Shown here: positions 1 to 64,000 of the stretch, piece by piece
Layout of the letters: the number at the start of each line of letters is the position of its first letter
Position numbering within the stretch: position 1 is the stretch's first letter
Origin: Eubacteriales bacterium
GTDB taxonomy: Bacteria; Bacillota; Clostridia; Lachnospirales; JAVBJQ01
Length of the DNA stretch: 64,000 bases
NCBI GenBank assembly: GCA_031546905.1
Contig: JAVBJQ010000041.1
Span: forward strand, 39,102-103,101
Reading direction: 5' to 3'
The notes under the pieces: model-generated
Told to the model about the DNA's origin: nothing
Seen by the model: the letters and a program-made list of their open reading frames with translations, nothing else
Databases searched by the model: none
Made by a program: the position numbers and the translations under genes

Positions 1-681
1 TAGTTTTAAATTTCCTCTCATTTTTTCAAAATTCATCGTTCCACCAATTACAAGCAAAGCCAAAGGGCTTGCTAAATTTGCCATGTAATCAATAGAGATT
101 CCAATTGGTGTTGGAACTTTTATGGCAAAGAAAGAAAATGGTAAACCAAATACAACTGCAATAATAAGTGGATTTTTACATATATTGATGAGCGCTTTTT
201 TAATAGATGCGGAGCCTTTTTTATTAGAACGCATGGTTAGCACAATTACGGAAAAAACATTATAAATAGGAACTACCGATGATATAATTAAAGCACCTTT
301 AGCAGCATTTTCTGTTCCCACAATATTTCTTAAAAGAGAAAGTCCAATAATGGCATAGTTACTGCGAAAAGAACCTTGAACAAACGCACCGATCGAAGAT
401 TTTTCTTTAATAAATACTTCTGCGCAAATCCATGTTACGACAAAAGAAAGACAAGTTGCTGTAACCGCAAAAACCAGTAGATGTACATCAAAAAAAGATT
501 GAAACGTTGCCCGTGATATATCTCGAAACAAAAGCATTGGCAGGGCAAAATTAAATGCAATGGTATTGATACTTTTAAAAACTTGTTCGTTGGCAATGTT
601 TGTTTTTCGAATAAACCAACCTATAAAAATAATAATAAAAATTGGTACAACGCAGTTAAAGCTAAAAATTAAATTTTCCAA
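1..681 (-). CDS. AEC (auxin efflux carrier) family membrane transporter, C-terminal end lies beyond window edge
   Basis: Absent from the ORF track because it runs off the window. The reverse translation is an open multi-TM frame (LENLIFSFNCVVPIFIIIFIGWFIRK..NFALPMLLFRDI..GLSLLRN..LASPLALLVIGG), typical of AEC permeases. An AGGGGGA SD lies 5 nt upstream of in-frame TTG at 681; the alternative ATG at 726 has no SD. Confidence 0.7.
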   Translation of the reverse strand, partial: MENLIFSFNCVVPIFIIIFIGWFIRKTNIANEQVFKSINTIAFNFALPMLLFRDISRATFQSFFDVHLLVFAVTATCLSFVVTWICAEVFIKEKSSIGAFVQGSFRSNYAIIGLSLLRNIVGTENAAKGALIISSVVPIYNVFSVIVLTMRSNKKGSASIKKALINICKNPLIIAVVFGLPFSFFAIKVPTPIGISIDYMANLASPLALLVIGGTMNFEKMRGNLKL

Positions 682-884
682 CGAAATCCCCCTAGGCAAA
701 TTTTTGCGATGAATGTTATCTTCCATACTATAGTATTTTTTGAAAAAAACTGCTATCATTTATAAATAAAACAGACATCAAATCTTTCAACTTTCATATT
801 ATAATAAACTACAGCATTTTTTTCAAATCTATTTATAATTTACACCACATCACTCATCTACTGTTCAATTAAAGGAGGGTCATC

Positions 885-1550
885 ATGAGAAACATAACAT
901 TTAACGAAATAAAAAATAATTACGAATTTAATACCTATATTAAAGGTGGAAATAGCCTACTGGGTGTTTTAGGCTATACAGAACATTCGGTTGCCCACAG
1001 CACCAAAGTTGCCGAATCAGCAGCGTACATTTTAGAAAAACTGGGATATAGCGAAAGAGAAATTGAACTGGCAAAAATCGCTTCTTATATTCATGACATC
1101 GGAAACGCTATTAATCGAGTAAACCATTCTATTAATGGCGCTATTATGGCATTCACCCTACTTACAAAAATGGAAATGAACCCAGAAGAAATTGCCACTG
1201 TTATTGGCGCTATTGGAAATCATGATGAAGAAACAGGGCTTCCCATTAGTGCCGTTTCGGCGGCTCTCATACTGGGTGACAAAACAGATGTGAGAAGAAG
1301 CAGAGTTCGAGTGGCTGACCCATTAAAATTTGACATCCATGATAGGGTAAATTATGCAGTGGAAAAAACGTCTCTTGAAGTTGATGCAGAAATGAAAACC
1401 ATCCATTTTAAAATTCAAATTGATACAGAGCATTGTTCTGTACTTGATTATCTTGAAATATTTTTAGCCAGAATGTTGCTGTGCAAAAAGGCAGCTGAAT
1501 ATTTGAATACCCAATTTAAATTAACCATTAATAATGCTACTCTTTTATAA
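885..1550 (+). CDS. HD-domain metal-dependent phosphohydrolase
   Basis: 221-aa ORF with HSVAHS..YIHDIGN..GNHDEE motifs (H..HD..D pattern). AAAGGAGGG SD upstream of the ATG. Confidence 0.75.
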   Translation: MRNITFNEIKNNYEFNTYIKGGNSLLGVLGYTEHSVAHSTKVAESAAYILEKLGYSEREIELAKIASYIHDIGNAINRVNHSINGAIMAFTLLTKMEMNPEEIATVIGAIGNHDEETGLPISAVSAALILGDKTDVRRSRVRVADPLKFDIHDRVNYAVEKTSLEVDAEMKTIHFKIQIDTEHCSVLDYLEIFLARMLLCKKAAEYLNTQFKLTINNATLL

Positions 1551-1620
1551 AGGGTGGCATTTTTTTATGGTTTATGTCAGTATATGCTAATGATATAAAT
1601 TCCCATTTCATAAATAAAAT

Positions 1621-1649
1621 TTGATTTCTAAAAAAATAGTGTATATAAT
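1621..1649 (+). promoter_or_regulatory. sigma-A type promoter upstream of ispE leader
   Basis: TTGATT, 17-nt spacer, TATAAT, read directly from the sequence about 150 nt upstream of the ispE start. Confidence 0.4.
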
Positions 1650-1802
1650 ATTATGTATGAATTAATTCGGCTTCGATTTTATAGAAATTATTTTTATAAC
1701 CCTGTCGTCACCCTCGTGATTCAAAGGTGGAATGAAAATAGTTTCTATGTCCTTAAAACTGAATGAGATGAATGGCTATAAACTACATAAATAGGTGATA
1801 AA

Positions 1803-2672
1803 ATGAATCAAATTTACTTAAAGGCTCGAGCAAAAATAAATTTAACTTTGGATATCTTAGGCAAACGTGAAGATGGTTACCATGAAATACAAACTCTCAT
1901 GCAAACATTAAATTTATACGATTCACTTTTTATTCGAAAAATAGATAAACCAAATGTTAAACTTGTTACAAATATTTCATGGCTTCCCACTGACTCTAAT
2001 AATCTTATTTATAAGGCTGCTGAGTATATGAGAGAAGCTTATGATCTTAAACAAGGGCTTTTTATTCAATTAAGAAAAAATATTCCTGTCTCTGCTGGTC
2101 TTGCAGGTGGTAGTAGCGATTGTGCTGCCACTTTAATCGGAATTAAACATTTATTTGACTTACATATAAGTTATGATAAATTGCTTGAGATTGGAAAAAT
2201 ATTTGGAGCTGACGTTCCTTATTGCATTATGCGTGGTACTGCACTTGCAGAAGGCATTGGTGAGAAACTTACAAGGTTACCTAACTTTCCTTTTGCCTAT
2301 ATTGTGCTTGTAAAACCCCCTATTAGTGTTTCTACTGCTTATGTTTTTAAAAATTTTACCCAAGAAAATGTAACCCAACGCCCTGATATTGACCTATTAA
2401 TGCAAGGGATCCACAACAATGATATTCGAACAATATCCCAAAATTTATGTAACGTTCTTGAGTCTGTCACTGAAACAAAATATCCCATCATAACAGAAAT
2501 TAAAAACACGCTGATGGAAGAACACGCACTAGGAGCTTTAATGAGTGGAAGCGGTCCTACAGTCTATGGTATTTTTACTAAAAAAAGTAGCGCACTTGCC
2601 GCTTACAAAGTGATAAAATCGAAATTTAATATAAACGATGTTTTTTTAACCACTGTTTTTAATGTATTATAA
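1803..2672 (+). CDS. ispE: 4-diphosphocytidyl-2-C-methyl-D-erythritol kinase
   Basis: 289 aa. N-terminal KARAKINLTLDILGKREDGYHEIQTLMQ and the GHMP kinase motif PVSAGLAGGSSDCAA are characteristic of IspE. Confidence 0.95.
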   Translation: MNQIYLKARAKINLTLDILGKREDGYHEIQTLMQTLNLYDSLFIRKIDKPNVKLVTNISWLPTDSNNLIYKAAEYMREAYDLKQGLFIQLRKNIPVSAGLAGGSSDCAATLIGIKHLFDLHISYDKLLEIGKIFGADVPYCIMRGTALAEGIGEKLTRLPNFPFAYIVLVKPPISVSTAYVFKNFTQENVTQRPDIDLLMQGIHNNDIRTISQNLCNVLESVTETKYPIITEIKNTLMEEHALGALMSGSGPTVYGIFTKKSSALAAYKVIKSKFNINDVFLTTVFNVL

Positions 2673-2732
2673 ATATGTGATATTGTATATTCCTGTGTTT
2701 CCAAGAACGCTACTACAAAAAGGGGCTACTAT

Positions 2733-3413
2733 ATGAATGACTTTTTAAAAGTAAATAAAAATGAATACTTGCCGTTGCGTGATGTAGTTTTTAACACTAT
2801 CCGTGATGCTATTTTAGAAGATTTGCTTAAACCTGGTGAACGACTTACAGAAAAAAATTTATCAGACCGAATTGGTGTAAGCCGAACCCCCATCCGAGAA
2901 GCTTTAAGAAAACTAGAACTAGAAGGTTTTGTGGAGATTTTGCCAAGAAAAGGTGCAGTAGTTTCAAAAATATCTGAAAAAGACGTAGAGAATGTGTTAG
3001 AAATTAGAGAAGCCCTTGAATATCTTGCAGTGCAACTTGCCTGTATTCATATGACAGATGCAGATATTGCACAATTAAAAAATGCAAAAGATAACTTTGA
3101 AGATGCTTACGAAACAATTGATTCCGATCTACTTGCCCAAAAAGACGAAGCTTTTCATAAAATAATTTTGGAGTCAACCAAAAATGAAAAACTGGTTCTT
3201 ATTATTAATAATCTGAGAGAATACATATATCGGTATCGTTTAACCTATTTAAGAGATAAAAGCTACCGTAAAAAAATAGTGACAGAACATCAAAAAATTT
3301 ATGAGGCACTGGAAAAAAGAGATATCAAAGCCTCTCAAAAAACCATTACTGAACATATCGAAAATCAGAAAAAACAATTATTATCTCATATTAATTTAAA
3401 AAGGAGTCATTAA
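2733..3413 (+). CDS. GntR/FadR-family transcriptional regulator (winged HTH + FCD domain)
   Basis: LSDRIGVSRTPIREALRKLELEGFVEILPRKGAVV HTH signature followed by a helical C-terminal domain. Confidence 0.9.
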   Translation: MNDFLKVNKNEYLPLRDVVFNTIRDAILEDLLKPGERLTEKNLSDRIGVSRTPIREALRKLELEGFVEILPRKGAVVSKISEKDVENVLEIREALEYLAVQLACIHMTDADIAQLKNAKDNFEDAYETIDSDLLAQKDEAFHKIILESTKNEKLVLIINNLREYIYRYRLTYLRDKSYRKKIVTEHQKIYEALEKRDIKASQKTITEHIENQKKQLLSHINLKRSH

Positions 3414-3415
3414 TT

Positions 3416-4255
3416 ATGTTGCAATTAGGGGTACGTGCTCACGATTTAGGAAAACATACGCTTCTTTCACTGGCAGAAGCACTTCAAGAAAAAAACATAA
3501 AGTACATTCAGCTAGCTCCCAAAAAAGTTTTTACGGACACAGACATTTCTTATGGAAAATTTAGTCCAGCTTTTGCTGAACATATTGGGGAAACGTTAAG
3601 AAGTCATGGAGTTCATGTTCCCATTTTAGGATGTTACATCAACCCAATTCACCAAGACCGAGATGTTAGAAAACGAGAAATAGACACGTTCAAAGAAAAC
3701 TTAAAGTATGCAAAATTTATGGGTGCTGGCATGGTTGGCACAGAAACAGGTTATTGGGGAAAAGAAGGTATTTATGATCCTTTTACTTATACAGAAGGTG
3801 CCTATAAGATTTTTCTTGAAACCATGAAAGAATTAGCTGATTACGCTGAAAAGCTGGGCGTCATGATTGGGGTGGAGGCAGTTACGGTTCACACTCTTTA
3901 TTCCCCTGAAATGATGATGAAATTTTTGGAGGACATCAATTCACCTAATGTTCAAGTTATTTTTGACCCTGTGAACTTAATTAATGCTAAAAACCATGAG
4001 AACCAAGGTGAAATGATTGATACGGTTATGAAGTTGTATGGTGAAAGAGTTGCCGCTATTCATTTGAAAGATTGCCGTATTGAAGAAAACACTGTTGTTG
4101 CAGAGGTAATTGGGGATGGTATTTTGGACTATCAGAAATTATTTTCTGTTTTAAAAGCGAAAAAACCATTTATACATATGTTCACAGAAGCCATGAAACC
4201 CGAAAATTATGAAAAAGTGTGGAGCTTCCTCCATGAAACTTATGATAATGTGTAA
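3416..4255 (+). CDS. sugar phosphate isomerase/epimerase (xylose isomerase-like TIM barrel)
   Basis: 279 aa, starting 2 nt after the GntR stop. Pattern of GVRAHD..GVEA..IHLKD resembles AP-endonuclease-2/xylose-isomerase-like TIM barrel proteins. Confidence 0.75.
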   Translation: MLQLGVRAHDLGKHTLLSLAEALQEKNIKYIQLAPKKVFTDTDISYGKFSPAFAEHIGETLRSHGVHVPILGCYINPIHQDRDVRKREIDTFKENLKYAKFMGAGMVGTETGYWGKEGIYDPFTYTEGAYKIFLETMKELADYAEKLGVMIGVEAVTVHTLYSPEMMMKFLEDINSPNVQVIFDPVNLINAKNHENQGEMIDTVMKLYGERVAAIHLKDCRIEENTVVAEVIGDGILDYQKLFSVLKAKKPFIHMFTEAMKPENYEKVWSFLHETYDNV

Positions 4256-4275
4256 GATAAATGAGTCACAAAAAA

Positions 4276-4316
4276 ATAGACCGTTAAAGCCTTTACGCTT
4301 TAACGGTCTATTTTTC
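4276..4316. terminator. bidirectional rho-independent terminator
   Basis: Perfect 15-bp stem ATAGACCGTTAAAGC / GCTTTAACGGTCTAT with a 6-nt loop. An A-run precedes it and a T-run follows. It sits between convergent genes. Confidence 0.8.
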
Positions 4317-4430
4317 ATAAATAATTTGTAAACCAATCCCGCCTTCAAGCGGTTGTGTAGGAGAGAGTGTTATTCACACCCTATTCTTATTATACGCACA
4401 TGATGAATTATTTATTCCTTGTCGGGTTTG

Positions 4431-4901
4431 TTATTTCTTTTTCTGCTGAGAATTTATAAAATCAAGTATTTTTAAAATACTTTGATTTTGTTGTTCTTCT
4501 CTCGTTATTATTGCAGTTCCATCCCCATCTTGCTCTCCATAATTACCAAAATAAGCATGATTTCCGCCTGCAATCTCAACTTTATCTTTCACATCCTCAA
4601 GCTTTGAGCGATTTAAAACACCATCTTCGCTACCATAGATTACAATCGTCGGCAGTGAAGCGGTATTAACAGAATAAGCACCTAGCAGAATCAAGCCTAA
4701 AACTTTATCAATATGTTTATTGGCATAGGAGCTTGCCATTGCACCACCTAATGAATGACCACCAATATACCATTTCTGTATTTCTGGGAACTTTTCAATT
4801 ACAGAATCCCCACGATTTACTCCAAAGACAGCGAGATTAAATGGCATTTTGACAAGCACACAAGTGATTCCGTTTTCAGCTTGAAGCAGTGGACTTTCAA
4901 A
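4431..4901 (-). pseudogene. 5'-truncated alpha/beta-hydrolase (C-terminal half only)
   Basis: Contains the nucleophile elbow GGHSLGGAMAS and the C-terminal IYGSEDGVLN..GGNHAYF. The frame is open only back to 4901 (..FESPLLQAENGITCVLVKMPFNLAVF). No SD or N-terminal region is present, and homology begins mid-protein 25 nt from the stop of the neighbouring giant ORF. Confidence 0.7.
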
Positions 4902-4926
4902 TTAATTCTAGTCACCTCAAAATATC

Positions 4927-7900
4927 TTAGTCATTAATTTGTTTTCTCTTTCCTATCAATTTTCCTATTTCATTTAAATAGAACATTCCAGATATATGCG
5001 GCATACTGTAACTCTTCTGGGATGAAAAATTGTCAGTAATAATTCCTTTTTCTCCCAGTATTGTCCAAAAAATACTATACCCACTTTCATTAAGATATTC
5101 AAATAAACGATTTTTATCAATAAAGAATCCTATGTCTTCATTTAGAAGCTCCATGCTATCAAAACATATTATCAAATTATTTTGATCATATAAAATCGAA
5201 TCCTCCTTTCCATACTTCATTTTTAAACAATTAAATAGTTCGCCACATGGCTTGTACCACATACAGCTGCTTTCTTCTCCAAGTGTATCCCCATCTCGCT
5301 CGGTCAGATATTTAAAAGTAGGAATTAGGACTTTACCAAGGTTTGCATACTTTTTCTCACGAAAGTTATCAATATCAACCCATTCTTCACCACAATAATA
5401 TGGGTTTTCAAAGAAGCTGTATCCTTCAGACCAATAATACTCTTTATTATAAAGTTGATGGTAATCCCTTGGCTCTGGCATCCATCGCCCCATAAAATCA
5501 GCATCTGAAAGTTTTGTTATTAATTCATCAAGTTGTTCTTTTTTCACAATATAACTATTTACCTGAACCCACATATTTTTTAAAGGATTCTGATATTTTT
5601 TATCTCCAAGAGCCTTTTCTTCTGTCCACGAATACTGACCATTCAACAAGATAAAGTCTCTGCTATTATAATGAATGTTCATTAATTTCTCTATGTCTGG
5701 TAAATCATTAAATTTCTTTAACCATTCGCTATGTTCTTGCTTGGGTATCTTATAAAGTTGCTGGTGAACAGATTTTTTACAACTACTTCTTTCAGTTTTA
5801 GTTAAGGATATTGTAGGGTCAATATTCCTAACATTAGGTTCAAACGAGCCTTTACAATAGACCTTATTTTTAGTTCCACGAGCATCCACATATATCTGCA
5901 TTTTATAGTTATCACTTACCTGTGCTGCTAACTCAAAAAATGCAATCCATTGATATTTTTTGCCTATTCTTTCTTTGGTATTGTTAATCGTTCTTCCACT
6001 ACCTCTATGTCTATCATATTGCCCATGCTTTTCAGCATCATATCCTAGATCAAAAATCTTTTTAATTGCAATATTTTTCAAATCCATTGGGTCTAGTTGT
6101 TTCCAGTTGCTAAAATAACTCTGAAATGTATACCTGCCGAAATCACCATACCCCCCTGGTGAACCATCTCGAGAATATTCCACCTTCATTGAGCTTAAAA
6201 TAGAATTTTGCCCCCAATAATAATCTTTAAAACCTTTATCTTTATGGTCATATTTGTATTTTTTTACCTCATCATCAGATGGAATGTTGGGGAATATAGA
6301 TTTATAAGGAGGAGTCACTTTTGTCATATCAATATCCAATTCGCTTAATCTATACTCCGCATAATCAATGATATTCTTAGCATAATCACGGAGTAAAATA
6401 TTCGGATAAACAAATTCTCTATTAAAGATAGCCTTATATACATATTTTGCAAGCAAAGTTAGTTGGGAATTATTCGTTTCGGATACTGAACACCCAAATG
6501 CAACCGCATATAAACGCTCAGCAACATAAGGATCGTCAACATCTCTAAATTTTTGCAATACTTGTATTAGTATTTCAACATGACCTTCTAATAGAGCTAC
6601 CATTGCTTTAGTACTCTTGTCACGCAAATGCCGATTTGAAGAAATCAAAAAAATAGATATCATTAATGCTGCAAGTCTAATGGCATCATCAGAAATTTTA
6701 TAATTTACTTTAGTTGATAAACACCAGTCTAGTATTCTATTTATAGAGGAGCCTTGATTATCAAAAAAAATATCAAACATAGGAATAAATAAAGCATCTC
6801 TGTCAGGCATGGATATTCCTAAAATAAAATCAACTGTCATGTCTGCGTTAAAAACAAACTCACTTTTTGTAGAAACCAGAATCAATGTTTCAATAAATTG
6901 TTCAAAAATATTACTATTACCTTTCATAATATATTTGTTGATATAATTAATAGTTTTCTCGTTAACAGAGTTTGAACTTCTCCACTTTAGACTCTCAATA
7001 AATGCACATTTCACTGCCTCATGTTCAGGTGCAAATATATCAAATATTTCGTAATCGGTATCTTCTGTAGCACAGATAGCCAAGCATCCCAATATATCCC
7101 TGTAATGAATGAGTCGAGCATATTTTTTCGCAAACACTTTGATATCATTTTGCAACTCTTGAATGAGTATTTTAGAATATAAGTAATCCTCTAGCTTTTC
7201 ATATGTTATAAACAGATACTCTTCGTCTTCATAATTTATATTTTGTGTCAATACTCCTTCTGAAAGCAATTGTTCCAAAAGATCAGATTGGCAATTGTAT
7301 TTATTTTGTATTTTAAGAATCACTTCAAACATATCTTGTAAAGGTATAAAATTGCCTCCAGAACCTTTTTCATATTTATATTTTATAATTTCATTAATTA
7401 CTTCTCTAATAACTTTATAACGATGATTATATCCACAATTCTCTGCTATCCTTTGATTTATTGCCTCTAAATAATTATTAAAAACCTCAGACAATGAAAT
7501 TTCATCTATATTTATTGAATGATTTCTGTGTCCTTCACAAAACAGTCTTAAAAACAGTGGATTACCAAATTCGTGATTTGCAAATGGAACATCAGAAAAA
7601 ACAATACCATAAAACTCAAAATATTTTTTTACCGCTATATACTCAAGGGATTTAAAGCCACTATGAGTTATCATAACTAGTTCATTACGTAAATCCTCAC
7701 TACCGTTTAGCAAAATCTCTGTGTATTCAGAGCGAATTGTGATTACAAGTCCTATCCATTGGAATTTTTTGATTTTTTCAATAATACCTGCTAAATAATT
7801 TTTCCAAATTGACTTACCGTTACCTTCATTCAAAGCATCAATAAAAATTATGATTCTTGATTGTTGTTCCTGTGCGATAGAATTTATTTGTTCTAAGAAA

Positions 7901-9003
7901 GAATCCACCTCTAATTTTACACCGAGGAAACTTATCATTTCGTTTAATGGTGGTACATATCCTTTAAAATGTTGTCCCAAAAATAGCAAAGATTTATTAT
8001 TGTTAGCAATCCTTCTTTCAATAGCATCTGCAAGCAAATGAGATTTACCAATTCCACCTTCTCCGTCAATTAAAATGTAAGGTTGATTAACCGCTCTAAC
8101 CTCTGGTGAATCTAAATATTCAATATACTCCTCAACAGAACTATATGCTTCTCTGACTGAATATAGTTTATCTCTAAGGCCACTGCTATTTCTGTCTTGA
8201 TTTATCTTTGAATTTAAATCTATCATTTCTTTATTAAGAATAGAAAATATATCCTCTAGCAATAGCCGTATTGTGCTAATATCTAAATGAGTATCTTTAT
8301 CAGCTAGAAAGATAGTCATTACTTCTGTAACTTTGTCAATTAGGCATTTTAATCCGTCAATATGTAATGATTTTATTTTTACTATTGCGTTATCACTCTT
8401 ATCTTTGAAACGATGATAAAAATCATCATTTTTCGCCAATCCATCAAATACTTTGCTAGTTTCGGTGGAGATATTTAAGTCAGGAATGTATCTGTTTCCA
8501 AGATTCTTTATTTGCTCACGATTCTGTCTTGTAAACCATTCATCTGATAAACTTGTCCAAGTCTGAGTATGAATAGTTTTATGGATAGCTAAAAGCTCAT
8601 TTTTTATGGTATTTAAATCATTTTGAGCGACTCCGAACATTCCTTGTATGTTTTCAATCTCAAACTTATTTTGCATAAGCACATAGAATATTGCTCGATC
8701 ACTTGGCTGAATATTTATATATATAAAATCCTTCGTTTTATTTAAAATTGTTATCAAGAACTCATTAACCAGTTTGGTATCAAGAATAGAAATTTTAAGT
8801 TCATTATTTTCTAATGTGTAAATTAATTGACTCTGCATTTCAGTTAAGTAAGTTTTTTCATCAATAGTTTCATTAGATATTTTTAGTACATATTCAAAAA
8901 TTCGAATGATAAGTTTATGATTTGTAATGTAGCCGCAAAACTTTCCAGTTGTTACTATTGTTCCACGGCTCTTTTTTTCAAATTCATCGACCCATTTTAA
9001 CAA
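4927..9003 (-). CDS. giant STAND/NACHT-like P-loop NTPase (candidate NLR-type defence protein)
   Basis: 1358-aa ORF. Walker A is ILIDGEGGIGKSHLL (near 8041-8075), Walker B is RIIIFIDALNEG, followed by WIGLVITIRSEY and GNPLFLRLFCEG (NACHT/STAND-like signature). The ~300-aa N-terminal and ~650-aa C-terminal regions have no motif I recognise. The frame stays open to 9126, with a GGAGGG SD at 9117-9122, so the real start is probably upstream of TTG 9003. Confidence 0.8.
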   Translation of the reverse strand: MLKWVDEFEKKSRGTIVTTGKFCGYITNHKLIIRIFEYVLKISNETIDEKTYLTEMQSQLIYTLENNELKISILDTKLVNEFLITILNKTKDFIYINIQPSDRAIFYVLMQNKFEIENIQGMFGVAQNDLNTIKNELLAIHKTIHTQTWTSLSDEWFTRQNREQIKNLGNRYIPDLNISTETSKVFDGLAKNDDFYHRFKDKSDNAIVKIKSLHIDGLKCLIDKVTEVMTIFLADKDTHLDISTIRLLLEDIFSILNKEMIDLNSKINQDRNSSGLRDKLYSVREAYSSVEEYIEYLDSPEVRAVNQPYILIDGEGGIGKSHLLADAIERRIANNNKSLLFLGQHFKGYVPPLNEMISFLGVKLEVDSFLEQINSIAQEQQSRIIIFIDALNEGNGKSIWKNYLAGIIEKIKKFQWIGLVITIRSEYTEILLNGSEDLRNELVMITHSGFKSLEYIAVKKYFEFYGIVFSDVPFANHEFGNPLFLRLFCEGHRNHSINIDEISLSEVFNNYLEAINQRIAENCGYNHRYKVIREVINEIIKYKYEKGSGGNFIPLQDMFEVILKIQNKYNCQSDLLEQLLSEGVLTQNINYEDEEYLFITYEKLEDYLYSKILIQELQNDIKVFAKKYARLIHYRDILGCLAICATEDTDYEIFDIFAPEHEAVKCAFIESLKWRSSNSVNEKTINYINKYIMKGNSNIFEQFIETLILVSTKSEFVFNADMTVDFILGISMPDRDALFIPMFDIFFDNQGSSINRILDWCLSTKVNYKISDDAIRLAALMISIFLISSNRHLRDKSTKAMVALLEGHVEILIQVLQKFRDVDDPYVAERLYAVAFGCSVSETNNSQLTLLAKYVYKAIFNREFVYPNILLRDYAKNIIDYAEYRLSELDIDMTKVTPPYKSIFPNIPSDDEVKKYKYDHKDKGFKDYYWGQNSILSSMKVEYSRDGSPGGYGDFGRYTFQSYFSNWKQLDPMDLKNIAIKKIFDLGYDAEKHGQYDRHRGSGRTINNTKERIGKKYQWIAFFELAAQVSDNYKMQIYVDARGTKNKVYCKGSFEPNVRNIDPTISLTKTERSSCKKSVHQQLYKIPKQEHSEWLKKFNDLPDIEKLMNIHYNSRDFILLNGQYSWTEEKALGDKKYQNPLKNMWVQVNSYIVKKEQLDELITKLSDADFMGRWMPEPRDYHQLYNKEYYWSEGYSFFENPYYCGEEWVDIDNFREKKYANLGKVLIPTFKYLTERDGDTLGEESSCMWYKPCGELFNCLKMKYGKEDSILYDQNNLIICFDSMELLNEDIGFFIDKNRLFEYLNESGYSIFWTILGEKGIITDNFSSQKSYSMPHISGMFYLNEIGKLIGKRKQIND

Positions 9004-9371
9004 CTCGTCTTGAAATTTTTGAATCGCTTTCTTATCTTTCCAGATTGCTATACCATCAAATAGAAAACTGGAAAATACATTTGTAATTATTCCTACTAAA
9101 GTTTCTATAATGACATCCCTCCATATTCTTCATGTTAGAATTATACTATACAAACAGGACAAATGCATGAAAAAAATAAGAAGAAGGAAGAAAAAATGAT
9201 ATAATCAAGTAAAAAAAGTTGTGTCAAAGAATGGAAGAAATATTTATATTTTTGGAAAGTATAGTAGACGACTGGCAAGAAATAGAGATATTCCGACAAA
9301 ATAATGACGAACTTCTGAAACGGTATGTACCACTAGAAACGGGATACCGTCACATGATATACTCGACGCAC

Positions 9372-9688
9372 TTAAAAACACTCAATAAGAACATCGTCTA
9401 AAGAAGAGAATTGAGGAAGGGATTTTACGCAATTGACGCTTAAGCTAACTCCAATATTTTTCTATAGGATTTAACTCTGGAGAGATGGTGGCAAAAACAT
9501 TAAGAGAGTCTAAGCTTTTTAGTAAGCAAAGTAAGCCTACTTTTTCTATGAAAAGAGGCATTATCCATCATGATGACAGATTGTTTAGGAAGGACTGGTA
9601 AAAGTTTTGTTTCAAACCAAGTTTCAAAAAGTGTGCTATTCATTGTACCATTATACTGTAGAGGAGAAACGATTTCTTGCCCGAATTG
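9372..9688 (-). mobile_element. IS630/Tc1-mariner family transposase relic (C-terminal DDE_3 portion, frameshifted, 5'-truncated)
   Basis: Reverse translation gives GQEIVSPLQYNGTMNSTLFETWFETKLLPVLPKQSVIMMDNASFHRK.., then (stop/frameshift) ..SPELNPIEKYWS*LKRQLRK, then (frameshift) SLDDVLIECF*. This is the conserved IS630 C-terminus broken by stops. No N-terminal half is present. Confidence 0.75.
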
Positions 9689-9704
9689 TGAGAACTATAT
9701 AGAT

Positions 9705-10061
9705 ATGACCGATTCAAATAGTATTATCGCTTTTGTAAATCGTATTGAAAAATACAAAGCAAACCAATACAAAATATATGAACTTGATGGCAATACGGTT
9801 AAAATGTTCCAAGATGGTTTTACTAGGTATATTAGAATTTTTAGTGCGTCTGCTATAGGTATAATGGTTTCTATTGGTTGTGCTATATTACTAAAAAACA
9901 CAGTACTATTTAAAATTTTACCTTTCCCATTAACATTGATCTCTCTACTTTTTGTAATTAGCAGTATGGCAATTGCGTGCCAAACACTGAGTGTATCTGT
10001 ATCGTTGGCTAAAGCAGGAAAAATTGAAGAAAAAGGTAATATTTTAAATAAATGTAGGTAA
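9705..10061 (+). CDS. hypothetical small membrane protein (two predicted TM helices)
   Basis: The track ORF 9570..10061 begins inside the IS630 relic. An internal ATG at 9705 gives 118 aa with two hydrophobic stretches (AIGIMVSIGCAILL; FPLTLISLLFVISSMAIA). No convincing SD. Confidence 0.3.
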   Translation: MTDSNSIIAFVNRIEKYKANQYKIYELDGNTVKMFQDGFTRYIRIFSASAIGIMVSIGCAILLKNTVLFKILPFPLTLISLLFVISSMAIACQTLSVSVSLAKAGKIEEKGNILNKCR

Positions 10062-10158
10062 AGCTCGTAAAGAGCTGCAAGTAAGCACTTGGAATAGTGA
10101 CGGTAAATTGCCTTTATAAAAACACAAGAAACACTTGATTGCGGAAGGAGGATTTCTT

Positions 10159-10215
10159 ATGAGTATGTATAGGTGGTGTTTTCGAGGTAAATACTCGGTA
10201 CAGTTGCAGAATTGA
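10159..10215 (+). CDS. 18-aa peptide ORF (MSMYRWCFRGKYSVQLQN), possible radical-SAM substrate/leader peptide
   Basis: A strong SD GGAAGGAGGA ends 7 nt before the ATG. The ORF lies 110 nt upstream of, and co-oriented with, the radical SAM gene. It is below the ORF-track size cut-off. Confidence 0.3.
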   Translation: MSMYRWCFRGKYSVQLQN

Positions 10216-10324
10216 TAACACGCTGTATCGAGGTTGGTATCTATTTGTTATCAGGTCACAGACTGTACCCATTTCATGATTAATTTTTGGAATAAAAAAT
10301 ATAAAACATGAAAGAGGTATTTGT

Positions 10325-11272
10325 ATGAAAACAAATCCATATTTAGATTTAAATAGAATTGAGTTTCTTGTTACGCTCCAATGTACTGGAAAATGTAAAC
10401 ATTGTTCAGTTGGAACAAGATTGAATGAAAAAAATAGCAAGTGCGTTGATGTAGAGAAAGCAATTGATATGATTGAGAAACTTTCCACACGGTTTTCAAT
10501 TGAATCTCTAATGACATTTGGAGGAGAACCTTTACTTTATACTGAAACAGCCTGCGCTATTCACAGAGCTGCTACACAATGCAAGATTCATAAGCGACAA
10601 CTGATAACGAATGGCTATTTTTCAAAAAATTCTCAAATAATTCAAGATACAGCTAGAAAAATTTATCAAGCTGGAATTAACGATATTTTATTGTCAATTG
10701 ATGCGTTTCATCAAGAAACTATACCTATAGAACCCGTACGTACGTTTGCAGAAGAACTTATTAAATGCAATGTTCCTAGTGTTTGTTTACACCCTGCATG
10801 GGTAATCAATTCTGAACATGTGAACATTTACAATTATACAACACATACTATTTTATCTTCGCTTTCAGAATTAGGGATTGAGACAACGAATGGAAATAAT
10901 ATTTTTCCATCAGGTAATGCTGCTAAGTATCTTTCGGATTTTTATAAATTACCTGAAAATCTTGATTTGACTTTTAAGTGTGGAGAAGCACCATACACTG
11001 ACCGACTTGACAATATCCATTCTCTTTCAGTAGAGCCTAATGGTGATGTATCAGTCTGTGCATTTGTAATAGGTAACATCTATGAAAATGATATTAATTA
11101 TATCGTTGATAGCTATAACCCATTTTCTAACGACATGATGAAAGCATTGATAGATGGTGGTGTTAATGCACTTCTGTGTTATGCTGAAGAACATGGTAAG
11201 CAAGTAGATGTGAGTGATTGTTATTCGGTATGCTCAGTATGTAGAAAAATAGTTAGTAGCTTCACGGCTTGA
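10325..11272 (+). CDS. radical SAM protein with SPASM/twitch-like C-terminal Cys cluster
   Basis: CTGKCKHC (CxxxCxxC) at aa 20-27, with GGEPLL, ITNGYF and LLSIDAFH motifs. The C-terminus has C..EPNGDVSVC (G-x4-C) and DCYSVCSVC cysteine motifs. Confidence 0.85.
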   Translation: MKTNPYLDLNRIEFLVTLQCTGKCKHCSVGTRLNEKNSKCVDVEKAIDMIEKLSTRFSIESLMTFGGEPLLYTETACAIHRAATQCKIHKRQLITNGYFSKNSQIIQDTARKIYQAGINDILLSIDAFHQETIPIEPVRTFAEELIKCNVPSVCLHPAWVINSEHVNIYNYTTHTILSSLSELGIETTNGNNIFPSGNAAKYLSDFYKLPENLDLTFKCGEAPYTDRLDNIHSLSVEPNGDVSVCAFVIGNIYENDINYIVDSYNPFSNDMMKALIDGGVNALLCYAEEHGKQVDVSDCYSVCSVCRKIVSSFTA

Positions 11273-11351
11273 CCTGTCGATAATAAGCAGATAGCAATAT
11301 GCCCCTATTTTTAAATAACCTCGTAAGTAATTGAATTATCAACGTCAATCT

Positions 11352-11382
11352 AAGCTCGGCATTTTGTTGTCGAGCTTTTTTA
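11352..11382 (+). terminator. rho-independent terminator after radical SAM gene
   Basis: AAGCTCG / CGAGCTT stem with a 12-nt loop, followed by TTTTTT. Confidence 0.6.
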
Positions 11383-11514
11383 GTTCTTTAAACTTAACAC
11401 CGTTACTAAGCAAGGCTATAAGATGAACAGAAATTTTACACCTCTAATGCTAAAACATGTATACATGTTTCTTTGTAGTAAAAACAGTATGTACATACAG
11501 GATTACCAGCACCC

Positions 11515-11562
11515 AATCAAAAAACCCCCGAAAAGCCTAATCGTATCAGCTTTTCGGGGGTT
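11515..11562 (-). terminator. rho-independent terminator of guaA
   Basis: 12-bp GC-rich stem CCCCCGAAAAGC / GCTTTTCGGGGG followed by a U-run on the minus strand, immediately after the guaA stop. Confidence 0.85.
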
Positions 11563-11569
11563 CTTTATT

Positions 11570-13102
11570 CTACTCCCACTCAATCGTTGCTGGTGGTTTT
11601 GAAGTTATATCATATACAATTCTGTTTACATTGGAAACTTCATTTACAATTCTTGTGGATATTTTTTCAAGAATGTCATAAGGTATCCTAGCCCAATCAG
11701 CAGTCATTGCATCGGTACTGGTCACAGCACGTAAAGCAATGGTGTAACTGTATGTTCTTTCATCACCCATTACCCCAACACTTCTAATGCCGGTTAGTAC
11801 AGTGAAGTATTGCCAAATTTCTTTATCAAGCCCTGCTTTTGCAATTTCATCTCTAAAAACAAAATCGGTTTCTCTTAACGTATCAAGTTTTTCTTTTGTA
11901 ATTTCCCCAATTACACGAATGGCAAGTCCTGGCCCTGGGAATGGTTGACGTCTTACAAGAAATTCTGGTATGTCAAGGGCTAATCCAAGTTCTCTTACTT
12001 CGTCTTTAAATAGTTCTCTTAGTGGCTCAATAATTTCTTTAAAATCAATTACATCTGGTAATCCACCTACGTTGTGGTGACTTTTGATTACAGCAGATGT
12101 TTTTGTGCCACTTTCGATGATGTCTGGGTAAATAGTTCCTTGTACAAGAAAATCAACAGAACCTAGTTTTCTGCCTTCTTCTTCAAAAATCCTAATAAAT
12201 TCTTCGCCAATTATTTTTCTTTTGGTTTCTGGATCAGAAACGCCTTTTAGTTTACCTAAAAATCGTTCTTCTGCATCAACTCTGATTAGATTCATGTCAA
12301 ACTTATTTTTAAAAATTTCTTCTACTTCGTCGCCTTCATTTAATCTCAGTAAACCGTGGTCTACAAAAATACAAGTAAGTTGTTTGCCAACTGCTTTGTG
12401 CAACATAACGGCTGCTACCGAGGAGTCAACACCACCAGATAATGCACAAAGAACTTTTTTGTCTCCAATTTTTTCTCTTAAAGCCGCAATAGATTCTTCA
12501 GCAAAGTTCTCCATAATCCATTCTGCTTTCACTTCACAAACTTGGAACAAAAAGTTTTTAAGAATGTCATATCCAAAAGGAGTATGCACTACTTCTGGGT
12601 GAAATTGAACCCCATATAACTTTCTTTTTTCATTGGCAATTGCCGCTGTTTCACAAGTTTTGGTAGAAGCAATAATTTCAAAATCAGCAGGAAGTTTGGA
12701 TAAATAATAAGTGTGGCTCATCCAACAAGTTGTGTCTTCCGCTAACCCTTTGAAAAGTAAGTTAGTATTTTTTAACGTTAAGTCAGTTTTACCATATTCT
12801 TTTTGGCTGGCTCTTGAAACTTCACCACCTAAAATATGACCCATCAGTTGACAACCATAACAAATGCCTAAAATGGGGATGCCTAAATCAAACATTTCTT
12901 TTTCAACAATTGGCGCATCTTTTTCAGAAACAACGCTAGGCCCACCTGTAAAAATAATTCCCTTGGGATTTTTCTCTTTTATGACATCTAACGGTGTGTC
13001 ATAAGGCAAAACTTCACAGTAAACATTCAGTTCTCTCACACGTCTGGCAATGAGCTGATTATACTGTCCGCCAAAGTCAATTACAATGATCTTATCATAC
13101 AT
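11570..13102 (-). CDS. guaA: GMP synthase (glutamine-hydrolysing)
   Basis: 510 aa with a GATase domain ([12 protein letters not shown]), the ATP-PPase motif SGGVDSS, and a conserved C-terminal PPATIEWE. Confidence 0.97.
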
Positions 13103-13116
13103 TTTTGTTTTGCCTC

Positions 13117-15115
<1,999 letters not shown>

Positions 15116-15263
15116 AAAATAAATAGCTCCTTTTTTTTCAACATATAGCTGCTAAGGATAATAATCAGTATAATCAGTATACCACCACTGATACTTCCAA
15201 AAATATATTATTAGATATAATACAATATGTCCATGGCTTTGTCTATACCGTACCTCTTATTAT

Positions 15264-15306
15264 CCAAAAAAATCCTTGAAAGCAATGCTTTCAAGGATTT
15301 TTTTTG
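15264..15306 (-). terminator. rho-independent terminator of groESL operon (bidirectional shape)
   Basis: Perfect 12-bp stem ATCCTTGAAAGC / GCTTTCAAGGAT with a 3-nt loop, flanked by A- and T-runs. Confidence 0.85.
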
Positions 15307-15315
15307 GAACTTTAA

Positions 15316-16941
<1,626 letters not shown>

Positions 16942-16968
16942 TCATTTCCTCCTTTTATAAAAAATATG

Positions 16969-17256
16969 TTAGTTTTCGATAATCGCTAAAATATCGCTTT
17001 GTTTCACGATAATGTATTCTTTGCTTTCTACTTTTACTTCTGTTCCTGCATATTTTGAGTAAATTACTTTGTCGCCAACTTTTACTTGCATTACAACTTC
17101 TTTACCATCAACGATTCCACCAGGACCAACTGCAACTACTTCTGCTTCTTGTGGCTTTTCTTTTGCTTGACTTGGTAAAACGATTCCTGATTTAGTTTTT
17201 TCTTCTGCTTCTAGTTGTTTAATTACAACTCTGTCACCTAATGGTTTAAGGTTCAT
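16969..17256 (-). CDS. groES: co-chaperonin GroES
   Basis: [14 protein letters not shown]... An AGGAGG SD lies 8 nt upstream of the ATG at 17256. The track ORF start at 17310 is an upstream in-frame extension without an SD. Confidence 0.95.
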
Positions 17257-17303
17257 AAGATTAAGCCTCCTATTTATTTTAAATGTTTTATGGTTTTTTC
17301 TTG

Positions 17304-17330
17304 TTAGCACTCTCCATAATCGAGTGCTAA
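17304..17330 (-). promoter_or_regulatory. CIRCE operator (HrcA binding site)
   Basis: Perfect TTAGCACTC-N9-GAGTGCTAA inverted repeat between the promoter and the groES SD. Confidence 0.95.
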
Positions 17331-17341
17331 TTACAATTACT

Positions 17342-17370
17342 ATATTAGTTTAAGACTATTCATTATGCAA
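17342..17370 (-). promoter_or_regulatory. sigma-A type promoter of groESL
   Basis: On the minus strand: TTGCAT, 17 nt, TAATAT, positioned just upstream of CIRCE. Confidence 0.6.
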
Positions 17371-17447
17371 ATTTCTTTTTCAGCTAAAATATCCCATTTG
17401 CAATTATTATCATAAAAATTCATTCTTATACTTCCATTTTCTTTCAA

Positions 17448-18185
17448 TTAGTTAATTTTTGAGAATAATTCAATTATTTTACTATATATATTTTGGACAA
17501 CAGGTAAATAGAACAAGACAGGAATGAATATGGCTGGGAGTAAGTTGCCAACTTTGATAGCTTTTATTTTCAGCATATTCAACCCCAACGCTGTAATGAT
17601 AATTCCCCCAACGATGGAAATTTCTCTTAACATATCCGCTGTCAAAAAGTTTTGGACATGAGATGACAAAATTGTAAGTGTTCCTTGATAAACAAAAACA
17701 CTAACAGCGGAAAATACAACGCCAACTCCCATGGTAGAAGAAAAAATAATACTGGTTATGCCGTCTAAAATTGACTTGGCAAATAATGTTGTATGTACAC
17801 CTTTTACGCCGCTCTCAATAGAGCCTAAAATTGCCATTGTTCCTACACAAAACAAAAGACTGGCGGTAACAAACCCATGAGATATGCCACTTTCATTTTT
17901 AGCGAACCGAGCTTGTAGCATATCCCCTAACTTCCCTAACCTTTTTTCAATATCAATCCATTCGCCAATGAAACCACCGATGGCAAGGCTTACGATAAAT
18001 AAAATAGGATTTGCGTCCTTTAACATAAGTTTTGAAACTGCACCGCTAATCCCTACAAATAAAACCGACAAACCCACTGCATTTAAAACAATTTCCTCAT
18101 ATCTTTTTTTCAACCCGCCTTTGATAAGCAGTCCTATGATGCTTCCCAAAATAATTGCTATACTGTTCACGATTGTCCCTAACAC
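17448..18185 (-). CDS. DUF554-family membrane protein
   Basis: Multi-TM protein. LGTIVNSIAIILGSIIGLLIKGGL matches the usual DUF554 N-terminus. GGAG lies 7 nt upstream of GTG at 18185; the track start at 18254 adds an unlikely 23-aa extension. Confidence 0.75.
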   Translation of the reverse strand: MLGTIVNSIAIILGSIIGLLIKGGLKKRYEEIVLNAVGLSVLFVGISGAVSKLMLKDANPILFIVSLAIGGFIGEWIDIEKRLGKLGDMLQARFAKNESGISHGFVTASLLFCVGTMAILGSIESGVKGVHTTLFAKSILDGITSIIFSSTMGVGVVFSAVSVFVYQGTLTILSSHVQNFLTADMLREISIVGGIIITALGLNMLKIKAIKVGNLLPAIFIPVLFYLPVVQNIYSKIIELFSKIN

Positions 18186-18232
18186 ACAAAAACTCCTTAA
18201 AAAAGGCGTTCTACTGAACGCCTTTATATTCT

Positions 18233-18640
18233 TTACATAGCCGTTAAAAGCCATTTAACTCCAAATTTATCCACCACAGAACCATGGGCTTTGGCGAAAA
18301 ATGTTTTTTCTAATTCCATTACCGCTGTTCCTTCTTTTTTAAGTTCATCAAAAATTCTTTTTATGTTTTCTTCTGAATCGATAGTAAGTCCAATGGCTAC
18401 TTTATTTCCAACAACCGCTTCACCTTTGTTATATCCATCAGATAACATGATTTGACTTCCGTAAATATCCATGAGGCAGTGAACAATATTATTTTTCGCT
18501 TCTTCTGGAACTGGAAAATTTGGGTTAGGAGGCAGGTCCCCCATTTTTTGAAGTTGAAGTGCTTTTGTTTCAAACACTTTTTCATAAAAAGTAATTGCAT
18601 CTCCACAATTTCCATCAAACATAAAATAAGGATTAATCAT
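18233..18640 (-). CDS. VOC/glyoxalase-fold protein (PhnB-like)
   Basis: MINPYFMFDGNCGDAITFYEKVF.. is a typical PhnB-like N-terminus. AAGGAG SD lies upstream of the ATG at 18640. Confidence 0.75.
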   Translation of the reverse strand: MINPYFMFDGNCGDAITFYEKVFETKALQLQKMGDLPPNPNFPVPEEAKNNIVHCLMDIYGSQIMLSDGYNKGEAVVGNKVAIGLTIDSEENIKRIFDELKKEGTAVMELEKTFFAKAHGSVVDKFGVKWLLTAM

Positions 18641-18723
18641 TTTAAAAACTCCTTTGTAAGTATATTTTAAATTCTTAAGAAACAAGAACTTAATATCAGT
18701 ATTTCTTCATTTAGGATTTTAAA

Positions 18724-19215
18724 TCATATTACCATAAATAAAAATGCTATCACCCAGACCATCAACACCACACCAAAACAACACAGTACTTTTTTCAGAA
18801 GACTTATTTTTCTGGAACGACTGATCGTGTCACAAAAAGATACCCCGATAATTCCAATAATGGCACCAATAAATCCAAATGTAAACGTTGGTGACATACA
18901 AAGCAAGAAAAATACATAAAATAATTTTTGACGTTCTAACATGGGGGTAAATACTGCACCTGTTTCCAATAATTTTCCATCTACTGCGATGCCTTTCACT
19001 TCTTTTGATATAATGCCACCACGAATGACAATATAAATTGGATGCCCCTCAAAGTCAATGAGAAAGTCTTTGTCATTAGAGAAAAAATCAAATGTAATAA
19101 ATTGTTGGTCCCCATCATCGATGGAATAGCGCCAACGCCCTTTCGTTGTAACTTTTATGATGTGCTCCACATCATATATTGTAAACTTCCATTCATATTC
19201 TGTTGATTTAGCCAT
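18724..19215 (-). CDS. hypothetical membrane protein
   Basis: 163-aa ORF with a soluble N-terminal half and three C-terminal hydrophobic helices. No recognised motif. Confidence 0.5.
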   Translation of the reverse strand: MAKSTEYEWKFTIYDVEHIIKVTTKGRWRYSIDDGDQQFITFDFFSNDKDFLIDFEGHPIYIVIRGGIISKEVKGIAVDGKLLETGAVFTPMLERQKLFYVFFLLCMSPTFTFGFIGAIIGIIGVSFCDTISRSRKISLLKKVLCCFGVVLMVWVIAFLFMVI

Positions 19216-19226
19216 TAAAATTCCCC

Positions 19227-20117
19227 TTATTTTTTCCCTATTTGAAGTGTTCTTGCATAATGAAACAAGTATTGTTGTGCAAAACCAGCGTACTCCCCAA
19301 AATGTTTTTTTGCAAAATCTTGCATTTCTTGTATGGCTACCGGTTGGTTATTAAAATAAAAATACTGCATCACTCGTTTCACCCAAACGTCTGTGGGAAA
19401 AACTTCTTTTCTTCCGCATGAAAAAAGCATCACACAGTCGGATACTTTGTCCCCCACACCAGCAATTTTCATTAGAGTAGATTTTAGTTCCCTTGTTTCC
19501 AAGTCGTTTATTTCACTGCTATTAATTTCCCTTGTATTCACTTTATGTACTGCATCTAAAATATATTTTGCACGAAAGCCTGTTTTACAGAGCATTAACG
19601 CTGAAACATCGGCTTCCAAAAGCTGTTCTACACTTGGAAAGGCGTAACAATTATCAAATCCTTCTATCTTATCGCCATAACGTTGACTGATATTTTGTAT
19701 GATTTGCTGAATTCTTGGTATTCTGTTGTTTTGAGATATAATAAAGGAAATAAGTCCTTCGAAAAAGTCTTGATTCAGTATTCTAATTCCTGGTGCATAC
19801 AAAACGGCATCACGAAGTACAAAGTCATTGTCCGATAAAATATCTTTTATGTAGTTGTAATTTCTTTTTAAATCAAAATAAGGTATCCACACAGTTTCAA
19901 ATTCACTTTCGTTGGTTGGATAAAATATTATTTTTTCATCATCTTGGGTTATTCTTAACACCTTGTGATGAGCGATTATCATATAATCATTATGGTTCAG
20001 TTTTAAAAATCGAAAACATTGACCACACTCAAGGGTTTCAGAAATAATAAAGCTGTCAAATTCTGTGAGTATTATTTTCTCACCCAGCTGTTCATATTTA
20101 ATTTCATACCACCTCAC
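19227..20117 (-). CDS. 8-oxoguanine DNA glycosylase / HhH-GPD family DNA glycosylase
   Basis: 296 aa. ETLECGQCFRF N-terminal motif and HhH-GPD region LMKIAGVGDKVSDCVMLF..FPTDVWVKR. Confidence 0.8.
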   Translation of the reverse strand: MRWYEIKYEQLGEKIILTEFDSFIISETLECGQCFRFLKLNHNDYMIIAHHKVLRITQDDEKIIFYPTNESEFETVWIPYFDLKRNYNYIKDILSDNDFVLRDAVLYAPGIRILNQDFFEGLISFIISQNNRIPRIQQIIQNISQRYGDKIEGFDNCYAFPSVEQLLEADVSALMLCKTGFRAKYILDAVHKVNTREINSSEINDLETRELKSTLMKIAGVGDKVSDCVMLFSCGRKEVFPTDVWVKRVMQYFYFNNQPVAIQEMQDFAKKHFGEYAGFAQQYLFHYARTLQIGKK

Positions 20118-20272
20118 TTATAAAAAATGAATAACTTTACTATAGTATAATTTTACGATTACCGCAACACGAAACTTCATGATCTTGTACAAAAAAAATT
20201 CGTGTCAGGAAAATAATATGGGGTTAACGATTATTCCCATTCGTCCATTCACGAATCTTTTTTTATAAAAAA

Positions 20273-20596
20273 CTAAATTCCTTTAAATAAAGAATATATG
20301 GTAACCGCCAACAAGGCACAACACAAAAACATACACATATTTAAAATATAATCAAAAACGTCATTTCTTGATTTGGATGCTGTTTTCGTTTGTTGTGGTT
20401 TTTTTGTGGCAACTTGATAAGGACTTGTGGCAATTATATTTTTTTCAATATATCCATTGATTATTTTTTCGGCTTCCATTACCAAGTCAACTGGAACTTG
20501 ATTTTTTGCAATATCATTTTTCATAATAAAAATTACTTGTTCGTAACAGTTTGATGCCTGACCGTTAATTAATATTACTTTTTTGTTTGGGTTCAT
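20273..20596 (-). CDS. hypothetical protein with C-terminal TM anchor
   Basis: 107-aa ORF with AAGGAGGAA SD upstream and one C-terminal hydrophobic helix. Confidence 0.5.
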   Translation of the reverse strand: MNPNKKVILINGQASNCYEQVIFIMKNDIAKNQVPVDLVMEAEKIINGYIEKNIIATSPYQVATKKPQQTKTASKSRNDVFDYILNMCMFLCCALLAVTIYSLFKGI

Positions 20597-20797
20597 CCTA
20601 AATTCCTCCTTGTATTATTTTTATGGTTTGTTAAGTTCTTCTTCTATAGGAAAATCTTTCCCACCGAATTGGAATTTTATACAATAAAGGTGTACAACTT
20701 CTTCAATATCTCATATACTACTATTAATCATCTAATTCTAACTTGTATTAGAGGCAAATGAGTTTAAAAGCAACATAATGAAAAGGAGGCGATTACA

Positions 20798-21865
20798 ATT
20801 ATTACATTTGGATTAGTTGGAAGTGGGTGGAGAGCTGAATTTTATCTTCGGATAGCTTCTCTTGCCAGTAGCATATTTCAAATTAGCGGGGTTGTTACCA
20901 CCAATCAAGAAAAAGCAGAAAAATTTAAAAAAGAATATGGGGTCCCTACATTTAATACAATAGATGAACTTTTAGAAAACACATCTCCGTCATTTGTTGT
21001 GGTTTCTGTATTAAAAACGGTTGGTGCTGATGTAACACTTGCCCTTAATAAAAGAGGTATCCCTGTATTAATGGAAACGCCAGCGGCGGCTGATGTAGAA
21101 CAATTAATCAAAATCAATAGTGAAATCAATCCAAGTATAAAAGTACAAGTTGCAGAGCAATATTTTTTACAACCACTGCATCATGCACGCCTTAACTACA
21201 TAAAGACCAATAGATTAGGAAATATCTATCAAGCAACTATCTCCTTTACACAAGGCTACCACGCCATTAGTCTTATGCGAAAATATCTTGGTGTCCAGTT
21301 TGAAAATGTCCGTATCACTGCAAAAAAAATACTCGTACCCTCTATTGCTGGTCCTAGCAGAAATGGAGAGCCGACTTTTGAAAACAGGATAGCACAAAAA
21401 CAAATCATGGGAATTTTTGAGTTTGGAGAAAAAACAGGAATATTCAATTTCGAAAATGACCAGCATCGCTCGTGGATTCGCTCACAAGTGATACAAATAA
21501 AAGGAGAGCGTGGAGAAATTTTTAATACCGACATAAAATATCTGAAAGATTACAGAACGCCACTATACGCAAACTTTCGTCGAAAAAATATGGGAGAGGA
21601 TGAAAACTTAGAAGGATATGGCATAAAAGGCATTGTTTCAGATGGCGAGTGGTATTATCAAAATCCTTTTATGAATTTTCGATTATCCGATGATGAACTT
21701 GCCATTGCAACCTCCCTTTTTAAAATGGAGGAGTATATAAATGGGGGCAGCTCCTTTTATAGTTTAGCAGAAGCTTCCCAAGATTTATATTTAACCATTT
21801 TAATGGAGCAAGCTGCGGATACCGAGACAATTGTCACCTCCCAATCTCAAATTTGGTCAAATTAA
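20798..21865 (+). CDS. Gfo/Idh/MocA-family oxidoreductase (probable ATT start)
   Basis: The track ORF starts at GTG 20999, but the Rossmann N-terminus ITFGLVGSGWRAEFYLRIA is encoded in frame upstream. AGGAGG lies at 20784-20789, 8 nt before ATT at 20798. No ATG/GTG/TTG occurs in frame between the stop at 20765 and 20999. Confidence 0.75.
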   Translation: MITFGLVGSGWRAEFYLRIASLASSIFQISGVVTTNQEKAEKFKKEYGVPTFNTIDELLENTSPSFVVVSVLKTVGADVTLALNKRGIPVLMETPAAADVEQLIKINSEINPSIKVQVAEQYFLQPLHHARLNYIKTNRLGNIYQATISFTQGYHAISLMRKYLGVQFENVRITAKKILVPSIAGPSRNGEPTFENRIAQKQIMGIFEFGEKTGIFNFENDQHRSWIRSQVIQIKGERGEIFNTDIKYLKDYRTPLYANFRRKNMGEDENLEGYGIKGIVSDGEWYYQNPFMNFRLSDDELAIATSLFKMEEYINGGSSFYSLAEASQDLYLTILMEQAADTETIVTSQSQIWSN

Positions 21866-21934
21866 AATATTGTATCTATCGTTATTATTTGATATTATAT
21901 ATTAAAATAAAACGATAAAGAAAGGTGTGTTACT

Positions 21935-24196
21935 ATGCAGTACAAAGAACGGTCCCACCCATTAGTCAATATGAGGATTCAAAATAAGTTTATTCTTATT
22001 TTTGCAGTATTTATTTTATTCTCTATTATTATGGGTGTAGTAGGTATTATGAATATTAATACACAGGTTAAGTTAAATGAACGGGGTTATAACAATACGG
22101 TGAAACCACTGGGTTATATTACAACCTTGACGGATTCCACTTTAAGGATGAGAATCGCACTTCATGATCTTGCGCTAGCTGCTACACCTGAAGAAATACA
22201 AACGGCTACAGATCAACTTACAAACTACTACAAAATTTATACAGACACAAAAGCACAATACATAAGTGACATGGAAAAAGCAAATATGCAAAATTCAGAT
22301 GAATACAAACAACTTGACTCACTTAAATTAGACCCTCAAGTTTTTAATAGTGCCGTAAGTTCCATTACCCAATTAGCAGCAAGTGGTGATAACGATTCTG
22401 CAGAGGCTACCTATAAAAAACTTATGTCTGGTTTTAGTAATTCGGTAGGAACAGCCCTAGTATCCTTACAACAAATGGGGGTACATGAAGCAAATGCACA
22501 GCGTCAAGCGATTCTCAAAGATCGGTCTGATTCTGTTATCATGATGCTTGTACTACTTGCAATCATCATCATTGTCAGTATTTTAGTGCTACGTTTACTG
22601 AATACGCTTATCATTAAACCTCTTTTTCTTGTGCGAAACAGAGCTCTTTTGGTTGCTGAAGGTAACTTTGACACCGTCGTTTCTCTTTATGGTCAAGATG
22701 AAATCGGAGAACTTTCACGTAGTATTGATGCAGTGTCTGATTCATACTTAAATCTTTTAGAAGAAATGAGAATCATGTTAGAGAAGCACGATGCTGGAGA
22801 TATTGACTATCGAATTGACCCAAATAAATTTAAAAGCACTTACAAAGATGTTATTCATAAATTCAACAGTATGGTTGACAGTTATATTTCAAGCACGTTA
22901 GAAATTTTATCTTGTGTAGAAGGCTTTGGAAAAGGTAATTTCGACGTACCTTTAAAATTATATCCTGGTAAAAAAGGAGTTGCCAATGAAATTGTTGACA
23001 ACCTAAGGGATAAACTTAAAAATACAAGAGTGGAAATAGTGAATCTTGCAAAATCTGCGCAAATTGGTGATTTATCAAAAAGAGCCAATGAAGCAAATTT
23101 TGAAGGTGACTGGAAGAACATTATGTATGAATTAAATTCACTTCTTCATGCTGTCATTGCTCCAATTAATGAATCTTCCATGGTTCTTCAAAAAATTTCT
23201 GAAGGTAACTTAAAAGTAAAAGTAGTTGGGGATTATAAAGGTGACTTCGCACTTATTAAAACTTCTTTAAACAGTATGACTGACTTCTTGACTGCTTATA
23301 TTTCAGAAATTTCTATGTTACTGGAAGAACTTTCAAACAATAACATAAACCTAGAAGTAACAAAAGATTATAAAGGCGACTTTTCACAAATTAAAACATC
23401 CTTTAACAAAGTTTTTGAAAAGCTCAATGACGTTCTTCATAGCCTTTCTGAATCATCTAATACCCTTTCTGACTGTAGCACAAGAATTACGGATGCAAGT
23501 TCCATCTTATCTGCTGGGGCTGATGAACAGGCAGGTTCTGTGCAACGCTTGACAGACAAAATTGTTACCATTAGTAATCAAACAAGCAAAAATACAGAAT
23601 ACTCCATGAAAGCAAACGATATTTCCACTACTTCAAAAGTGAATGCAGAAGAAGGAAATCAAGAAATGAGCCAAATGCTTGTTGCTATGGAAAAAATTAA
23701 AGATTCGTCTAACAACATTTCAAAAATTATTAAAGTAATTGAAGACATTGCATTCCAAACAAATTTACTTGCATTAAATGCTGCTGTTGAAGCGGCTCGT
23801 GCTGGGGAACATGGAAAAGGATTTGCAGTAGTAGCTGAGGAAGTTCGTAATTTGGCAGCAAGAAGTCAAACTGCTGCAAAAGAAACAACTGAACTAATTG
23901 AAGATTCTATTACTAAAGTAGATGAAGGTTCTACCATCGCAAGAAAGACAGCTACTATCTTAAATAAAATAGTAGCCAATGTAGGAGAAGTTTCTAGTAT
24001 TATTGAAAGTATTTCTAGCTCCTCCAAGGAACAATCTTCTTCTATTTTGGAAGTTACAAGCGGAATCGAAACGATTTCAAATATAGCAACTGATAATTCA
24101 AAAACATCACAAGAAAGTTTAACTGCTGCTCAGGAACTAATGTCACGTTCCCATTTACTAAGCAACATCGTATCTACTTTTAAAACAAAATCTTAG
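21935..24196 (+). CDS. methyl-accepting chemotaxis protein with multiple HAMP repeats
   Basis: 753 aa. N-terminal TM, sensor region, second TM, repeated HAMP-like segments ([15 protein letters not shown]), and a conserved signalling hairpin [37 protein letters not shown]. Confidence 0.92.
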
Positions 24197-24244
24197 TGTA
24201 CATAGATAGCCATGTTTTTGTAAACTTCTATCCTCCATAAAAAA

Positions 24245-24284
24245 ATGGTATTGCTAATTTTTCATCAGCAATACCATTTTTTTA
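24245..24284. terminator. bidirectional rho-independent terminator
   Basis: ATGGTATTGCT / AGCAATACCAT stem flanked by an A-run and a T-run, between the convergent MCP and pspC-like genes. Confidence 0.8.
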
Positions 24285-24300
24285 TTATCCTATGGATTTC

Positions 24301-24504
24301 TTAATAAACATCTGGTTGTCTTGGAATAATAATTGCACAAATAAAGTAAGCAATTAATCCTGAAAAACCACCAGTAAAAATAGAACCAATCACCCATAGT
24401 AACCTAACAAGGGTTGCATCCATTTTAAAATAATCTGCAATTCCAGCACACACACCATCTAGTTTTATATTGCTATTTGATTTATAAAGTTTTCTTTCCA
24501 TCAT
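24301..24504 (-). CDS. PspC-domain membrane protein
   Basis: KLYKSNSNIKLDGVCAGIADYF..DATLVRLLWV.. is the PspC domain signature followed by a TM helix. Confidence 0.85.
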   Translation of the reverse strand: MMERKLYKSNSNIKLDGVCAGIADYFKMDATLVRLLWVIGSIFTGGFSGLIAYFICAIIIPRQPDVY

Positions 24505-24686
24505 AAAACCTCCTACATTTAATTATCCTGCGAAAAATTTAGTTTCTCGCTTATAAGCATTACTGCTAACCACTATACTATATTTTTTAGAAGTAATTCT
24601 TATGTTATGTTATCAAAATATACGTCTTACAAATAAAGATGTATGAAAAATTTTATAAAAATATTATTTTTTAAAACTTTTTATAC

Positions 24687-25403
24687 CTATATATTATACG
24701 ATAAAAAACATTGTTTATTCTCGCTAAAGCTATAATAGTTATTTTTTGTAATAATAATATGGTCTAAAACCTGAATAGACATATCATTCAGCAAAGATTT
24801 TAAAAACTGAGTCGTCTTAATATCTTTGGCAGAAGGATTTGCTGTTCCACCTGGATGATTATGGGTAAAAATCACATACGTTGATTCGTGCCTTAAAACT
24901 TCTTTGGCTACTTTGCTGGGATAAATTGCACTTTCCATGGCAATGCCCTCCGAAACTTTTGAATGAGCAATGACATTTTTCCCTGTATCAAGACAAATAA
25001 CATAAAAACTTTCTACTTTCTCATCCACAGAAAATAACTTTCTACAATATGCCAAAGCATCTTTTGCGTTATTGATACAGTCTTTTGCTTCCATCTTCCT
25101 GTGATAATAAAACTTCGATATTTCTGGAATAAGCGACACAAGGACAGCAGCATTTTCTGTTATCTCACATCTTCTGGCTATTTCCACAGGTTCTGTTTCA
25201 AACAAGGTGATGATGTCTCCAAACTCCCTAATCATTTTGTGGGCAAGTTTATTGGTATCCCGCCTAGGAAAACAATAAAAAAGAATTAATTCTAAAATTT
25301 CATGATCTTTAAAAACCTTTAACCCATGTTCAACATACTTACTTCTATGACGTTCCCTATGACCTTCGTTGAGATTTTCCTGGTTTTGCTTTTTGGTCGA
25401 CAT
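24687..25403 (-). CDS. radC: RadC-like JAB/MPN domain protein
   Basis: 238 aa. HhH-like N-terminal region (ELILFY..RRDTN) and the JAMM motif FTHNHPGGTANPSAKD. Confidence 0.9.
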   Translation of the reverse strand: MSTKKQNQENLNEGHRERHRSKYVEHGLKVFKDHEILELILFYCFPRRDTNKLAHKMIREFGDIITLFETEPVEIARRCEITENAAVLVSLIPEISKFYYHRKMEAKDCINNAKDALAYCRKLFSVDEKVESFYVICLDTGKNVIAHSKVSEGIAMESAIYPSKVAKEVLRHESTYVIFTHNHPGGTANPSAKDIKTTQFLKSLLNDMSIQVLDHIIITKNNYYSFSENKQCFLSYNI

Positions 25404-25433
25404 GATAAACCCCTTTAACTAAATTCTCTTTGG

Positions 25434-25922
25434 TTAATTTAAATCCTTAATTGCATCTGCCAAGGAGAAAAATTCTTTTTTGTAAATCAGACTTAAAAGT
25501 TCGTCTGTTGTTTTAAGAGCTTTTGACACTAGTTGAACAGGAATGATTTTATTATCAAGTGCTTCTGAAAGTTCACCAATATCCACCACTTTGACATGAT
25601 CTTCATTATAATAAATAACATCAATTAATAAATCGTTAAATGTATACGCATTTGCTTTGGCGTCAAATTCTGTATGAATAATATCGCAATAATAATATAA
25701 AACCTCATCGTTATAATCAATGAACTTACTTATTTTAAAATTCCTCTTCAAAAAATAACAAGAATAGCCCCTTGCAAAGTCAATACGCGGCTTTAATACC
25801 TTCCACTTTGTAATTATGATGTCTTCTGACAAATGAATTATTTCATCATCTTTCAGCAACACTTTCTCATCAGGTATAAATCTTCTTCTATAAATAATTA
25901 CATCATTGGTACTATCCATCAT
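25434..25922 (-). CDS. DUF402-domain protein (FomD-like putative nucleoside di/triphosphatase)
   Basis: 162 aa; the pattern YYYCDIIH..DLLIDV resembles DUF402 proteins. Confidence 0.6.
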   Translation of the reverse strand: MMDSTNDVIIYRRRFIPDEKVLLKDDEIIHLSEDIIITKWKVLKPRIDFARGYSCYFLKRNFKISKFIDYNDEVLYYYCDIIHTEFDAKANAYTFNDLLIDVIYYNEDHVKVVDIGELSEALDNKIIPVQLVSKALKTTDELLSLIYKKEFFSLADAIKDLN

Positions 25923-25953
25923 AATAAAAATATCCCCTTACTGACGATTAAAC

Positions 25954-27423
25954 TTATCGCAAGTTTTTTTCTAGTTCCTGAATAACATATTCTAAAACTT
26001 TTATTCTTGCGTATTTTTTAGAATTGGCTTCTATAATATGCCATGGTGCATACGGTTTATTTGTTTTATAAATCATTTCATTCACAACAATTTCATAGTC
26101 GTCCCATTTCTCTCTATTGCGCCAGTCTTCCGCTGTAATTTTATATTGTTTGAGCGGGTCTTCCTGTCTGCTCTTAAATCTTGCTAACTGCTCGTCTTGA
26201 TCAATGTGAAGCCAGAATTTTAATACAATAGTTCCATGATTTGCAAGATTGAACTCCATGTTATTAATTTCTTTATAGGCACGGTTCCACTCCTCTTTTG
26301 AACAGAAACCTTCCAATCGTTCTACCATTACACGACCATACCAAGATCGATCAAAAATTGTCATGTGCCCATCTTTAGGCATTTTGTTCCAAAATCTCCA
26401 CAAATAATGGTGGGCTAATTCTTCACTGGTGGGTGCTGCCACAGGAACAACTTCATATCCTCTTGGGTCTAGCTCCTCTGTGAGCCTTTTAATATTTCCA
26501 CCCTTCCCTGCTGCATCCCAACCTTCATAAACAATAACAACCGATTTCCTTTTTAAATACAACTCGTAGCCTAGCTCACTTATTCTTTTTTGATAAGCAT
26601 TTAATTTATTTTTATATTCTTTCTGTTCAATATCTTTGTTAACATCACATTTGCTTAAAACATCATATTTTGCATAATATTCTGGTTTTACTTTCACCAT
26701 GTCTACTTTCTCTTTTGCTTCATAATGAGCTATTGCCGCTTCTAACTTTTCAATAATAATCGTAAATGCTGAAATTGTCGCAGATTTTTTATCCTCGGCA
26801 TTAATGATGTTCCATTCCGCATTTTCATTATCTGTTTTTTCAATCATTTCATCATAATATTTTTGATAAATACCGTACTGTTCATTTTGCTTTATATCAT
26901 ATTTATTAACACGCCATTTGGTAGTGGATGTTTTTTCTAGTTCCTTCAAACGCTTTTTTTGTTCCTCTTTTGTAATGTGTAAAAATAACTTGATAATAAC
27001 AGTTCCGTCATCTGTAAGTTGCTTTTCAAACAAATTTACATCTTCGTAAAAATACTTGATTTCATTCTCTTTTAATTGAAGCGCTGAAATGTTTTCAGGT
27101 AAAATAGAGCGATGCCAGCTTTTGTCGATAATAGTGATTCTCCCTCTTGCGGGTGTCCTCGTCCAGTATTTCCACAAGTAAGGGCGCATCACGGCGTCTT
27201 CATTTACTTTATTCATGGTGTACACATTAAAATACCGTGGGTCTAGTGGGTAAAGTACTTTGCTAATTAACGTACCCTTTCCAGCCGCACTGAACCCTTC
27301 ACATACAATCATAACAGGAATTTTTAAGTCTCTTACTTTTAACTGCAAAACAGCTAACTTCGACCCTAATGTTTCCATGGCTTCTTTATATTCTTCTTTC
27401 GAAATAGACGTAGTGTTATTCAA
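25954..27423 (-). CDS. polyphosphate:nucleotide phosphotransferase, tandem PPK2 domains (PAP-like)
   Basis: 489 aa with two repeats of the PPK2 pattern (VMIVCEGFSAAGKG..DKSWHRS and VVIVYEGWDAAGKGG..FDRSWYGR). Confidence 0.88.
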   Translation of the reverse strand: MNNTTSISKEEYKEAMETLGSKLAVLQLKVRDLKIPVMIVCEGFSAAGKGTLISKVLYPLDPRYFNVYTMNKVNEDAVMRPYLWKYWTRTPARGRITIIDKSWHRSILPENISALQLKENEIKYFYEDVNLFEKQLTDDGTVIIKLFLHITKEEQKKRLKELEKTSTTKWRVNKYDIKQNEQYGIYQKYYDEMIEKTDNENAEWNIINAEDKKSATISAFTIIIEKLEAAIAHYEAKEKVDMVKVKPEYYAKYDVLSKCDVNKDIEQKEYKNKLNAYQKRISELGYELYLKRKSVVIVYEGWDAAGKGGNIKRLTEELDPRGYEVVPVAAPTSEELAHHYLWRFWNKMPKDGHMTIFDRSWYGRVMVERLEGFCSKEEWNRAYKEINNMEFNLANHGTIVLKFWLHIDQDEQLARFKSRQEDPLKQYKITAEDWRNREKWDDYEIVVNEMIYKTNKPYAPWHIIEANSKKYARIKVLEYVIQELEKNLR

Positions 27424-27488
27424 ATCAAATTACCTCCAAAACTTTGTCTCCATTTATTATAGTGTTCTTTCAAACTAAAAAAGGTTTT

Positions 27489-27515
27489 GAAAAAGGCTGC
27501 AGATAATCCACAGCC
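27489..27515 (-). terminator. weak terminator after crh-like gene
   Basis: 5-bp stem GGCTG / CAGCC followed by a U-run on the minus strand. The stem is short, hence the low confidence. Confidence 0.35.
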
Positions 27516-27527
27516 ACACTCATAAAA

Positions 27528-27776
27528 CTATTTATTTTCTAAAAATGTAACAAGCTCACCAGCGGCTTGAGCTTCATCTTCTCCGTCCGCAATAATTTCC
27601 ACTGGTTGTCCTTCCAGTATACTTAACGAAATAATCCCCATAATACTTTTTGCATTCACAGTTTTATTATCAATTCTAACTTGTAGCCTACTCGCATATT
27701 TACTGGCTGTTTGAACAAAGATTGCAGCACTTCTAGCCTCCAAGCATGAATTAGCAATAACTGATTGTTGAATCAT
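27528..27776 (-). CDS. HPr-family protein lacking His15 (Crh-like)
   Basis: Aligns by eye to HPr (FVQTASKY..NAKSIMGI). The His15 position reads E (CLEARSA), while the Ser46 context KSIMG is kept. Overlaps the whiA stop by 4 nt. Confidence 0.85.
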   Translation of the reverse strand: MIQQSVIANSCLEARSAAIFVQTASKYASRLQVRIDNKTVNAKSIMGIISLSILEGQPVEIIADGEDEAQAAGELVTFLENK

Positions 27777-28696
27777 AATTGACCTCCCTTTAAAAATTGA
27801 GCAATATCACTTATTTTTCGCAGGCGGTGATTAACGCCAGACTTTCCAACTGTAGGAGTTAGCATATCGCCCAGTTCTTTTAAACTCGCTTCCGGAAACA
27901 TCACACGTTTTTCTGCAATATCAATTAGTTGTTCTGGAAGCGAATTAATCCCTACTTTTTCATTAATATAATGAATATCATCAATATGTTTTACAGAAGC
28001 CTTAATTGTTTTGTTTAGGTTGGCTGTTTCACAATTGACAATACGATTAACATTGTTTCGCATATCTTTCACCACTCTAACATTTTCTAATCCAAGAAGT
28101 GAAACATGAGCCCCGATAATATTCAACATATCGACAATTTGCTCCCCTTCTTTTAAATATAAAATAAAGTGGTTTTTTCTTTCTACTATTTTAGCATCCA
28201 ATTCAAAAAAATTAATTAAATCTTTTAGTTGGCAAGCATACGCATAATCAGCACATACAAATTCAAGGTGGTACGTTTTTTCGGGGTTTGAAATAGAACC
28301 AACACTTAAAAAAGCTCCTCGTATATAAGCTCGTTTACAGCAAATATTTTTCACAATAAGGGAGCTAATGCTTTTTGAAAAATCCCCTGTAGCCGAAAAC
28401 AACTTATTGGTTTCTTCACCACCAAAAATGATGATAACACAATTTTTATTTTTATTCAAACCGACATTGTTTTTAAATATTACTTCCCCGTCTATTTTAA
28501 AAAGTTCTTTAAGTAGTAAGAGGCATTTTTTTGCTAGCAATACATTTTCAAAGCTAAACTTTAAAAAATGCCCCTTTTCATCTTTCTTAACAGTAGCACA
28601 TAAAGTAACAAAAGCCGAAAGCTCTGCAATTTGACAATGACGGTCTTTACCCATATGGTTAAAAATTTCACTTTTCACTTTAGTTGAAAATGACAT
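27773..28696 (-). CDS. whiA: DNA-binding protein WhiA
   Basis: 307 aa: MSFSTKVKSEI.., a LAGLIDADG-like degenerate domain, and a C-terminal HTH LGDMLTPTVGKSGVNHRLRKI. Confidence 0.93.
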   Translation of the reverse strand: MSFSTKVKSEIFNHMGKDRHCQIAELSAFVTLCATVKKDEKGHFLKFSFENVLLAKKCLLLLKELFKIDGEVIFKNNVGLNKNKNCVIIIFGGEETNKLFSATGDFSKSISSLIVKNICCKRAYIRGAFLSVGSISNPEKTYHLEFVCADYAYACQLKDLINFFELDAKIVERKNHFILYLKEGEQIVDMLNIIGAHVSLLGLENVRVVKDMRNNVNRIVNCETANLNKTIKASVKHIDDIHYINEKVGINSLPEQLIDIAEKRVMFPEASLKELGDMLTPTVGKSGVNHRLRKISDIAQFLKGGQL

Positions 28697-28720
28697 GTAA
28701 AGAAGCCTCCAACTGAAATT

Positions 28721-29596
28721 TTACAAATGGTAATCTTTATCAATATCTCGATGATTAATTATAACACTATGCCCTTCTTTTTGCAAAGCTAAATAAAATT
28801 CATTGGCTAACGTAACGGAGCGATGTTTGCCACCAGTACAACCGATGCTGATTACCAATTGATTTTTTCCTTCTTTAATATAATTGGGAATTAAAAATTT
28901 TGTCATGTCTAATAGTTTTTCTAAAAATATGTTGCTCTCCTCCCATGAAAGAACATAATCTCGAACAAGGACATTATTACCTGTAAGTTCTTTCATCTCT
29001 GCAATATAAAAAGGATTTGGAATGAAGCGAACGTCAAAAACCAAGTCTGACTCTGGTGGTGCTCCATATTTAAAACCAAAAGAAAGAATCGTAATCATTA
29101 AACTTTCAAATTTTTCATTTTGTAAAAATATTTTATTAATCTGTTCTTTTAAATGTCTCGTCAGAACATTACTTGTGTCAATGATATAATCTGCTTTTTC
29201 TTTTACCTCCAAAAGAAGTTCTCGTTCTTTTTCAATTCCTACGCTTGCTAACCCACCTTTTGCAAGTGGGTGCATACGCCTTGATTCTTTAAAACGTTTT
29301 AACAGAACTTCATCTTTGGCATCTAAAAATAAAATACTATAATTATAATCTACTTTGCTTATAGAGGAAAGAACTTCAAACATTTCTGAAAATAATTTTC
29401 CACCTCTAATATCAATCCCTAGTGCCACTCTTTCAATATCTGTTCCTGGACGATAACAGATGTCAACAAATTTTGGTATAAGTGCTGGTGGCAAGTTATC
29501 TACACAAAAAAATCCTATATCTTCAAAAAATTTAAGAACTGTACTTTTTCCAGCCCCCGACATACCTGTCACAACAACAAACTGCATTTTTTTCAC
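28721..29596 (-). CDS. rapZ: RNase adapter / nucleotide-binding protein RapZ (YvcJ)
   Basis: 291 aa. Walker A VVTGMSGAGKST, DNLP motif, and C-terminal IGCTGGKHRSV. Confidence 0.93.
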   Translation of the reverse strand: MKKMQFVVVTGMSGAGKSTVLKFFEDIGFFCVDNLPPALIPKFVDICYRPGTDIERVALGIDIRGGKLFSEMFEVLSSISKVDYNYSILFLDAKDEVLLKRFKESRRMHPLAKGGLASVGIEKERELLLEVKEKADYIIDTSNVLTRHLKEQINKIFLQNEKFESLMITILSFGFKYGAPPESDLVFDVRFIPNPFYIAEMKELTGNNVLVRDYVLSWEESNIFLEKLLDMTKFLIPNYIKEGKNQLVISIGCTGGKHRSVTLANEFYLALQKEGHSVIINHRDIDKDYHL

Positions 29597-29609
29597 CTGC
29601 GTTTCTATT

Positions 29610-30518
29610 TTATTCTTCGCCTATTATTCTAACTTCTGGTTCTAATAGGACGTTAAAGTTATGGTAGACCGTTTTTTTAACATATTCAATTAAATGGATA
29701 ATGTCATTGGCTGTGGCATTTTCTTTATTAATGATAAACCCTGCGTGCTTTTCAGAAACTTGGGCACCACCAATGGAATATCCTTTTAAATTTGAGTCTG
29801 TTATGAGTTTCCCTGTAAAATATCCTGTTGGTCTTTTAAAGGTACTTCCAGCACTAGGCATTTCTATCGGTTGTTTTTCATTTCTGAGAGCCGTTACCCT
29901 ATCCATTTCTTTTTTGATGGTGTCATGTTCACCAACCGTAAGTTCAAGTTCTGCTGAGAAAATAACCAGTGCTTCCCGTTGAAAAATACTTTTTCGGTAT
30001 CCAAGCTCTAATTGCTCTTTTGTTAATCTAACAGAATCATGATTTTCATTTAGTGCTGTAACCGATTTTATAACATTTTTCATTTCACCATCATAGGCAC
30101 CAGCATTCATAAAAACTGCCCCACCTAACGTCCCTGGAATACCGCTTGCAAATTCTAACCCTGTTAAGTTATTTTCAAGGGCTTTCACCGAAATGGTAGA
30201 AAGCAAAGCACCAGCGGATACCACCAATGTATGATTTTCTACCGAAATGTTATCAAAGTTTTGATATAGTTGTATAATCATTCCTCTAAACCCTTTGTCA
30301 CGAACCAAAAGATTAGAGCCTCTTCCCATAATAAAATAAGGAATCTTTTCAGCTTTTGCAATTTGTATCGCAAAGATTAGCTGTTGTATGGTTTCGGGAA
30401 CAACAAAAATATCTGCATTTCCACCAGCTTTAAATGTTGTATGTTTTTTCATCGGTTCATTTAAAAAAACACTTTTCTCCCCTAGTTCCCGTAGCAACGC
30501 ACCAATTGCATCTGCCAT
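29610..30518 (-). CDS. murB: UDP-N-acetylenolpyruvoylglucosamine reductase
   Basis: 302 aa. FAD-binding region TTFKAGGNADIFV..GRGSNLL, and C-terminal GSTFKRP..AGFIIN. Confidence 0.95.
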   Translation of the reverse strand: MADAIGALLRELGEKSVFLNEPMKKHTTFKAGGNADIFVVPETIQQLIFAIQIAKAEKIPYFIMGRGSNLLVRDKGFRGMIIQLYQNFDNISVENHTLVVSAGALLSTISVKALENNLTGLEFASGIPGTLGGAVFMNAGAYDGEMKNVIKSVTALNENHDSVRLTKEQLELGYRKSIFQREALVIFSAELELTVGEHDTIKKEMDRVTALRNEKQPIEMPSAGSTFKRPTGYFTGKLITDSNLKGYSIGGAQVSEKHAGFIINKENATANDIIHLIEYVKKTVYHNFNVLLEPEVRIIGEE

Positions 30519-30547
30519 TCAAATTCCCCCTTCAAAACCATATTGAA

Positions 30548-31498
30548 TTAAGCTCCCTTGTGAAGCATGGCGGCTCCAACAATTCCAGCATCATTTCCTA
30601 ATGTAGCAATCACAAGTTTTGTTTTATAAATTCCACCGTAAACCATTTCTTTCACACAGGCTTCAAGAGGTGCTCTTAACACTTCCCCTTGGGCACAAAC
30701 GCCCCCACCAATAACAATAACTTCCGGTTGAAATATATTAATAATATTTGCCAAACCAATGGCAACATATTTGATGTAATCCTGAACTAACTTTATTGCA
30801 ATCTCATCGCCCTTTTCCGCCGCATCAAAAGGAGTTTTTGCATTAATCATGCGTATATCTCCATTGACAAGTTTAAAAATTTCAGAATGAGGGTATCTTG
30901 CAGCAGAAATTCTAGCATCTCGAATTAAACCTGTTGCCGAAGCATACGCTTCCCAACATCCCTTTCTACCACAACCACACAATTCACCATCCACGTTAAT
31001 CACGTGATGCCCAATTTCTCCCCCAGCAAAAAAAGAACCGCTATAAATTTTACCGCCAATGATAATCCCACTTCCTACTCCTGTTCCAAGGGTAATGGTG
31101 AGAGAATTGTTGTATCCTTTTGCTGCTCCGCAAGTGCTTTCGCCTAAAGCTGCACAGTTAGCATCATTCTCAATATACACGGGAACATCAATGTATTTTC
31201 TAACTTCTGCGCAAATAGGAATATTATCAAAATTCAAATTACTTGCATACACCCAAATACCATTTTTAGGGTCTGGCGTTCCTGGGCTTCCAATCCCGAT
31301 AGAATGTATATCTTTTATTGTTAAACCTTCTTCTTCCATTAATTTTATGCAAAGCTGTGCTAAATCTTTCAGCACTTCCTGATAATTTCTTTCACCCAGC
31401 GTAGGAACACTTGCCTTTCTTATGATTGTACCATTTTCTTCTACAATACCAGCCGCTATATTGGTTCCACCTAAGTCAACTCCGATGTAATACATCAA
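30548..31498 (-). CDS. ROK-family glucokinase
   Basis: YIGVDLGGTNIAAG.., the ROK zinc motif GHHVINVDGELCGCGRKGCWE, and a DNDANCAALGE motif. Confidence 0.9.
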   Translation of the reverse strand: MMYYIGVDLGGTNIAAGIVEENGTIIRKASVPTLGERNYQEVLKDLAQLCIKLMEEEGLTIKDIHSIGIGSPGTPDPKNGIWVYASNLNFDNIPICAEVRKYIDVPVYIENDANCAALGESTCGAAKGYNNSLTITLGTGVGSGIIIGGKIYSGSFFAGGEIGHHVINVDGELCGCGRKGCWEAYASATGLIRDARISAARYPHSEIFKLVNGDIRMINAKTPFDAAEKGDEIAIKLVQDYIKYVAIGLANIINIFQPEVIVIGGGVCAQGEVLRAPLEACVKEMVYGGIYKTKLVIATLGNDAGIVGAAMLHKGA

Positions 31499-31509
31499 CT
31501 CATCTCCTT

Positions 31510-32436
31510 TTATTTATCTTTATTCATTTGTCCTAATATTCTCTTGTTCAATTCCTCTGCCGCATTATAACCCATTTTTTTCTGTCTGTGGTTAATTGCT
31601 GCCGACTCACATATAATTGCTAGATTACGTCCTGGTCTTATTGGTATGGCATGACACACTACACTATTTCCTAAAATATCCATATATTCTTCGTTAAGCC
31701 CAATTCTATCATATTCTTTTTTATTATCCCATGTTTCTAGCTTAATAACTAAGTCAATGGACTGGGTTGCCATTACAGACTGAACACCAAACATCTCCCG
31801 TATATCTATTATGCCAATTCCTCGTAACTCTATAAAATATCTGATCACTTCTGGACAACTTCCAATTAATGTCTGTTGAGAAACTCGCTTTACTTCCACC
31901 GCATCATCGGCAACAAGTCTGTGGCCTCTTTTTACAAGTTCCAGTGCTGTTTCACTTTTTCCGATGCCACTTTCTCCCATGATCAAAACGCCTTCGCCAT
32001 ATATATCAACAAAAACACCGTGCATTACGATACTTGGAGCAAGTTGTACTTTCAGCCACCTAATAATTTCTCCCATAAAATCTGTGGTGGATTCTTCCGT
32101 TTGAAGAATGGGAACATTATTTTCATTTGCATACATGAGCATTTCAGGTAATGGCTCTAAATTTCTACAGAAAACAATACAAGGTATTTTGTAGTTAAAT
32201 ATTTTTTTTAGTATTTCATTTCTAAACTCTGGAGACATCTTTGTAATAAAGGTGTATTCCACAAGTCCTATAATTTGTAATCGGTCTGAATCAAAATAAT
32301 CAAAAAAACCAGACAACTGTAACGCTGGCCTATTTATTTCTGCATAATTGATATTTTTATCTGCTAAATCTACGGTTGGCGTAAGATTTTTTAATTTATA
32401 TTCTTTTACTAATTCCGCTACTGAAACTGAGCTCAT
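31510..32436 (-). CDS. hprK: HPr kinase/phosphorylase
   Basis: MHGVFVDIYGEGVLIMGESGIGKSETALELVKRGHRLVADD P-loop region. GGAGGA SD upstream of the ATG at 32436 (track start 32478 is an extension). Confidence 0.95.
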   Translation of the reverse strand: MSSVSVAELVKEYKLKNLTPTVDLADKNINYAEINRPALQLSGFFDYFDSDRLQIIGLVEYTFITKMSPEFRNEILKKIFNYKIPCIVFCRNLEPLPEMLMYANENNVPILQTEESTTDFMGEIIRWLKVQLAPSIVMHGVFVDIYGEGVLIMGESGIGKSETALELVKRGHRLVADDAVEVKRVSQQTLIGSCPEVIRYFIELRGIGIIDIREMFGVQSVMATQSIDLVIKLETWDNKKEYDRIGLNEEYMDILGNSVVCHAIPIRPGRNLAIICESAAINHRQKKMGYNAAEELNKRILGQMNKDK

Positions 32437-32502
32437 ACAATTCCTCCTTCGTAAACAGCCACTATTGTAACAAACCATTTCGTAAAAAAAAAGGAAAGAA
32501 AT

Positions 32503-32820
32503 TTATCTTCCCATTTGTTCTAATTTGGTTACTCTAATGCCGTTTCTTACCACATTGACTTTGGTAATTTCCTCTTTTACATTTAAATAGATGTTACATT
32601 CCTCTGCTAGGTCCACTCGCATTTTATTAAACTTTGTTATTTGGAGGGCATTTAATATTTCTTCAAGCTCCGCTTTTACCAAAAGTTCTTCCGCAACAAT
32701 TGTCAAATCAATTTTTTCTTCGCCAACATTTAAAATAATATGAACATTGGCAATATCGCCTTGACCTACTTTTGTATAAACATAGTCTTGTTCATAGGAA
32801 GTTGTTTTGTTAATCATCAT
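32503..32820 (-). CDS. hypothetical protein
   Basis: 105-aa ORF between uvrC and hprK on the same strand. No recognised motif. Confidence 0.45.
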   Translation of the reverse strand: MMINKTTSYEQDYVYTKVGQGDIANVHIILNVGEEKIDLTIVAEELLVKAELEEILNALQITKFNKMRVDLAEECNIYLNVKEEITKVNVVRNGIRVTKLEQMGR

Positions 32821-32909
32821 TAAAACCGCCCCTTCTCACTTCATCTCAAAACAAAATATTTCTTGAAATTATCATACCTTAAATATCCTTTTTTTTCAAT
32901 AGGTTCACA

Positions 32910-34769
32910 TTATTTCCTATTGAAGAAATTGTATACTTCTAGCGCTGATTTTTTATTCATTGTGCTAACTGCTTCCAGCTCGTCAAGGTCTGCTTGTTTG
33001 ATTTTTTCGATTGTCCCAAAATGTTTTAAAAGTTGTATGCGCCTTGTTTCTCCAATTCCTTCTATGGTATCTAGTATGGACCTTGTTTGATTTTTTTCTC
33101 TTAATTTTCGATGGTATTCGATTGCAAAACGGTGAACTTCATCTTGAATACGAGTGATTAATTTAAAGCCTTCTGATGTAAACGGAATTTTTATTTCTTC
33201 CCCTTTAAAAATAAGCCCTCTGGTTCTATGGCGATCATCTTTTACCATTCCGCAAACTAATATATCCACATTTAACTGAGCCAAAGCATTTTCTACTACA
33301 TTTACATGACTAGCACCACCATCTATAAAAAGCATATCCGGAATTTTTGTAAACTTTCCTTCTGTCATATTTTTATTTTTAATTTCTTCTAACTCTTTCA
33401 TCATGTGCAAAAATCTTCGGGTGATGACTTCGTGCATACTGGCGTAATCATTGGCACCTTTTACTGTTTTGATTTTAAATTTTCGATAGTCGCTTCTTTT
33501 TGGCTTGCCATCTTCAAAAACTACCATAGAGCCAACCGATTCAAAACCTTGCACGTTGGATATGTCATAGGCTTCAATTCTTTTTAGTTGCTTATCAAGG
33601 TGGAGGGCTTTTTGAATTTCTTCCATGGCACCTTTTGTTCTATTGGTTTCTCTTTTCATTTGCTCTCCAAATTTTTCAAGCATAATGATGGCATTTTTAC
33701 CAGCCATTTCAACAAGTCCCTGTTTGTCTCCTTTTTGAGGAACTGTCATTGCAACTTTTTGCCCTTTTAAAGAAGACAGCCACTCTTTAATAATTTCTTT
33801 GTCCTCAATTTCTTCTTGTAAAATTAATTCTTTTGGAATATACGCCGTTCCACTGTAAAATTGTTTGATAAACTCCGTCATCACTTCTCCACGGGACATG
33901 GCTTCCACATTATTAATTAAGAAGTTTTCACGACCAATCATTTTTCCATTTCTAATAAAGAACACCTGCATCATCGCTTCATCAAATGCTCTTGCAAAAG
34001 CGATAACATCTTGGTCGTCTGCACTGGCACTTTCTACTTTTTGTTTTTCTTTTAGCCTTTTAATGGCAAGGATTTTATCCCTTGTTTCTGCTGCCTTTTC
34101 AAATTCCATATTTTCAGAAAACTGATTCATTTCCTGCTCTAAATTTTTTATAAAATCTTCTTTGTTGCCTTCCAGAAATTTTTGCACTTTTTCTATTATT
34201 TCTTTATATCCTTCTTTGGACACTAAATTATTACACGGTGCCTGGCACTGTCCTATATGATAATTTAGACAAGGTCTTTCTTTGCCTATATCTCTTGGTA
34301 AAATCCGCTGACATTTTCTGACTGGCCAAAGTTTATAAATAAGCTCTAATATTTCATCAACTGCTCCCACATCTGTATAAGGGCCATAATATTTGGCTTT
34401 GTCATTCTCTGCTTTTCTTGTTTTCAATAACCGTGGGTATGCTTCATTTAATGTTAGCTTTATATATGGGTATGCTTTATCATCTTTTAGAAGAACATTA
34501 TATCGTGGTCTGTATTTCTTTATTAAATTACATTCTAAAATCAAAGCCTCTACTTCCGAATTTGTAACAATATATTCAAACTCAGCGACATGACTTACCA
34601 TGGCCTTTACTTTTGGAAGTTGGTTTTTACTGTTTTGAAAATATTGCCTTACCCTATTTTTCAAAACTTTTGCCTTTCCTATGTAAATGATTTCTTCCTG
34701 TTTGTCTTTCATCAAATATACGCCTGGTGCGTCTGGTAATTTTTTTAGTTCCGCCTGAATATCAAACAT
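32910..34769 (-). CDS. uvrC: excinuclease ABC subunit C
   Basis: GIY-YIG start (PGVYLMKD..IIYIGKAK..RV.QYF), UVR domain, and C-terminal HhH (IEGIGETRRIQLLKHFG). GGAGG SD upstream of the ATG at 34769. Confidence 0.96.
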   Translation of the reverse strand: MFDIQAELKKLPDAPGVYLMKDKQEEIIYIGKAKVLKNRVRQYFQNSKNQLPKVKAMVSHVAEFEYIVTNSEVEALILECNLIKKYRPRYNVLLKDDKAYPYIKLTLNEAYPRLLKTRKAENDKAKYYGPYTDVGAVDEILELIYKLWPVRKCQRILPRDIGKERPCLNYHIGQCQAPCNNLVSKEGYKEIIEKVQKFLEGNKEDFIKNLEQEMNQFSENMEFEKAAETRDKILAIKRLKEKQKVESASADDQDVIAFARAFDEAMMQVFFIRNGKMIGRENFLINNVEAMSRGEVMTEFIKQFYSGTAYIPKELILQEEIEDKEIIKEWLSSLKGQKVAMTVPQKGDKQGLVEMAGKNAIIMLEKFGEQMKRETNRTKGAMEEIQKALHLDKQLKRIEAYDISNVQGFESVGSMVVFEDGKPKRSDYRKFKIKTVKGANDYASMHEVITRRFLHMMKELEEIKNKNMTEGKFTKIPDMLFIDGGASHVNVVENALAQLNVDILVCGMVKDDRHRTRGLIFKGEEIKIPFTSEGFKLITRIQDEVHRFAIEYHRKLREKNQTRSILDTIEGIGETRRIQLLKHFGTIEKIKQADLDELEAVSTMNKKSALEVYNFFNRK

Positions 34770-34997
34770 AGTTTCCTCCATCCAAAAACCGTTATGCCAA
34801 TTTGACGTAACAACATCCAATCACAGCTACAGTATCTGTAATTTTTCCTTTTATTTTATTTTTAAATACCTCTTTTGTAAAGAAAAATCATATTATATTT
34901 GATTTTGGAATAAATTTCTTATATATATCTTGTATTTTATACTGTAGCTATTTTAAAGGATAACCTTCAGTATATCTGTTGAAAAAGGGGTTGTTTT

Positions 34998-36545
34998 ATG
35001 CAAAGGAAAAGCATCGTAACAGGAGCCCTCATTCTCACCTCTGCCAATATTATAACACGCATATTGGGTTTTATTTATCGAATATATATGTCAAATACCA
35101 TCGGCGCAGAAGGAATGGGACTTTATCAATTGATTATGCCAATTTATGGGCTGGCTTGGAGTATTTCTTCCTCAGGCTTTTCTACCACAATTTCAAAGTT
35201 AACATCACAAGAAAACGCAAAAAAAGAATATGGAAATATGGGGAGAATTTTAAAACAATGCCTTGTCATTACAGGTGGTTTGGGAATCGTTTTAAGTATC
35301 GCGCTGTTTTTCTTTTCTGACTTTATTGCCACAAATGTTTTTCATGATGCCAGAACCCTTTTATCTCTTAAAATATTGTCTGTCTGCTTTCCTTTTATGG
35401 CGGCTGGTTCTTGTATAAGAGGCTATTTCTTCGGGCTACAAGAGTCCGCTATTCCTGCCATTAGTCAAATTTTTGAGCAAAGTGTTCGAATGTGTATCAT
35501 TTATGTTTTTGGAGCCATGTTTATTCCCCGAGGGCTTGAATATGCCTGTGCGGTTGCGGTCATTGGGATTTGTGTAGGCGAAGTATTATCCTTTTTATTT
35601 GTAATTTGCTCTTATAAAATTTTTAAATCCAAAAACAAGTTGGTACATAAACCTTCTATGAGTCCATTAACCAGTTTATGGATTATTGCCTGTATGGCAG
35701 CTCCCTTAACTGCAAATCGTGTAACTGGCTCGTTGTTAGGTACTGTTGAAAATATTTTAATTCCCCAAAGACTTTTGCTCTCGGGAATGGATGTTAGCAA
35801 ATCTATGAGCACATTTGGTCAACTGTCTGGTATGGCGATGCCACTTTTGATGTTTCCCTCTGCGTTTCTTGTTGCCTTATCTATTTCATTAGTGCCAGCG
35901 GTTTCAGAAGCATCTGCCATCAAGAACGATAAGAAAATTAGCATCACCATCTCAAAGTCACTGCTTTTTACTTGTGTTTGCGGAATCGCATCTAGTGCTA
36001 TTTTTATTTTGTTTTCTCAAGAAATAAGTGTAGCCATTTACTCAAAAAATAACATAGGGGTTTCTGATATTCTTTTTCTCATGGGATTCATGTGTCCATT
36101 TCTTTACCTACAAATTACCATGTCGGGAATTTTAAACGGACTTTCTCAACAAGTTTTTATATTTAAAAATAGCCTTTTATCTTCTGTCATTAATTTAGGA
36201 TTTATTTATTTCTTAATTCCCATTTATGGCATTAACGCTTTTATTTTAGGTTGGTTTGTAAGCTTAATTGCCCTTTGCATTTTGTGTGTTAGAAAAATTA
36301 CCGCTTGTGCAAAAATTGACTTTGATTTTTCAAACTGGGTTTTTAAGCCCATTATCGCGGCGGTAGCTTGTGGACTTTCTCTGCGAATATTATACAACTT
36401 TGTTTTTAAAGCTATTTTATCCAATGTAATTTCTTTGGTATTGACCTTACTACTATTTGGAATATTTTATTTTATTTTATTAATTGTGTTAGGGTGTATT
36501 TCAAAAGAAGATTTAAAAATTCTGAAACGAAAAAAGGCAAGGTGA
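34998..36545 (+). CDS. spoVB: MOP/MATE-superfamily flippase, stage V sporulation protein B-like
   Basis: 515 aa, about 14 TM. N-terminus GALILTSANIITRILGFIYRIYMSNTIGAEGMGLYQL is typical of SpoVB/polysaccharide-biosynthesis (Wzx-like) proteins. Confidence 0.8.
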   Translation: MQRKSIVTGALILTSANIITRILGFIYRIYMSNTIGAEGMGLYQLIMPIYGLAWSISSSGFSTTISKLTSQENAKKEYGNMGRILKQCLVITGGLGIVLSIALFFFSDFIATNVFHDARTLLSLKILSVCFPFMAAGSCIRGYFFGLQESAIPAISQIFEQSVRMCIIYVFGAMFIPRGLEYACAVAVIGICVGEVLSFLFVICSYKIFKSKNKLVHKPSMSPLTSLWIIACMAAPLTANRVTGSLLGTVENILIPQRLLLSGMDVSKSMSTFGQLSGMAMPLLMFPSAFLVALSISLVPAVSEASAIKNDKKISITISKSLLFTCVCGIASSAIFILFSQEISVAIYSKNNIGVSDILFLMGFMCPFLYLQITMSGILNGLSQQVFIFKNSLLSSVINLGFIYFLIPIYGINAFILGWFVSLIALCILCVRKITACAKIDFDFSNWVFKPIIAAVACGLSLRILYNFVFKAILSNVISLVLTLLLFGIFYFILLIVLGCISKEDLKILKRKKAR

Positions 36546-36549
36546 TGAA

Positions 36550-37377
36550 ATGCTTTTCAAAATATCCAATAAAAAATTAATTATTGTATCTTACATATTA
36601 TCGCTTACCATTGTTTTTGCTGCTATTCATTTTATTTACAACGAAGCCATTACAACAGAAAATAGTGATGGTGGCTACTTAGCAATTATTATCGATGACT
36701 TTGGAAACCAAAGTGCTGGAACAAAAGAAATGCTTCAAGTGGAAATCCCTTACACCGCAGCGGTTATGCCGTCTATGCCTTACACCAGATCCGATATTGA
36801 AAAAGCCAAAGCAGCAGGAAAAGAAATTATAATTCACCTTCCCATGGAGCCACACCACGGAAAAAGTTCCTGGCTTCCTCCAAACTCCATAACCTGTAAC
36901 TTGTCTAACGAGCAAGTGATTAACAATTTTTTAAAAGCCATTGAAGAAGAACCAGAAGCCGTAGGATTAAACAATCACATGGGTTCAAAAGTAACAGAAG
37001 ACAAGCGGATTATGCAAGAAATATTGAACATCGCCCAAATAAAAGATTTAATTTATGTGGATAGCAAAACAAGCCCCAAGTCAGTGGCAAAAAAATTGTC
37101 TCATGATTTAGCTGTAGATTATTTAGAGCGGGAAGTTTTTTTAGACAGCACCCAAAACACACAGCTGATTGAAAAGCAACTGAGAAAAGCCGGCGACATT
37201 GCCTTAAAAAAAGGATACTGTGTAGCCATTGGTCATGTTGGTGCTGCCGGAGGAAAAGTTACAGCCGCCACCCTCAAAAAACTTGCTCCAGAACTTGAAC
37301 AAAAAGGAGTGAAATTTATTACCGTTTCTCAGTTAAATGATAAAATAAAACAATTAAATACGGCCAGAATAGACTAA
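36550..37377 (+). CDS. divergent polysaccharide deacetylase family protein (YibQ-like)
   Basis: N-terminal TM, then LAIIIDDFG..HLPMEP..NNHMGS.. motifs typical of the YibQ/divergent polysaccharide deacetylase family. Confidence 0.8.
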   Translation: MLFKISNKKLIIVSYILSLTIVFAAIHFIYNEAITTENSDGGYLAIIIDDFGNQSAGTKEMLQVEIPYTAAVMPSMPYTRSDIEKAKAAGKEIIIHLPMEPHHGKSSWLPPNSITCNLSNEQVINNFLKAIEEEPEAVGLNNHMGSKVTEDKRIMQEILNIAQIKDLIYVDSKTSPKSVAKKLSHDLAVDYLEREVFLDSTQNTQLIEKQLRKAGDIALKKGYCVAIGHVGAAGGKVTAATLKKLAPELEQKGVKFITVSQLNDKIKQLNTARID

Positions 37378-37429
37378 ACTCCCAGTCTATATCTGAAAAA
37401 TCTACTTTTATGGGTTTGTGTACTGACTC

Positions 37430-37475
37430 AGAAAATAAAAATAGGATGTAGCAAAATGCTACATCCTATTTTTAT
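37430..37475. terminator. bidirectional rho-independent terminator
   Basis: Perfect 12-bp stem ATAGGATGTAGC / GCTACATCCTAT with a 5-nt loop, flanked by A-rich and T-rich tracts, between convergent genes. Confidence 0.85.
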
Positions 37476-38312
37476 TTAACCAAGTGTTTTAACCCAGTTA
37501 TGGGCTAATTCCACCCAATTTTGACACTGCTCTACAATTTGTTCTTCTTTGATAGAAGTCAATTGGTTTGCAAGGGAAATTCCATGTATCCCCTTTGAAT
37601 AAATATGTAAATCAAAAGATATATTATTTTTTCTAAGACCAGTGGCAAATGCCAACGCATTTTCTACTGGAACGGATTTGTCTTCAAAAGTATGCCAAAT
37701 AAAACAAGGTGGTGTATGACTACCAATATGCTTTTCTAGGGAAACTTTGTCTAACGCAGCTTGGTCATTACTTCCCCCTGTCAGAACATGAAAGCTTCCT
37801 TTGTGCGCAAACTCCCCACCCATAATAACAGGATAGCAGAGGATTAAACCATTTGGCTTATTCTCTTCCGATTGAAAACCAAGTACATTTTTTATAAAAT
37901 CTGCATTCCAATAAACTCCTAAACTAGCTGCCAAATGTCCACCAGCAGAGAATCCACATACAAAAATTTTATTAGGATTTACTTTATAGACTTCTGCATT
38001 TTTCCGAACCATCCCAACTGCTTCTGAAAGTTCTAAAAGTTGTGTAGGAAATTTAGCTGTCGTAATGGAGTAGGTAAGCACAAAAGCTTGATAACCTATT
38101 GATGCAAATTTAAGCGCAATCATCTCTGACTCACGATCCGAAATATTGTTGTAACCGCCACCTGGGCAAATCACAATTGCTGGGTAGCTTTTTCCCTCAT
38201 CATATTTTGCTAAGTTGTTCCACCCATAAGTGGTAAGTGTGGCTTTTTTTGCTGGTGTCTCCAAAGCTCCCTTGCTGTAATCAATTTGTAGTTCAATTTT
38301 TTCGTGTATCAT
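37476..38312 (-). CDS. alpha/beta hydrolase (esterase/lipase, carbohydrate-esterase-like)
   Basis: 278 aa. VICPGGGY.. oxyanion region, nucleophile elbow GFSAGGHLA, and C-terminal histidine context GIHG. Confidence 0.85.
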   Translation of the reverse strand: MIHEKIELQIDYSKGALETPAKKATLTTYGWNNLAKYDEGKSYPAIVICPGGGYNNISDRESEMIALKFASIGYQAFVLTYSITTAKFPTQLLELSEAVGMVRKNAEVYKVNPNKIFVCGFSAGGHLAASLGVYWNADFIKNVLGFQSEENKPNGLILCYPVIMGGEFAHKGSFHVLTGGSNDQAALDKVSLEKHIGSHTPPCFIWHTFEDKSVPVENALAFATGLRKNNISFDLHIYSKGIHGISLANQLTSIKEEQIVEQCQNWVELAHNWVKTLG

Positions 38313-38414
38313 AAATAGCCTCCTTATTTTTGGTTGAATAGACTCGTATTTGCAAATAAACTTCCTTCATAAGCCAATCTGTTATTTTGACTACTGTTAT
38401 TTTTCTATAAGAGG

Positions 38415-38443
38415 ATTTTACAATAACTCATTTAATACGTCAA
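38415..38443 (-). promoter_or_regulatory. candidate sigma-A promoter of esterase gene
   Basis: Minus strand: TTGACG, 17 nt, TAAAAT, about 100 nt upstream of the start codon. Confidence 0.35.
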
Positions 38444-38632
38444 ATGAAAAACGCTCCAAAGGCAGTCTAGTGTTGCTGATTCATATGAGAAGAAATAGCT
38501 CTATATTCTAAGGAAAGAAATTCAAATGCCTACCAAGTCCGAAATAAACATTGATACTGATATTTTGAGAAAAAAGTATTCTTCCCAACTCTGTGATACT
38601 AATTTATAAAATTTTTGACAGGTAATGCTATG

Positions 38633-38672
38633 ATGCAAAAAAATAATAGGAGCTCAATAATGAACTCCTATT
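38633..38672 (-). terminator. rho-independent terminator of PTS IICB gene
   Basis: TAGGAGCTCA / TGAACTCCTA stem (one mismatch) with a 4-nt loop and a U-run on the minus strand. Confidence 0.65.
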
Positions 38673-38685
38673 TATCAAACTACTT

Positions 38686-40128
38686 TTATATCATTTTTTT
38701 AATTTCATCTGCTACAAATTGAACTTGTGTTCCAACGATAACTTGAACACTTGTTTTTCCAGGTTTAATAATCCCAGAAATGCCAGCAGATTTAATTTTC
38801 TTATCATCCACTTTGGTCATATCTTTTACTTCAACTCTTAATCTAGTCGTACAATTGTCGATTGAATCAATGTTTGTTTTTCCACCAAGACCTTCTAAAA
38901 TTACTTTTCCAACTTGGGAAAAATTATTGTTGGCTAATCTTATGGATTTTTCTTCATCATCAATATCATCATCTTCTCTACCAGGAGTTTTTAAGTTAAA
39001 TCTCTCAATTAAAAATCTGAATAAGAAGTAGTAAATAACACCGAATACAAGACCTTGAAGAAGTAACATATAAGGCATATTTGCAAGAGGCAACCTAGAG
39101 CTTAACACAAAGTCAACAAGACCAGCACTAAATCCGAAGCCAGCTGTCCAATGGAAAGTAGCCGCAATTGCAAGTGAAATACCTGTTAATAAAGCATGAA
39201 CAACGTATAAACCAGGAGCTAAAAACATAAATGAAAATTCCATTGGTTCAGTAACGCCTGTGAAGAAAGAAGCAAAGCCAGCAGCCAACATAAGAGAGGC
39301 AGCAATTTTTTTCTTTTTATCTTTTGCGGTGTGGTACATTGCTAACCCAGCAGCAGGTAAACCAAACATCATAACAGGGAAGAAACCAGCTTGATACATA
39401 CCTGTAACGCCTTTAACACCTTTTCCACTCCAGAAATTTCCTATATCATTAATACCAGCAACATCAAACCAAAAAACAGAGTTAAGTGCATGATGTAAAC
39501 CAGTAGGAATAAGCAATCTATTAAAAAATCCATAAATACCAGCTCCAGCAGGTCCGAGTGCAGCAACGCCTTCGCCAAATTTTACAAGGCCAGTGTAAAC
39601 GGGAGGCCATATGAAAAATAAAATAGCAGAAACAATCAGCATGGCTCCGGCAGTTACAATAGGAGCAAGTCGCTTCCCACTAAAGAACGCCAAGGCATCT
39701 GGCAATTTAACCCCTGAGAAACGGTCATAACACATGGAGGCAACAACACCAGAAATAATACCAATAAAAGCATTTGAAATTTTACCAAAAGCAGGATTTA
39801 CTTGTGCAGCATCAATATGTAGTAACATAGAAACTGTACCTGTACTCAATAATGTTGTAATAACCAAAAAAGCAACTAAACCACTTAATGCGGCAGCACC
39901 ATCTTTTGATTTTGTCATTCCAAGTGAAATACCCACTGCAAACAGAATTGGAATGTTGTCAATAATGGAAGCCCCTGCTTTGATAAGAAATGCAGCCAAT
40001 GCACTATTGGTCCCCCAACCAGCTGGGTCAATCCAATATCCAATACCCATTAAGATTGATGCAACGGGTAAAACAGCTACTGGAAGCATTAATGACTTAC
40101 CAAGACGTTGAAAATAACTCATTACCAT
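38686..40128 (-). CDS. PTS glucose/N-acetylglucosamine-family transporter subunit IICB
   Basis: 480 aa. EIIC membrane domain (GITEP-type motif GVTEPMEFSFMF) followed by EIIB with the phosphorylatable Cys motif IDNCTTRLRV. Confidence 0.92.
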   Translation of the reverse strand: MVMSYFQRLGKSLMLPVAVLPVASILMGIGYWIDPAGWGTNSALAAFLIKAGASIIDNIPILFAVGISLGMTKSKDGAAALSGLVAFLVITTLLSTGTVSMLLHIDAAQVNPAFGKISNAFIGIISGVVASMCYDRFSGVKLPDALAFFSGKRLAPIVTAGAMLIVSAILFFIWPPVYTGLVKFGEGVAALGPAGAGIYGFFNRLLIPTGLHHALNSVFWFDVAGINDIGNFWSGKGVKGVTGMYQAGFFPVMMFGLPAAGLAMYHTAKDKKKKIAASLMLAAGFASFFTGVTEPMEFSFMFLAPGLYVVHALLTGISLAIAATFHWTAGFGFSAGLVDFVLSSRLPLANMPYMLLLQGLVFGVIYYFLFRFLIERFNLKTPGREDDDIDDEEKSIRLANNNFSQVGKVILEGLGGKTNIDSIDNCTTRLRVEVKDMTKVDDKKIKSAGISGIIKPGKTSVQVIVGTQVQFVADEIKKMI

Positions 40129-40363
40129 AATAAAACCACCCTCCGATTAGTATAAATAAATGTATAAATATCATATCATTTTAATAAAATTAATGCAATA
40201 TGCCTAACTAATATTTACTTATTTTATTTTATTATACATTATATACAAATATAATTTATTTTACATAAATTTTAAAAATAGTTTGTATACTTTAAAAAGA
40301 ATCTCAAATACTATTTACATTTATGAAAATGAAAGTTATATTTAATTTTAAGGAGTTGATATT

Positions 40364-40855
40364 ATGTTTGGATTATTTAAAAAAACAACAAAGTTTTACG
40401 CTCCACTAACGGGTAAAGTAGTAGATCTTAGCCAAGTTCCTGATGAGGCTTTTAGTGATCATATCATCGGAAACGGTGCCGCCATCATGCCTGATTTTGA
40501 TGTGGATGGTTACGGAACAGTTGTAACGCCAGTCGCTGGTGTTGTTGAAATGATTTTTCGAACAAACCATGCTTTTGGTATGAAAATGGCTGATGGAACA
40601 GAACTCATCGTTCACATTGGTGTTGATACTGTCAAGTTAAATGGTGAATGTTTTGAAAGACTTTTGGAGGAAGGTTCACAAGTGGAAGCAGGTGTTCCTG
40701 TTATCAAAGTAAATTTTAAAGCCATTGCTGAAAAAGAAATTCCTATTGTTACACCCCTTATCATTACTTCCCCAACAGAAGAAAGTGATTTTGAAATATC
40801 AATAGGAAGCACTGTTGTTGCCGGCAAAGACGTCATGATGCAGCTTAAAAAATAG
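40364..40855 (+). CDS. crr: PTS glucose-family EIIA component
   Basis: 163 aa. VPDEAFS..G.GAAI.P.. and HAFGMK..GTELIVHIGVDTV (two His active-site region), typical of EIIA-Glc. Confidence 0.9.
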   Translation: MFGLFKKTTKFYAPLTGKVVDLSQVPDEAFSDHIIGNGAAIMPDFDVDGYGTVVTPVAGVVEMIFRTNHAFGMKMADGTELIVHIGVDTVKLNGECFERLLEEGSQVEAGVPVIKVNFKAIAEKEIPIVTPLIITSPTEESDFEISIGSTVVAGKDVMMQLKK

Positions 40856-40868
40856 AGGAGGATTCGAT

Positions 40869-41207
40869 ATGCAAGAAAAAATTTTAGTTTGTTCTGTATG
40901 TGGTTATAAAAAAGTGGATGATGGTAAAAAGGATCCTTGTTTAAAATGTAGTGCCGACCATTCCAAATTTGAAGCACTCTCTGAAGAAGATGCAGCAAAA
41001 ATATTTGCATCAGACAGAACCAATGATATTTATTGTGAAATCATCAAATTATCCATGGAGATAGAAGCGCTTTGTAAAGAAGGATTAGATATTAAATTAG
41101 ATCCTAAATGTGTCAGTGTCTTTGGTTATTTAAAAGATGCTTCATGGAACACAAAACAACTTTGTAAAGCAGAACTTGGTGGACATATGAAATTAGGCAA
41201 ATGGTAA
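40869..41207 (+). CDS. hypothetical zinc-ribbon protein
   Basis: 112 aa starting 13 nt after crr. N-terminal CSVCG..(13)..CLKC four-Cys ribbon. Function unknown. Confidence 0.55.
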   Translation: MQEKILVCSVCGYKKVDDGKKDPCLKCSADHSKFEALSEEDAAKIFASDRTNDIYCEIIKLSMEIEALCKEGLDIKLDPKCVSVFGYLKDASWNTKQLCKAELGGHMKLGKW

Positions 41208-41263
41208 AAGTATAGAATCATGCTGCCTATATTTTGTTCAGTCGTAATAAAATAAAATAATAA

Positions 41264-41306
41264 AAAACCTGCTTTTGTAAAAAAATTACAAGGCAGGTTT
41301 TTTATT
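41264..41306. terminator. bidirectional terminator
   Basis: AACCTGC(TT)TTGTAA / TTACAAGGCAGGTT stem with a small bulge, between A-run and T-run flanks and convergent genes. Confidence 0.6.
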
Positions 41307-41315
41307 ATTTTATTT

Positions 41316-42791
41316 CTAATGTATGGTTTTTTTACTCAAATCTACGTCTTTCAATGGAACAACTTTGGTTTTATATATTATTTTATATCCTAAGTACAAT
41401 AGGAGAACAAGCGGAAGTCCAAGATACGCTACTAAAATTTTATAAACACTTACATGTATAAAAAGCGCATCATAATTCTGTCCTGCAATAACGAGGATAC
41501 ATAAAATAAGTGCAAGTATGGGGCCAAATGGGAAAAACTTTGCTCTGTACTTTAACTCACTTAAATCTTTCCCTTGGGCTACCCAAGCTTTTCTAAATCT
41601 ATAATGAGAAATCGAAATCCCAATCCATGTAATAAAACCTGCAAGACCTGACGCATTTAATAACCAGGTGTATGCAACACCTTGTCCAACAAAGGAACTT
41701 AAAAATGTGATACAACCAACAGCAGTTGTCATATATAAAGCGTTGATGGGAACACCACGTTTATTTACTTTTGTCAAAAACTTAGGAGCCTTTCCTTCTT
41801 TGGCAAGACCGTAAAGCATACGTGTAGATACGTATAATCCAGAATTACCACAAGACAATATAGAAGTAAGGATAACTGCATTCATAATACTTGCAGCGCC
41901 TGCAAGCCCTGCTCTTGTAAATACAAGGGTGAATGGAGAAATCGCTACATTACTATCATTTGCAGCTTTCAAAAGATTCGGATCCGTATACGGAATAAGA
42001 AAACCAATAATAATAATAGCACCGATATAGAAAATCATAATTCGCCAAAAAACATTACGAATTGCTTTTGGCACATTTTTTTCAGGGTTTTCTGACTCTC
42101 CCGCTGCTACGCCTATCATTTCTGTACCTTGGAATGAAAAACCAGCAATCATAAATATGTTAATAACAGAAAGAATTCCCCCTACAAAAGGTGCATCCCC
42201 TACTACCCAATTCTCAAATCCAACTGCTTTGCCACCCATAATTCCAAAAATAATTAAAATACCTGTCACAATAAATAAAATAATGGTAGAAACTTTAATC
42301 AGCACAAACCAAAATTCACTTTCGCCATAACCTTTTGCTGATACAATATTCAAACCAAAAAGCAAAGCCAGTGTAATAAAAGAAAAAACATAATTAGGTA
42401 CATGAGGCGCAAAATAATGCAAAACAAGACCTGCCGCAGTCAATTCTGCCGCAACTGTTATTGCCCAGTTATACCAGTAGTTCCACCCAAGGGCAAACCC
42501 CAACGCAGGGTCTACGTAGCGAGTGGCGTAAACTTCAAACGAACTAGAAACAGGACAATGGGTAGCCATTTCGCCAAGGCTTGTCATTAAAAAATACACC
42601 ATAATTCCAATTACTGCATATGCCGCCAAAGCACCACCAGGACCTGCTTGGGCCAACGAACCGCCCAACGCAACAAAAAGCCCTGTCCCTATGGCACCAC
42701 CTAAGGCAATCATGTTCATGTGTCGTGCTTTTAGGGAACGCTTTAATTCACGTTGTTCACCTTTTCCTTTTAAATTCCTTGTGTTTTCCAT
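41316..42791 (-). CDS. APC-superfamily amino acid permease (LysP/AroP-like)
   Basis: 491 aa, 12 TM. N-terminal signature RELKRSLKARHMNMIALGGAIGTGLFV. Confidence 0.9.
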   Translation of the reverse strand: MENTRNLKGKGEQRELKRSLKARHMNMIALGGAIGTGLFVALGGSLAQAGPGGALAAYAVIGIMVYFLMTSLGEMATHCPVSSSFEVYATRYVDPALGFALGWNYWYNWAITVAAELTAAGLVLHYFAPHVPNYVFSFITLALLFGLNIVSAKGYGESEFWFVLIKVSTIILFIVTGILIIFGIMGGKAVGFENWVVGDAPFVGGILSVINIFMIAGFSFQGTEMIGVAAGESENPEKNVPKAIRNVFWRIMIFYIGAIIIIGFLIPYTDPNLLKAANDSNVAISPFTLVFTRAGLAGAASIMNAVILTSILSCGNSGLYVSTRMLYGLAKEGKAPKFLTKVNKRGVPINALYMTTAVGCITFLSSFVGQGVAYTWLLNASGLAGFITWIGISISHYRFRKAWVAQGKDLSELKYRAKFFPFGPILALILCILVIAGQNYDALFIHVSVYKILVAYLGLPLVLLLYLGYKIIYKTKVVPLKDVDLSKKTIH

Positions 42792-43031
42792 AAATGATGT
42801 CCTTTTCTTATTTAAATTTAGTATGCTTGGGAGTGTTTGAAAAATCTAATATTATAAATTCCCGCACATCCCATGACTTAGAAAGTAATATTTTTCAGGG
42901 CTCCTGTCATAAAACTCCAAATAATATGTTATTTAGACAAACAAAACTAAGAAATACTGTAATTTATTATGACCTCTTTGTCAAGGCTTATGTCAATATT
43001 AAAATTTAGAAATAGGACTCCAAGACAATTT

Positions 43032-44225
43032 CTACTTCGTTGAAAGGGAATTAGTATCAAAAGTCATGGCTAAGTTATTATTTAGCCCCTTTGAAAATAA
43101 AAATTGAAAAAGATCAAGTCCCCCCAATCTAAAATTAGAAGCACACGCTTTTAAATACAATTCCCACATTCTTGCAAACCTTCTTCCATATTTTTGTTCA
43201 ACAAAATCCCAATGTACCTTGTAGTTCTCATACCAATAGTCTAATGTACGAGCGTAATGGAGGCGTAAACTTTCTGTATGAAGTACATGAAAATCAAATT
43301 CTGGTAGAGCATCTGCAATTTCTCTAAAAGAAGGGATATATCCACCTGGAAAAATATATTTTTCAATCCAAGAATTTGACCGACCCTCTGTATGTCCTGA
43401 AATTGTGTGTAACAAAGAAAGTCCCCCAGGTTTAAGTAGTTCTTCCACTTTTTTCATATATTTTTTTTGATTTGCTTTTCCAACGTGTTCATACATACCA
43501 ACACTAACGATTTTATCGAATTGGTATTCATTAGGGTTTAAGTCAAGGTAATCCTGCAACTTTATTTCAATTTTATCACTTAACCCTAATTTTGCAATTC
43601 GTTCTACATCACTATGATATTGCTCCTCACTAATTGTAATACCACACGCTTTGACTCCATAATTTTGTACCGCCCGAATGAGAAGCCAGCCCCAACCACA
43701 ACCAATATCCAATAAATGTTCTCCTTGTTTTAATTGAAGCTTTTTTAAAATGTGGTCTATTTTATTAATTTGCGCCTCATACAAAGGATCTGTATTTTGT
43801 CTAAAATAAGCACAAGAATAACTCATGGTTTCATCTAACCACAAAGAGAAAAAATCATTTCCTAAATCATAGTGATGATGGATATTTTCTTTTTGTTTCG
43901 ATTTAATCATTGTATTGTTAAGCAACTTTGCTGTCGTATTCATTAATTTGTTTTTATTCGAAAACAAATGGTAGTTTTTCCTTACTAACTTCATGACATC
44001 ATCTAGGTTTCCATCAAAGTCAATGTAATCATCCATATAGGCTTCTCCAAATGCAAGCATTGGATCTGATAAATCGAAATTTTTAAAAGGCTGCTTTAAT
44101 ATAATTTTAATGGTTGGCTCATCACTTCCATACCTGACTACCGCTCCGTCCCAATACATCACTTCAAAATTACAATCTTTCAATTTTTGTAAAAATAGAT
44201 GCAACCATTTCTTTTCCATTTTCAT
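43032..44225 (-). CDS. cfa: cyclopropane-fatty-acyl-phospholipid synthase
   Basis: 397 aa. HYDLGNDFFSLWLD.., SAM-binding motif LLDIGCGWG, and YIFPGGYIPS motifs. Confidence 0.93.
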   Translation of the reverse strand: MKMEKKWLHLFLQKLKDCNFEVMYWDGAVVRYGSDEPTIKIILKQPFKNFDLSDPMLAFGEAYMDDYIDFDGNLDDVMKLVRKNYHLFSNKNKLMNTTAKLLNNTMIKSKQKENIHHHYDLGNDFFSLWLDETMSYSCAYFRQNTDPLYEAQINKIDHILKKLQLKQGEHLLDIGCGWGWLLIRAVQNYGVKACGITISEEQYHSDVERIAKLGLSDKIEIKLQDYLDLNPNEYQFDKIVSVGMYEHVGKANQKKYMKKVEELLKPGGLSLLHTISGHTEGRSNSWIEKYIFPGGYIPSFREIADALPEFDFHVLHTESLRLHYARTLDYWYENYKVHWDFVEQKYGRRFARMWELYLKACASNFRLGGLDLFQFLFSKGLNNNLAMTFDTNSLSTK

Positions 44226-44426
44226 CCTCCCGTGTACTTTGTCCTATTTATTTTTTTTATTTTATTGTGATTTTATTATTTACCAAAAAAATACTATTTA
44301 TAATTTTTTTGAAAGGATATGTCTGATTTTTAAATTTTCCTTTTTTCACAACGTACAAAAAGCGATCAGATTGCATAGTTTATATCATCATGTGATTAGT
44401 GTAATGTAACAAATAGACATGGAGGT

Positions 44427-44924
44427 ATGAATATGGTAAATTTTAAATCTTTTTATGGAACAGTAAGTATGATTAGTGATTTTATGATAGATTTAACTGG
44501 AAAAGGCGAAGCATGTTACAAATTAATTTCTGTTAATGACGGATACGAAACGTTAATAAACTTCGTAGTCTCACCTACCACTTATTTCGTGGATCAAGAG
44601 ATTGTCTCAGTGGGAGATCGTGTAACTGGATATTATGATGGAGATGCTCCAGTGCCCCTTATTTATCCACCACAATATCAGGCACTTATTATGGTAAAGG
44701 ATAATCAACACCAAAATGTAAAAGTAGATTTTTTTGATAGCCAGTTGATAAGTAGTGATGGTCAATTACAATTAAATATTTCTCCCTATACTCAAATCCT
44801 ATTGACAAACGGGCAAATTTTTACTGGAAATCCTGCAAACCGAGATTTAATTGTTCTCTATGGTGCTACTACAAGGAGTATTCCTGCCCAAACATCACCT
44901 TATAAAGTAATCGTTTGGTGTTAG
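44427..44924 (+). CDS. hypothetical protein
   Basis: 165-aa ORF with a GGAGG SD. No recognised motif. Confidence 0.5.
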   Translation: MNMVNFKSFYGTVSMISDFMIDLTGKGEACYKLISVNDGYETLINFVVSPTTYFVDQEIVSVGDRVTGYYDGDAPVPLIYPPQYQALIMVKDNQHQNVKVDFFDSQLISSDGQLQLNISPYTQILLTNGQIFTGNPANRDLIVLYGATTRSIPAQTSPYKVIVWC

Positions 44925-44954
44925 GGGTTTTCATGAAAAAATATAGCACATACA

Positions 44955-44986
44955 AAAGACCACTGATTTGTTCAGCGGTCTTTTTG
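44955..44986 (+). terminator. rho-independent terminator
   Basis: GACCACTGA / TCAGCGGTC stem (one mismatch) followed by TTTTT. Confidence 0.6.
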
Positions 44987-45018
44987 GTATGTTCAGTCCT
45001 TTTTAATCTGCATTTCTT

Positions 45019-46545
45019 TTATAATTCTCGATAAATATTTAACCGCTGTACAAAGCTCTCCTGTTCAAAATAAGAGTTAAGTGTCACACAATCATATTTT
45101 TGGATAATATTTTGCACAATAGTAAGCCCTTTGCCCCGTTCTATTCCTTTGGAAGAAGACCCCGCTTTAATTCCAATTTGCTTGGTGGAAGCGGATACAT
45201 TGTTTTTGATTATATACGACAACACATCGTTGTTTTGAGAAATTTTTAAGTCTATCATTCCATTTTCAACGCTCACACATTCCTCAATGCCGTTGTCTAG
45301 CAAAATTCCTAAAACCCGAATTAAATCTGTAAAATCCATGCCCACCGCTTGTTTATTTCCTTTAAAGTCAAAATAAAAATCAATTTCAACCCCTGCTTTT
45401 AGTGCCTGAAAAATTTTGTAGTATAAAAAAGCCCTGAACTGTTCGTTATGAATAGCCAATAGTTTTCCGTATAAGTCATTTTTTCTAATTTCATCAGATG
45501 CAAAAGGATATATTTTAGATTGATAAAATAGCTTCATGTCTTCATTGTCACTTTGCTCCACAAACTGCCCCATTGTAAAAAATATATTTTTTATATCGTG
45601 CTTAATACTTTTTATGCTGTTCAAGTTTTCTTCAAGATCAGCTCCATATATGATTAAACTTTGATTTTCCATTTCTTTGTTGAAAAGGTTTTCTTTTAAA
45701 TGAGCCACACGAAACAAAAGTGTAAGGTACAGCAATTGAATGACCAAAGCTAACATACAGAAAATCGTCAGCAACTGAGACACTTGATATGTAAAACCAT
45801 ATTTTATCATGTACACAAGGTGAATCATGGCTATGGCCAGCAATATACCCATTGATACATAAATAAACCGCTTTTCAATAGCTGGATAGCCCTTTCCCAT
45901 TTGATTGATTTCATAAAAATATTGGTTAAAACGTTTTTTCAGTGCGTAGACCAACCCCAAATTTATGACAATCAAACCGCTGGCTGTTAATAACCATACA
46001 ATAATTTTTGTAGGTGCAGAATGAATGGAAGAAGAAGCTACTCTTAAACTATTAAAAATATGTTCAAAAATATATCCTTCCAAAGTAGCCATCATAAAGG
46101 CAAACCAAACATTAAAAATATTCCCTCGAATGGTTTTAAGACGAACGAAGCTAATTCCCATAATAGAAATAAATAAAATAAGAATATAAAGGGTTCTTCC
46201 AAAAAAATATTCGTTAAGCATGACTATTCTGTCGGCAATAAGGAATACAGCAAAGAGGATAGAATAATCTAACATGGTAAGTTTGATAAAACTTAGTATC
46301 AACACAACAGAAATCGTCACCATACCAAGTACCAACTGAGCCATAAAAACACTACCTGTGGATTGTGTAAATATATATCCTGTGGCGCCAATGATAATGA
46401 CAACGGAAGCAATTGTATCGTAGATTTTATTGTTTACTTTCCCACTTACAAATTCTAAAAAAAGAAAGCAGATAGAAAAAAACAGCATCGTCCCTAATCC
46501 CATTAAAAATAAAGTAGTGAAATATGGCAACATACCTTGGTTCAT
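45019..46545 (-). CDS. AgrC-like (HPK10) GHKL sensor histidine kinase with polytopic N-terminal sensor
   Basis: 508 aa. About 290 aa of TM helices, then the H-box IKHDIKN and N-box VLGILLDNGIEE, with a GKGLTIV G-box. Confidence 0.85.
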   Translation of the reverse strand: MNQGMLPYFTTLFLMGLGTMLFFSICFLFLEFVSGKVNNKIYDTIASVVIIIGATGYIFTQSTGSVFMAQLVLGMVTISVVLILSFIKLTMLDYSILFAVFLIADRIVMLNEYFFGRTLYILILFISIMGISFVRLKTIRGNIFNVWFAFMMATLEGYIFEHIFNSLRVASSSIHSAPTKIIVWLLTASGLIVINLGLVYALKKRFNQYFYEINQMGKGYPAIEKRFIYVSMGILLAIAMIHLVYMIKYGFTYQVSQLLTIFCMLALVIQLLYLTLLFRVAHLKENLFNKEMENQSLIIYGADLEENLNSIKSIKHDIKNIFFTMGQFVEQSDNEDMKLFYQSKIYPFASDEIRKNDLYGKLLAIHNEQFRAFLYYKIFQALKAGVEIDFYFDFKGNKQAVGMDFTDLIRVLGILLDNGIEECVSVENGMIDLKISQNNDVLSYIIKNNVSASTKQIGIKAGSSSKGIERGKGLTIVQNIIQKYDCVTLNSYFEQESFVQRLNIYREL

Positions 46546-46569
46546 GAAAAAAACCTCCTATTCAGTGTA

Positions 46570-47325
46570 TTACTGCAAACATTTTTTGATAATGTCGCTC
46601 TTTAATCGAAAAGAACAAGCTACGGTATCTCCATTCGAAAACTTTACCAGGCCGTCTGCTACTGCAATCACATAATTTTTGTTAATAATAACCGAACGGT
46701 GACTTTTCATAAAATCACTGCCTAAAACCTGAAGTACATTTTCAATCGTATCCCTTACAGAAATCTGTGAACCATCTACGGTATGATAGCAAACAAAATG
46801 AGAAATGGTTTTTGTAGATTCTACATATAAAATATTTTGTATGGGTACTTCAATATATTCGTCAATGCCAACAGGCAATTGTATTGTTTTTTCATTCGTC
46901 TGCAACTTATCTTTTGTCACCAAATTTTGTCCCAGTGCAAGCAGAATATATTTCTTGTACTCCATAAGCATTTTTCCCGCTACAAGTGACTTTTCAATAA
47001 AGCCAAAAGCTTCAACACCACTTTTTAAAATTTCCATCCCCATATCTCCATGGCTTGTTACAAATACAATTTTGGATAAGGGTTCTGCCTTTTTGATTGT
47101 TTTTGCAATATCTATGCCATTAAATGCTTCTTTCCCAAAATCCAAATCTAAAAAGTACAAGTAAGTACCTTTATTTTTTTTAAAGTACTGAAGGACTTCA
47201 TTAAAATTGGTGGTAAAACAAGCAATCTCTGCATCAAATTTATTTTTCACAATACATTCCTGTACCAGTTTCATGGACATTTCCATCATAAATTTATCAT
47301 CATCACATACGATAATCCCAAGCAT
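46570..47325 (-). CDS. LytTR-family response regulator (AgrA-like)
   Basis: 251 aa. Receiver domain (IIVCDDD..YLYFLDLDF..) plus a C-terminal LytTR DNA-binding domain (ILYVES..SHRSVIINKNYV). Confidence 0.9.
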   Translation of the reverse strand: MLGIIVCDDDKFMMEMSMKLVQECIVKNKFDAEIACFTTNFNEVLQYFKKNKGTYLYFLDLDFGKEAFNGIDIAKTIKKAEPLSKIVFVTSHGDMGMEILKSGVEAFGFIEKSLVAGKMLMEYKKYILLALGQNLVTKDKLQTNEKTIQLPVGIDEYIEVPIQNILYVESTKTISHFVCYHTVDGSQISVRDTIENVLQVLGSDFMKSHRSVIINKNYVIAVADGLVKFSNGDTVACSFRLKSDIIKKCLQ

Positions 47326-47446
47326 ACGTCACCTCTTTAGTGCAATTTAAAAATTAAAAATAAGTTTTTATAAAACACTTTTATTATAGAATATTTTACC
47401 AAATAAAGAAATATAAAACTTCTATTTGTCCCAAACGTCACCGTTT

Positions 47447-47491
47447 TGCCCTAAACGTAAAATAAGTATTACGTTTAGGGCAGTTTTTTTT
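47447..47491 (+). promoter_or_regulatory. terminator-like hairpin in leader of ABC operon (possible attenuator or operator)
   Basis: Perfect 12-bp stem TGCCCTAAACGT / ACGTTTAGGGCA with a 12-nt loop and T8 tract, about 100 nt upstream of the SBP start. A near-copy of the left arm (CCCAAACGT) lies at 47430-47438. Confidence 0.5.
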
Positions 47492-47589
47492 CATTGAGGC
47501 TAAAAAACACTATTCCTTCAAAAAATTGTGTAAAGTGTTTTTAAAGTCTTAGGTCAACAGCCTATCAAAAATGTAAAGGAGCGTTTAAA

Positions 47590-48927
47590 ATGCAAAAGTC
47601 AGATTCATTATTTTTCAAATTTTCATTTGCAATGGGAGGTATCTTATTATTTCTTTTTCTCATCACCATGACGGCAGGTTGTTCCAACACAAAACAGGAA
47701 GCCAATCAACAAACAGCATTGCAAAAAGACCTTAACATATCCATTTGCTTTGACAGTCAATTTTTGCAGTTGGCAGTAAAAAAATATCAAAAGGCACACC
47801 AAGACGTTTCCATTCATTTAAATCCATTGGCGACAGATGGCGACAGGGATCAATATGCACAAGTTATTAATACCAGCATCATGAGTGGAAAAGCAGATGA
47901 CATTATTGATGTTTCCCCTCTCTCCTTTTGGAAATTAGCAGATAAAAATATGTTGGTAGACTTAGATGAATTTCTGGGCAAAGACCTAGCCAGTGAAAAT
48001 TATTTCACCGATGTACTAGATGCGTACCGCTACAAAGGGAAACAATATACACTCCCCCTATCCTTTGTCATTGAAGCCTATCAAATGGATGAGCGCGTAT
48101 CAAAGGCTTTAGGCATTACAAAAATTCCATCCCATTTAACCCTTGATGACTTACTTTCATTCTCACAACCTATGCCAAAAGACGGTAAAAATATGTTGTT
48201 TGACAATAGTGCTGCTGGTATGAGTGATGTAACCCTTGCCTATAGACTCTTTAGCCTAGACATGAAAAAATATGTTGATTTAGAAAACAAAAAAGTAAAT
48301 TTTAACAATGAGGATTTTATTTCCTTATTGGAAAAGGTAAAAAGTTTAAATGAAAAAAAGCAAATGGCAACAGAAAAAGGATATAAAAATAAAGAATTAT
48401 TTTATACCAGCGACACCCAGAGCCTTTTGCATATTTATAATTTGTATTCTCCTGCCATGTGCCAAAGCGGGACAGTAGCATATAGCAATCTTATTCCGTT
48501 GACCAACCAAGAAGGATTTAGTACACTCAGCAACACTGAATTCATGCCTGCTATAAGCCAAAACAGCAAAAACAAAGAACTAGCGGCTGATTTTATAAAA
48601 TTTCTACTATCCCAAGAAATGCAAACCTCCCCTGAGTTGTTATATTGTCCTGTTAATAAAAATGCTGTTGCTGTAGCATCTCAATTTATTTATGAAGATT
48701 CAAAAGCAGGAGGATATCTTCCAGCTGGTTTTGATGAGACCACCTTACAACAAAATATTGAAAAACATAATGAGTTAGCTAAAGTCAGTACGATGCTAGA
48801 TTATTTTGACCGAAACATACGAAACTTTGTCATGGCAGAAATGACACATTATTTTGCAGGAGAAGAAAGTGCGGAACAGTCCGCAAAAAATCTTGAAACA
48901 AAAATCAATACATACTTAAAGGAATGA
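47590..48927 (+). CDS. ABC transporter extracellular solute-binding lipoprotein
   Basis: 445 aa. Signal peptide with lipobox LITMTAGC. Size and context (two MalFG-type permeases downstream) fit a family-1 SBP. Confidence 0.8.
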   Translation: MQKSDSLFFKFSFAMGGILLFLFLITMTAGCSNTKQEANQQTALQKDLNISICFDSQFLQLAVKKYQKAHQDVSIHLNPLATDGDRDQYAQVINTSIMSGKADDIIDVSPLSFWKLADKNMLVDLDEFLGKDLASENYFTDVLDAYRYKGKQYTLPLSFVIEAYQMDERVSKALGITKIPSHLTLDDLLSFSQPMPKDGKNMLFDNSAAGMSDVTLAYRLFSLDMKKYVDLENKKVNFNNEDFISLLEKVKSLNEKKQMATEKGYKNKELFYTSDTQSLLHIYNLYSPAMCQSGTVAYSNLIPLTNQEGFSTLSNTEFMPAISQNSKNKELAADFIKFLLSQEMQTSPELLYCPVNKNAVAVASQFIYEDSKAGGYLPAGFDETTLQQNIEKHNELAKVSTMLDYFDRNIRNFVMAEMTHYFAGEESAEQSAKNLETKINTYLKE

Positions 48928-49772
48928 CTCCCATGAATAAAAAAGAAAATAGAATTGCCTTATTATTTATCCTACCCAGTTTAATTGGATTTTTAATATT
49001 TTACATACTGCCCTTTGTTTTTTCAACGAAATATGCTTTGACTGATAACGCTATAAACGGCTCATTTGTGGGATTTTTAAATTTTAAAACGCTGTTTGCA
49101 AGTGAGCCATTTCTTCTAGCAGTTGGCAATACCATCAAGTTTATTGCTGTCAGCATACCACTTAATATTGTTATTCCACTTTTTATTGCTTGTTTGTTGC
49201 GTACCCTAACCAAAAACAAATGGATTGGAACCATCTTTATGTCTCCTTTGGTTGTACCTACTGCTTGCATCGCTTTTTTCTTTCAAAGTCTATTTAGCGG
49301 AAATGGGCTGTTCAGTCAGGTTTTACATACCAACCAAAATTGGATTCAGACAGACCATTCGTTTATCATTGCCGTTGGAATTTATGTGTGGAAAAATATG
49401 GGCTACAACTTAATTTTAATGATGGCAGGACTTTCTGATATGCCAAAAGATTATTACGAATGGGCAAGTGTGGAGGGGATGGGAAAAATACAATTTTTCT
49501 TTACCATTACATTGACTTACTTAATACCCACATTATTTATTGCTTTTGTGATGTCTTTTATCAATTCATTTAAAGTTTTTAAAGAGATTTATATGCTTTC
49601 GGGAAGCTATCCCAATGAAAAAATATATATGCTCCAACATTATATGAATAATCAGTTTTCATCACTAAACTACCAAAACCTAACAGCTGCACCCTTTGTC
49701 ATAACGGCAGTCATTACCATTGTTGTCATCTTATTTTTCATCATTGATAAAAAAACAGAGCTAGGGGAGTGA
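48924..49772 (+). CDS. carbohydrate-type ABC transporter permease (MalF-like)
   Basis: 282 aa, 6 TM. N-terminal LLFILPSLIGFLIFYILPFVFS..ALTD is typical of CUT1 permeases. Confidence 0.88.
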   Translation: MTPMNKKENRIALLFILPSLIGFLIFYILPFVFSTKYALTDNAINGSFVGFLNFKTLFASEPFLLAVGNTIKFIAVSIPLNIVIPLFIACLLRTLTKNKWIGTIFMSPLVVPTACIAFFFQSLFSGNGLFSQVLHTNQNWIQTDHSFIIAVGIYVWKNMGYNLILMMAGLSDMPKDYYEWASVEGMGKIQFFFTITLTYLIPTLFIAFVMSFINSFKVFKEIYMLSGSYPNEKIYMLQHYMNNQFSSLNYQNLTAAPFVITAVITIVVILFFIIDKKTELGE

Positions 49773-50653
49773 GATATTTGTTTCTGCTAAAAAAGTTAAT
49801 GAGATTTCCCATTTATTTTGTGTTAGTCATACTGGCAATGATGTATGTCATCCCCCTGCTTATGATTTTTACAAATTCATTTATGTCCCAGGCAGAAATC
49901 AGCAGGCATTATTCAGACAAATATACAGCTTTTGATTATGAAAGGCGTGATGAAATTCATTATGCAGAATATAAACTGATTCCTGATAAATTTACGTTAG
50001 CACAATATGATACTTTATTATTGAAAACCCCTAAATATTTAGACCTATTTTTAAACGCCGTAAAGCTAACCTTGCCTGCTGTGTTTTTCCAAATTATTAT
50101 TGGATCTCTTTGTGCCTACGGCTTTACCATAAGTCACTTTCGATATAAAGAACTATTATTTTGCGTTTACATCATTGTAATGATTCTGCCCTATCAAGCT
50201 ACCCTTGTTCCAAATTATTTAATAGCGGAAAAAATGGGACTTCTCAATCACCATTTATCCATTATACTACCAGCCATATTCAGTCCATTTGCTGTCTTTA
50301 TCATGCGCCAAAGTATGAAGTCAATACCAAAAGATATTTTTCATGCTGCCGATATGGATGGTGCAAATCATTTCCATAAGTTTATTTACATTGCATTGCC
50401 ATTAACAAAAGGTGGTGTTGCATCATTGTTTATTTTGAGTTTTACAGAATATTGGTCCATGGTAGAGTTGCCTATGATATTACTGAGAGATGCAGACAAA
50501 GCTCCCCTATCATTATTTTTATTAAAAATCGGGCAAGACAACATGGGATTAATTTTTGCGGCGTCATTTTTTTATATGCTTCCCGTGATTTGGATTTTTC
50601 TATATGGAAATGAGTATTTTGAAGAAGGCGTTAAACTATCTGCTTTGAAGTGA
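49769..50653 (+). CDS. carbohydrate-type ABC transporter permease (MalG-like)
   Basis: 294 aa, 6 TM, with the EAA-loop region FHAADMDGANHFHKFIYIALPL. TTG at 49778 is better spaced from the GGGGAG SD than GTG at 49769. Confidence 0.88.
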   Translation: MRYLFLLKKLMRFPIYFVLVILAMMYVIPLLMIFTNSFMSQAEISRHYSDKYTAFDYERRDEIHYAEYKLIPDKFTLAQYDTLLLKTPKYLDLFLNAVKLTLPAVFFQIIIGSLCAYGFTISHFRYKELLFCVYIIVMILPYQATLVPNYLIAEKMGLLNHHLSIILPAIFSPFAVFIMRQSMKSIPKDIFHAADMDGANHFHKFIYIALPLTKGGVASLFILSFTEYWSMVELPMILLRDADKAPLSLFLLKIGQDNMGLIFAASFFYMLPVIWIFLYGNEYFEEGVKLSALK

Positions 50654-50666
50654 GGAGAGAATAAAA

Positions 50667-52031
50667 TTGAAACTTAATAAAAAGAAAATGTTAAACATTT
50701 TGTATGTATATATTTCCATTATATTGGTGTTGGTTTTTTTCTCTAAGACAATCTATACTTTTTCTCTCCCCAAAGTCTCTGTTGCCATACCTACAAGTGG
50801 CACACTAACAAAAGAACTTGAATCTAATGGCATTGTATCCTTTGCCGAAACAGCTGATATTTTTTCAACCGTAGATGGACAAATAAAAGAACTATATATA
50901 AAGACCGGCGATTTTATCCTAGATGGTGGGCTCATTGCAAAATGTGAAAAACAACTCTCTAACGAAGAAGATATGGATGCTGAACTTGGTTTTACAATAC
51001 AAAAAATTAAAAATGAAATTCGCAGTATCATGTTAGAAAAAACTGGTTTAGAAAGTGAAATTGAAGCCCTAAATGAAAAATCTAGCACGCCTCTTATAGA
51101 TGAAACCCTTCCTTTGGAACTACATGAAATTGAACGGCTCATCAGCCAACAGGAAGAATCCCTACATAAATCACAAGTTTTATATGAGTCTGGAACCATT
51201 CCAAAAGCTGATTATGATCAAGAAATAGAAAAACTAAACACATTAGAAAATGCAAAAGAGTCCAAGCAAAAACAAATTGAAAAGCAAGTGCAAGATAATC
51301 AACAAATCTATGGCAACAATGAAAAAATACGTCTCAATTTACAAAATCAAAAAAAAATAGCATTAGCAAAAACTACTTTGGCAATAAAAAAGGCAACTAT
51401 CGATTTGCAAGAAGCAGAATTAGCCCTTTCTAAAGCCATGAATCACCATGTGGAAGGTGGAGTAATTAAAGGAGAACAGGGTGGTATTATCACTGCTGTT
51501 GAAAAACAAAAAAATAGTTTTGTCTCCCTAGGAGAAAGAGTAGCCACAGTAGGCCTATATAACACTTCATTTGTTACAGAATTTTTATGTTCCAAGGGGG
51601 AAGGAAAATTTATTGCCACTGGTGATGAAGCATCTTTAATCATCAATGGGATGAAAGGTCAGGTAAAAGCTTTTGTATCTGAAATTAGACCAGAAGGAGA
51701 AAATCTTAGAATAAAATTGTCCTTTCAGTCTGGCTATTTCAAAGGTGGAGAGTACGTTTCTATCAAACTGTTGAAACAAACAAAAAGTTATGATGTTCTT
51801 GTTCCTAACGAAGCAATCATAAAAGAAGGATTTAACAATTATGTATGGGTAGTCCGCAGTAAGAATGGCACACTGGGAATGGAGCACTACTCTGTTAAAG
51901 TGAAAGTGTTGATTGCCGATAGTGATTTTGGCTATACTGCCATTTCAAAAGGTATGGATTTTATAGAGCCTGTTATTATTGGCAAGGACAAAGATTTGGT
52001 GTTAAATGGCAGAGTAAATCAAATGGATTAG
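50667..52031 (+). CDS. HlyD/efflux-adaptor (membrane fusion protein) family protein
   Basis: 454 aa. N-terminal TM anchor, lipoyl-like motif (STVDGQIKELYIKTGD), a long coiled-coil, and a C-terminal beta domain. GAGGAG SD before the TTG start. Confidence 0.8.
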   Translation: MKLNKKKMLNILYVYISIILVLVFFSKTIYTFSLPKVSVAIPTSGTLTKELESNGIVSFAETADIFSTVDGQIKELYIKTGDFILDGGLIAKCEKQLSNEEDMDAELGFTIQKIKNEIRSIMLEKTGLESEIEALNEKSSTPLIDETLPLELHEIERLISQQEESLHKSQVLYESGTIPKADYDQEIEKLNTLENAKESKQKQIEKQVQDNQQIYGNNEKIRLNLQNQKKIALAKTTLAIKKATIDLQEAELALSKAMNHHVEGGVIKGEQGGIITAVEKQKNSFVSLGERVATVGLYNTSFVTEFLCSKGEGKFIATGDEASLIINGMKGQVKAFVSEIRPEGENLRIKLSFQSGYFKGGEYVSIKLLKQTKSYDVLVPNEAIIKEGFNNYVWVVRSKNGTLGMEHYSVKVKVLIADSDFGYTAISKGMDFIEPVIIGKDKDLVLNGRVNQMD

Positions 52032-52084
52032 AGGGTGTCGTTACGCTATATAATAGCATTATATCAAATTTACCATTTTCAACT

Positions 52085-52112
52085 TTTACTTCCCTTAAAA
52101 ATGTGGTATACT
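52085..52112 (+). promoter_or_regulatory. candidate extended -10 promoter for small basic ORF
   Basis: TTTACT, 16 nt, TGgTATACT, read directly about 50 nt upstream of the ATG at 52161. Confidence 0.4.
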
Positions 52113-52160
52113 ATAATCGTAATCTATATTTAATTAAAACTCATGAAGGGGTGGTCGTAC

Positions 52161-52262
52161 ATGGCAAACAAGAGCCCAGAAAAAAAACAACCGAAAAAGA
52201 AAAAAGCGGAACTTCCAAAAGATGCAAAACCTGTTAAAAAAGAGAAAAAAAAATACGAGTAA
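52161..52262 (+). CDS. 33-aa lysine-rich basic protein (MANKSPEKKQPKKKKAELPKDAKPVKKEKKKYE)
   Basis: GAAGGGGTGG SD 6 nt upstream of the ATG, with its own promoter-like element and terminator. It replaces the antisense 94-aa track ORF 52134..52418, which looks like a low-complexity shadow. Confidence 0.5.
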   Translation: MANKSPEKKQPKKKKAELPKDAKPVKKEKKKYE

Positions 52263-52267
52263 TCTCA

Positions 52268-52321
52268 AAAAAGAACTTATTAACCTGAGCAATTTTATCT
52301 GGTTAAGAGTTCTTTTTTTTA
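52268..52321 (+). terminator. rho-independent terminator after small basic ORF
   Basis: GAACTTATTAACC / GGTTAAGAGTTC imperfect stem followed by a T9 run. Confidence 0.65.
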
Positions 52322-52354
52322 CTCGTTTTCTTAAACTGCTATAACAACTATCAT

Positions 52355-52405
52355 ACAAAAAGCCATGTACCATCCAGTTTAAAACGCTGAGCGATACATG
52401 GCTTT
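52355..52405 (-). terminator. terminator of vanY-like gene
   Basis: AGCCATGTA / TACATGGCT stem (long loop) followed by a U-run on the minus strand, just after the vanY-like stop. Confidence 0.5.
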
Positions 52406-52425
52406 TATTATGATTCACCTATATT

Positions 52426-53325
52426 TCATTTCTTTACTACATGCTGTCCATAATATTCTTCAAACGTTATTCCCTCTTGCCAAATAATTTTTGCCGCATC
52501 AATTCCCACATAACGGTAGTGCCAAGGCTCATATATATAACCCGTTATATCGGATTTATCTTTTGGATACCGCAAGATAAATCCATACTCGTGTGCGTGC
52601 TCCTGTAGCCAAGCATACTGCTTCGTATTTTGGAAGTTGGCTGTATATAATGTAGTACTACTACTAATACCTGGTTGAATTATATCTATTGCCAAACCCG
52701 TCTGATGTTCTGAATGTCCTGCTCGTGCAGAAGACGTATCTGCTCCGCTAACACCATCTGTTTTTACATAGCTTCCATATAAATATTTTTGTGTTGCGTA
52801 ACTTCTATATCCGCTTCTAATATGTAGGGAGTAGCCTGTTTTATTTAATGCGCTTTCCATTTTCTTATACGCCTCTAAAGCTGTGACTTCCAACATCTGC
52901 CCTTTATATGTTCCTAACTTAGGAACAAAATCATTGGGTAGCTTATTATTTTTGTTACATAACACAAGCTTGTCTGCTGGGTTTTCAATTGTTTTTATTT
53001 TGGTATAATGGGCTATGTCCACATCAGAATTTACAAGCATCATAACTTGCTCATAGGATAGTTCTTCATGTTTCTCTTTATACTGCTCATATCTTTCAGT
53101 ATTTTTTTCTATGTAATAAGGTTGTCCCATTGCCGACTCCCGTTGGGTTTTAGGTTTAATCGTAAAGTTGCTCATACTAGCTTCTTTTTTTGTTTCCGTT
53201 TCTATCGCTGTCTTTTCTTCTGGCTGTTTTGCCATTGCACCTATGCTTAAAATAACTATTGGCAAGGCTATTATTAAAAATAGTATTACTTTTAGGAACC
53301 TTTCTTTCACAGAATAGTCCTCCAT
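52426..53325 (-). CDS. D-alanyl-D-alanine carboxypeptidase, peptidase M15B (VanY-like), membrane-anchored
   Basis: 299 aa. N-terminal TM, then SGYRSYATQ, SEHQTGLAIDI and EPWHYRYVG zinc-peptidase motifs. Confidence 0.9.
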   Translation of the reverse strand: MEDYSVKERFLKVILFLIIALPIVILSIGAMAKQPEEKTAIETETKKEASMSNFTIKPKTQRESAMGQPYYIEKNTERYEQYKEKHEELSYEQVMMLVNSDVDIAHYTKIKTIENPADKLVLCNKNNKLPNDFVPKLGTYKGQMLEVTALEAYKKMESALNKTGYSLHIRSGYRSYATQKYLYGSYVKTDGVSGADTSSARAGHSEHQTGLAIDIIQPGISSSTTLYTANFQNTKQYAWLQEHAHEYGFILRYPKDKSDITGYIYEPWHYRYVGIDAAKIIWQEGITFEEYYGQHVVKK

Positions 53326-53337
53326 ATCTTAAAGTAG

Positions 53338-54516
53338 TTAGTGGGAATTTTTCGATACATCTTCTAATGTATCACTTTTCATTTCAAACAAAGCCTTTCT
53401 TTCAAATTGAAAGGTATCAGTAACAGAGAGTAGTGTTATTTCATATTCATCCTTTACTACGCCCATGTATCCTTCTACGTGGCAAATAGTTCTATAAAGA
53501 GCACCATCGTCACTATCAGTACCACGATCACTATACCAAGTTAAAATATCACTATTCAAATTGTTCACTTGGATTTCGGAGTCTAAATATTCATTGGTAT
53601 AGAATTTAAGTGACCGTTTCTCTTCAGGCATCAAAATATATAACTGTAATAAGGTTCTGCTATAGAATTGCCTCATTTCTTCTAAACTGATAACTTCACT
53701 TCTATCACCATATTTATTTTTATTTTCTTCATCGGCTTGTAATGCCTTTTCATGGTTTTCTTTCAATATGTCATAGTCCCGTTGGAAATCTTCCATCATA
53801 TTATGAAGCTCTAATTTTTTAATTATAAAATAACTTTCTTCTCCCGTTTTTGCTATGGTATATGGAATTTTAATGTCACATTCCCCCACTGGTACAGTAA
53901 CTGATATACCTATAAAATGAGTACAAAATTTATATGAGGGTAGATAGATTACAAGGTTATTTATTTCACTTATGGGCTCCCTAAATTGAAAACAATCTTT
54001 TCTAAAAGCCAGTTCTTTATCCTGTAATGCCTTTGGTATACGGTCTGTTTCTGTTACTAAATTCAAAAGATACTCATACTCACCATAATACATTTTCATA
54101 ATGTCATCCCATTCAGATTCTGGTGGGATACATTCATGTATGTTAGGTACACAACGATGAGTACCACCTCCATTTGTAGGCAACTGGTTCAGCTCATATG
54201 AAACCATGGGCATGAGCTGAAATTCACAATCGTTTTCAAAAGCCAACATCACAGAATCTCTGTATGTAACAGCCCTTTTGTATTGGAGCAACCCATCTTT
54301 TTGTTTATTATAATCTCTATCAAATTTCAAATCATATAGATATAAAAACATAACAAAATCTTCATACACATAGGCAGATACTAAAAATTTTTGTGTTTTG
54401 CTGTCAACTTCTGTGGTTACCCAAGTATTTATTGGACATTCCAACTTTTCGTCTCGGTTTTCAAGTGTCAACTCAGTACCCCTGTCCCTGTTGAAGTCGT
54501 TAATAAACCGTTTCAT
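53338..54516 (-). CDS. hypothetical cytoplasmic protein (392 aa), no recognisable domain
   Basis: Long clean ORF 13 nt upstream of vanY-like on the same strand. GGAGGA SD 8 nt before the ATG at 54516 (MKRFINDF..). No TM, signal peptide or known motif found by eye. Confidence 0.6.
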   Translation of the reverse strand: MKRFINDFNRDRGTELTLENRDEKLECPINTWVTTEVDSKTQKFLVSAYVYEDFVMFLYLYDLKFDRDYNKQKDGLLQYKRAVTYRDSVMLAFENDCEFQLMPMVSYELNQLPTNGGGTHRCVPNIHECIPPESEWDDIMKMYYGEYEYLLNLVTETDRIPKALQDKELAFRKDCFQFREPISEINNLVIYLPSYKFCTHFIGISVTVPVGECDIKIPYTIAKTGEESYFIIKKLELHNMMEDFQRDYDILKENHEKALQADEENKNKYGDRSEVISLEEMRQFYSRTLLQLYILMPEEKRSLKFYTNEYLDSEIQVNNLNSDILTWYSDRGTDSDDGALYRTICHVEGYMGVVKDEYEITLLSVTDTFQFERKALFEMKSDTLEDVSKNSH

Positions 54517-54674
54517 ACAAACCATCCTCCAAACATTTTAGAATCTTCTATGCTGACAGTCATAATATCATCCAAATAATACATAGTCTTTTTATCACTC
54601 AATAATTTATGATGGTTTTCCAAATCACCGAGATGAAGTTCTCTAATAGTCAGTCTATCTGTTTGCAAATACAT
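54513..54674 (-). pseudogene. N-terminal stub of a RimJ/RimL-type GNAT acetyltransferase
   Basis: AGGAGG SD plus MYLQTDRLTIRELHLGDLENHHKLLSDKKTMYYLDDI..SIEDSKMF is a typical GNAT N-terminus. The ORF ends after about 53 aa, before the acetyl-CoA binding core, where the 392-aa gene begins. Confidence 0.65.
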
Positions 54675-54843
54675 ATCATTTTGCCTCCTGTATGGTACAA
54701 AATAGAAAAATCTTATAAAGCTAAACCCCATGGCTATTATGAAATTTTGACCGTATAGGCTATCAGTACATATTTGTATTTTTGATTTTACAATTGCTTG
54801 TATACATTGTCATTTTTCACCATACATACTTTAACTGACCTTA

Positions 54844-56772
54844 TTATTTTAAATATATATCTATTATATCTAAAACTTCTTGCCCATCTATCGGTTTTGC
54901 AATATGACCATTCATTCCTGCACCAGTGCACTCCTCTATGTCTTCTTTAAAAGCGTTGGCAGTCATTGCAATGATTACCACTTCCGTTGCATTTAATTTG
55001 TTGGACATCCGTATTTTTTTTGTGGCACTAAGACCATCTAAATTAGGCATTTGAATATCCATTAGTATAAGACTATACTTTTCACCTTGTTTTTCAAAAA
55101 TATCAACCGCTTCGGCACCGTCAATGGCACAATCAATTTCTACTCCCGTATCCTCTAAAATGTTACATACAATTTCTCGGTTTATCTCCACATCTTCAAC
55201 CAGTAATATGTTTTTCCCCTTCCAACAATATGTTTTAGGGGTAACTTCCGTTCTTTCAGCTTCCCCATTCAATAGGTGTAAACCATCCTTATTTTTTAAA
55301 TCTTTTGAATTCTTCGAACATTCCATGCCCCACTCAACTTTAATATCGAAAACAAAACTCGAACCTTTGCCAAACTCACTTTGTACGCTAATGTTGCCAC
55401 CCATCATATTCACAATTTTTTTACAGATTGCAAGTCCTAACCCTGTACCACCAAAATTTCTTGCAATACCACCATCTGCTTGTTCAAATATCTTAAAAAG
55501 ACGGCTTTGGTCTTCCTTTGATATGCCTATCCCGGTATCTTTTACTTCCATTTGAATGACTGAACTATTTTCACTTTGTGATATCTCACTCACTTTTAAA
55601 GTTATGATGCCAAATTCCGGTGTAAACTTCACAGCATTGCCAAGAAGGTTAATTAAAACTTGTGAAATTCTGAGCCCATCACTAATCATGTTTCTTGTAA
55701 AAATTTTCTCACACTCATATTCTAGTTTTTGGTGTTTTTGCTCCGCTTTTACTTGAATCACATTAAAAACTCGTTGTATGATGTTATCAAAATCAAATTC
55801 ATAAGCATCTATCATAAACTTATTGGCTTCAATTTTGGACATATCTAAAACATCATTAATAATATCTAAAAGTTGCTTCGATGTGGCGTCAACTTTTTCG
55901 AGGCAATATTGCATTTTTGTCACATCTGTCGATTTTCTTGCCATCTGTGTCATTCCAATAATCGCATTCATGGGTGTTCTAATTTCATGGCTCATGCGGG
56001 AAAGAAATTCACTTTTGGCTTTTGTACTAGCGAGAGCATCTTCTTTGGCCAAAATTAAAAGATTATCCCTTTTCTGCAATTCTTCTTCCATTGACTTAAT
56101 TAATTTTTTCAAAACCAATACTGCAATAGCACAAAAAAACAAAACAATCACAATAGATATTACAGCCGTCAACAATTTCACTTGTTCGTATGACTTATAC
56201 ATATTTTCGCAATCAAATTCCATTCCAATTGCACCTAACACGGAGCCATCTTTTCCATGAACCGGAAAATAAGTGACATATACAATGCCCCATTCTGTTT
56301 TCAAAATATCGTCACCTAAAACAGTCTCACCTTTAAGGCACTTTGTTAATTTAGGAATAATTTCCTCTTCAATAGGCATTCCAACATGTCTAAAATCTTC
56401 AGCGTCTTTATTTAATCCATCTAAAACATAGATATATTCACCTTTATCATTTTGTTTGGCTGTATACAAATAACGTATATTGGCTATACGCCTGATTTGG
56501 TCCATTTGTTGATATGTGTTCAAATAAATATCTTTTTTCTCATCTTCAATTGTATTGAGTTCCTTAAAGCTGTTTTTATCTATAATCTCTTCCACATATT
56601 TATAAACTACAGTAGCATCATTTTTTAAACTTTTTATTGCTAGCTCCTTATATTGTGAATAAATTAAATAATAAGAAGATACCGTAAATGCTAATGCAAC
56701 GAACAAAATAATTAAAGTTACTTTGAGTTCAAAGTTTTTCCAAAGTGAATTTTTAGCTTGTTTTTTCATCAT
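54844..56772 (-). CDS. hybrid sensor histidine kinase/response regulator with extracytoplasmic Cache-like domain
   Basis: TM, ~170-aa periplasmic region, TM, HisKA (FLSRMSHEIRTPMNAI), HATPase (DTGIGI..GGTGLGLAI), then a C-terminal receiver (ILLVEDVEINR..LILMDIQMP). The ATG at 56772 is preferred over the track start at 56832. Confidence 0.9.
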   Translation of the reverse strand: MMKKQAKNSLWKNFELKVTLIILFVALAFTVSSYYLIYSQYKELAIKSLKNDATVVYKYVEEIIDKNSFKELNTIEDEKKDIYLNTYQQMDQIRRIANIRYLYTAKQNDKGEYIYVLDGLNKDAEDFRHVGMPIEEEIIPKLTKCLKGETVLGDDILKTEWGIVYVTYFPVHGKDGSVLGAIGMEFDCENMYKSYEQVKLLTAVISIVIVLFFCAIAVLVLKKLIKSMEEELQKRDNLLILAKEDALASTKAKSEFLSRMSHEIRTPMNAIIGMTQMARKSTDVTKMQYCLEKVDATSKQLLDIINDVLDMSKIEANKFMIDAYEFDFDNIIQRVFNVIQVKAEQKHQKLEYECEKIFTRNMISDGLRISQVLINLLGNAVKFTPEFGIITLKVSEISQSENSSVIQMEVKDTGIGISKEDQSRLFKIFEQADGGIARNFGGTGLGLAICKKIVNMMGGNISVQSEFGKGSSFVFDIKVEWGMECSKNSKDLKNKDGLHLLNGEAERTEVTPKTYCWKGKNILLVEDVEINREIVCNILEDTGVEIDCAIDGAEAVDIFEKQGEKYSLILMDIQMPNLDGLSATKKIRMSNKLNATEVVIIAMTANAFKEDIEECTGAGMNGHIAKPIDGQEVLDIIDIYLK

Positions 56773-56900
56773 ACACGTCCTATCGCATTGAGTAACAAAA
56801 CCTGTTTTTGGTTGAAATCTCTCATTACACATAAAATTTTGTTATGAAGAGTATATCATAGTAAAGTCTTTATTTTCAAGTAATATAAAATACACATTCC

Positions 56901-56945
56901 CGAGTAGTACGGCTCAGCGTATCAACAGCGAGAGAGTGTTTTTAC
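56901..56945 (+). repeat. intergenic repeat copy c6 (core GTACGGCTCAGCGTATCAACAGCG..TTTTTAC)
   Basis: Aligns by eye with copy c4 (about 17 of 23 core positions) and shares GTACGG with c1-c3. Lies upstream of the plus-strand methyltransferase pseudogene. Confidence 0.45.
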
Positions 56946-57208
56946 AGTAACCCTTCAACAATGTAAATAACACTATTTTCAAATTTTTTTAGCCAATAAT
57001 TTACCAAACCTAAAACCCTTATAAAATTAAATTTCCTTGCTCTAATAAAAGCGAAAGGTAGATAAGGATTATTTTTGATGTTATCATATAGATACTGAAT
57101 TGGCTTTGAAAATTTATTATTTGTGGAGGATATCGGTATGGAGAAGAATCTGATTATAGAACAAATATTATAGGCGCTGGGGAAGTTGGCTCTGCCAGCT
57201 CGGTGGAG

Positions 57209-57862
57209 ATGGATAAAAATTCTATTCATAAAACAAACAGCTTATTTTGGGATACAACAGGAAATGACGTTTTAGGAACGACAGCGCTTCCGCTGTACGG
57301 AGCATTTGTGTCAGAAGAGAAGTGCCAACTGTTTGGCGATGTCTCAGGAAAAAAGGTGCTTGAGATAGGCTGAGGGAACGCAAAGTAGCTGAACTATGGG
57401 GTATGGACATATCAGAACAACAACTGAAAAAAACAAAGCAACATTTAACAGCATGCGGCCTTTCAGCAAAATTGATCTGTTCTCCCATGGAAAATGAATG
57501 TGGCATACCAATGGATTATTTTGACTTTGTTTATTGGGTTTATGCCGTAGGCTGGACTACCGACCTTGAAGGTACTTTTTGCCGAATCGCTTCTTACCTT
57601 AAAAAAGATGGCGTATTTATTTTTAGTTGGTCTCACCCTATCTATAAATGTGTTGTTGCTGAAAATAATATGCTTGCTTTTAAAAAATGTTATTTTGATG
57701 AATCTTGGTATTCGGTATCTCTTGGTGAAAGTGTGCTAACATTACCGGATTGTAAACTAGTCTGATGATGAAATTATACAATCCAAGAGTGATACCAATG
57801 ATTTTGCAAAAAAGGCAAAAATGTTACCTGTAACTTTTGTAATCAAAGCAAGAAAACGATAA
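57209..57862 (+). pseudogene. class I SAM-dependent methyltransferase, inactivated (nonsense + deletions/frameshifts)
   Basis: MDKNSIHKTNSLFWD..GKKVLEIG, then TGA where the GCG motif Cys is expected. Part of the SAM-binding region is missing. It resumes in another frame (AELWGMDISEQQLKK..DGVFIFSWSHP) and shifts again for the C-terminal ..AKKAKMLPVTFVIKARKR*. Confidence 0.75.
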
Positions 57863-57929
57863 GCGTATATAATTCTATTTTTTTAGGCATCCCTAAATGA
57901 GAATGTTCTTCTTGTCACTTGCCATTGCG

Positions 57930-57964
57930 CCTACCTCCTTATGGGGAAGGAGGTAGGTTTATTT
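57930..57964 (+). terminator. rho-independent terminator
   Basis: Perfect 11-bp stem CCTACCTCCTT / AAGGAGGTAGG with a 6-nt loop, followed by TTTATTT. It overlaps the stop of the convergent 221-aa gene. Confidence 0.75.
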
Positions 57965-58624
57965 AATCCAAATATCAAATGCTGATTGGTTATCTATTAT
58001 TAAATTTGCTATTAGCTTGCTTGTCTCTTCAAAATAATTAAATCTTGTTTCATCACTTTGTATCCCTAGACCTTTGCAAAAATTCTTATGACTTGTCATA
58101 AATTCCCCCCTTGATATTGTAATGTGCAGTAGGGGTAAAAAATTGATTTTGTTTAATTGAAAATTTTCTATTCTTTGTTTAAATTCATATCCTAATTCTA
58201 ATGTTGTCCAGGGGTTATTAAGATTTTTTGTTTTATTATTTTTGATATTCATGTAAGTTTCACATCTTTGAACAAATTCATAAGCTTTTGCTCCAAAGGT
58301 AAATATTAATCTTGTTTTTTCTTCTGTGGTTTGAATAATATTGCAAAATGCTTTCATCTCCGCATCCAGTTTCGTAGTATTCTTCCAATCTTCCTTATCT
58401 ACCACTGCATTTCTTATGTAAATTTTTGATGTGTCAATTCTTTTCCCTGTATTTCTATAAAGGATATCTTGCACTTTGTCAATTATAGGTGTCCAAATAT
58501 TATGTACAGCTCCATGTCTGTCATCTAAAGGCAAATCAAGTCTATTTTTAAAATTTTCAGATGACGAATCTGCCAGTAACCAAATATTAAATTCTTTAAA
58601 AGCAATATTGTTTTCTCTTTCCAT
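57959..58624 (-). CDS. hypothetical protein, possibly uracil-DNA-glycosylase-like fold
   Basis: 221-aa ORF with a GAGAGGA SD. The motif order IWLLADSSSE .. IYIRNAVV .. IFTFGAKAYEF .. LPLLHITISRG loosely mirrors UDG-superfamily motifs (GxxPG, N-containing strand, LG..A, HPS). Weak by-eye inference only. Confidence 0.55.
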   Translation of the reverse strand: MERENNIAFKEFNIWLLADSSSENFKNRLDLPLDDRHGAVHNIWTPIIDKVQDILYRNTGKRIDTSKIYIRNAVVDKEDWKNTTKLDAEMKAFCNIIQTTEEKTRLIFTFGAKAYEFVQRCETYMNIKNNKTKNLNNPWTTLELGYEFKQRIENFQLNKINFLPLLHITISRGEFMTSHKNFCKGLGIQSDETRFNYFEETSKLIANLIIDNQSAFDIWIK

Positions 58625-58771
58625 TCATAAACATTCCTCTCAACATTTTTATAAACAGTTAATTATTTCCTTTTGCAAAGTGGTATTCAACCCCAAAATT
58701 AACTCGCAAAAAAGTTGAGTTGTGAATACCTATCTAAATACTTCCATGATATGAAACCTCTTCAAAATAAT

Positions 58772-58818
58772 AAAAGCAAAGACGCTTCCACCAAAACAAC
58801 CGTCTTTGCTTTTTTTGT
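58772..58818. terminator. terminator between MerR-REC gene and 221-aa gene
   Basis: AGCAAAGACG / CGTCTTTGCT 10-bp stem with a 16-nt loop, T6 on the plus side and an A/T-rich tract on the other. Confidence 0.6.
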
Positions 58819-58825
58819 TTGGTGT

Positions 58826-58872
58826 CATTTATGGTATGGTTCTCCGTATCACTGCGTCTTCATCGGTTTTTA
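58826..58872 (+). repeat. intergenic repeat copy c4 (GTCATTTATGGTATGGTTCTCCGTATCACTGCG..TTTTTA)
   Basis: Its 5' half matches the reverse complement of c1 (ATTTATGGTAYGGT), and its 3' half matches c6 (TC..CGTATCA..GCG). Confidence 0.5.
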
Positions 58873-58880
58873 ATATCAAA

Positions 58881-60254
58881 TTAATTTGTTATATACATAT
58901 TATTTAGCAAAAACAAACTAAACATATTATGATTTGACTCTACAAACGTTGATAGGATGTAACTGTCACTTTTTGAGATGCGTATACTATCGCATGGTTC
59001 AATGCACAAATTTTCACAATTGATTAGAATAGTCTTTTCGAATTCTATGAAATTTTTATTAAATCTATCTTGGTCAAAACTTGTCGTTTTAGGATAGCAA
59101 AAAGCACCTATTACCTCATTATTGTTTTTTACAACAAAGCATTTGATATTGGATTGAGAAAGAACGTACATTTCAATTATACCAGACCAAACAAAGTCTA
59201 CCATTACAACAGGAAATTTACTAGTGTCTTGGATATTGAATAAAATTTGATTATTTATTTCTCTTTGTAATGCAATATTTAATGGTACCTTTTGAAAGTC
59301 TGTCTTACCATTTTTCACAGCTACATTTTGAAAACTTTTGCTATCTGCAATATTTTCTTGCATATGTCTTTCTTTTAGTTTATTTAGATATTCTATTATT
59401 TCCTCACAAGAAACATCATCTTGACGCTCAAAGTAACTCCTATATGTGTCAACTTCTTGTTGAGTTAATGGCAAATTTCTAAAACAGTCTTCGTCAAATT
59501 TGTTGAGTTCATCTTGTAATTGATTTAGTCGTGAAACTTTTATTTTGTTTTGCTGTGTGTCATTTAATAGATTTATAACGCTTGAAATAAAACGCTCGGT
59601 TTGTAATGGTTTTGATATAAAATCAATACTGCCAGCTTGCACAGCTTCATGTAATATATGGAGCTGACTCATAGCCGTGCAAAGTACGAATTTTGCATCA
59701 GGATATTTTTTAACCACAATATCGCAAGTGTGCAGTCCATCTTGCTTTGGCATAACAATACCCGATATGACAAGGTCTGGGCGGTATTGTTCATATTTTT
59801 CAAATGCTTCAACTCCGTCCTGTGCTTCTATTATATTATCATACCCATAAGAAGCCAGTATATCTTTCATTAGCAGTCTTTCAAAATTTACACATTCAAC
59901 TACCATAATCAGTTTGTTCTTTTCCATACCCAACTCTCCTAACTTTTTCATTATAATCTTGATACGCATTTCGTCTGCATAATAGGTCTGCTTTAAAATT
60001 TGTAATTTGTTTTTTAAAGCAATCGCTAAAGTTTCTTGATTGGCGTAAAGTAAAGTTTTTATTTCATTAAGCGTAAACCCATAATATTTCAGTTCCTGAA
60101 TAAGCAATATTTCTTTTATCTGTATGTGTGAGTACATTCTGTATCCATTCTGATTATTCTTCTGTGTAGGTCGTAGTAATAAAATTTCATCATAATACCG
60201 AAGTGTATTTGTAGATATATTTACAAGCGTTGATATTTCTCCTATTGTATACAT
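58881..60254 (-). CDS. MerR-type HTH + degenerate receiver (pseudo-receiver) + unknown C-terminal domain fusion protein
   Basis: 457 aa. N-terminus YTIGEISTLVNISTNTLRYYDE..GYRMYS (MerR HTH). The central CheY-like fold has the acidic pair replaced (VVEC) and the phospho-acceptor position reading G (PDLVISGIVMPKQDG), while T (CTAMS) and K (FISKP) are retained. About 200 aa of C-terminal sequence is unassigned. Confidence 0.8.
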   Translation of the reverse strand: MYTIGEISTLVNISTNTLRYYDEILLLRPTQKNNQNGYRMYSHIQIKEILLIQELKYYGFTLNEIKTLLYANQETLAIALKNKLQILKQTYYADEMRIKIIMKKLGELGMEKNKLIMVVECVNFERLLMKDILASYGYDNIIEAQDGVEAFEKYEQYRPDLVISGIVMPKQDGLHTCDIVVKKYPDAKFVLCTAMSQLHILHEAVQAGSIDFISKPLQTERFISSVINLLNDTQQNKIKVSRLNQLQDELNKFDEDCFRNLPLTQQEVDTYRSYFERQDDVSCEEIIEYLNKLKERHMQENIADSKSFQNVAVKNGKTDFQKVPLNIALQREINNQILFNIQDTSKFPVVMVDFVWSGIIEMYVLSQSNIKCFVVKNNNEVIGAFCYPKTTSFDQDRFNKNFIEFEKTILINCENLCIEPCDSIRISKSDSYILSTFVESNHNMFSLFLLNNMYITN

Positions 60255-60446
60255 AAAAAACTCCCTTCACGAAACTGGTATCTATATCATCTTAAGATAT
60301 TCTTATCATAAAGGTTAGTGTTGGATGAATGTCAAGCGTTTTTTATTTTACAATAAAAAAAGTCGTTATCACTTTATGTGAAACAACGACAGTTTTCAAC
60401 TTTACTCTATATCTCCAAGTAATTTAAAAACGATGATAGCACGTTT

Positions 60447-60476
60447 TACCGTGCCAATGACAACGTTGTGCTTTTA
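60447..60476 (-). repeat. intergenic repeat copy c5 (degenerate)
   Basis: The minus strand reads AACGTTGTCATTGGCACGGTA, related to the GTCATTTATGGTAYGGT core with a small deletion. Confidence 0.3.
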
Positions 60477-60570
60477 TTTTTTTATTTTAAAGTTTATCAG
60501 TCAACAGTTTGTCTAAACCTAAAACTCCTATGAAGCAGAGCGTCATTGCAGTTATAAAATTTCCCTCATA

Positions 60571-61197
60571 CTAAATTTTACCAATACCAGCAAAACCTAA
60601 AAACAATAAACGTATTAGTATCTCAGTAATAATAGCAATACCAAGACCATGAAATCGTTTAAGTGGCTTTGGCACTTTATTATGATATAACTTTTCTCTA
60701 ATACTAGCCAATACAATAATATGAAAAACAAATCCCAAACTCGCACCTAATGTATAACTCATACCAAGAACAAGTGAATAATTCAAATCATAGCTTACAC
60801 GATGGACACCACAGATTACGGAGATTGCTGGAATTAATATTAGATAAATTCCCCGCTTGTTATACCAAATTGGAGCTATTTTCTGAATTACTTTTTCAAG
60901 AAGCTGAACGAATATTGCCATAATCAAAATAAATACAACTTTTTTTAAAAATTCATTGCCAGTTAACTGAGGAACAAAAAGAAAAATACCTCTGGTAAAT
61001 ATTAAACTGAATAATATAGTAGGAAAGATAGCTATACCTAGACTAGCCGATGCTTTAAAATTTTTTGATACAATAAAATTTATACATAACCCCAAAACCC
61101 CATTTAGAGCAGAGTTATTTACAGTAAAAATCAATATCGGAATCAGAAGTGTTGCACCAAACTCTCTCATAAAATATTGCAGTCTGTGTCTCATCAA
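60571..61197 (-). CDS. orphan RnfA/RnfE/NqrDE-family membrane protein
   Basis: 208 aa. Aligns by eye along its full length with RnfA (VNNSALNGVLGLC..; FILIMAIFVQLLEKVIQK..P; SIREKLYHNKVPKPLK..GIAIITE..FLGFAG). No other rnf/nqr genes are in the window. ATG at 61194 is the likely start. Confidence 0.8.
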   Translation of the reverse strand: MMRHRLQYFMREFGATLLIPILIFTVNNSALNGVLGLCINFIVSKNFKASASLGIAIFPTILFSLIFTRGIFLFVPQLTGNEFLKKVVFILIMAIFVQLLEKVIQKIAPIWYNKRGIYLILIPAISVICGVHRVSYDLNYSLVLGMSYTLGASLGFVFHIIVLASIREKLYHNKVPKPLKRFHGLGIAIITEILIRLLFLGFAGIGKI

Positions 61198-61223
61198 CCA
61201 TCACCTTCTCAAAAGTTTAATAC

Positions 61224-61289
61224 AATCATTCCTTTGTTTTTAGGAAACTCCAAAACACACCGTACCATAAATAACGAAGCGTTTTTGAA
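61224..61289 (-). repeat. intergenic repeat copy c1
   Basis: The minus strand reads TCAAAAACGCTTCGTTATTTATGGTACGGTGTGTTTTGGAG...AAAGGAATGATT. It lies between the GNAT pseudogene terminator and the RnfA-like SD. Confidence 0.55.
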
Positions 61290-61346
61290 TTATTTAATAA
61301 AACCCAGTTTCTATGCTTATTCGCATAAAAACAGAGCAAGAACTTG

Positions 61347-61928
61347 CTAATTATCTAAGCGGTGCGTATTCAAGCTCATTGTCATCCATGTAATTTCATC
61401 TATCAAATCGGGTTGCTCAGTGTCAATAACAAAACCTAATTTGGAATAAAAATCAATAACTGTCTTACTTGATGGAACATTGAGGGTCGTGGCTTCAACG
61501 TTCATTGCTTCTTCAAGTAATTTAGAAAACAGTATTCTCCCATTCCTTTACTGTGCAGTTCTGGTTTAACATATAGATTGAGACCGTGTATTTAGGAGTT
61601 TCAAGTGCCCAAAATTTGCAAATGCGCCAGTTGCAACTATTTCTCCGCTGTGCACAGCAACATATACTTTTTTCCATCTTAACTGGGATAAAAGACTATT
61701 ACCAGTATTATGTGCCTTGAATTTATCCAGAACTGGTTTTGAATGAACCGTTGCCATAACCTCATCAAAATTTCTGCTTATTATGAGTGCGGTTCCCTCA
61801 ATATCAATGAAGGTAGCTTCTCTTATAATCATCTCTTGACTAGTCAGAATTTTTTCTAAATGCTTTTGTAAAATAGGAATATCAATATTTAAGGCATCCC
61901 ATAATTTTAAAAAGAACAATTTTATCAC
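61347..61928 (-). pseudogene. GNAT acetyltransferase, frameshifted
   Basis: The track ORF 61566..61928 gives ..VAVHSGEIVATGAFANFGH. The rest of the GNAT core is spread over two other frames (YVKPELHSKGMG / ILFSKLLEEAMNVEATTLNVPSSKTVIDFYSKLGFVID..MTMSL). Confidence 0.75.
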
Positions 61929-61934
61929 GCTTGG

Positions 61935-62506
61935 TCATATATAATAATCAAATCCTTTTGAATTTCTACTTCTAGCGTTGGTGAAAAAGAGCCCATAAGC
62001 CTCCGCGAACAACCCCATATTTTTGAAACTTCGAAATAAGGATGGACTTAATTGATGCAATATCTTCAAGTTAAGTCGTCCAATATCTAAACATGCTTTT
62101 ATACTTGAAAATTCTTTAAATAAGTCATGAAGATTTGCACTCTGAGAGAAATAAGATGATATGGCATCATTTTCAAGAACAATTTGAAGGTTATATTGTT
62201 TTGATATTGCAGTTAATCTAAGAAACATATCATACAAATTTTGTTCTAAAATATCCTTTGCGTAATCTTTTTCATACATCCATTCCTTCTCATTAGCAAA
62301 TCGCCAATATGTGAAGTCAAAGGTGTCAGTGCGCTCTCCAATTACAGGAGAATGACTTTCACATTTTATTTAGTTTATTCACTTCGTCAATATGTGGAAA
62401 CATACATGCTCAACACCATAAAATCCATCTCGAAAATCGCTGCAAAGCTTTTCCTCAGCTCATACCCCAAGAACCAATTAAAAAATTCCTCATTATGAAT
62501 TCTCAT
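61935..62506 (-). pseudogene. xylose-isomerase-like TIM-barrel protein, multiply frameshifted
   Basis: N-terminal pieces lie in different frames (FLIGSWGMS / LRKSFAAIFE / GFYGVEHVCFHI), followed by stops. The 114-aa track ORF carries the C-terminal part (..IVLENDA..ACLDIGRLN..). Confidence 0.6.
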
Positions 62507-62580
62507 CTCCTAATTGCATTTTTAGCAGCACTCTCTTCTTTATATTTAAATTCTGACAATATAAACCAATGAAATTTGTC

Positions 62581-62625
62581 AATCCCCAACCTTCACCGTA
62601 CCGTAAATTACGGTGAGTTTTGATA
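62581..62625 (-). repeat. intergenic repeat copy c2
   Basis: The minus strand reads TCAAAACTCACCGTAATTTACGGTACGGTGAAGGTTGGGG. About 70 percent identical to c1 over 45 nt by eye. Contains the 7-bp palindrome CACCGTA/TACGGTG. Confidence 0.55.
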
Positions 62626-62630
62626 AATTT

Positions 62631-63572
62631 CTACTTATCATCATTTAACCAACGAGCTGACGCCAGATTCCAAATAAAATTTGAATATGGTCTGTTTATA
62701 TCCCCCAACTCGTTTGCTATTTTCTCTACAAACCCTAAAAAAGTTAGTGCCTGCTCTTTTGCGGTTAGCAAACTTTCAATATTTACTTCACACCAAATCT
62801 TCGTTTCATTATAAAGTGGAGAATTTTTTAATGCTGAAATGGCTTTTTGTATATCATATGATACTCTTTTTTCTTCAATAATCCATTGATTATCAACATA
62901 ATTTAGAATTGTATAAGGTGAACGATTATCAAAGTCTAAAGGATTTCCACATGAACCTGGGTTAACTAAAATTTGATTGTTCAGCTTAATATGCCACTGG
63001 GTATGAAAATGTCCAAATAAATAAATTCCATTTTGCAGTTCTTCTAAAGCCGTTGCCAGTTGTTCGTCTGATTTTAAAATTGCGTCTGCATATTGTAAAT
63101 AGTCTATATGCATAAAAGAACTTTTTTCCATGTGCATTGGATAATTACGACCACTTAAATTGTCAACCACTGTTTTTCCGAATATGTCTGTCGGTGAATG
63201 CGCCATAAAAATAAGCTTGCCATTGATGAATATTTCTTTTTTATCTGGCAAAGCAAACAACCATTCTCTATTCGCAACACTGACTGTTCTATAAGTCCAA
63301 TATACTGGGGCAAATTGTTCAGATGTCCATGTGGATTTGTCTTGGCATGAAAGATTTTTAAGATAGCCTTCCCCGTTACCATGAATTATGTATGTATTCT
63401 CCATAGATTTAATGGTTTCAATCACTTCATTCGGATATGCAAAACCGTTACAATAATCTCCTAAGAATATATAAAAATCAACTGCATTTTCTTTTGCATC
63501 TTGTATTACAGCTTGTAGTGCATGCAGATTTCCATGTATATCAGATATAACCGCAATTTTCAATTTAAGCAC
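62631..63572 (-). CDS. metallophosphoesterase (calcineurin-like)
   Basis: 313 aa. IAVISDIHGN, FLGDY, GNGE and GHFH motifs in canonical order. Confidence 0.88.
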   Translation of the reverse strand: MLKLKIAVISDIHGNLHALQAVIQDAKENAVDFYIFLGDYCNGFAYPNEVIETIKSMENTYIIHGNGEGYLKNLSCQDKSTWTSEQFAPVYWTYRTVSVANREWLFALPDKKEIFINGKLIFMAHSPTDIFGKTVVDNLSGRNYPMHMEKSSFMHIDYLQYADAILKSDEQLATALEELQNGIYLFGHFHTQWHIKLNNQILVNPGSCGNPLDFDNRSPYTILNYVDNQWIIEEKRVSYDIQKAISALKNSPLYNETKIWCEVNIESLLTAKEQALTFLGFVEKIANELGDINRPYSNFIWNLASARWLNDDK

Positions 63573-63613
63573 CTCTACCTAATATTTATCGATAACATTT
63601 ATGGTTTTATCAG

Positions 63614-63705
63614 AATCATTCCTTTTTGTGCGTATTCCCAAATAAGCAGTGAACTGCTCTTAACATCTACGGTTCACCGTACTTGCGAAGCGGCAATTTT
63701 TTGAA
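63614..63705 (-). repeat. intergenic repeat copy c3 (expanded)
   Basis: The minus strand reads TCAAAAAATTGCCGCTTCGCAAGTACGGTGAACCGTAGATG ... AAAAAGGAATGATT. Shares the TCAAAAA, CGCTTCG, GTACGGTG and AAAGGAATGATT blocks with c1, in the same order. Confidence 0.5.
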
Positions 63706-63799
63706 AGCACAAGCACGACCTCTTACCCAAATCTATTTTCCACGACGTTCGGTAATATGGAATATAAGTTTTTGCCTATTTTATTTTGAAAATAGTCTT

Positions 63800-64000
63800 T
63801 TATATCAAAAATTGCTTTCCATTTTGCCAAAGTTGAATAAGTTTGTCATAATCATCGTATTTACAATCTTCTAAATATCGTTTGAGGTGCTCATAATCTT
63901 CCGCCGGACAATCACTATACCCAAGTTCCATCATAAAGTTATAACCTTCTGTTACATGTTGCAAATCTGCCTTTGTTAAGCTCCTTCCGATGTCGTGAAA
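63800..64000 (-). CDS. HD-domain protein, C-terminal part (5' end beyond window)
   Basis: Open reverse frame FHDIGRSLTKADLQHVTEGYNFMMELGYSD...GKQFLI* reaches the window edge. HDIGR is an HD-family motif. Confidence 0.6.
   Translation of the reverse strand, partial: FHDIGRSLTKADLQHVTEGYNFMMELGYSDCPAEDYEHLKRYLEDCKYDDYDKLIQLWQNGKQFLI

Follow-up and report, generated by a model that had tools for sequence, protein, structure and literature searches.

The window considered here, the whole 64-kb stretch of DNA that was analysed, carries a truncated hydrolase gene, a single-gene defence system, transposase debris, a small membrane-protein gene and a radical SAM gene ahead of the guaA terminator:

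4431-4901, minus strand: 5'-truncated Abhydrolase_5 gene, a pseudogene remnant (Pfam PF12695, homologue lengths, tblastn)
4902-4926, no strand assigned: left junction, made up of the TAA closing the hydrolase frame (4904-4902) and the 22 nt before the Avs2 stop codon (sequence reading)
4927-9108, minus strand: Avs2 (AVAST type 2) STAND NTPase gene, 1393 codons from the ancestral start position (PADLOC, NCBIfam, PDB match)
9117-9122, minus strand: GGAGGG ribosome-binding site, followed 8 nt downstream by the ATA that occupies the ancestral start of Avs2 (sequence; alignment to a Propionispora homologue)
9231-9395 (approximate), plus strand: putative N-terminal fragment (DDE_Tnp_1_assoc) of an ISAs1-type transposase, frameshifted (six-frame reading, PF13808)
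9395-9662 (approximate), minus strand: IS630-family transposase relic, C-terminal part of DDE_3, with a frameshift and a stop (PF13358)
9570-10061, plus strand: small zinc-ribbon/membrane-protein gene, 5'-truncated or chimeric (exhaustive phmmer, alignment)
10325-11272, plus strand: intact stand-alone radical SAM enzyme gene (Pfam PF04055)
11352-11382, plus strand: intrinsic terminator of the radical SAM gene (terminator scan)
11519-11566, minus strand: guaA terminator, an inverted repeat with 18-nt arms that are 94% complementary, the right limit of the interval first proposed

The hydrolase is, by alignment, truly 5'-truncated, exactly where the defence gene ends. Its translation matches Abhydrolase_5 (E 4e-41) over profile positions 23-164 of 164, and tblastn homology begins at 4895/4892, corresponding to residue 83-92 in the homologues, in agreement with an earlier sequence-only reading that homology starts mid-protein. 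The stump retains the serine motif (GHSLGG) and the histidine region (GGNHAYF) and lacks the N-terminal anchor and the first strands (FYPGGKVE), with ~85-95 N-terminal residues gone. The best 120 homologues are mostly 223-248 aa long, with a membrane anchor and the FYPGGKVE strand at the N-terminus; exceptions among the matches listed are the self-match, a few proteins of 160-217 aa (mostly from ~1 kb contigs) and five of 250-257 aa. The absence of the N-terminal half, noted before, extends to every frame of the 64-kb window, in which all other tblastn matches have E > 0.05. The left breakpoint is placed between 4896 and 4926. The Avs2 stop codon occupies 4929-4927, and 22 nt separate it from the hydrolase-frame TAA; the 25 nt given previously are correct as a start-to-start distance. 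Avs2 has no terminator of its own at this junction, the terminator-scan hairpins lying only at 4339-4352 and 4272-4315.

Judged by profile and structure matches, what had been called a giant NTPase is Avs2, a full-length STAND protein that makes up a single-gene anti-phage system. The PADLOC Avs2 model PDLC02162 matches over its full length with 1172.5 bits (protein 10-1355 against profile 31-1372 of 1379), NCBIfam NF041813 with 988.4 bits (E 7e-297), slightly under its curated cut-off of 1000, and the EcAvs2 chain 9o4e_A in the PDB with E 1.2e-187 (query 165-955 against chain 142-965), the ATPase, TPR and C-terminal sensor being homologous; a Walker A motif, GEGGIGKSH, is seen in the translation. 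The ORF is uninterrupted, but its conserved Met codon is ATA (9108-9106): in protein and DNA alignments of the N-terminus, homologues begin M-[DE]-T-L exactly at this codon, and the Propionispora homologue has ATG there. No ATG, GTG or TTG occurs between the upstream stop and 9003, where the first canonical start, a TTG, is found. Translation would therefore be at best weak and near-cognate, or the protein 36 residues shorter; the ATA could also reflect a sequencing or assembly error in the draft genome.

The N-terminal ~140 aa of Avs2 form an all-alpha region in the AF2 model, for which neither Pfam, nor the solved chain, nor a Foldseek fold search gives a match; other close relatives carry SIR2 or metallophosphatase domains at this N-terminal effector position. 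If expressed, Avs2 would work as described for its family: it would recognise a protein of the phage, usually the large terminase, oligomerise via its STAND ATPase and activate the N-terminal effector, here a predicted, uncharacterised all-helical domain, leading to abortive infection. The closest relatives are only 57% identical, one cluster among them, at 90% identity, has members in both an Agathobaculum sp. genome and a Lachnospiraceae MAG, and a Propionispora copy adjoins an IS21 fragment; together with the reported extensive HGT of Avs2 (PMC13601566), these observations fit horizontal movement of single Avs2 genes.

Between Avs2 and the membrane ORF lie one transposase remnant and a probable second one. 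The IS630 relic of the sequence-only reading is real: its 47-aa ORF matches PF13358 with E 6e-4, and the fragment spliced across the frameshift matches DDE_3 with 40.7 bits (E 2.7e-10), a partial match covering profile positions 57-135 of 146. Most of the element is gone from its 5' side, including the first two-thirds of the transposase, and a search around 9380-9700 found no matching terminal inverted repeats; what is left is a relic, not a complete element. The probable ISAs1-like relic beside it had been overlooked; its hand-spliced peptide scores 23.4 bits against PF13808 (E 6.5e-5), below the gathering score of 32.3.

The membrane ORF, previously described as weak, belongs by homology search to a real small protein family: it has no match in Pfam, PADLOC or PHROG, and exhaustive phmmer finds 17 relatives (the query's own 100% match excluded), the best of which is 58% identical over query residues 37-160. 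Family homology starts at about nt 9675 (residue ~34-37), beside the truncated end of the IS630 relic, and sequence antisense to that relic stands in place of the first ~16 family codons, which include the first CxxC. Because the ORF is cut by the relic at ~9665-9675, the clearly foreign block probably spans ~4902-9665 (4.8 kb) and not 6.6 kb, and the right-hand boundary of the foreign DNA is probably not at the guaA terminator, to which an island had been drawn. It is very improbable that the junctions arose by chimeric joining during assembly of a draft or metagenomic contig: IS repeats are well known to provoke misjoins, and no other copy of the sequence occurs in the collections searched, but the junction at 4902-4926 is non-repetitive, frames, ribosome-binding sites and terminators are coherent on either side of it, and a second IS copy to drive a misjoin is absent from the window.

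The radical SAM protein has a CxxxCxxC motif and a C-terminal Cys cluster. The best 120 of its 5802 relatives (E 1e-5) are 49-71% identical over nearly the full length, and by these matches the gene belongs to a widespread stand-alone clostridial family. Foldseek pairs the AF2 model (pLDDT 94) with 8ai1, EpeE/YydG (TM 0.65, E 5e-13), which is also the best profile match in the PDB (E 2e-7); on such model comparison, the nearest solved relative is the peptide epimerase EpeE/YydG, the likeness being at fold level only, and the protein scores 46.8 bits against TIGR04078, below the cut-off of 300. No protease or ABC transporter gene was found in the window or at any of the nine distinct loci examined. 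The homologues are stand-alone chromosomal genes in many unrelated contexts, with neighbours that are often drug- or xenobiotic-type genes. Since the family occupies variable contexts elsewhere, the radical SAM gene could equally be cargo, which favours the original proposal of a single accessory island that fills 4902-11569, from the hydrolase to guaA, and carries the membrane ORF, the mini-peptide ORF and the radical SAM gene. The items listed for that interval are all present, although the label non-core has yet to be established for two of them, the membrane ORF and the radical SAM gene; every ORF in 4902-11569 is accounted for, and none encodes an integrase or recombinase. An island of this extent nevertheless appears unlikely, since the cut 5' end of the membrane ORF is what an insert into a resident gene would leave behind.

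Composition bears on the same question. The tetranucleotide distance of 4902-9662 is 0.202, against a background of 0.142 ± 0.013, a value reached by none of 191 background windows; nowhere else in the 64 kb does a stretch of that size deviate as strongly as the Avs2 and IS block. The remainder, 9663-11569, is marginally atypical (4% of background windows exceed it), in mild support of the single island. The difference from the flanks predicted for 4.9-11.5 kb is thus borne out by tetranucleotides for 4902-9662, but GC content and codon usage do not set the claimed island apart, against a single island to guaA; Avs2 codon usage is like that found elsewhere in the window (z = +0.7). For the Avs2 and IS block taken by itself, a GC of 0.309 against 0.337 for the window leans toward foreign origin. 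Part of the k-mer deviation could stem from the odd amino-acid composition of one very long gene.

Nor does the guaA end carry a repeat or att site: the search for direct or att-like repeats at the flanks yielded only chance-level matches of 14-22 nt, none involving 11519-11620, so the guaA 3' end is not duplicated, and no terminal repeats or target duplications marking the block edges were found. Where the nearest genomes retain guaB and guaA together, deoC, a permease and purH come after guaA and none of the interval's genes does, as a single island would predict; however, the best GuaA identity is 78% among GTDB representatives and 76% among metagenomes, with no relative close enough to show an empty site in the collections searched, and the lack of conserved synteny at such distances is uninformative.

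Avs2 could instead be a long-term resident, with the stumps left, as the region decayed, by local deletions unrelated to any insertion or by rearrangements that IS elements mediated. The fully host-adapted codon usage of Avs2, the tiny IS relics and the lost Avs2 ATG all indicate age, but two resident genes have both lost their 5' ends exactly toward the Avs2/IS block, the k-mer signal is strong, and Avs2 genes are known to move horizontally (PMC13601566); the absence of any recent insertion is improbable. The truncation of the hydrolase at the Avs2 end, the mobile-element debris and the extreme tetranucleotide deviation make foreign insertion with loss of resident DNA the best reading. With moderate confidence, we favour a foreign block of ~4.8 kb (Avs2 plus two IS fragments) lying between two resident genes that have both lost their 5' ends, the block itself decaying. 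Insertion plus deletion of foreign DNA, as first suggested, is therefore supported by the truncation, the IS debris and the k-mers, though not in its extent to the guaA terminator.

The resident genes would originally have been transcribed divergently: the Abhydrolase_5 hydrolase from the minus strand, and from the plus strand the zinc-ribbon membrane-protein gene with the radical SAM gene behind it. The hydrolase and the membrane-protein gene would have lost their 5' ends, together with the promoter region between them that they shared, when the block arrived or through later deletions at its edges; what remains would be two pseudogene stumps facing the Avs2/IS block. Decay of the block itself would account for two transposases that are short and frameshifted and an Avs2 that starts with ATA. 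The analysis itself establishes the truncations, what each part is, the altered Avs2 start codon and the unusual k-mers; we infer this order of events, a single replacement event and the resident status of the segment holding the membrane ORF and the radical SAM gene. The Avs2 insert would then be a routine, ageing case in which a single-gene defence system lands, damages its neighbours and decays; it adds one Avs2 subtype with an uncharacterised helical effector and opens no new question.

The radical SAM gene is preceded by a leader:

10140-10324, plus strand: conserved leader of the radical SAM gene (alignments, pair counts, covariance model, folding)
10159-10215, plus strand: upstream ORF (the mini-peptide ORF), MSMYRWCFRGKYSVQLQN, with its own GGAGG (sequence alignments)
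10194-10203, plus strand: segment 1
10213-10219/10247-10253, plus strand: hairpin P2
10223-10232, plus strand: segment 2
10263-10271, plus strand: segment 3

The mini-peptide ORF reported earlier thus exists and is conserved at other loci. Alignments and covariance-model matches place the leader at eight loci, and it is kept where the downstream proteins are only 51-71% identical; pair counts reveal compensatory base changes in three helices, and the fold has a z-score of -3.0. An anti-SD stretch is predicted to pair with AAGAGGTA of the radical SAM gene. Rfam gave no match at gathering thresholds over the window, and in 10040-10340 only chance-level miRNA and plastid matches with E > 1. The same leader also precedes a class I methyltransferase gene in at least one genome, and two radical SAM orthologues lack it. 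Occupying the upstream ORF gave no consistent effect in simple thermodynamic modelling. The chances seem evenly balanced that this is a previously undescribed clostridial regulatory leader, in which a translated upstream ORF sits in a bistable RNA and one invariant segment pairs with either of two look-alike partners, the losing partner masking the downstream SD; it would control the widespread radical SAM enzyme that resembles EpeE and, in one genome or more, a SAM-dependent methyltransferase of class I. Such a leader could act as a new riboswitch or as an attenuator that senses ribosomes or the nascent peptide (in response to a drug, for instance); the short ORF could instead encode the substrate peptide in a minimal RiPP system of two genes. 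Conserved, with compensatory changes, outside any Rfam family and upstream of two different SAM-using enzymes, the leader is the part of the locus worth following, and it may offer a handle on the function of a large clostridial radical SAM family.

Among known systems, Avs2 (EcAvs2, PDB 9o4e; PMC13601566, PMC11564622) resembles the window's protein in its full-length model match, its ATPase, TPR and sensor, its single-gene organisation and the variable N-terminal effector position; the latter protein differs in its all-helical N-terminal ~140 aa and its ATA start. Integrase-borne islands at the guaA 3' end (GIsul2, PMC9376610; streptococcal ICEs/IMEs, PMC4701971, PMC5357655) likewise place foreign DNA downstream of guaA, but the window shows neither an integrase nor an att-like repeat, the guaA 3' end is not duplicated, and the foreign block sits 1.9 kb from guaA, with probably resident genes between. 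The Bacillus subtilis epipeptide system (EpeE/YydG and EpeX/YydF, PDB 8ai1) shares the enzyme size and a short ORF directly upstream. By contrast, the window lacks the EpeP protease and the EpeAB transporter, its short ORF is unrelated to EpeX, and its leader also precedes the methyltransferase and is missing from two orthologues.

The erm/cat-type resistance genes are controlled by translation attenuation through a leader peptide. Unlike these, the radical SAM leader has, to our knowledge, no known inducer, and its peptide resembles no arrest peptide known to us. It is like them in its short upstream ORF with its own Shine-Dalgarno sequence, its drug-response-flavoured neighbours and its helices that exclude one another, the downstream gene's Shine-Dalgarno sequence being engaged in one of them. 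The pairing logic is different: here, one segment would pick between two look-alike partners.

Two genes in the window lack their 5' ends, and both stumps face a block holding a gene for Avs2, an anti-phage protein (AVAST type 2 STAND NTPase), and remnants of IS elements. In the most economical history, a hydrolase gene on the minus strand and a zinc-ribbon gene on the plus strand would be former divergent neighbours, and foreign DNA with Avs2 and the IS elements would have replaced their shared promoter region and both gene starts, in a single event or via subsequent edge deletions. We regard as rather probable this reading, in which the foreign block spans about 4902-9665 and the zinc-ribbon stump, the leader RNA and the radical SAM gene are resident. 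The features, in window positions, are as follows.

4904-4902 (TAA) to the stop at 4431, minus strand: hydrolase fragment, whose frame reads ...FESPLLQAENGITCVLVKMPFNLAVF...
4927-9003, minus strand: Avs2 ORF, 1358 aa
9231-9395, plus strand: probable ISAs1-type transposase relic with a DWxEIExF...NGIPSHD signature and a frameshift
~9395-9662, minus strand: IS630 relic, only the 3' third of the element remaining
9570-10061, plus strand: zinc-ribbon membrane ORF
10140-10324, plus strand: leader of the radical SAM gene
10159-10215, plus strand: upstream ORF within the leader, MSMYRWCFRGKYSVQLQN, with GGAGG 8 nt upstream
10325-11272, plus strand: radical SAM gene, with a CxxxCxxC motif and a C-terminal cysteine cluster

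The TAA that closes the hydrolase frame lies 22 nt from the stop codon of the large upstream gene (4929-4927). The 156-aa translation of the fragment matches Pfam Abhydrolase_5 (E 4e-41) over profile positions 23-164 only. Most of its 120 best homologues are ~223-257 aa long; those listed as shorter are P0001, the self-match, and others of 160-217 aa that come mainly from ~1-kb contigs. Full-length homologues have an N-terminal hydrophobic anchor, a YTLDYYRAD motif and an FYPGGKVE strand. When eight of them were compared with the window by tblastn, homology began at 4895 or 4892, corresponding to homologue residue 83-92, and nothing resembling the missing N-terminus was found across the whole 64 kb. 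Because the homologues are longer, the homology starts so late and the N-terminus is absent, the fragment is, judged by homology, a gene that has truly lost its 5' end, as opposed to a paralogue that is short by nature. A reading made from the sequence alone had placed a truncated hydrolase next to a giant NTPase gene, which the profile match from position 23 and the tblastn onset confirm, and had searched for the lost part in 11280-11520 only; its view that the C-terminal half is kept was right as to truncation but not proportion, since ~60% of the protein is retained.

Matches to Avs2 models and to a solved structure identify the NTPase ORF as Avs2: it aligns end to end with PADLOC model PDLC02162 (1172 bits), scores 988 bits against NCBIfam NF041813, marginally under the curated cut-off of 1000, and matches the Avs2 structure 9o4e across the ATPase-TPR region (E 1e-187). 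Relatives of the same architecture begin M-[DE]-T-L-x-x-I-x-x-N-I-F-S-S-F-L-Y-D, and the window encodes a matching N-terminus in frame upstream of a TTG at 9003, preceded by an intact GGAGGG 8 nt upstream of the first codon (9106-9122, minus strand). The Met position is occupied by ATA (9108-9106), the ATG of a Propionispora homologue aligns onto it at the DNA level, and the frame contains no alternative start codon from the preceding stop to the TTG; for these reasons the canonical start is considered lost. A database protein with 100% identity (P0241) has 1358 aa, and public annotation appears to start Avs2 36 codons later, at the TTG. The gene may be silent or have low expression, or the ATA itself may stem from a sequencing error.

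For the N-terminal ~140 residues, modelling predicts only helices (pLDDT 84-91 across residues 30-130), and Foldseek found no match to this model among solved structures; close relatives carry SIR2 or metallophosphatase domains at the same position. Avs2 proteins are noted for extensive horizontal transfer and effector diversity, and the effector of EcAvs2 is described as uncharacterised (PMC13601566). Horizontal mobility of the window's subtype is supported by comparison with its relatives, because the nearest are only 57% identical and one 90%-identity cluster, that of the closest relative P0242, brings together sequences of an Agathobaculum sp. genome and of a Lachnospiraceae MAG, and because the Propionispora copy adjoins an IS21 fragment. 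If the two labels mean different lineages, the P0242 cluster would indicate a recent transfer between them.

To the right of the Avs2 promoter region come remnants of two transposases. The IS630 relic already seen in the sequence-only reading is real: its 47-aa ORF alone matches Pfam DDE_3 with E 6e-4, and when spliced across the frameshift it reaches 40.7 bits, above the Pfam cut-off, over profile positions 57-135 of 146. Between it and the Avs2 promoter region sits a second relic, absent from that reading, which is rated a probable rather than a proven ISAs1-type transposase because its match to DDE_Tnp_1_assoc (E 6.5e-5) is under the gathering threshold. The block is old enough for its transposases to have shrunk to fragments, its codon usage to be host-like and its Avs2 ATG to have gone. 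With such ageing on one side and a mobile Avs2 subtype on the other, decay in situ with no distinct insertion seems quite improbable.

Next to the relics, what had been taken for a weak membrane ORF is not spurious and belongs to a genuine small family. An exhaustive search of 1.84 billion representative proteins returned 17 relatives besides its own sequence, mostly of 123-184 aa and at best 58% identical; no model in Pfam, PADLOC or PHROG covers them. Its members combine an N-terminal zinc ribbon (CxxC...CPxC) with a conserved RIEEYKANGYK linker and hydrophobic segments, and carry ISLTKTGKIEETGNVLK at the C-terminus. In the window, homology begins at residue ~34-37 (~nt 9675); the ORF has lost its native start along with the first CxxC, and the 30 codons that now open it read antisense to the IS630 relic. 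By alignment with its family, the ORF is 5'-truncated at the junction with mobile-element debris.

GC content is 0.309 in 4902-9662 versus 0.337 in the whole window, Avs2 (GC 0.307) lies 1.5 sd below the per-gene mean, and codon usage falls within the window distribution (Avs2 z = +0.7, membrane ORF -0.3, radical SAM gene +0.3). Neither measure separates the interval from its flanks; tetranucleotides alone discriminate. The 4.76-kb Avs2 and IS block has a tetranucleotide distance of 0.202 versus a background of 0.142 +/- 0.013, exceeding all 191 same-size windows, and this counts as support and not as proof because an unusual amino-acid composition in a single long gene can raise the value. 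Of the background windows, 4% deviate as much as or more than the 1.9-kb segment that carries the membrane ORF together with the radical SAM gene. The compositional departure looked for in an island is thus present for the Avs2 and IS block in tetranucleotides, while GC and codon usage are typical. The entry of foreign DNA with loss of resident DNA, as proposed in the sequence-only reading, stands as the kind of event, but the 6.6-kb length given to it (4902-11569) is over-extended: a single island reaching past the zinc-ribbon stump and the radical SAM gene to guaA is doubtful. An assembly chimera is very improbable.

Exact-protein look-ups found no copies of GuaA, the neighbouring sugar-phosphate isomerase-like protein or the annotated hydrolase stub on any other contig; the best GuaA identity is 78% among GTDB species representatives and 76% among JGI metagenome contigs. 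Twelve window proteins and the full-length hydrolase homologue P0005, compared by tblastn with loci of GuaA relatives, revealed no conserved synteny around guaA at 76-78% GuaA identity, except occasional guaB-guaA adjacency. The two nearest loci with guaB and guaA side by side (L007, L008) carry deoC, a xanthine/uracil permease and purH after guaA. Downstream of guaA in another genome (L002) come a phage-type endolysin and a holin and, beyond them, 1.7 kb from guaA, a full-length member of the same hydrolase family; as a candidate for the predicted ancestral state, an intact hydrolase adjoining guaA, this arrangement was rejected for its opposite orientation, an identity of only 54% and the intervening phage lysis genes.

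In the sequence-only reading, this locus beside guaA would be a hotspot where strain-variable cargo is to be expected. The endolysin (Peptidase_M15_4/VanY) and holin lie directly downstream of guaA at L002 10185-11484, in the second-closest genome (77% GuaA), a hint that mobile-origin DNA may have landed beside guaA there too. The guaB-guaA gap is ~8 kb in L011, L014 and L019 (Vallitaleaceae and Eubacteriales MAGs), and the genes are adjacent in the window and many other relatives; in these three loci, a variable region may lie on the other side of guaA.

Identity to the radical SAM protein is 49-71% across almost the whole length for the 120 best relatives listed; the matches within E 1e-5 number 5802, among them radical SAM proteins of a more generic kind. 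The gene stands alone in nine distinct loci with unrelated neighbourhoods, among them lepA-hemN-hrcA, birA and clusters of GNAT/hexapeptide acetyltransferases, flavin reductases, AraC/MerR/Cass2 regulators and MFS pumps. Matches to prokaryotic viperin (PADLOC pVip, NF038283) reach no further than the core common to radical SAM proteins and were rejected as evidence of defence. A confident AlphaFold model (50 sequences, pLDDT 94) has as its best structural match, by a clear margin, EpeE/YydG, the Bacillus subtilis radical SAM peptide epimerase (TM 0.65, E 5e-13; next SkfB, TM 0.53), which also comes first in a profile search of PDB sequences (E 2e-7). The protein is a fold-level relative of EpeE/YydG and not a member of its family: alike in fold, it scores 46.8 bits against the curated YydG model, whose cut-off is 300.

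The mini-peptide ORF of the sequence-only reading is present and conserved, as part of a 185-nt leader that is 83% identical to the leader of an orthologue, whereas the encoded proteins are only 70% identical. In L162-L167, L169, L170, L171/L172, L173 and L176 a related leader stands before the radical SAM gene, and two other orthologues (L161, L168) lack one. When 2.3 Mb of unrelated clostridial DNA was searched with a covariance model built from six leaders (R1), a single additional independent copy came up, in a Vallitaleaceae MAG (L014; 47 bits, E 8e-9). This copy (upstream ORF MKKIERINNSVQLI) lies ~4.7 kb downstream of guaA and precedes not a radical SAM gene but a class I SAM-dependent methyltransferase, whose sole NCBIfam match, to a 23S rRNA G745 methyltransferase, is very weak (E 5e-4). 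Leader copies are located as follows.

L162, 5375-5570
L169, 5848-6006
L170, 335-496
L171, 3818-4006
L173, 136-298
L176, 1230-1404
L014, 16186-16331

A 33-aa zinc-ribbon mini-ORF lies just upstream of the L162 leader; the ORF upstream of the L171 leader was considered as kin of the membrane ORF and rejected as unrelated.

All eight leaders, a sample from which the structures themselves were derived and in which two registers were set by hand, contain a short ORF of 14-35 codons with its own Shine-Dalgarno sequence and often an RW(C)FIRG-like motif. Within it lies a near-invariant segment 1 (CTCGGTACAG), followed by the look-alike segment 2 (CTGTATCGAG) and segment 3 (CTGTACCGA), each able to pair with segment 1 in mutually exclusive helices, a hairpin P2 between segments 2 and 3, and a stretch after segment 3 complementary to AAGAGGTA, the main gene's Shine-Dalgarno region. 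Across the alignment of six leaders, pairing reaches 94-95% in the two alternative folds, versus 23-49% in slid controls, and with L014 and L176 included, registered by hand, all three helices show compensatory changes. P2 of L176 keeps 7 of 7 pairs, all but one different from those of the other leaders and five changed on both sides; helix P1 keeps 8 of 9, three changed on both sides; the alternative helix of segments 1 and 2 keeps 9 of 10, and both L176 and L014 carry double changes in it. Compared with shuffled sequences, the leader of the window has a more stable fold (z = -3.0), and it matches none of the Rfam families. Because the residues encoded over segment 1 change from YSVQ to IPAR in L176 and pairing is maintained, covariation places the constraint on this segment at the level of RNA and not of peptide.

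We give about an even chance to the leader acting as a regulatory switch dependent on the upstream ORF; when a ribosome on the upstream ORF was modelled in silico, the accessibility of the main Shine-Dalgarno region showed no consistent change. The ORF might instead encode the precursor peptide of a minimal EpeE-like RiPP pair and carry the RNA structure incidentally, which is less likely. A metabolite riboswitch with an incidental ORF is unlikely.

The 135-nt spacer between the radical SAM and guaA terminators (11383-11518) contains a perfect 18-nt palindrome, AAACATGTATACATGTTT, at 11453-11470 and a 12-nt one, GTATGTACATAC, at 11488-11499, each unique in the window; the palindrome at 11454-11469 was rejected as a recurring element, occurring once in the window and at chance level with mismatches allowed.

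Searches for repeats and att sites, which the sequence-only reading had envisaged at the flanks, were negative for direct repeats, att-like sequence and duplication of the guaA 3' end, and the interval contains no recombinase gene. On these results the interval does not belong with integrase-type guaA islands such as GIsul2 (PMC9376610) and streptococcal ICEs (PMC4701971), from which it differs in having neither a recombinase nor a duplicated guaA end. As a single-gene Avs2 defence insert, ordinary and ageing, the island is of a known kind, and the adjoining leader RNA is the only element here that might be new.

Follow-up and report, generated by a model that had tools for sequence, protein, structure and literature searches.

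The locus and its Avs2 gene

In the 64-kb window (the whole stretch of DNA that was analysed), a giant open reading frame of 4.1-4.2 kb lies on the minus strand, with its stop codon at 4927-4929 and the frame open to 9129, bounded on the 5' side by an in-frame TGA at 9130-9132. Its first canonical start codon is a TTG (9001..9003, minus strand), which is the start in the public annotation and gives 1358 aa, the same as the NCBI-derived protein, left unnamed in the public record. Full-length homologues begin 35 residues further upstream, and the native protein should therefore comprise ~1393 aa; the ancestral coding region of the Avs2 gene (4927..9108, minus strand) accordingly holds 1393 codons plus the stop. 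An earlier note made from the sequence alone had claimed such a giant frame of at least 1358 aa, a length that holds from the TTG and falls short of the one given by the homologues. It had also described an insertion that truncated a hydrolase gene, next to an IS630 relic, and both were recovered. At its downstream junction, the insertion has cut an Abhydrolase_5 (alpha/beta hydrolase) gene (4431..4901, minus strand) on the 5' side; profile positions 1-30 are missing, and what is left of the gene extends to ~4901, ~25 bp from the Avs2 stop. Upstream of the Avs2 gene, an IS630-family (DDE_3) transposase relic (9385..9694, minus strand; PF13358, E=4.4e-16, profile positions 53-135 of 146) retains only the C-terminal third, with a frameshift and stop codons.

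The PADLOC Avs2 model PDLC02162 matched the protein with E=0 and 1179.8 bits (protein 20-1396 against profile 2-1372 of 1379), five more Avs2 models in PADLOC gave E values from 1e-96 to 1e-295, and the NCBIfam Avs2 equivalog NF041813 scored 988.4 bits, just under its cut-off of 1000 bits. By using phmmer against the PDB, the cryo-EM chain of E. coli Avs2 (EcAvs2), 9o4e_A, was retrieved with E=1.2e-187 over aa 164-954 and 1011-1389, a match that takes in the helical extension and NTPase as well as the TPR-like region and the C-terminal terminase sensor. This chain belongs to a 2.3 Å structure of EcAvs2 with its terminase ligand (Evans et al. 2026, PMC13601566; PDB 9o4e). No Pfam model exceeded its cut-off on the protein, and only sub-threshold matches to KAP_NTPase and AAA_16 appeared, which explains why no domain beyond the P-loop NTPase had been recognised in the earlier note. 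Judged from these sequence matches, the assignment of the protein to the Avs2 (AVAST type 2) STAND NTPases, a family reportedly defined by Gao et al. in 2020/2022, is essentially settled.

The state of this copy is a separate matter. All full-length homologues open with M-[DEN]-T-[LI], whereas the window carries I-E-T-L, with ATA (Ile) instead of ATG at the ancestral start site (9106..9108, minus strand), and neither ATG, GTG nor TTG occurs between 9129 and 9003. Because the ancestral ATG is an ATA, expression of the gene in this genome is doubtful. It is conceivable, although on the unlikely side, that this Avs2 allele is decaying or has been inactivated, in which case loss of the ATG abolishes translation or leaves a product without helix 1, a scenario that concerns activity and not identity. 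The 1358-aa product from the TTG lacks the first 35 residues and hence helix 1, N-terminal residues are essential in related MEPIS/Bab helices (Bab D2A, G11K, Y14A, D15A; Avast2 N-terminal mutants), and the truncated hydrolase and the IS630 relic are further decayed elements in the locus. On the other hand, the 1393 codons are fully open and all motifs are intact, so any inactivation would have been very recent, and a Shine-Dalgarno GGAGG (9118..9122, minus strand) is preserved at good spacing, 9 nt 5' of the ATA and 6 nt 5' of an ATT; a Propionispora homologue has GGAG at the equivalent place upstream of its ATG. The near-cognate codons ATT and ATA allow low-level initiation in bacteria, and infC starts with ATT. 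Moreover, selection could tolerate or even favour weak expression of a toxic sensor, and a sequencing error is possible, as the sequence is carried by one contig only. In this genome, the gene may thus yield either a low-level product from the non-canonical ATA or ATT behind the intact GGAGG, or, by initiation at the TTG (9003), a shortened product that lacks helix 1 and would probably be inactive.

The conserved core and the probable terminase sensor

All modules are encoded on the minus strand, and residues are counted from the ATA at 9108. The effector module is followed by a helical extension (aa ~187-340, 8089..8550; limits approximate) that joins it to the NTPase and opens with a conserved DEWF...NLGxRYxPxLN anchor aligning to EcAvs2 from residue ~142 onward, the helical extension of EcAvs2 having been described previously (PMC13601566). 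The STAND NTPase module (aa ~341-700, 7009..8088; approximate) contains Walker A GEGGIGKSHLL (aa 349-359, 8032-8064) and Walker B IIIFIDALNEG (aa 419-429, 7822-7854), and the motifs GxGGIGKSHLLAD and hhhFIDAxNEG are shared with EcAvs2. A helical TPR-like sensor part (aa ~701-1010, 6079..7008; approximate) was recognized by alignment to EcAvs2, and a C-terminal sensor domain (aa 1011-1393, 4930..6078), homologous to the terminase-binding sensor of EcAvs2, completes the protein. Every motif quoted earlier was found in the translation, including WIGLVITIRSEY (aa 451-462), GNPLFLRLFCEG (aa 515-526), DPYVAERLYAVAFGC (aa 859-873), YGDFGRYTFQSYF (aa 987-999) and ERIGKKYQWIAFFE (aa 1046-1059), and the previously proposed single-gene, STAND-type antiphage layout of effector, NTPase and sensor agrees with the matches to the Avs2 model and 9o4e_A. 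The C-terminal ~650 residues had been described as free of recognisable TPR motifs; no Pfam TPR model fires on the protein, whereas the homologous EcAvs2 region is TPR-like.

Homology to EcAvs2 runs from aa ~164 to the C-terminal end, with ~34% identity over ~85% of the length; the helical extension, STAND NTPase, TPR-like region and C-terminal sensor are shared, and both are single-gene systems. The C-terminal sensor alone matched residues 1103-1479 of 9o4e_A with E=3.6e-62. Among the EcAvs2 residues that contact terminase or the bridging ATP, six of the eight that could be mapped are identical (R1130, E1362, E1444) or conservatively replaced (T1128 by S, E1364 by D, W1266 by Y), while R1132 (I here) and E1462 (H here) are not kept. 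EcAvs2 further differs in having ~90 residues within 966-1101, including the contact D981, that lack an aligned counterpart in the TPR region here, and the start codon mutation and the low-GC, Clostridia-like host also set the present gene apart. On the strength of this homology, the C-terminal ~650 residues are taken to be the known Avs2 terminase-sensing module, terminase sensing being extrapolated from proteins ~34% identical, and the sensor can hardly be called one of unknown type, as had been claimed.

By analogy with the Avs2 family, the C-terminal pocket and the helical extension would bind the ATPase domain of the phage large terminase during infection, which would license ATP-dependent tetramerisation of the NTPase; the tetramer would then gather four N-terminal modules, switch on their toxic activity and kill or arrest the infected cell (abortive infection). 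An unlikely alternative is that the physiological trigger is a phage protein other than the large terminase, as for KpAvs2 with Ksap1 and Ksap2. Both KpAvs2 and EcAvs2 are described as answering to non-terminase activators, and the two changed contacts and the missing ~90-aa TPR segment with D981 would fit another ligand, but the strong conservation of the C-terminal sensor and of most mapped contacts argues for terminase.

The N-terminal effector module

The N-terminal effector module (aa 1-186, 8551..9108, minus strand) is predicted to be all-helical, and residues 1-140 form a six-helix bundle in an AF2 model (pLDDT 85, pTM 0.80). Helix 1 (aa 4-22, LVGIITNVFSSFLFDGIAI; 9043..9099, minus strand) is the most hydrophobic 19-mer of the protein (Kyte-Doolittle 1.79) and resembles a MEPIS-type N-terminal helix. 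The module alone has no Pfam or PADLOC match, in keeping with the earlier view of an effector of unknown type. A Foldseek search of the model against the PDB gave no neighbour, Bab 9H9V, HeLo and MLKL being missed as well (best hit E~1, TM<=0.34), no significant match was obtained in either the PDB or BFVD, and an effector-only profile run against PDB sequences did not match EcAvs2. Judging by sequence, novelty would be confined only to this ~186-aa effector, the remainder consisting of known Avs2 parts. Avs2 effectors of a similar kind, non-enzymatic and uncharacterised, have already been considered in published work.

Several features are weakly suggestive of a relationship to the "MEPIS"/Bell-like effector of EcAvs2, which is likewise small and non-enzymatic-looking with a hydrophobic first helix, although no significant sequence similarity links the 186 aa to it. 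By using hhalign, the module and MEPIS-type effectors were found to be collinear from both starts (score 26.8, P=0.002, higher than all 300 shuffled controls), the score decreasing to 17.7 (P=0.04) with a broader effector family profile, and the module start M-E/D-T-L/I-S-x-I-I...Y-D resembles the MEPIS motif. The effector looks non-enzymatic, and its helix 1 resembles the 'MEPIS' helix of EcAvs2 and of the Bab/Bell/HeLo membrane-targeting domains. Bab/Babybell, Bell, Hell/HeLo, the MLKL four-helix bundle and plant CC domains share a hydrophobic N-terminal helix 1 followed by sheath helices, as well as the N-terminal position on oligomerising immune sensors. They show no significant sequence or Foldseek similarity to the present module and are smaller, with ~80-100 aa versus six predicted helices in 140 aa. 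Bab and its relatives are membrane-targeting helical cell-death modules; mutations in the MEPIS region weaken EcAvs2 defence, and Bab leads to membrane alterations (Ibarlosa et al., bioRxiv 10.1101/2024.11.07.622273). The best guess for effector action, the weakest step of the proposed mechanism, is that oligomerisation would set helix 1 free and membrane damage would ensue. Aromatic residues and glycine predominate at the most conserved positions (G49, F57, F117, Y142), and a conserved polar loop, FEKxxDGTIxT, could have a ligand-binding or catalytic role.

The effector family comprises 271 representatives, always N-terminal, and occurs in fusions with nSTAND5+TPR, nSTAND3/NACHT and TPR-GreAB-C-PIN sensors as well; the same spread, to other STANDs and a PIN-containing system, has been reported for the EcAvs2 effector (PMC13601566). 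In close relatives of the protein, with 49-56% identity over the C-terminal 86%, the N-terminus is of the SIR2_2, metallophosphatase or PNP-like type, and in more distant ones it is Mrr-like, MEPIS-type or multi-TM, which points to the N-terminal effector swapping typical of Avs proteins. The nearest sisters are SIR2-Avs2 and metallophosphatase-Avs2 of Clostridia (among them P0023 from Haloimpatiens, P0034 from Clostridium paraputrificum, P0060 from Clostridioides, P0047 and P0068), in which the shared identity covers the helical extension, NTPase and sensor and the N-terminus is enzymatic (PF13289 SIR2_2 or PF00149) rather than helical. That sister Avs2 proteins have a SIR2, metallophosphatase, PNP-like or Mrr effector in exactly the same slot makes it improbable that the module is no toxin but an adaptor (in the EAD/Death-like sense of Kaur et al.) recruiting a separate effector with the same module by homotypic contacts. 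Such a role would suit a small, all-helical, apparently non-catalytic module that is strictly terminal and common to many sensor architectures, including TPR-GreAB-C-PIN proteins, which are often EAD carriers. In addition, one family member (P0150, 629 aa) has no P-loop and a C-terminal end with sub-threshold similarity to nucleoside 2-deoxyribosyltransferases (24.8 versus a cut-off of 28.8 bits), and could be an adaptor-effector fusion. However, a search of all frames of the window and of +/-8 kb around three homologues revealed no second copy of the module, and 186 aa is ~2x the typical EAD size.

Neighbourhoods of the gene and its homologues

Five homologues of the same architecture were found in five different, non-syntenic neighbourhoods rich in mobile elements or defence genes, in line with the defence-type surroundings suggested earlier: these contain IS21; a serine-recombinase/Mob/primase element beside an MmeI-type R-M enzyme; TnsD, Uma2 and SymE; an IS3 transposase; and FRG, an SLFN-like helicase and Mrr. 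No partner gene is conserved across the five, and the absence of a partner claimed for the window was thereby borne out. It is considered likely, with good confidence, that the gene encodes a single-protein antiviral Avs2 STAND NTPase with the proposed terminase-triggered action, horizontally acquired into a housekeeping region.

A multi-gene system involving the nearby radical-SAM/SPASM gene (10325-11272) appears very unlikely. Its model would be KpAvs2 (Bechon et al. 2024, PMC11564622), which has the Avs2 core and sensor in common with the present protein, possesses an Mrr-type nuclease effector, requires Avap2 and is triggered by Ksap proteins; ~5% of Avs2 genes are linked to Avap2 (DUF6375), and most of this ~5% to Avap1 (radical SAM) too. 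The radical-SAM gene lies 1.2 kb upstream of the Avs2 gene and weakly resembles pVip models in its N-terminal core, but this match (residues 12-132 against profile positions 2-107 of 257) does not extend beyond the generic radical-SAM core, the gene is oriented divergently from the Avs2 gene with the IS630 relic in between, no DUF6375 match was found in the neighbouring ORF scanned, and none of the five homologue neighbourhoods contains a radical-SAM gene. Unlike KpAvs2, the present gene has no conserved accessory gene and a non-nuclease effector.

The original proposal of an undescribed single-gene NLR-type sensor, with effector and sensor both of unknown type, can be practically dismissed, since the unnamed public record and the Pfam results are outweighed by strong Avs2 model and EcAvs2 matches over the NTPase and both sensor regions, where it is refuted. 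The GC content of the Avs2 gene is slightly below that of its flanks.

Assignment to the Avs2 family

The minus-strand ORF, with its stop codon at 4927-4929 and a frame open to 9129, carries each of the peptide motifs quoted in an earlier note on this DNA at the expected position. The Walker A motif GEGGIGKSHLL (8032-8064, minus strand; aa 349-359) aligns to GKAGIGKSHLL of E. coli Avs2 (EcAvs2), and the Walker B motif IIIFIDALNEG (7822-7854, minus strand; aa 419-429) aligns to VLVFIDAINEG of the same protein. HMM searches of the kind proposed in that note remained silent in Pfam, where the whole protein and its N- and C-terminal pieces gave no match above threshold and only sub-threshold P-loop matches, so that the impression of a protein with no recognisable domain was a fair one from sequence alone. 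NACHT (PF05729) was not matched at E<=1, and assignment of the protein to the bNACHT group failed.

On the other hand, PADLOC and NCBIfam models identified the protein as Avs2. The PADLOC Avs2 model PDLC02162 was matched at E=0 (1179.8 bits), and five further Avs2 models of that collection match the central ~820 residues. The NCBIfam model NF041813 ("AVAST type 2 anti-phage system protein Avs2") reached 988.4 bits (E=6.5e-297) over profile positions 1-834 of 1317 and missed its strict equivalog threshold of 1000 bits by 1%. This narrow shortfall plausibly explains the missing name in the public record. Together with the partial profile coverage, it implies that automatic annotation would leave this Clostridia clade unnamed, although its members are clearly Avs2 proteins; the "hypothetical protein" of the annotation ought to carry the name Avs2.

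The sole match among PDB sequences was chain A of 9o4e, the EcAvs2 subunit of the 2.3 A EcAvs2-terminase cryo-EM complex (E=1.2e-187). The match consists of two collinear blocks, in which aa 164-954 correspond to residues 142-965 and aa 1011-1389 to residues 1102-1479 of EcAvs2; within the helical extension, the DEWF...NLGxRYxPxLN anchor and the helices that follow it align to EcAvs2 from residue ~142 onwards. In EcAvs2 the aligned blocks comprise the helical extension, the NTPase, the TPR-like domain, and the beta-rich "C-terminal sensor", which jointly form the terminase pocket (PMC13601566). The NTPase falls in the Avs2 STAND clade, and the protein is a bona fide member of Avs2, a known and structurally characterised family, with an NTPase and a sensor that are ordinary for it. 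The proposal of an undescribed NLR-type system is therefore refuted by the PADLOC, NCBIfam, and EcAvs2 matches. Similarly, the view that both flanking modules are of unknown type fails for the sensor, since the ~650 C-terminal residues correspond to the known Avs2 sensor, and stands for the effector.

The C-terminal 399 aa alone match EcAvs2 residues 1103-1479 at E=3.6e-62. By using this alignment, the EcAvs2 positions in contact with the terminase or with the bridging ATP were transferred from the structure to the window protein. Six of them are identical or conservatively replaced (T1128 by S, R1130 by R, W1266 by Y, E1362 by E, E1364 by D, and E1444 by E), and two are changed (R1132 to I and E1462 to H). 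EcAvs2 D981 is unaligned, as it falls in a ~90-residue stretch (966-1101) that lacks a counterpart here. This pattern is compatible with terminase sensing without proving it; other phage proteins can also trigger Avs2 proteins (PMC11564622).

A search of a 5.8-billion-protein collection found 483 relatives. Approximately thirty of them, 1370-1411 aa long, align over their whole length at 35-57% identity and come mostly from Clostridia and other Firmicutes (such as Propionispora, Petroclostridium, Hydrogenoanaerobacterium, and Tissierellaceae). Many more match at 49-56% identity over the C-terminal 86% only, and their N-termini are SIR2_2 (PF13289), metallophosphatase (PF00149), or PNP-like domains; in more distant relatives, Mrr-like PD-(D/E)xK, MEPIS-type, and multi-TM N-termini were found. 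The relatives display the classic Avs pattern, in which effectors are swapped while the NTPase-sensor chassis is conserved. No close relatives turned up in a scan of viral contigs. One Avs2 relative (P0099, 1382 aa) has several predicted transmembrane helices in the N-terminal slot, which shows that membrane-acting effectors do occur on the Avs2 chassis.

A portable N-terminal module

The effector module (aa 1-186; 8551-9108, minus strand) is predicted to fold as a six-helix bundle. When searched alone, it matches nothing in Pfam and no PADLOC model at E<=0.1; for the latter reason, the end-to-end PADLOC alignment of the whole protein was rejected as proof that the module has already been catalogued. 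The structure search suggested earlier for the N-terminus was carried out in Foldseek with a 140-aa model of the module, and it returned no significant neighbour in the PDB or the viral BFVD.

A profile of the module alone (A2) retrieved 271 representatives at E<=1e-3 among 1.84 billion cluster representatives, and every carrier has the module at its N-terminus. The carriers include two classes. The first comprises Avs2-sized proteins, and the second comprises proteins of ~1170-1250 aa with nSTAND5+TPR, nSTAND3/NACHT, or PIN-TPR-GreABC (Agp/TGP-like) architectures. The module is thus a portable effector (or adaptor) common to unrelated immune sensors. Individual fusions to TPR-GreAB-C-PIN (Agp/TGP-like), nSTAND5+TPR, and nSTAND3/NACHT were observed in five homologous proteins (P0179, P0182, P0177, P0163, and P0166).

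Another homologous protein, P0150 (629 aa), carries the module at its N-terminus and has no Walker A motif, and a nucleoside 2-deoxyribosyltransferase-like match at its C-terminus stays below threshold (24.8 bits; cut-off 28.8). Its architecture does not fit the simple picture of the module as the only effector.

The module might alternatively be an adaptor resembling an effector-associated domain (EAD) and not itself a toxin. Several copies of one EAD per locus are typical, whereas hmmsearch in all six frames of the window and of loci L001-L005 (around three homologues) found no copy of the module other than that on Avs2 itself. The adaptor reading is therefore disfavoured.

Possible resemblance to membrane-targeting effectors

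The "MEPIS" motif in the first ~15 residues of EcAvs2 is common to the Bab/Babybell, Bell, and Hell/HeLo membrane-targeting domains; mutations of this region impair Avs2 defence, and Bab, upon infection, relocalises and alters membranes (Ibarlosa et al., bioRxiv 10.1101/2024.11.07.622273). In the window clade, N-terminal starts such as METLVGIITNVFSSFLYD and METISNIVINILSSFLYD resemble MEPISITIITYVSLKFVDQF, and the clade consensus M-E/D-T-L/I-S-x-I-I-x-N-I-F-S-S-x-L-Y-D resembles MEPIS...II.YVS..F.D, both likenesses being judged by eye and hhalign register only. The first helix of the module (helix 1, aa 4-22) has the highest Kyte-Doolittle value in the protein (1.79). An hhalign comparison of the narrow A2 profile with 18 MEPIS-type effectors gave a score of 26.8 (P=0.002), collinear from residue 1 of both, which exceeded all 300 shuffled controls (150 column and 150 block shuffles; maximum 25.4). 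With a broad 106-sequence family profile the score was 17.7 (P=0.04) and the register was unchanged.

Several other comparisons were negative. The effector-only HMM found no match to EcAvs2 in hmmsearch, and hhalign of the module against Mrr-type N-termini gave no match. Structural likeness to Bab (9H9V), HeLo, or the MLKL four-helix bundle was sought and not found. A profile that included the DEWF...NLGxRY anchor (A1) had matched EcAvs2 residues 83-199; this match was rejected as effector homology, as it disappeared once the anchor was removed to give A2. In its spread over Avs2, nSTAND5+TPR, nSTAND3/NACHT, and PIN-TPR-GreABC sensors, the module is similar to the EcAvs2 effector, for which the same spread across diverse STANDs and a PIN-containing system has been described (PMC13601566).

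Homology of the module to the MEPIS/Bell family is suggestive but unproven, and a functional analogy, which we infer, is reasonable. Under such an analogy, the hydrophobic helix 1 would be released upon tetramerisation of the NTPase. A tentative proposal, which we regard as less likely than not, is that the module, with its six-helix bundle, its strongly hydrophobic first helix, and its lack of a Foldseek neighbour in the PDB, may represent a separate and so far unnamed family of effectors that cause cell death by non-enzymatic means, recruited by at least four sensor architectures (counted as Avs2, nSTAND3/NACHT, nSTAND5-TPR, and TPR-GreAB-C-PIN) and killing via oligomerisation-triggered membrane insertion. 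If true, this would be a bacterial equivalent of the HeLo/Bell/CC-resistosome mechanism that either arose independently or has diverged too far to be recognised.

The gene itself adds little biologically, as the Avs2 family had already been established together with its trigger and its mode of activation. Its modest value lies in the effector, which belongs to a family of 271 clusters whose small helical modules occupy the N-termini of several unrelated immune sensors. The 2026 structure paper (PMC13601566) explicitly poses the function of the non-enzymatic EcAvs2 effector as an open question. The module offers a second effector family, possibly related to that of EcAvs2, and a second module, whether related or convergent, may provide a comparative handle on how the EcAvs2 effector kills.

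Start codon and genomic context

All full-length homologues start with M-[D/E/N]-T-[L/I]-x-S-I, and the same register in the window reads I-E-T-L-V-G-I, where ATA at 9108-9106 (minus strand) replaces the ATG of the homologues. Upstream of this codon lie an ATT and an intact GGAGG at 9122-9118 (minus strand), and the remainder of the reading frame is intact. Both ATT and ATA are able to initiate translation with low efficiency. The first canonical start, used by the public annotation, is a TTG at 9003, and the product from this codon would lack the first 35 residues, including the entire hydrophobic helix 1. The gene could be weakly translated (throttled) from a near-cognate codon, or be a very recently disabled allele, or reflect a base-call error, and this start-codon lesion makes its activity in the source strain uncertain. 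With ATG changed to ATA at codon one, this copy illustrates on a small scale how genes for toxic effectors may be silenced or throttled in nature.

The gene has housekeeping genes on both sides: ispE together with genes for a GntR regulator and a TIM-barrel isomerase at one end, and a radical-SAM/SPASM gene with guaA and guaB at the other. Its GC content is slightly lower than that of the flanks. Downstream of the gene, an alpha/beta hydrolase (Abhydrolase_5) gene on the minus strand (4431-4901) has lost its 5' end; its homology runs in frame beyond the called GTG start to a stop codon, and the remnant ends at ~4901, ~25 bp from the Avs2 stop. No trace of the lost 5' half came up between 9130 and 10330. 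Upstream of the gene, a frameshifted C-terminal third of an IS630/DDE_3 transposase remains at 9385-9694 (minus strand). Scans for repeats, promoters, and terminators around the gene gave nothing beyond chance, and no flanking direct repeats mark the insertion. When an empty site was sought with a flanking protein in GTDB genomes, only one locus, at 40% identity, was obtained.

The neighbourhood survey envisaged earlier covered five homologues of the same architecture, which lie in five unrelated neighbourhoods, each rich in mobile-element or defence genes: IS21; a serine-recombinase/Mob/primase element adjoining an MmeI-type enzyme; TnsD, Uma2, and SymE; an IS3 transposase; and FRG, an SLFN-like helicase, and Mrr. 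No neighbour recurs among them, and none contains a radical-SAM or DUF6375 gene. These loci and the two remnants bear out the context first described for the gene, namely a truncated hydrolase, an IS630 relic, and no partner.

In some Avs2 systems a radical-SAM protein (Avap1) serves as an accessory (PMC11564622); in systems of the KpAvs2 type, its gene usually shares an operon with a DUF6375 (Avap2) gene adjacent to Avs2. The radical-SAM/SPASM protein of the window (315 aa; 10325-11272, plus strand) is encoded 1.2 kb upstream of Avs2, divergently and beyond the IS630 relic, and the scanned ORF next to Avs2 gave no DUF6375 (Avap2) match, so that the accessory arrangement of the relative KpAvs2 was not found. 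The gene was rejected as an Avap1 equivalent on account of its orientation, its position, and its failure to recur; the lack of any radical-SAM or DUF6375 gene in the five homologue neighbourhoods likewise makes an Avap1-type role unlikely. The protein shows weak similarity to prokaryotic viperin models in its N-terminal core only (E=5e-10; profile positions 2-107 of 257).

Two minor features were also observed. A 163-aa ORF at 9570-10061 (plus strand), which at its 5' end overlaps the oppositely oriented IS630 relic, has a CPNC zinc-ribbon-like motif, two predicted hydrophobic helices, and a weak PADLOC PycTM match (E=0.018); it could encode a genuine small membrane protein or be spurious. 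The other feature is a perfect inverted repeat of 19 bp around a 6-nt loop (4272-4315), located between the isomerase gene and the hydrolase gene, which converge on it. Bordered by A and T runs, it looks like a bidirectional terminator.

Follow-up and report, generated by a model that had tools for sequence, protein, structure and literature searches.

Highly similar upstream regions lying ahead of unrelated genes are a documented phenomenon, and Matus-Garcia, Nijveen, and van Passel (2012) defined putative mobile promoters by a stretch of no fewer than 50 nt, located between -150 and -50, with an identity of 80% or more (PMC3575422). A second precedent is the DUF1874 RNA/DNA motif, which occupies potential 5' UTRs, is repeated from one intergenic region to the next, and could have either an RNA or an attC-like role (Weinberg et al. 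2017, PMC5737381). In addition, none of the Firmicutes genomes covered by a 2016 survey had a complete integron (PMC4889954).

Here we describe a short intergenic module from a stretch of 64 kb of DNA (the window) whose host looks like a low-GC, spore-forming Firmicute from a poorly sampled lineage. Like mobile promoters, the copies of this module are similar noncoding sequences upstream of nonparalogous genes in one genome and have no affiliation with mobile elements or RNA families already described. Unlike them, the copies are adjacent rather than dispersed, and the best pair reaches only 73% identity over 41 nt. They also differ from the DUF1874 motif, which they do not match in sequence or structure at the Rfam threshold, in being much simpler and having no supported multistem structure.

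An upstream module before three adjacent transcription units

One 45- to 105-bp upstream module is present in homologous copies, c1, c2, and c3, ahead of three adjacent, unrelated transcription units (Table 1). Their common core, TCAAAA followed after 16 to 17 nt by GTACGGTG, occurs exactly three times in the 64 kb, at c1, c2, and c3, and never in 100 dinucleotide shuffles. The block GTACGGTG by itself is likewise confined to these three sites, against an expected count of 0.23, and a relaxed scan of the window, with one mismatch allowed per block and a spacer of 15 to 18 nt, returned the same three perfect sites and no others. Each copy is on the minus strand, in the orientation of the gene that follows it, and the end of block B2 is 61, 88, and 112 nt from the start codon in the three copies.

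Composition-aware scoring of 1,056 intergenic pair comparisons ranked the c1-c2 pair first (score of 64.5 versus a mean of 29.9 and a standard deviation of 5.4). In shuffle tests, the observed similarity was equaled in 0/300 trials for c1-c2 and in 1/300 each for c1-c3 and c2-c3. Fourteen bases are invariant across the three copies, the remainder being 46 to 54% identical, and similarity is graded, c1 and c2 being closer to each other than either is to c3. The spacer between the invariant blocks is kept at 16 to 17 nt and is 70% identical between c1 and c2; the c3 spacer is unrelated in sequence to these two, and the heptamer CGCTTCG is common to the c1 and c3 spacers at differing offsets. Further downstream, c1 and c3 share a 21-nt block, AAAGGAATGATTnT..TAAAAC, within which AAAGGAATGATT is exact in these two copies only. 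The c3 copy has about 30 additional nucleotides between B2 and B3, and c2, which contains a perfect 7-bp hairpin (CACCGTA/TACGGTG), begins 8 nt past the stop codon of the phosphoesterase gene.

Table 1. Features of the module-bearing region, in window coordinates
Feature	Coordinates	Strand	Remarks
c1 module	61215..61291	-	Upstream of the RnfA-like gene
c1 blocks	B1 61283-61288; B2 61258-61265; B3 61248-61253; B4 61215-61235	-	B1 TCAAAA; B2 GTACGGTG; B3 TTGGAG; B4 AAAGGAATGATTGTATTAAAC
c2 module	62581..62626	-	Upstream of the decayed TIM-barrel gene
c2 blocks	B1 62618-62623; B2 62594-62601; B3 62584-62589	-	B3 TTGGGG
c3 module	63604..63707	-	Upstream of the phosphoesterase gene
c3 blocks	B1 63699-63704; B2 63675-63682; B3 63636-63641; B4 63604-63625	-	B3 TTGGGA
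c4	58825..58856	+	Probable inverted fragment, TCATTTATGGTATGGT + TTCTCCGTATCACTGCG; no TCAAAA block
c5	60437..60456	-	Rejected as a family member
c6	56907..56930	+	Doubtful relative; GTAYGG-N5-CGTATCA, common to c4 only
Class I methyltransferase gene	57203..57765	+	Decayed; in-frame TGA in the glycine-rich motif, frame change
MerR HTH + receiver-domain regulator gene	58881..60254	-	
Stand-alone RnfA/NqrE-like membrane protein gene	60571..61197	-	Intact; closest homologue 37% identical
GNAT acetyltransferase gene	61347..61832	-	Decayed; three reading frames
Xylose isomerase-like TIM-barrel gene	61833..62509	-	Decayed
Metallophosphoesterase gene (YfcE-like)	62631..63572	-	Intact; flanked by c3 and c2
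3' end of an ORF	63803..64000	-	Upstream of c3; runs off the window

A profile built from c1 to c3 and scanned over the window recovered nothing further, c4 to c6 included. The first-pass annotation had not noticed the core in the first 56 kb, and neither the exact pattern nor the relaxed scan nor the profile has a match there. No copy is present in 58 kb of sequence from relatives, and public genome, metagenome, and viral collections, scanned with a pattern of the c1/c2 form that a c3-like copy would escape, gave only chance-like matches in coding sequence.

Fragmentary relatives and decayed neighbors

The first-pass annotation counted at least six copies, in nearly every intergenic gap. The first part of this claim holds for c1, c2, and c3, which form a genuine family exceeding shuffled controls, and the second has to be reduced to a solid copy in three of seven gaps. 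Of the remaining candidates, c4 is probably only a 17-nt inverted fragment of the module. It matches c1 at 14 of 17 positions, where about 0.22 such matches are expected, and a comparable, unrelated match to c1 occurs at 18725. The position of c4 is past the stop codon of the MerR-receiver gene and ahead of that gene's terminator. The kinship of c6 is doubtful and runs through c4 alone: its similarity was equaled in 13/300 shuffles, and equally many GTAYGG-N5-CGTATCA matches were found in 4/100 shuffles. The c5 sequence was indistinguishable from shuffles in comparison with every other copy and resembles a terminator hairpin that follows the RnfA-like gene. TAYGG pentamers cluster in each element in both direct and inverted order, TAYGGTAYGG being found only at c1, c2, and c4 and GTAYGG-N4-6-CGTA only at c3, c4, and c6.

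The description of the surrounding genes as partly decayed is borne out by the methyltransferase, TIM-barrel, and GNAT genes, all of which are degraded, giving three pseudogenes within 6 kb. In the TIM-barrel gene, a 144-aa frame (61938-62369) corresponds to residues ~108 to 202 of homologues of ~300 aa, with the remainder lost or in other frames. There is no trace of paralogy among the coding sequences flanking the modules. The window ends inside the array.

Promoter-like geometry and folding of the module

We tentatively interpret the module, from its sequence and placement, as a locally propagated promoter or operator of σ70-type geometry that an alternative sigma factor or an activator probably recognizes, a reading to which we would give somewhat less than even chances. 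Among the three options offered by the first-pass annotation, a shared operator or 5'-UTR module fits best, given the invariant blocks, their fixed spacing, and the gene-oriented, upstream position. Read from hexamer to hexamer, all three copies have a -35-like TCAAAA, a spacer of 17 or 18 nt, and a -10-like TACGGT, which keeps T1, A2, and T6 of TATAAT. As is general for the σ70 family, two hexamer-sized blocks are separated by a constrained spacer of 16 to 19 bp, and the site is co-oriented with and upstream of the gene at a plausible leader distance. Within the c1 gap, two terminator-like hairpins precede the module and no σ70-type site was found on the same strand, making the module the only promoter candidate; the same applies to the c2 gap, which has no σ70-type site. 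Further, the hairpin fold of c1 and c2 (see below) is lost in c3 with the block spacing kept, which points to a constraint on spacing that is independent of folding.

A housekeeping σA promoter (TTGACA-17-TATAAT) was considered and rejected: TCAAAA and TACGGT each agree with the consensus at three of six positions, and the sites are absent from the list returned by the consensus scan. That hexamers so far from the housekeeping consensus are nevertheless identical in all three copies suggests a dedicated factor. The promoters of ECF-type regulons provide an analogy, as they too have two short invariant blocks, ~23 bp apart from center to center with a variable spacer, occur ahead of functionally unrelated genes, and depart from the housekeeping consensus. 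The ECF sigma consensus has AAC at -35 and CGT at -10, 16 to 17 nt apart. In contrast, c1 and c2 have AAC-N18-CGG, c3 has AAA at the AAC position, and the spacers of c1 and c2 are alike; nor is there a sigma/anti-sigma pair in the window. More generally, neither a sigma factor nor an obvious cognate regulator was found among the ORFs examined in the window.

On the basis of the above, we propose that the invariant pair TCAAAA...GTACGGTG could be the working part of the module and that its reader might be an ECF-like alternative sigma factor or a polymerase-recruiting activator encoded outside the window. Transcription would start ~7 to 9 nt downstream of GTACGGTG, which in c1 and c2 corresponds to the TTGG block, and the block AAAGGAATGATT...TAAAAC of c1 and c3 would then be inside the 5' leader. 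The copies would most likely have spread by local duplication or recombination of the intergenic segment ("promoter reuse"), with c4 as a possible broken leftover of this process. Further features argue against a promoter: the spacer identity and hairpin folding of c1 and c2, neither of which a bare promoter requires; the location of c2 just past a stop codon and ahead of pseudogenes; and the presence of c4 where no promoter is needed.

An alternative is a cis-acting RNA element, placed in a 5' leader or between cistrons and functioning as an mRNA stabilizer, a processing site, or a protein-binding leader. In the proposed stem-loop, UCAAAA (the A-run) is base-paired to UUGGRG (the U/G-run), with GUACGGUG as the 3' arm of an inner helix; the stem includes several G-U pairs and so folds better on the gene-sense strand. 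The cores of c1 and c2 adopt the same nested hairpin, which is more stable than that of shuffled sequences (z = -2.39, 5/200, and z = -2.69, 2/200, respectively), c2 directly follows a stop codon with no room for a promoter, and in c1 and c3 the hairpin position is succeeded by a conserved block. However, we consider such an element unlikely, since c3 does not have the fold (z = -1.51), with flanks included none of the copies reaches significance on the sense strand, and the flanking "outer helix" is at chance level. In the alignment of the three sequences, 72% of cells pair, with covariation absent and 323/500 shuffles doing as well. The distances to the start codons also vary, with no consistent ribosome-binding-site-sequestering or terminator platform. 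Searches of Rfam gave no match at the gathering threshold; the best subthreshold match was to Transposase-1, in c3 only (23.1 bits versus a threshold of 42.8 bits).

Mobile repeats, duplication, and cassette junctions as less likely origins

That last match, which falls in the c3 insert, is one of several features that would suit the decaying remains of a small repeat, mobile or hairpin-type (MITE, REP, or IS200/IS605-end-like), that once inserted between genes; the others are the hairpin-forming core with its A-run and T-run, the inverted fragment c4 at a site where no regulatory role is apparent, and the clustered TAYGG pentamers. REP/BIME, Correia, and ERIC elements are likewise short repeats located between genes; they form hairpins and can act as promoters or terminators. 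They differ in having tens to hundreds of dispersed copies with clear terminal repeats; here, three copies are clustered within 2.5 kb, with none elsewhere in the 64 kb, where 33 intergenic regions are 40 nt or longer. Moreover, the conservation is block-wise, with 14 invariant bases amid ~50% identity, suggesting selection rather than uniform decay. Terminal inverted repeats and flanking helices are not significant, no target duplications were seen, no transposase or RAYT is encoded among the ORFs examined in the window, and the strict pattern retrieved only chance coding matches from public collections. Together, these observations weaken the earlier suggestion of a REP/MITE-like element and make such an origin improbable.

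The adjacency, co-orientation, and graded similarity of the copies could also reflect a functionless leftover of a local segmental duplication involving a terminator-plus-leader intergenic segment, the genes in between having later been replaced or decayed. The region is indeed decaying, and on the plus strand c2 has the terminator-like shape of a hairpin followed by TTTTGA; by eye, c1 and c3 have the same T-run, after stems of only 3 to 4 bp that the hairpin scan did not list. We regard this origin as quite unlikely, because the identity of 14 positions in three copies against a ~50% background is hardly expected without constraint (0.5^14 per pair as a rough estimate) and the flanking coding sequences have no trace of paralogy.

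Finally, the modules might be junction sites of a gene cassette-accumulating system, integron-like or otherwise, with a recombinase beyond the window. As in attC/CALIN arrays, co-oriented, imperfectly palindromic repeats, restricted to one region, stand between unrelated single genes or gene pairs, and c2 directly adjoins the end of the gene before it, at the stop codon, as is the case for attC sites. The c2 sequence GTTGGGG nearly matches the attC R' box (GTTRRRY). The cassette-like genes lack close relatives (best identities of 46% and 37%), and no synteny of the array is seen in the two nearest relatives available. The DUF1874 motif, recurring unexplained in consecutive intergenic regions, furnishes a precedent (PMC5737381). 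Unlike in attC sites, where they form the base of the stem, the core boxes (R'' RYYYAAC and R' GTTRRRY) are not conserved: c1 and c3 have GTTTTGG and ATTTGGG at the R' position, where only c2 is a near match, and neither of the R''-like sequences, TCAAAAC and CAAAAAC, conforms to RYYYAAC. The imperfect palindromes of attC range from about 57 to 141 nt and fold on one strand with extrahelical bases; the hairpins of c1 and c2 appear shorter, spanning 41 to 45 nt (z of about -2.5), and c3 does not have the same fold. The examined ORFs of the 64 kb encode no tyrosine or serine recombinase and no integrase domain. A copy is missing from the TIM/GNAT and RnfA/MerR junctions, and divergence among the copies far exceeds what is usual for attC sites of a single chromosomal array. 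The first-pass proposal of a recombination site gained no positive support, and we consider it very unlikely. It is, in our estimation, highly improbable that a longer array extends past these modules and that its short hairpins, unlike canonical attC sites, are the recombination sites of a cassette-capturing system in a spore-forming Firmicute.

A cassette system would, if real, matter much more, given that the Firmicutes genomes surveyed in 2016 had no complete integrons; the present evidence does not favor it. Local reuse of a control signal, rather than a new gene cassette system, is most likely. If the promoter interpretation is correct, the locus would represent a clean, small case of one control signal copied ahead of unrelated accessory genes, in a lineage with almost no sequenced relatives, and would offer a testable 14-base recognition site for a putative sigma factor or activator.

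Three intergenic modules and a fragment

The first-pass annotation had proposed at least six related intergenic repeat copies (c1 to c6) between 56.9 and 63.7 kb. The family is real but small, consisting of three copies plus a fragment: c1, c2 and c3 stand, and the count of six does not. The pattern TCAAAA-N14-19-GTACGGTG has exactly three matches in the 64-kb window (61258-61288, 62594-62623 and 63675-63704, all on the minus strand) and none in dinucleotide shuffles (0/100). GTACGGTG alone occurs at the same three places only (0.23 expected in the window), and a search permitting one mismatch per block with spacers of 15-18 nt still returned only the three perfect sites (0.84 expected). In a composition-aware all-against-all comparison of 33 intergenic regions, c1-c2 was the top pair of 1056 (score of 64.5 versus a mean of 29.9 and an sd of 5.4), and a repeat finder matched these two copies over 41 nt at 73% identity. 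Local alignment against shuffles gave 0/300 for c1-c2 and 1/300 for each of c1-c3 and c2-c3. The similarity claimed for the copies thus exceeds the shuffled controls among c1, c2 and c3, and fails to do so for c5 against any other copy and for c6 against these three. The c5 sequence is part of a terminator-like hairpin and is ruled out as a member. Support for c4 is far weaker than for c1 to c3: it agrees with c1 at 14 of 17 positions, with one equally good unrelated match elsewhere in the window, and shares GTAYGG-N5-CGTATCA with c6. A profile hidden Markov model of c1 to c3 recovered nothing further in the 64 kb, missing c4, c5 and c6 as well.

In gene-sense orientation, the module has an A-run block, TCAAAA (B1), separated by a spacer of 16-17 nt from GTACGGTG (B2), both present in c1, c2 and c3. 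A TTGGRR block (B3) lies 4 nt past B2 in c1 and c2 and 33 nt past it in c3, which has ~30 extra bases between these blocks. A last block, AAAGGAATGATT...TAAAAC (B4), is found in c1 and c3 only, these two copies sharing AAAGGAATGATTnT..TAAAAC. Past B4 the copies share no related sequence; ribosome-binding sites and start codons lie 20-45 nt further on, past the module blocks. B1 and B2 together comprise 14 bases, every one of which is the same in the three copies, with an overall pairwise identity of just 46-54%. The B1-B2 distance is kept despite a c3 spacer unrelated in sequence to those of c1 and c2; a CGCTTCG heptamer occurs in the c1 and c3 spacers at differing offsets. The array of modules reaches the end of the window.

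Genes from 54.8 kb to the window end, in order, followed by the proposed repeat copies
Feature	Position	Strand	Remark
Hybrid histidine kinase		minus	first in order from 54.8 kb
Methyltransferase		plus	decayed
221-aa protein	57959-58624	minus	function unassigned; no Pfam domain
MerR+receiver regulator		minus	
RnfA/NqrE-like membrane protein	60571-61197	minus	stand-alone
GNAT gene		minus	decayed
Xylose-isomerase-like TIM-barrel gene		minus	decayed
Metallophosphoesterase		minus	
ORF		minus	runs past window end
c1	61215-61291	minus	precedes RnfA-like gene
c2	62581-62626	minus	precedes TIM-barrel gene
c3	63604-63707	minus	precedes metallophosphoesterase gene
c4	58825-58856	plus	
c5	60437-60456	minus	
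c6	56907-56930	plus	

Host lineage and gene decay around the modules

The window comes from the chromosome of a low-GC bacterium (G+C ~33%), and its genes include those for GroEL, GuaA, GuaB, WhiA, RapZ, MurB, HprK and UvrC; phosphotransferase (PTS), chemotaxis and two-component genes are also encoded. Since a more distant relative, with a histidine kinase 56% identical, carries the sporulation genes YpeB, Coat_F and an SpoIIGA-type peptidase, we take the host to be a spore-forming Firmicute. Its lineage is poorly sampled. Among 5.8 billion proteins, the best non-self match of the phosphoesterase has 46% identity and the closest homologue of the RnfA-like protein 37%; the phosphoesterase had no match in species-representative genomes. 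PADLOC gave no meaningful matches, and a defence island was set aside.

The partial decay attributed to the neighbouring genes is borne out for three of them. The methyltransferase has an in-frame TGA within its glycine-rich motif followed by a frame change, a 144-aa frame (61938-62369) aligns with residues ~108-202 of ~300-aa TIM-barrel proteins, and pieces of the GNAT domain are carried in three reading frames. Just outside the range of the first-pass annotation, a 72-aa ORF (54513-54731, minus) without a Pfam match resembles by eye the N-terminal stump of an acetyltransferase and may be another decayed gene. ORFs of 395 aa (53338-54525) and 1358 aa (4927-9003, minus) also lack Pfam domains. 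No other Rnf or Nqr genes lie beside the RnfA/NqrE-like subunit gene.

Other repeats were also observed. The longest inverted repeat in 54-64 kb (56964-57003/63765-63804; 40 nt, 73% complementary) brackets the whole array, and is AT-rich and near chance expectation; a related 23-nt match joins 58761-58783 to 63768-63790. A 75-nt direct similarity between 56977-57050 and 60485-60559 ranks third of the 1056 intergenic pairs; it may represent a remnant with a link to sequence 3' of the RnfA-like gene, and protein-level support for this pair was not found. The second-ranking pair, a 50-nt direct similarity between distant intergenic regions (432-481 and 9288-9337), is unrelated to the modules.

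A candidate promoter/operator module and its alternatives

The most probable reading of c1 to c3, at somewhat short of an even chance, is a promoter/operator module reused within a stretch of decaying accessory genes in a poorly sampled Firmicute. The blocks lie ~23 bp apart centre to centre; each pair has the same orientation as the gene that follows and sits 61-112 nt ahead of its start codon. Two invariant blocks so placed, across a spacer kept in length but drifting in sequence, match what is expected of a sigma-70-family promoter, or of a bipartite activator site inside such a promoter. The first, second and sixth positions are the most important of the -10 hexamer, and these (T1, A2 and T6) are kept in the otherwise GC-rich TACGGT, with TCAAAA as a weak -35 element. 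Neither hexamer was called by the promoter consensus scan. That the nonconsensus bases are the same in every copy points to a dedicated reader, for instance an activator or an alternative sigma factor; no such protein was found among the ORFs examined in the window, and the literature yielded nothing on TCAAAA as an ECF -35 element. By-eye comparison with the consensus sequences of sigma-54, sigma-D and sigma-H sites, MerR-type operators, CcpA cre sites, LytTR repeats and Fur or Zur boxes gave no fit to the whole set of three copies. Two terminator-like hairpins precede the c1 module in its gap, where the module's strand offers no other promoter candidate; in the c2 gap, the consensus scan found no candidate besides the module. 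Elsewhere, a promoter-like TTGACA-19 nt-TATGAT (60305-60335, minus) belongs to the MerR+receiver regulator gene; a spacer of 19 nt, longer than usual, is characteristic of MerR-type promoters, and the scan missed this site because it permits spacers of 16-18 nt only.

The extension of c1-c2 similarity into the spacer indicates that the copies are homologous rather than convergent, and hence that the module was probably copied locally. Such copying would resemble that of reused promoters (PMC3575422), although the module falls below the similarity cut-off used there for putative mobile promoters. Most of the remaining probability is shared by readings as an RNA leader, a decaying mobile repeat, a neutral duplication or a cassette site. 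No protein-level duplications or paralogous flanks occur in the region. As a mobile repeat, the module would have only three, clustered copies, terminal repeats that are not significant and no transposase among the ORFs examined.

A structured RNA leader draws on a nested hairpin shared by the c1 and c2 cores, whose folding surpasses that of shuffled sequence (z = -2.39 for c1 and -2.69 for c2). The c3 core lacks this fold (z = -1.51), and the sense strands are unremarkable once flanks are included. In the alignment, 72% of cells pair, yet 323 of 500 shuffles equal that, and covariation is absent, three sequences giving structural and evolutionary tests no power; an outer 6-bp helix seemingly covarying between copies is at chance level. 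No known RNA family matched at the Rfam threshold. The private stretch of c3 (63607-63665, minus) has a subthreshold match to the Rfam Transposase-1 motif (23.1 bits versus 42.8) in which the GUUAAGAG and CACUG blocks are exact; c1 and c2 show no such match. A coding explanation was rejected: a plus-strand frame runs through both blocks (HRT.....F*), and in no frame are amino acids conserved where the nucleotides are similar.

Distribution in other genomes and the cassette-site reading

Scans with a strict pattern, which required the TTGG block as well as the motif and would pass over c3 and copies resembling it, gave 6 genome, 12 metagenome and 4 viral matches, all single, scattered, apparently coding and chance-like, and a plasmid collection contained no match to c3. 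The module is absent from the loci of distant phosphoesterase homologues (44-45% identical), where gene context differs. It is also absent from four relative loci (58 kb in total) carrying orthologues or paralogues of the adjacent histidine kinase (50-78% identical), again with different neighbours. In GCA_031554055.1 and GCA_031546735.1, kinase orthologues 75-78% identical have entirely different neighbours, in loci of ~40-42% G+C versus 33% in the window, indicating that gene context around the kinase is not conserved among the closest relatives available.

Reading the copies as junctions of a cassette array, comparable to the attC sites of integrons, accounts for part of that remaining probability. 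A 2016 survey (PMC4889954) found complete integrons in none of its Firmicutes genomes, although it did record cassette clusters lacking an integrase. Against such junctions, the R''/R' boxes of attC are not kept, the hairpin spans 41-45 nt, two gene junctions have no copy and no integrase was found among the ORFs examined in the window. The finding is a modest one, and would be important only if the full genome revealed a longer array together with a recombinase.
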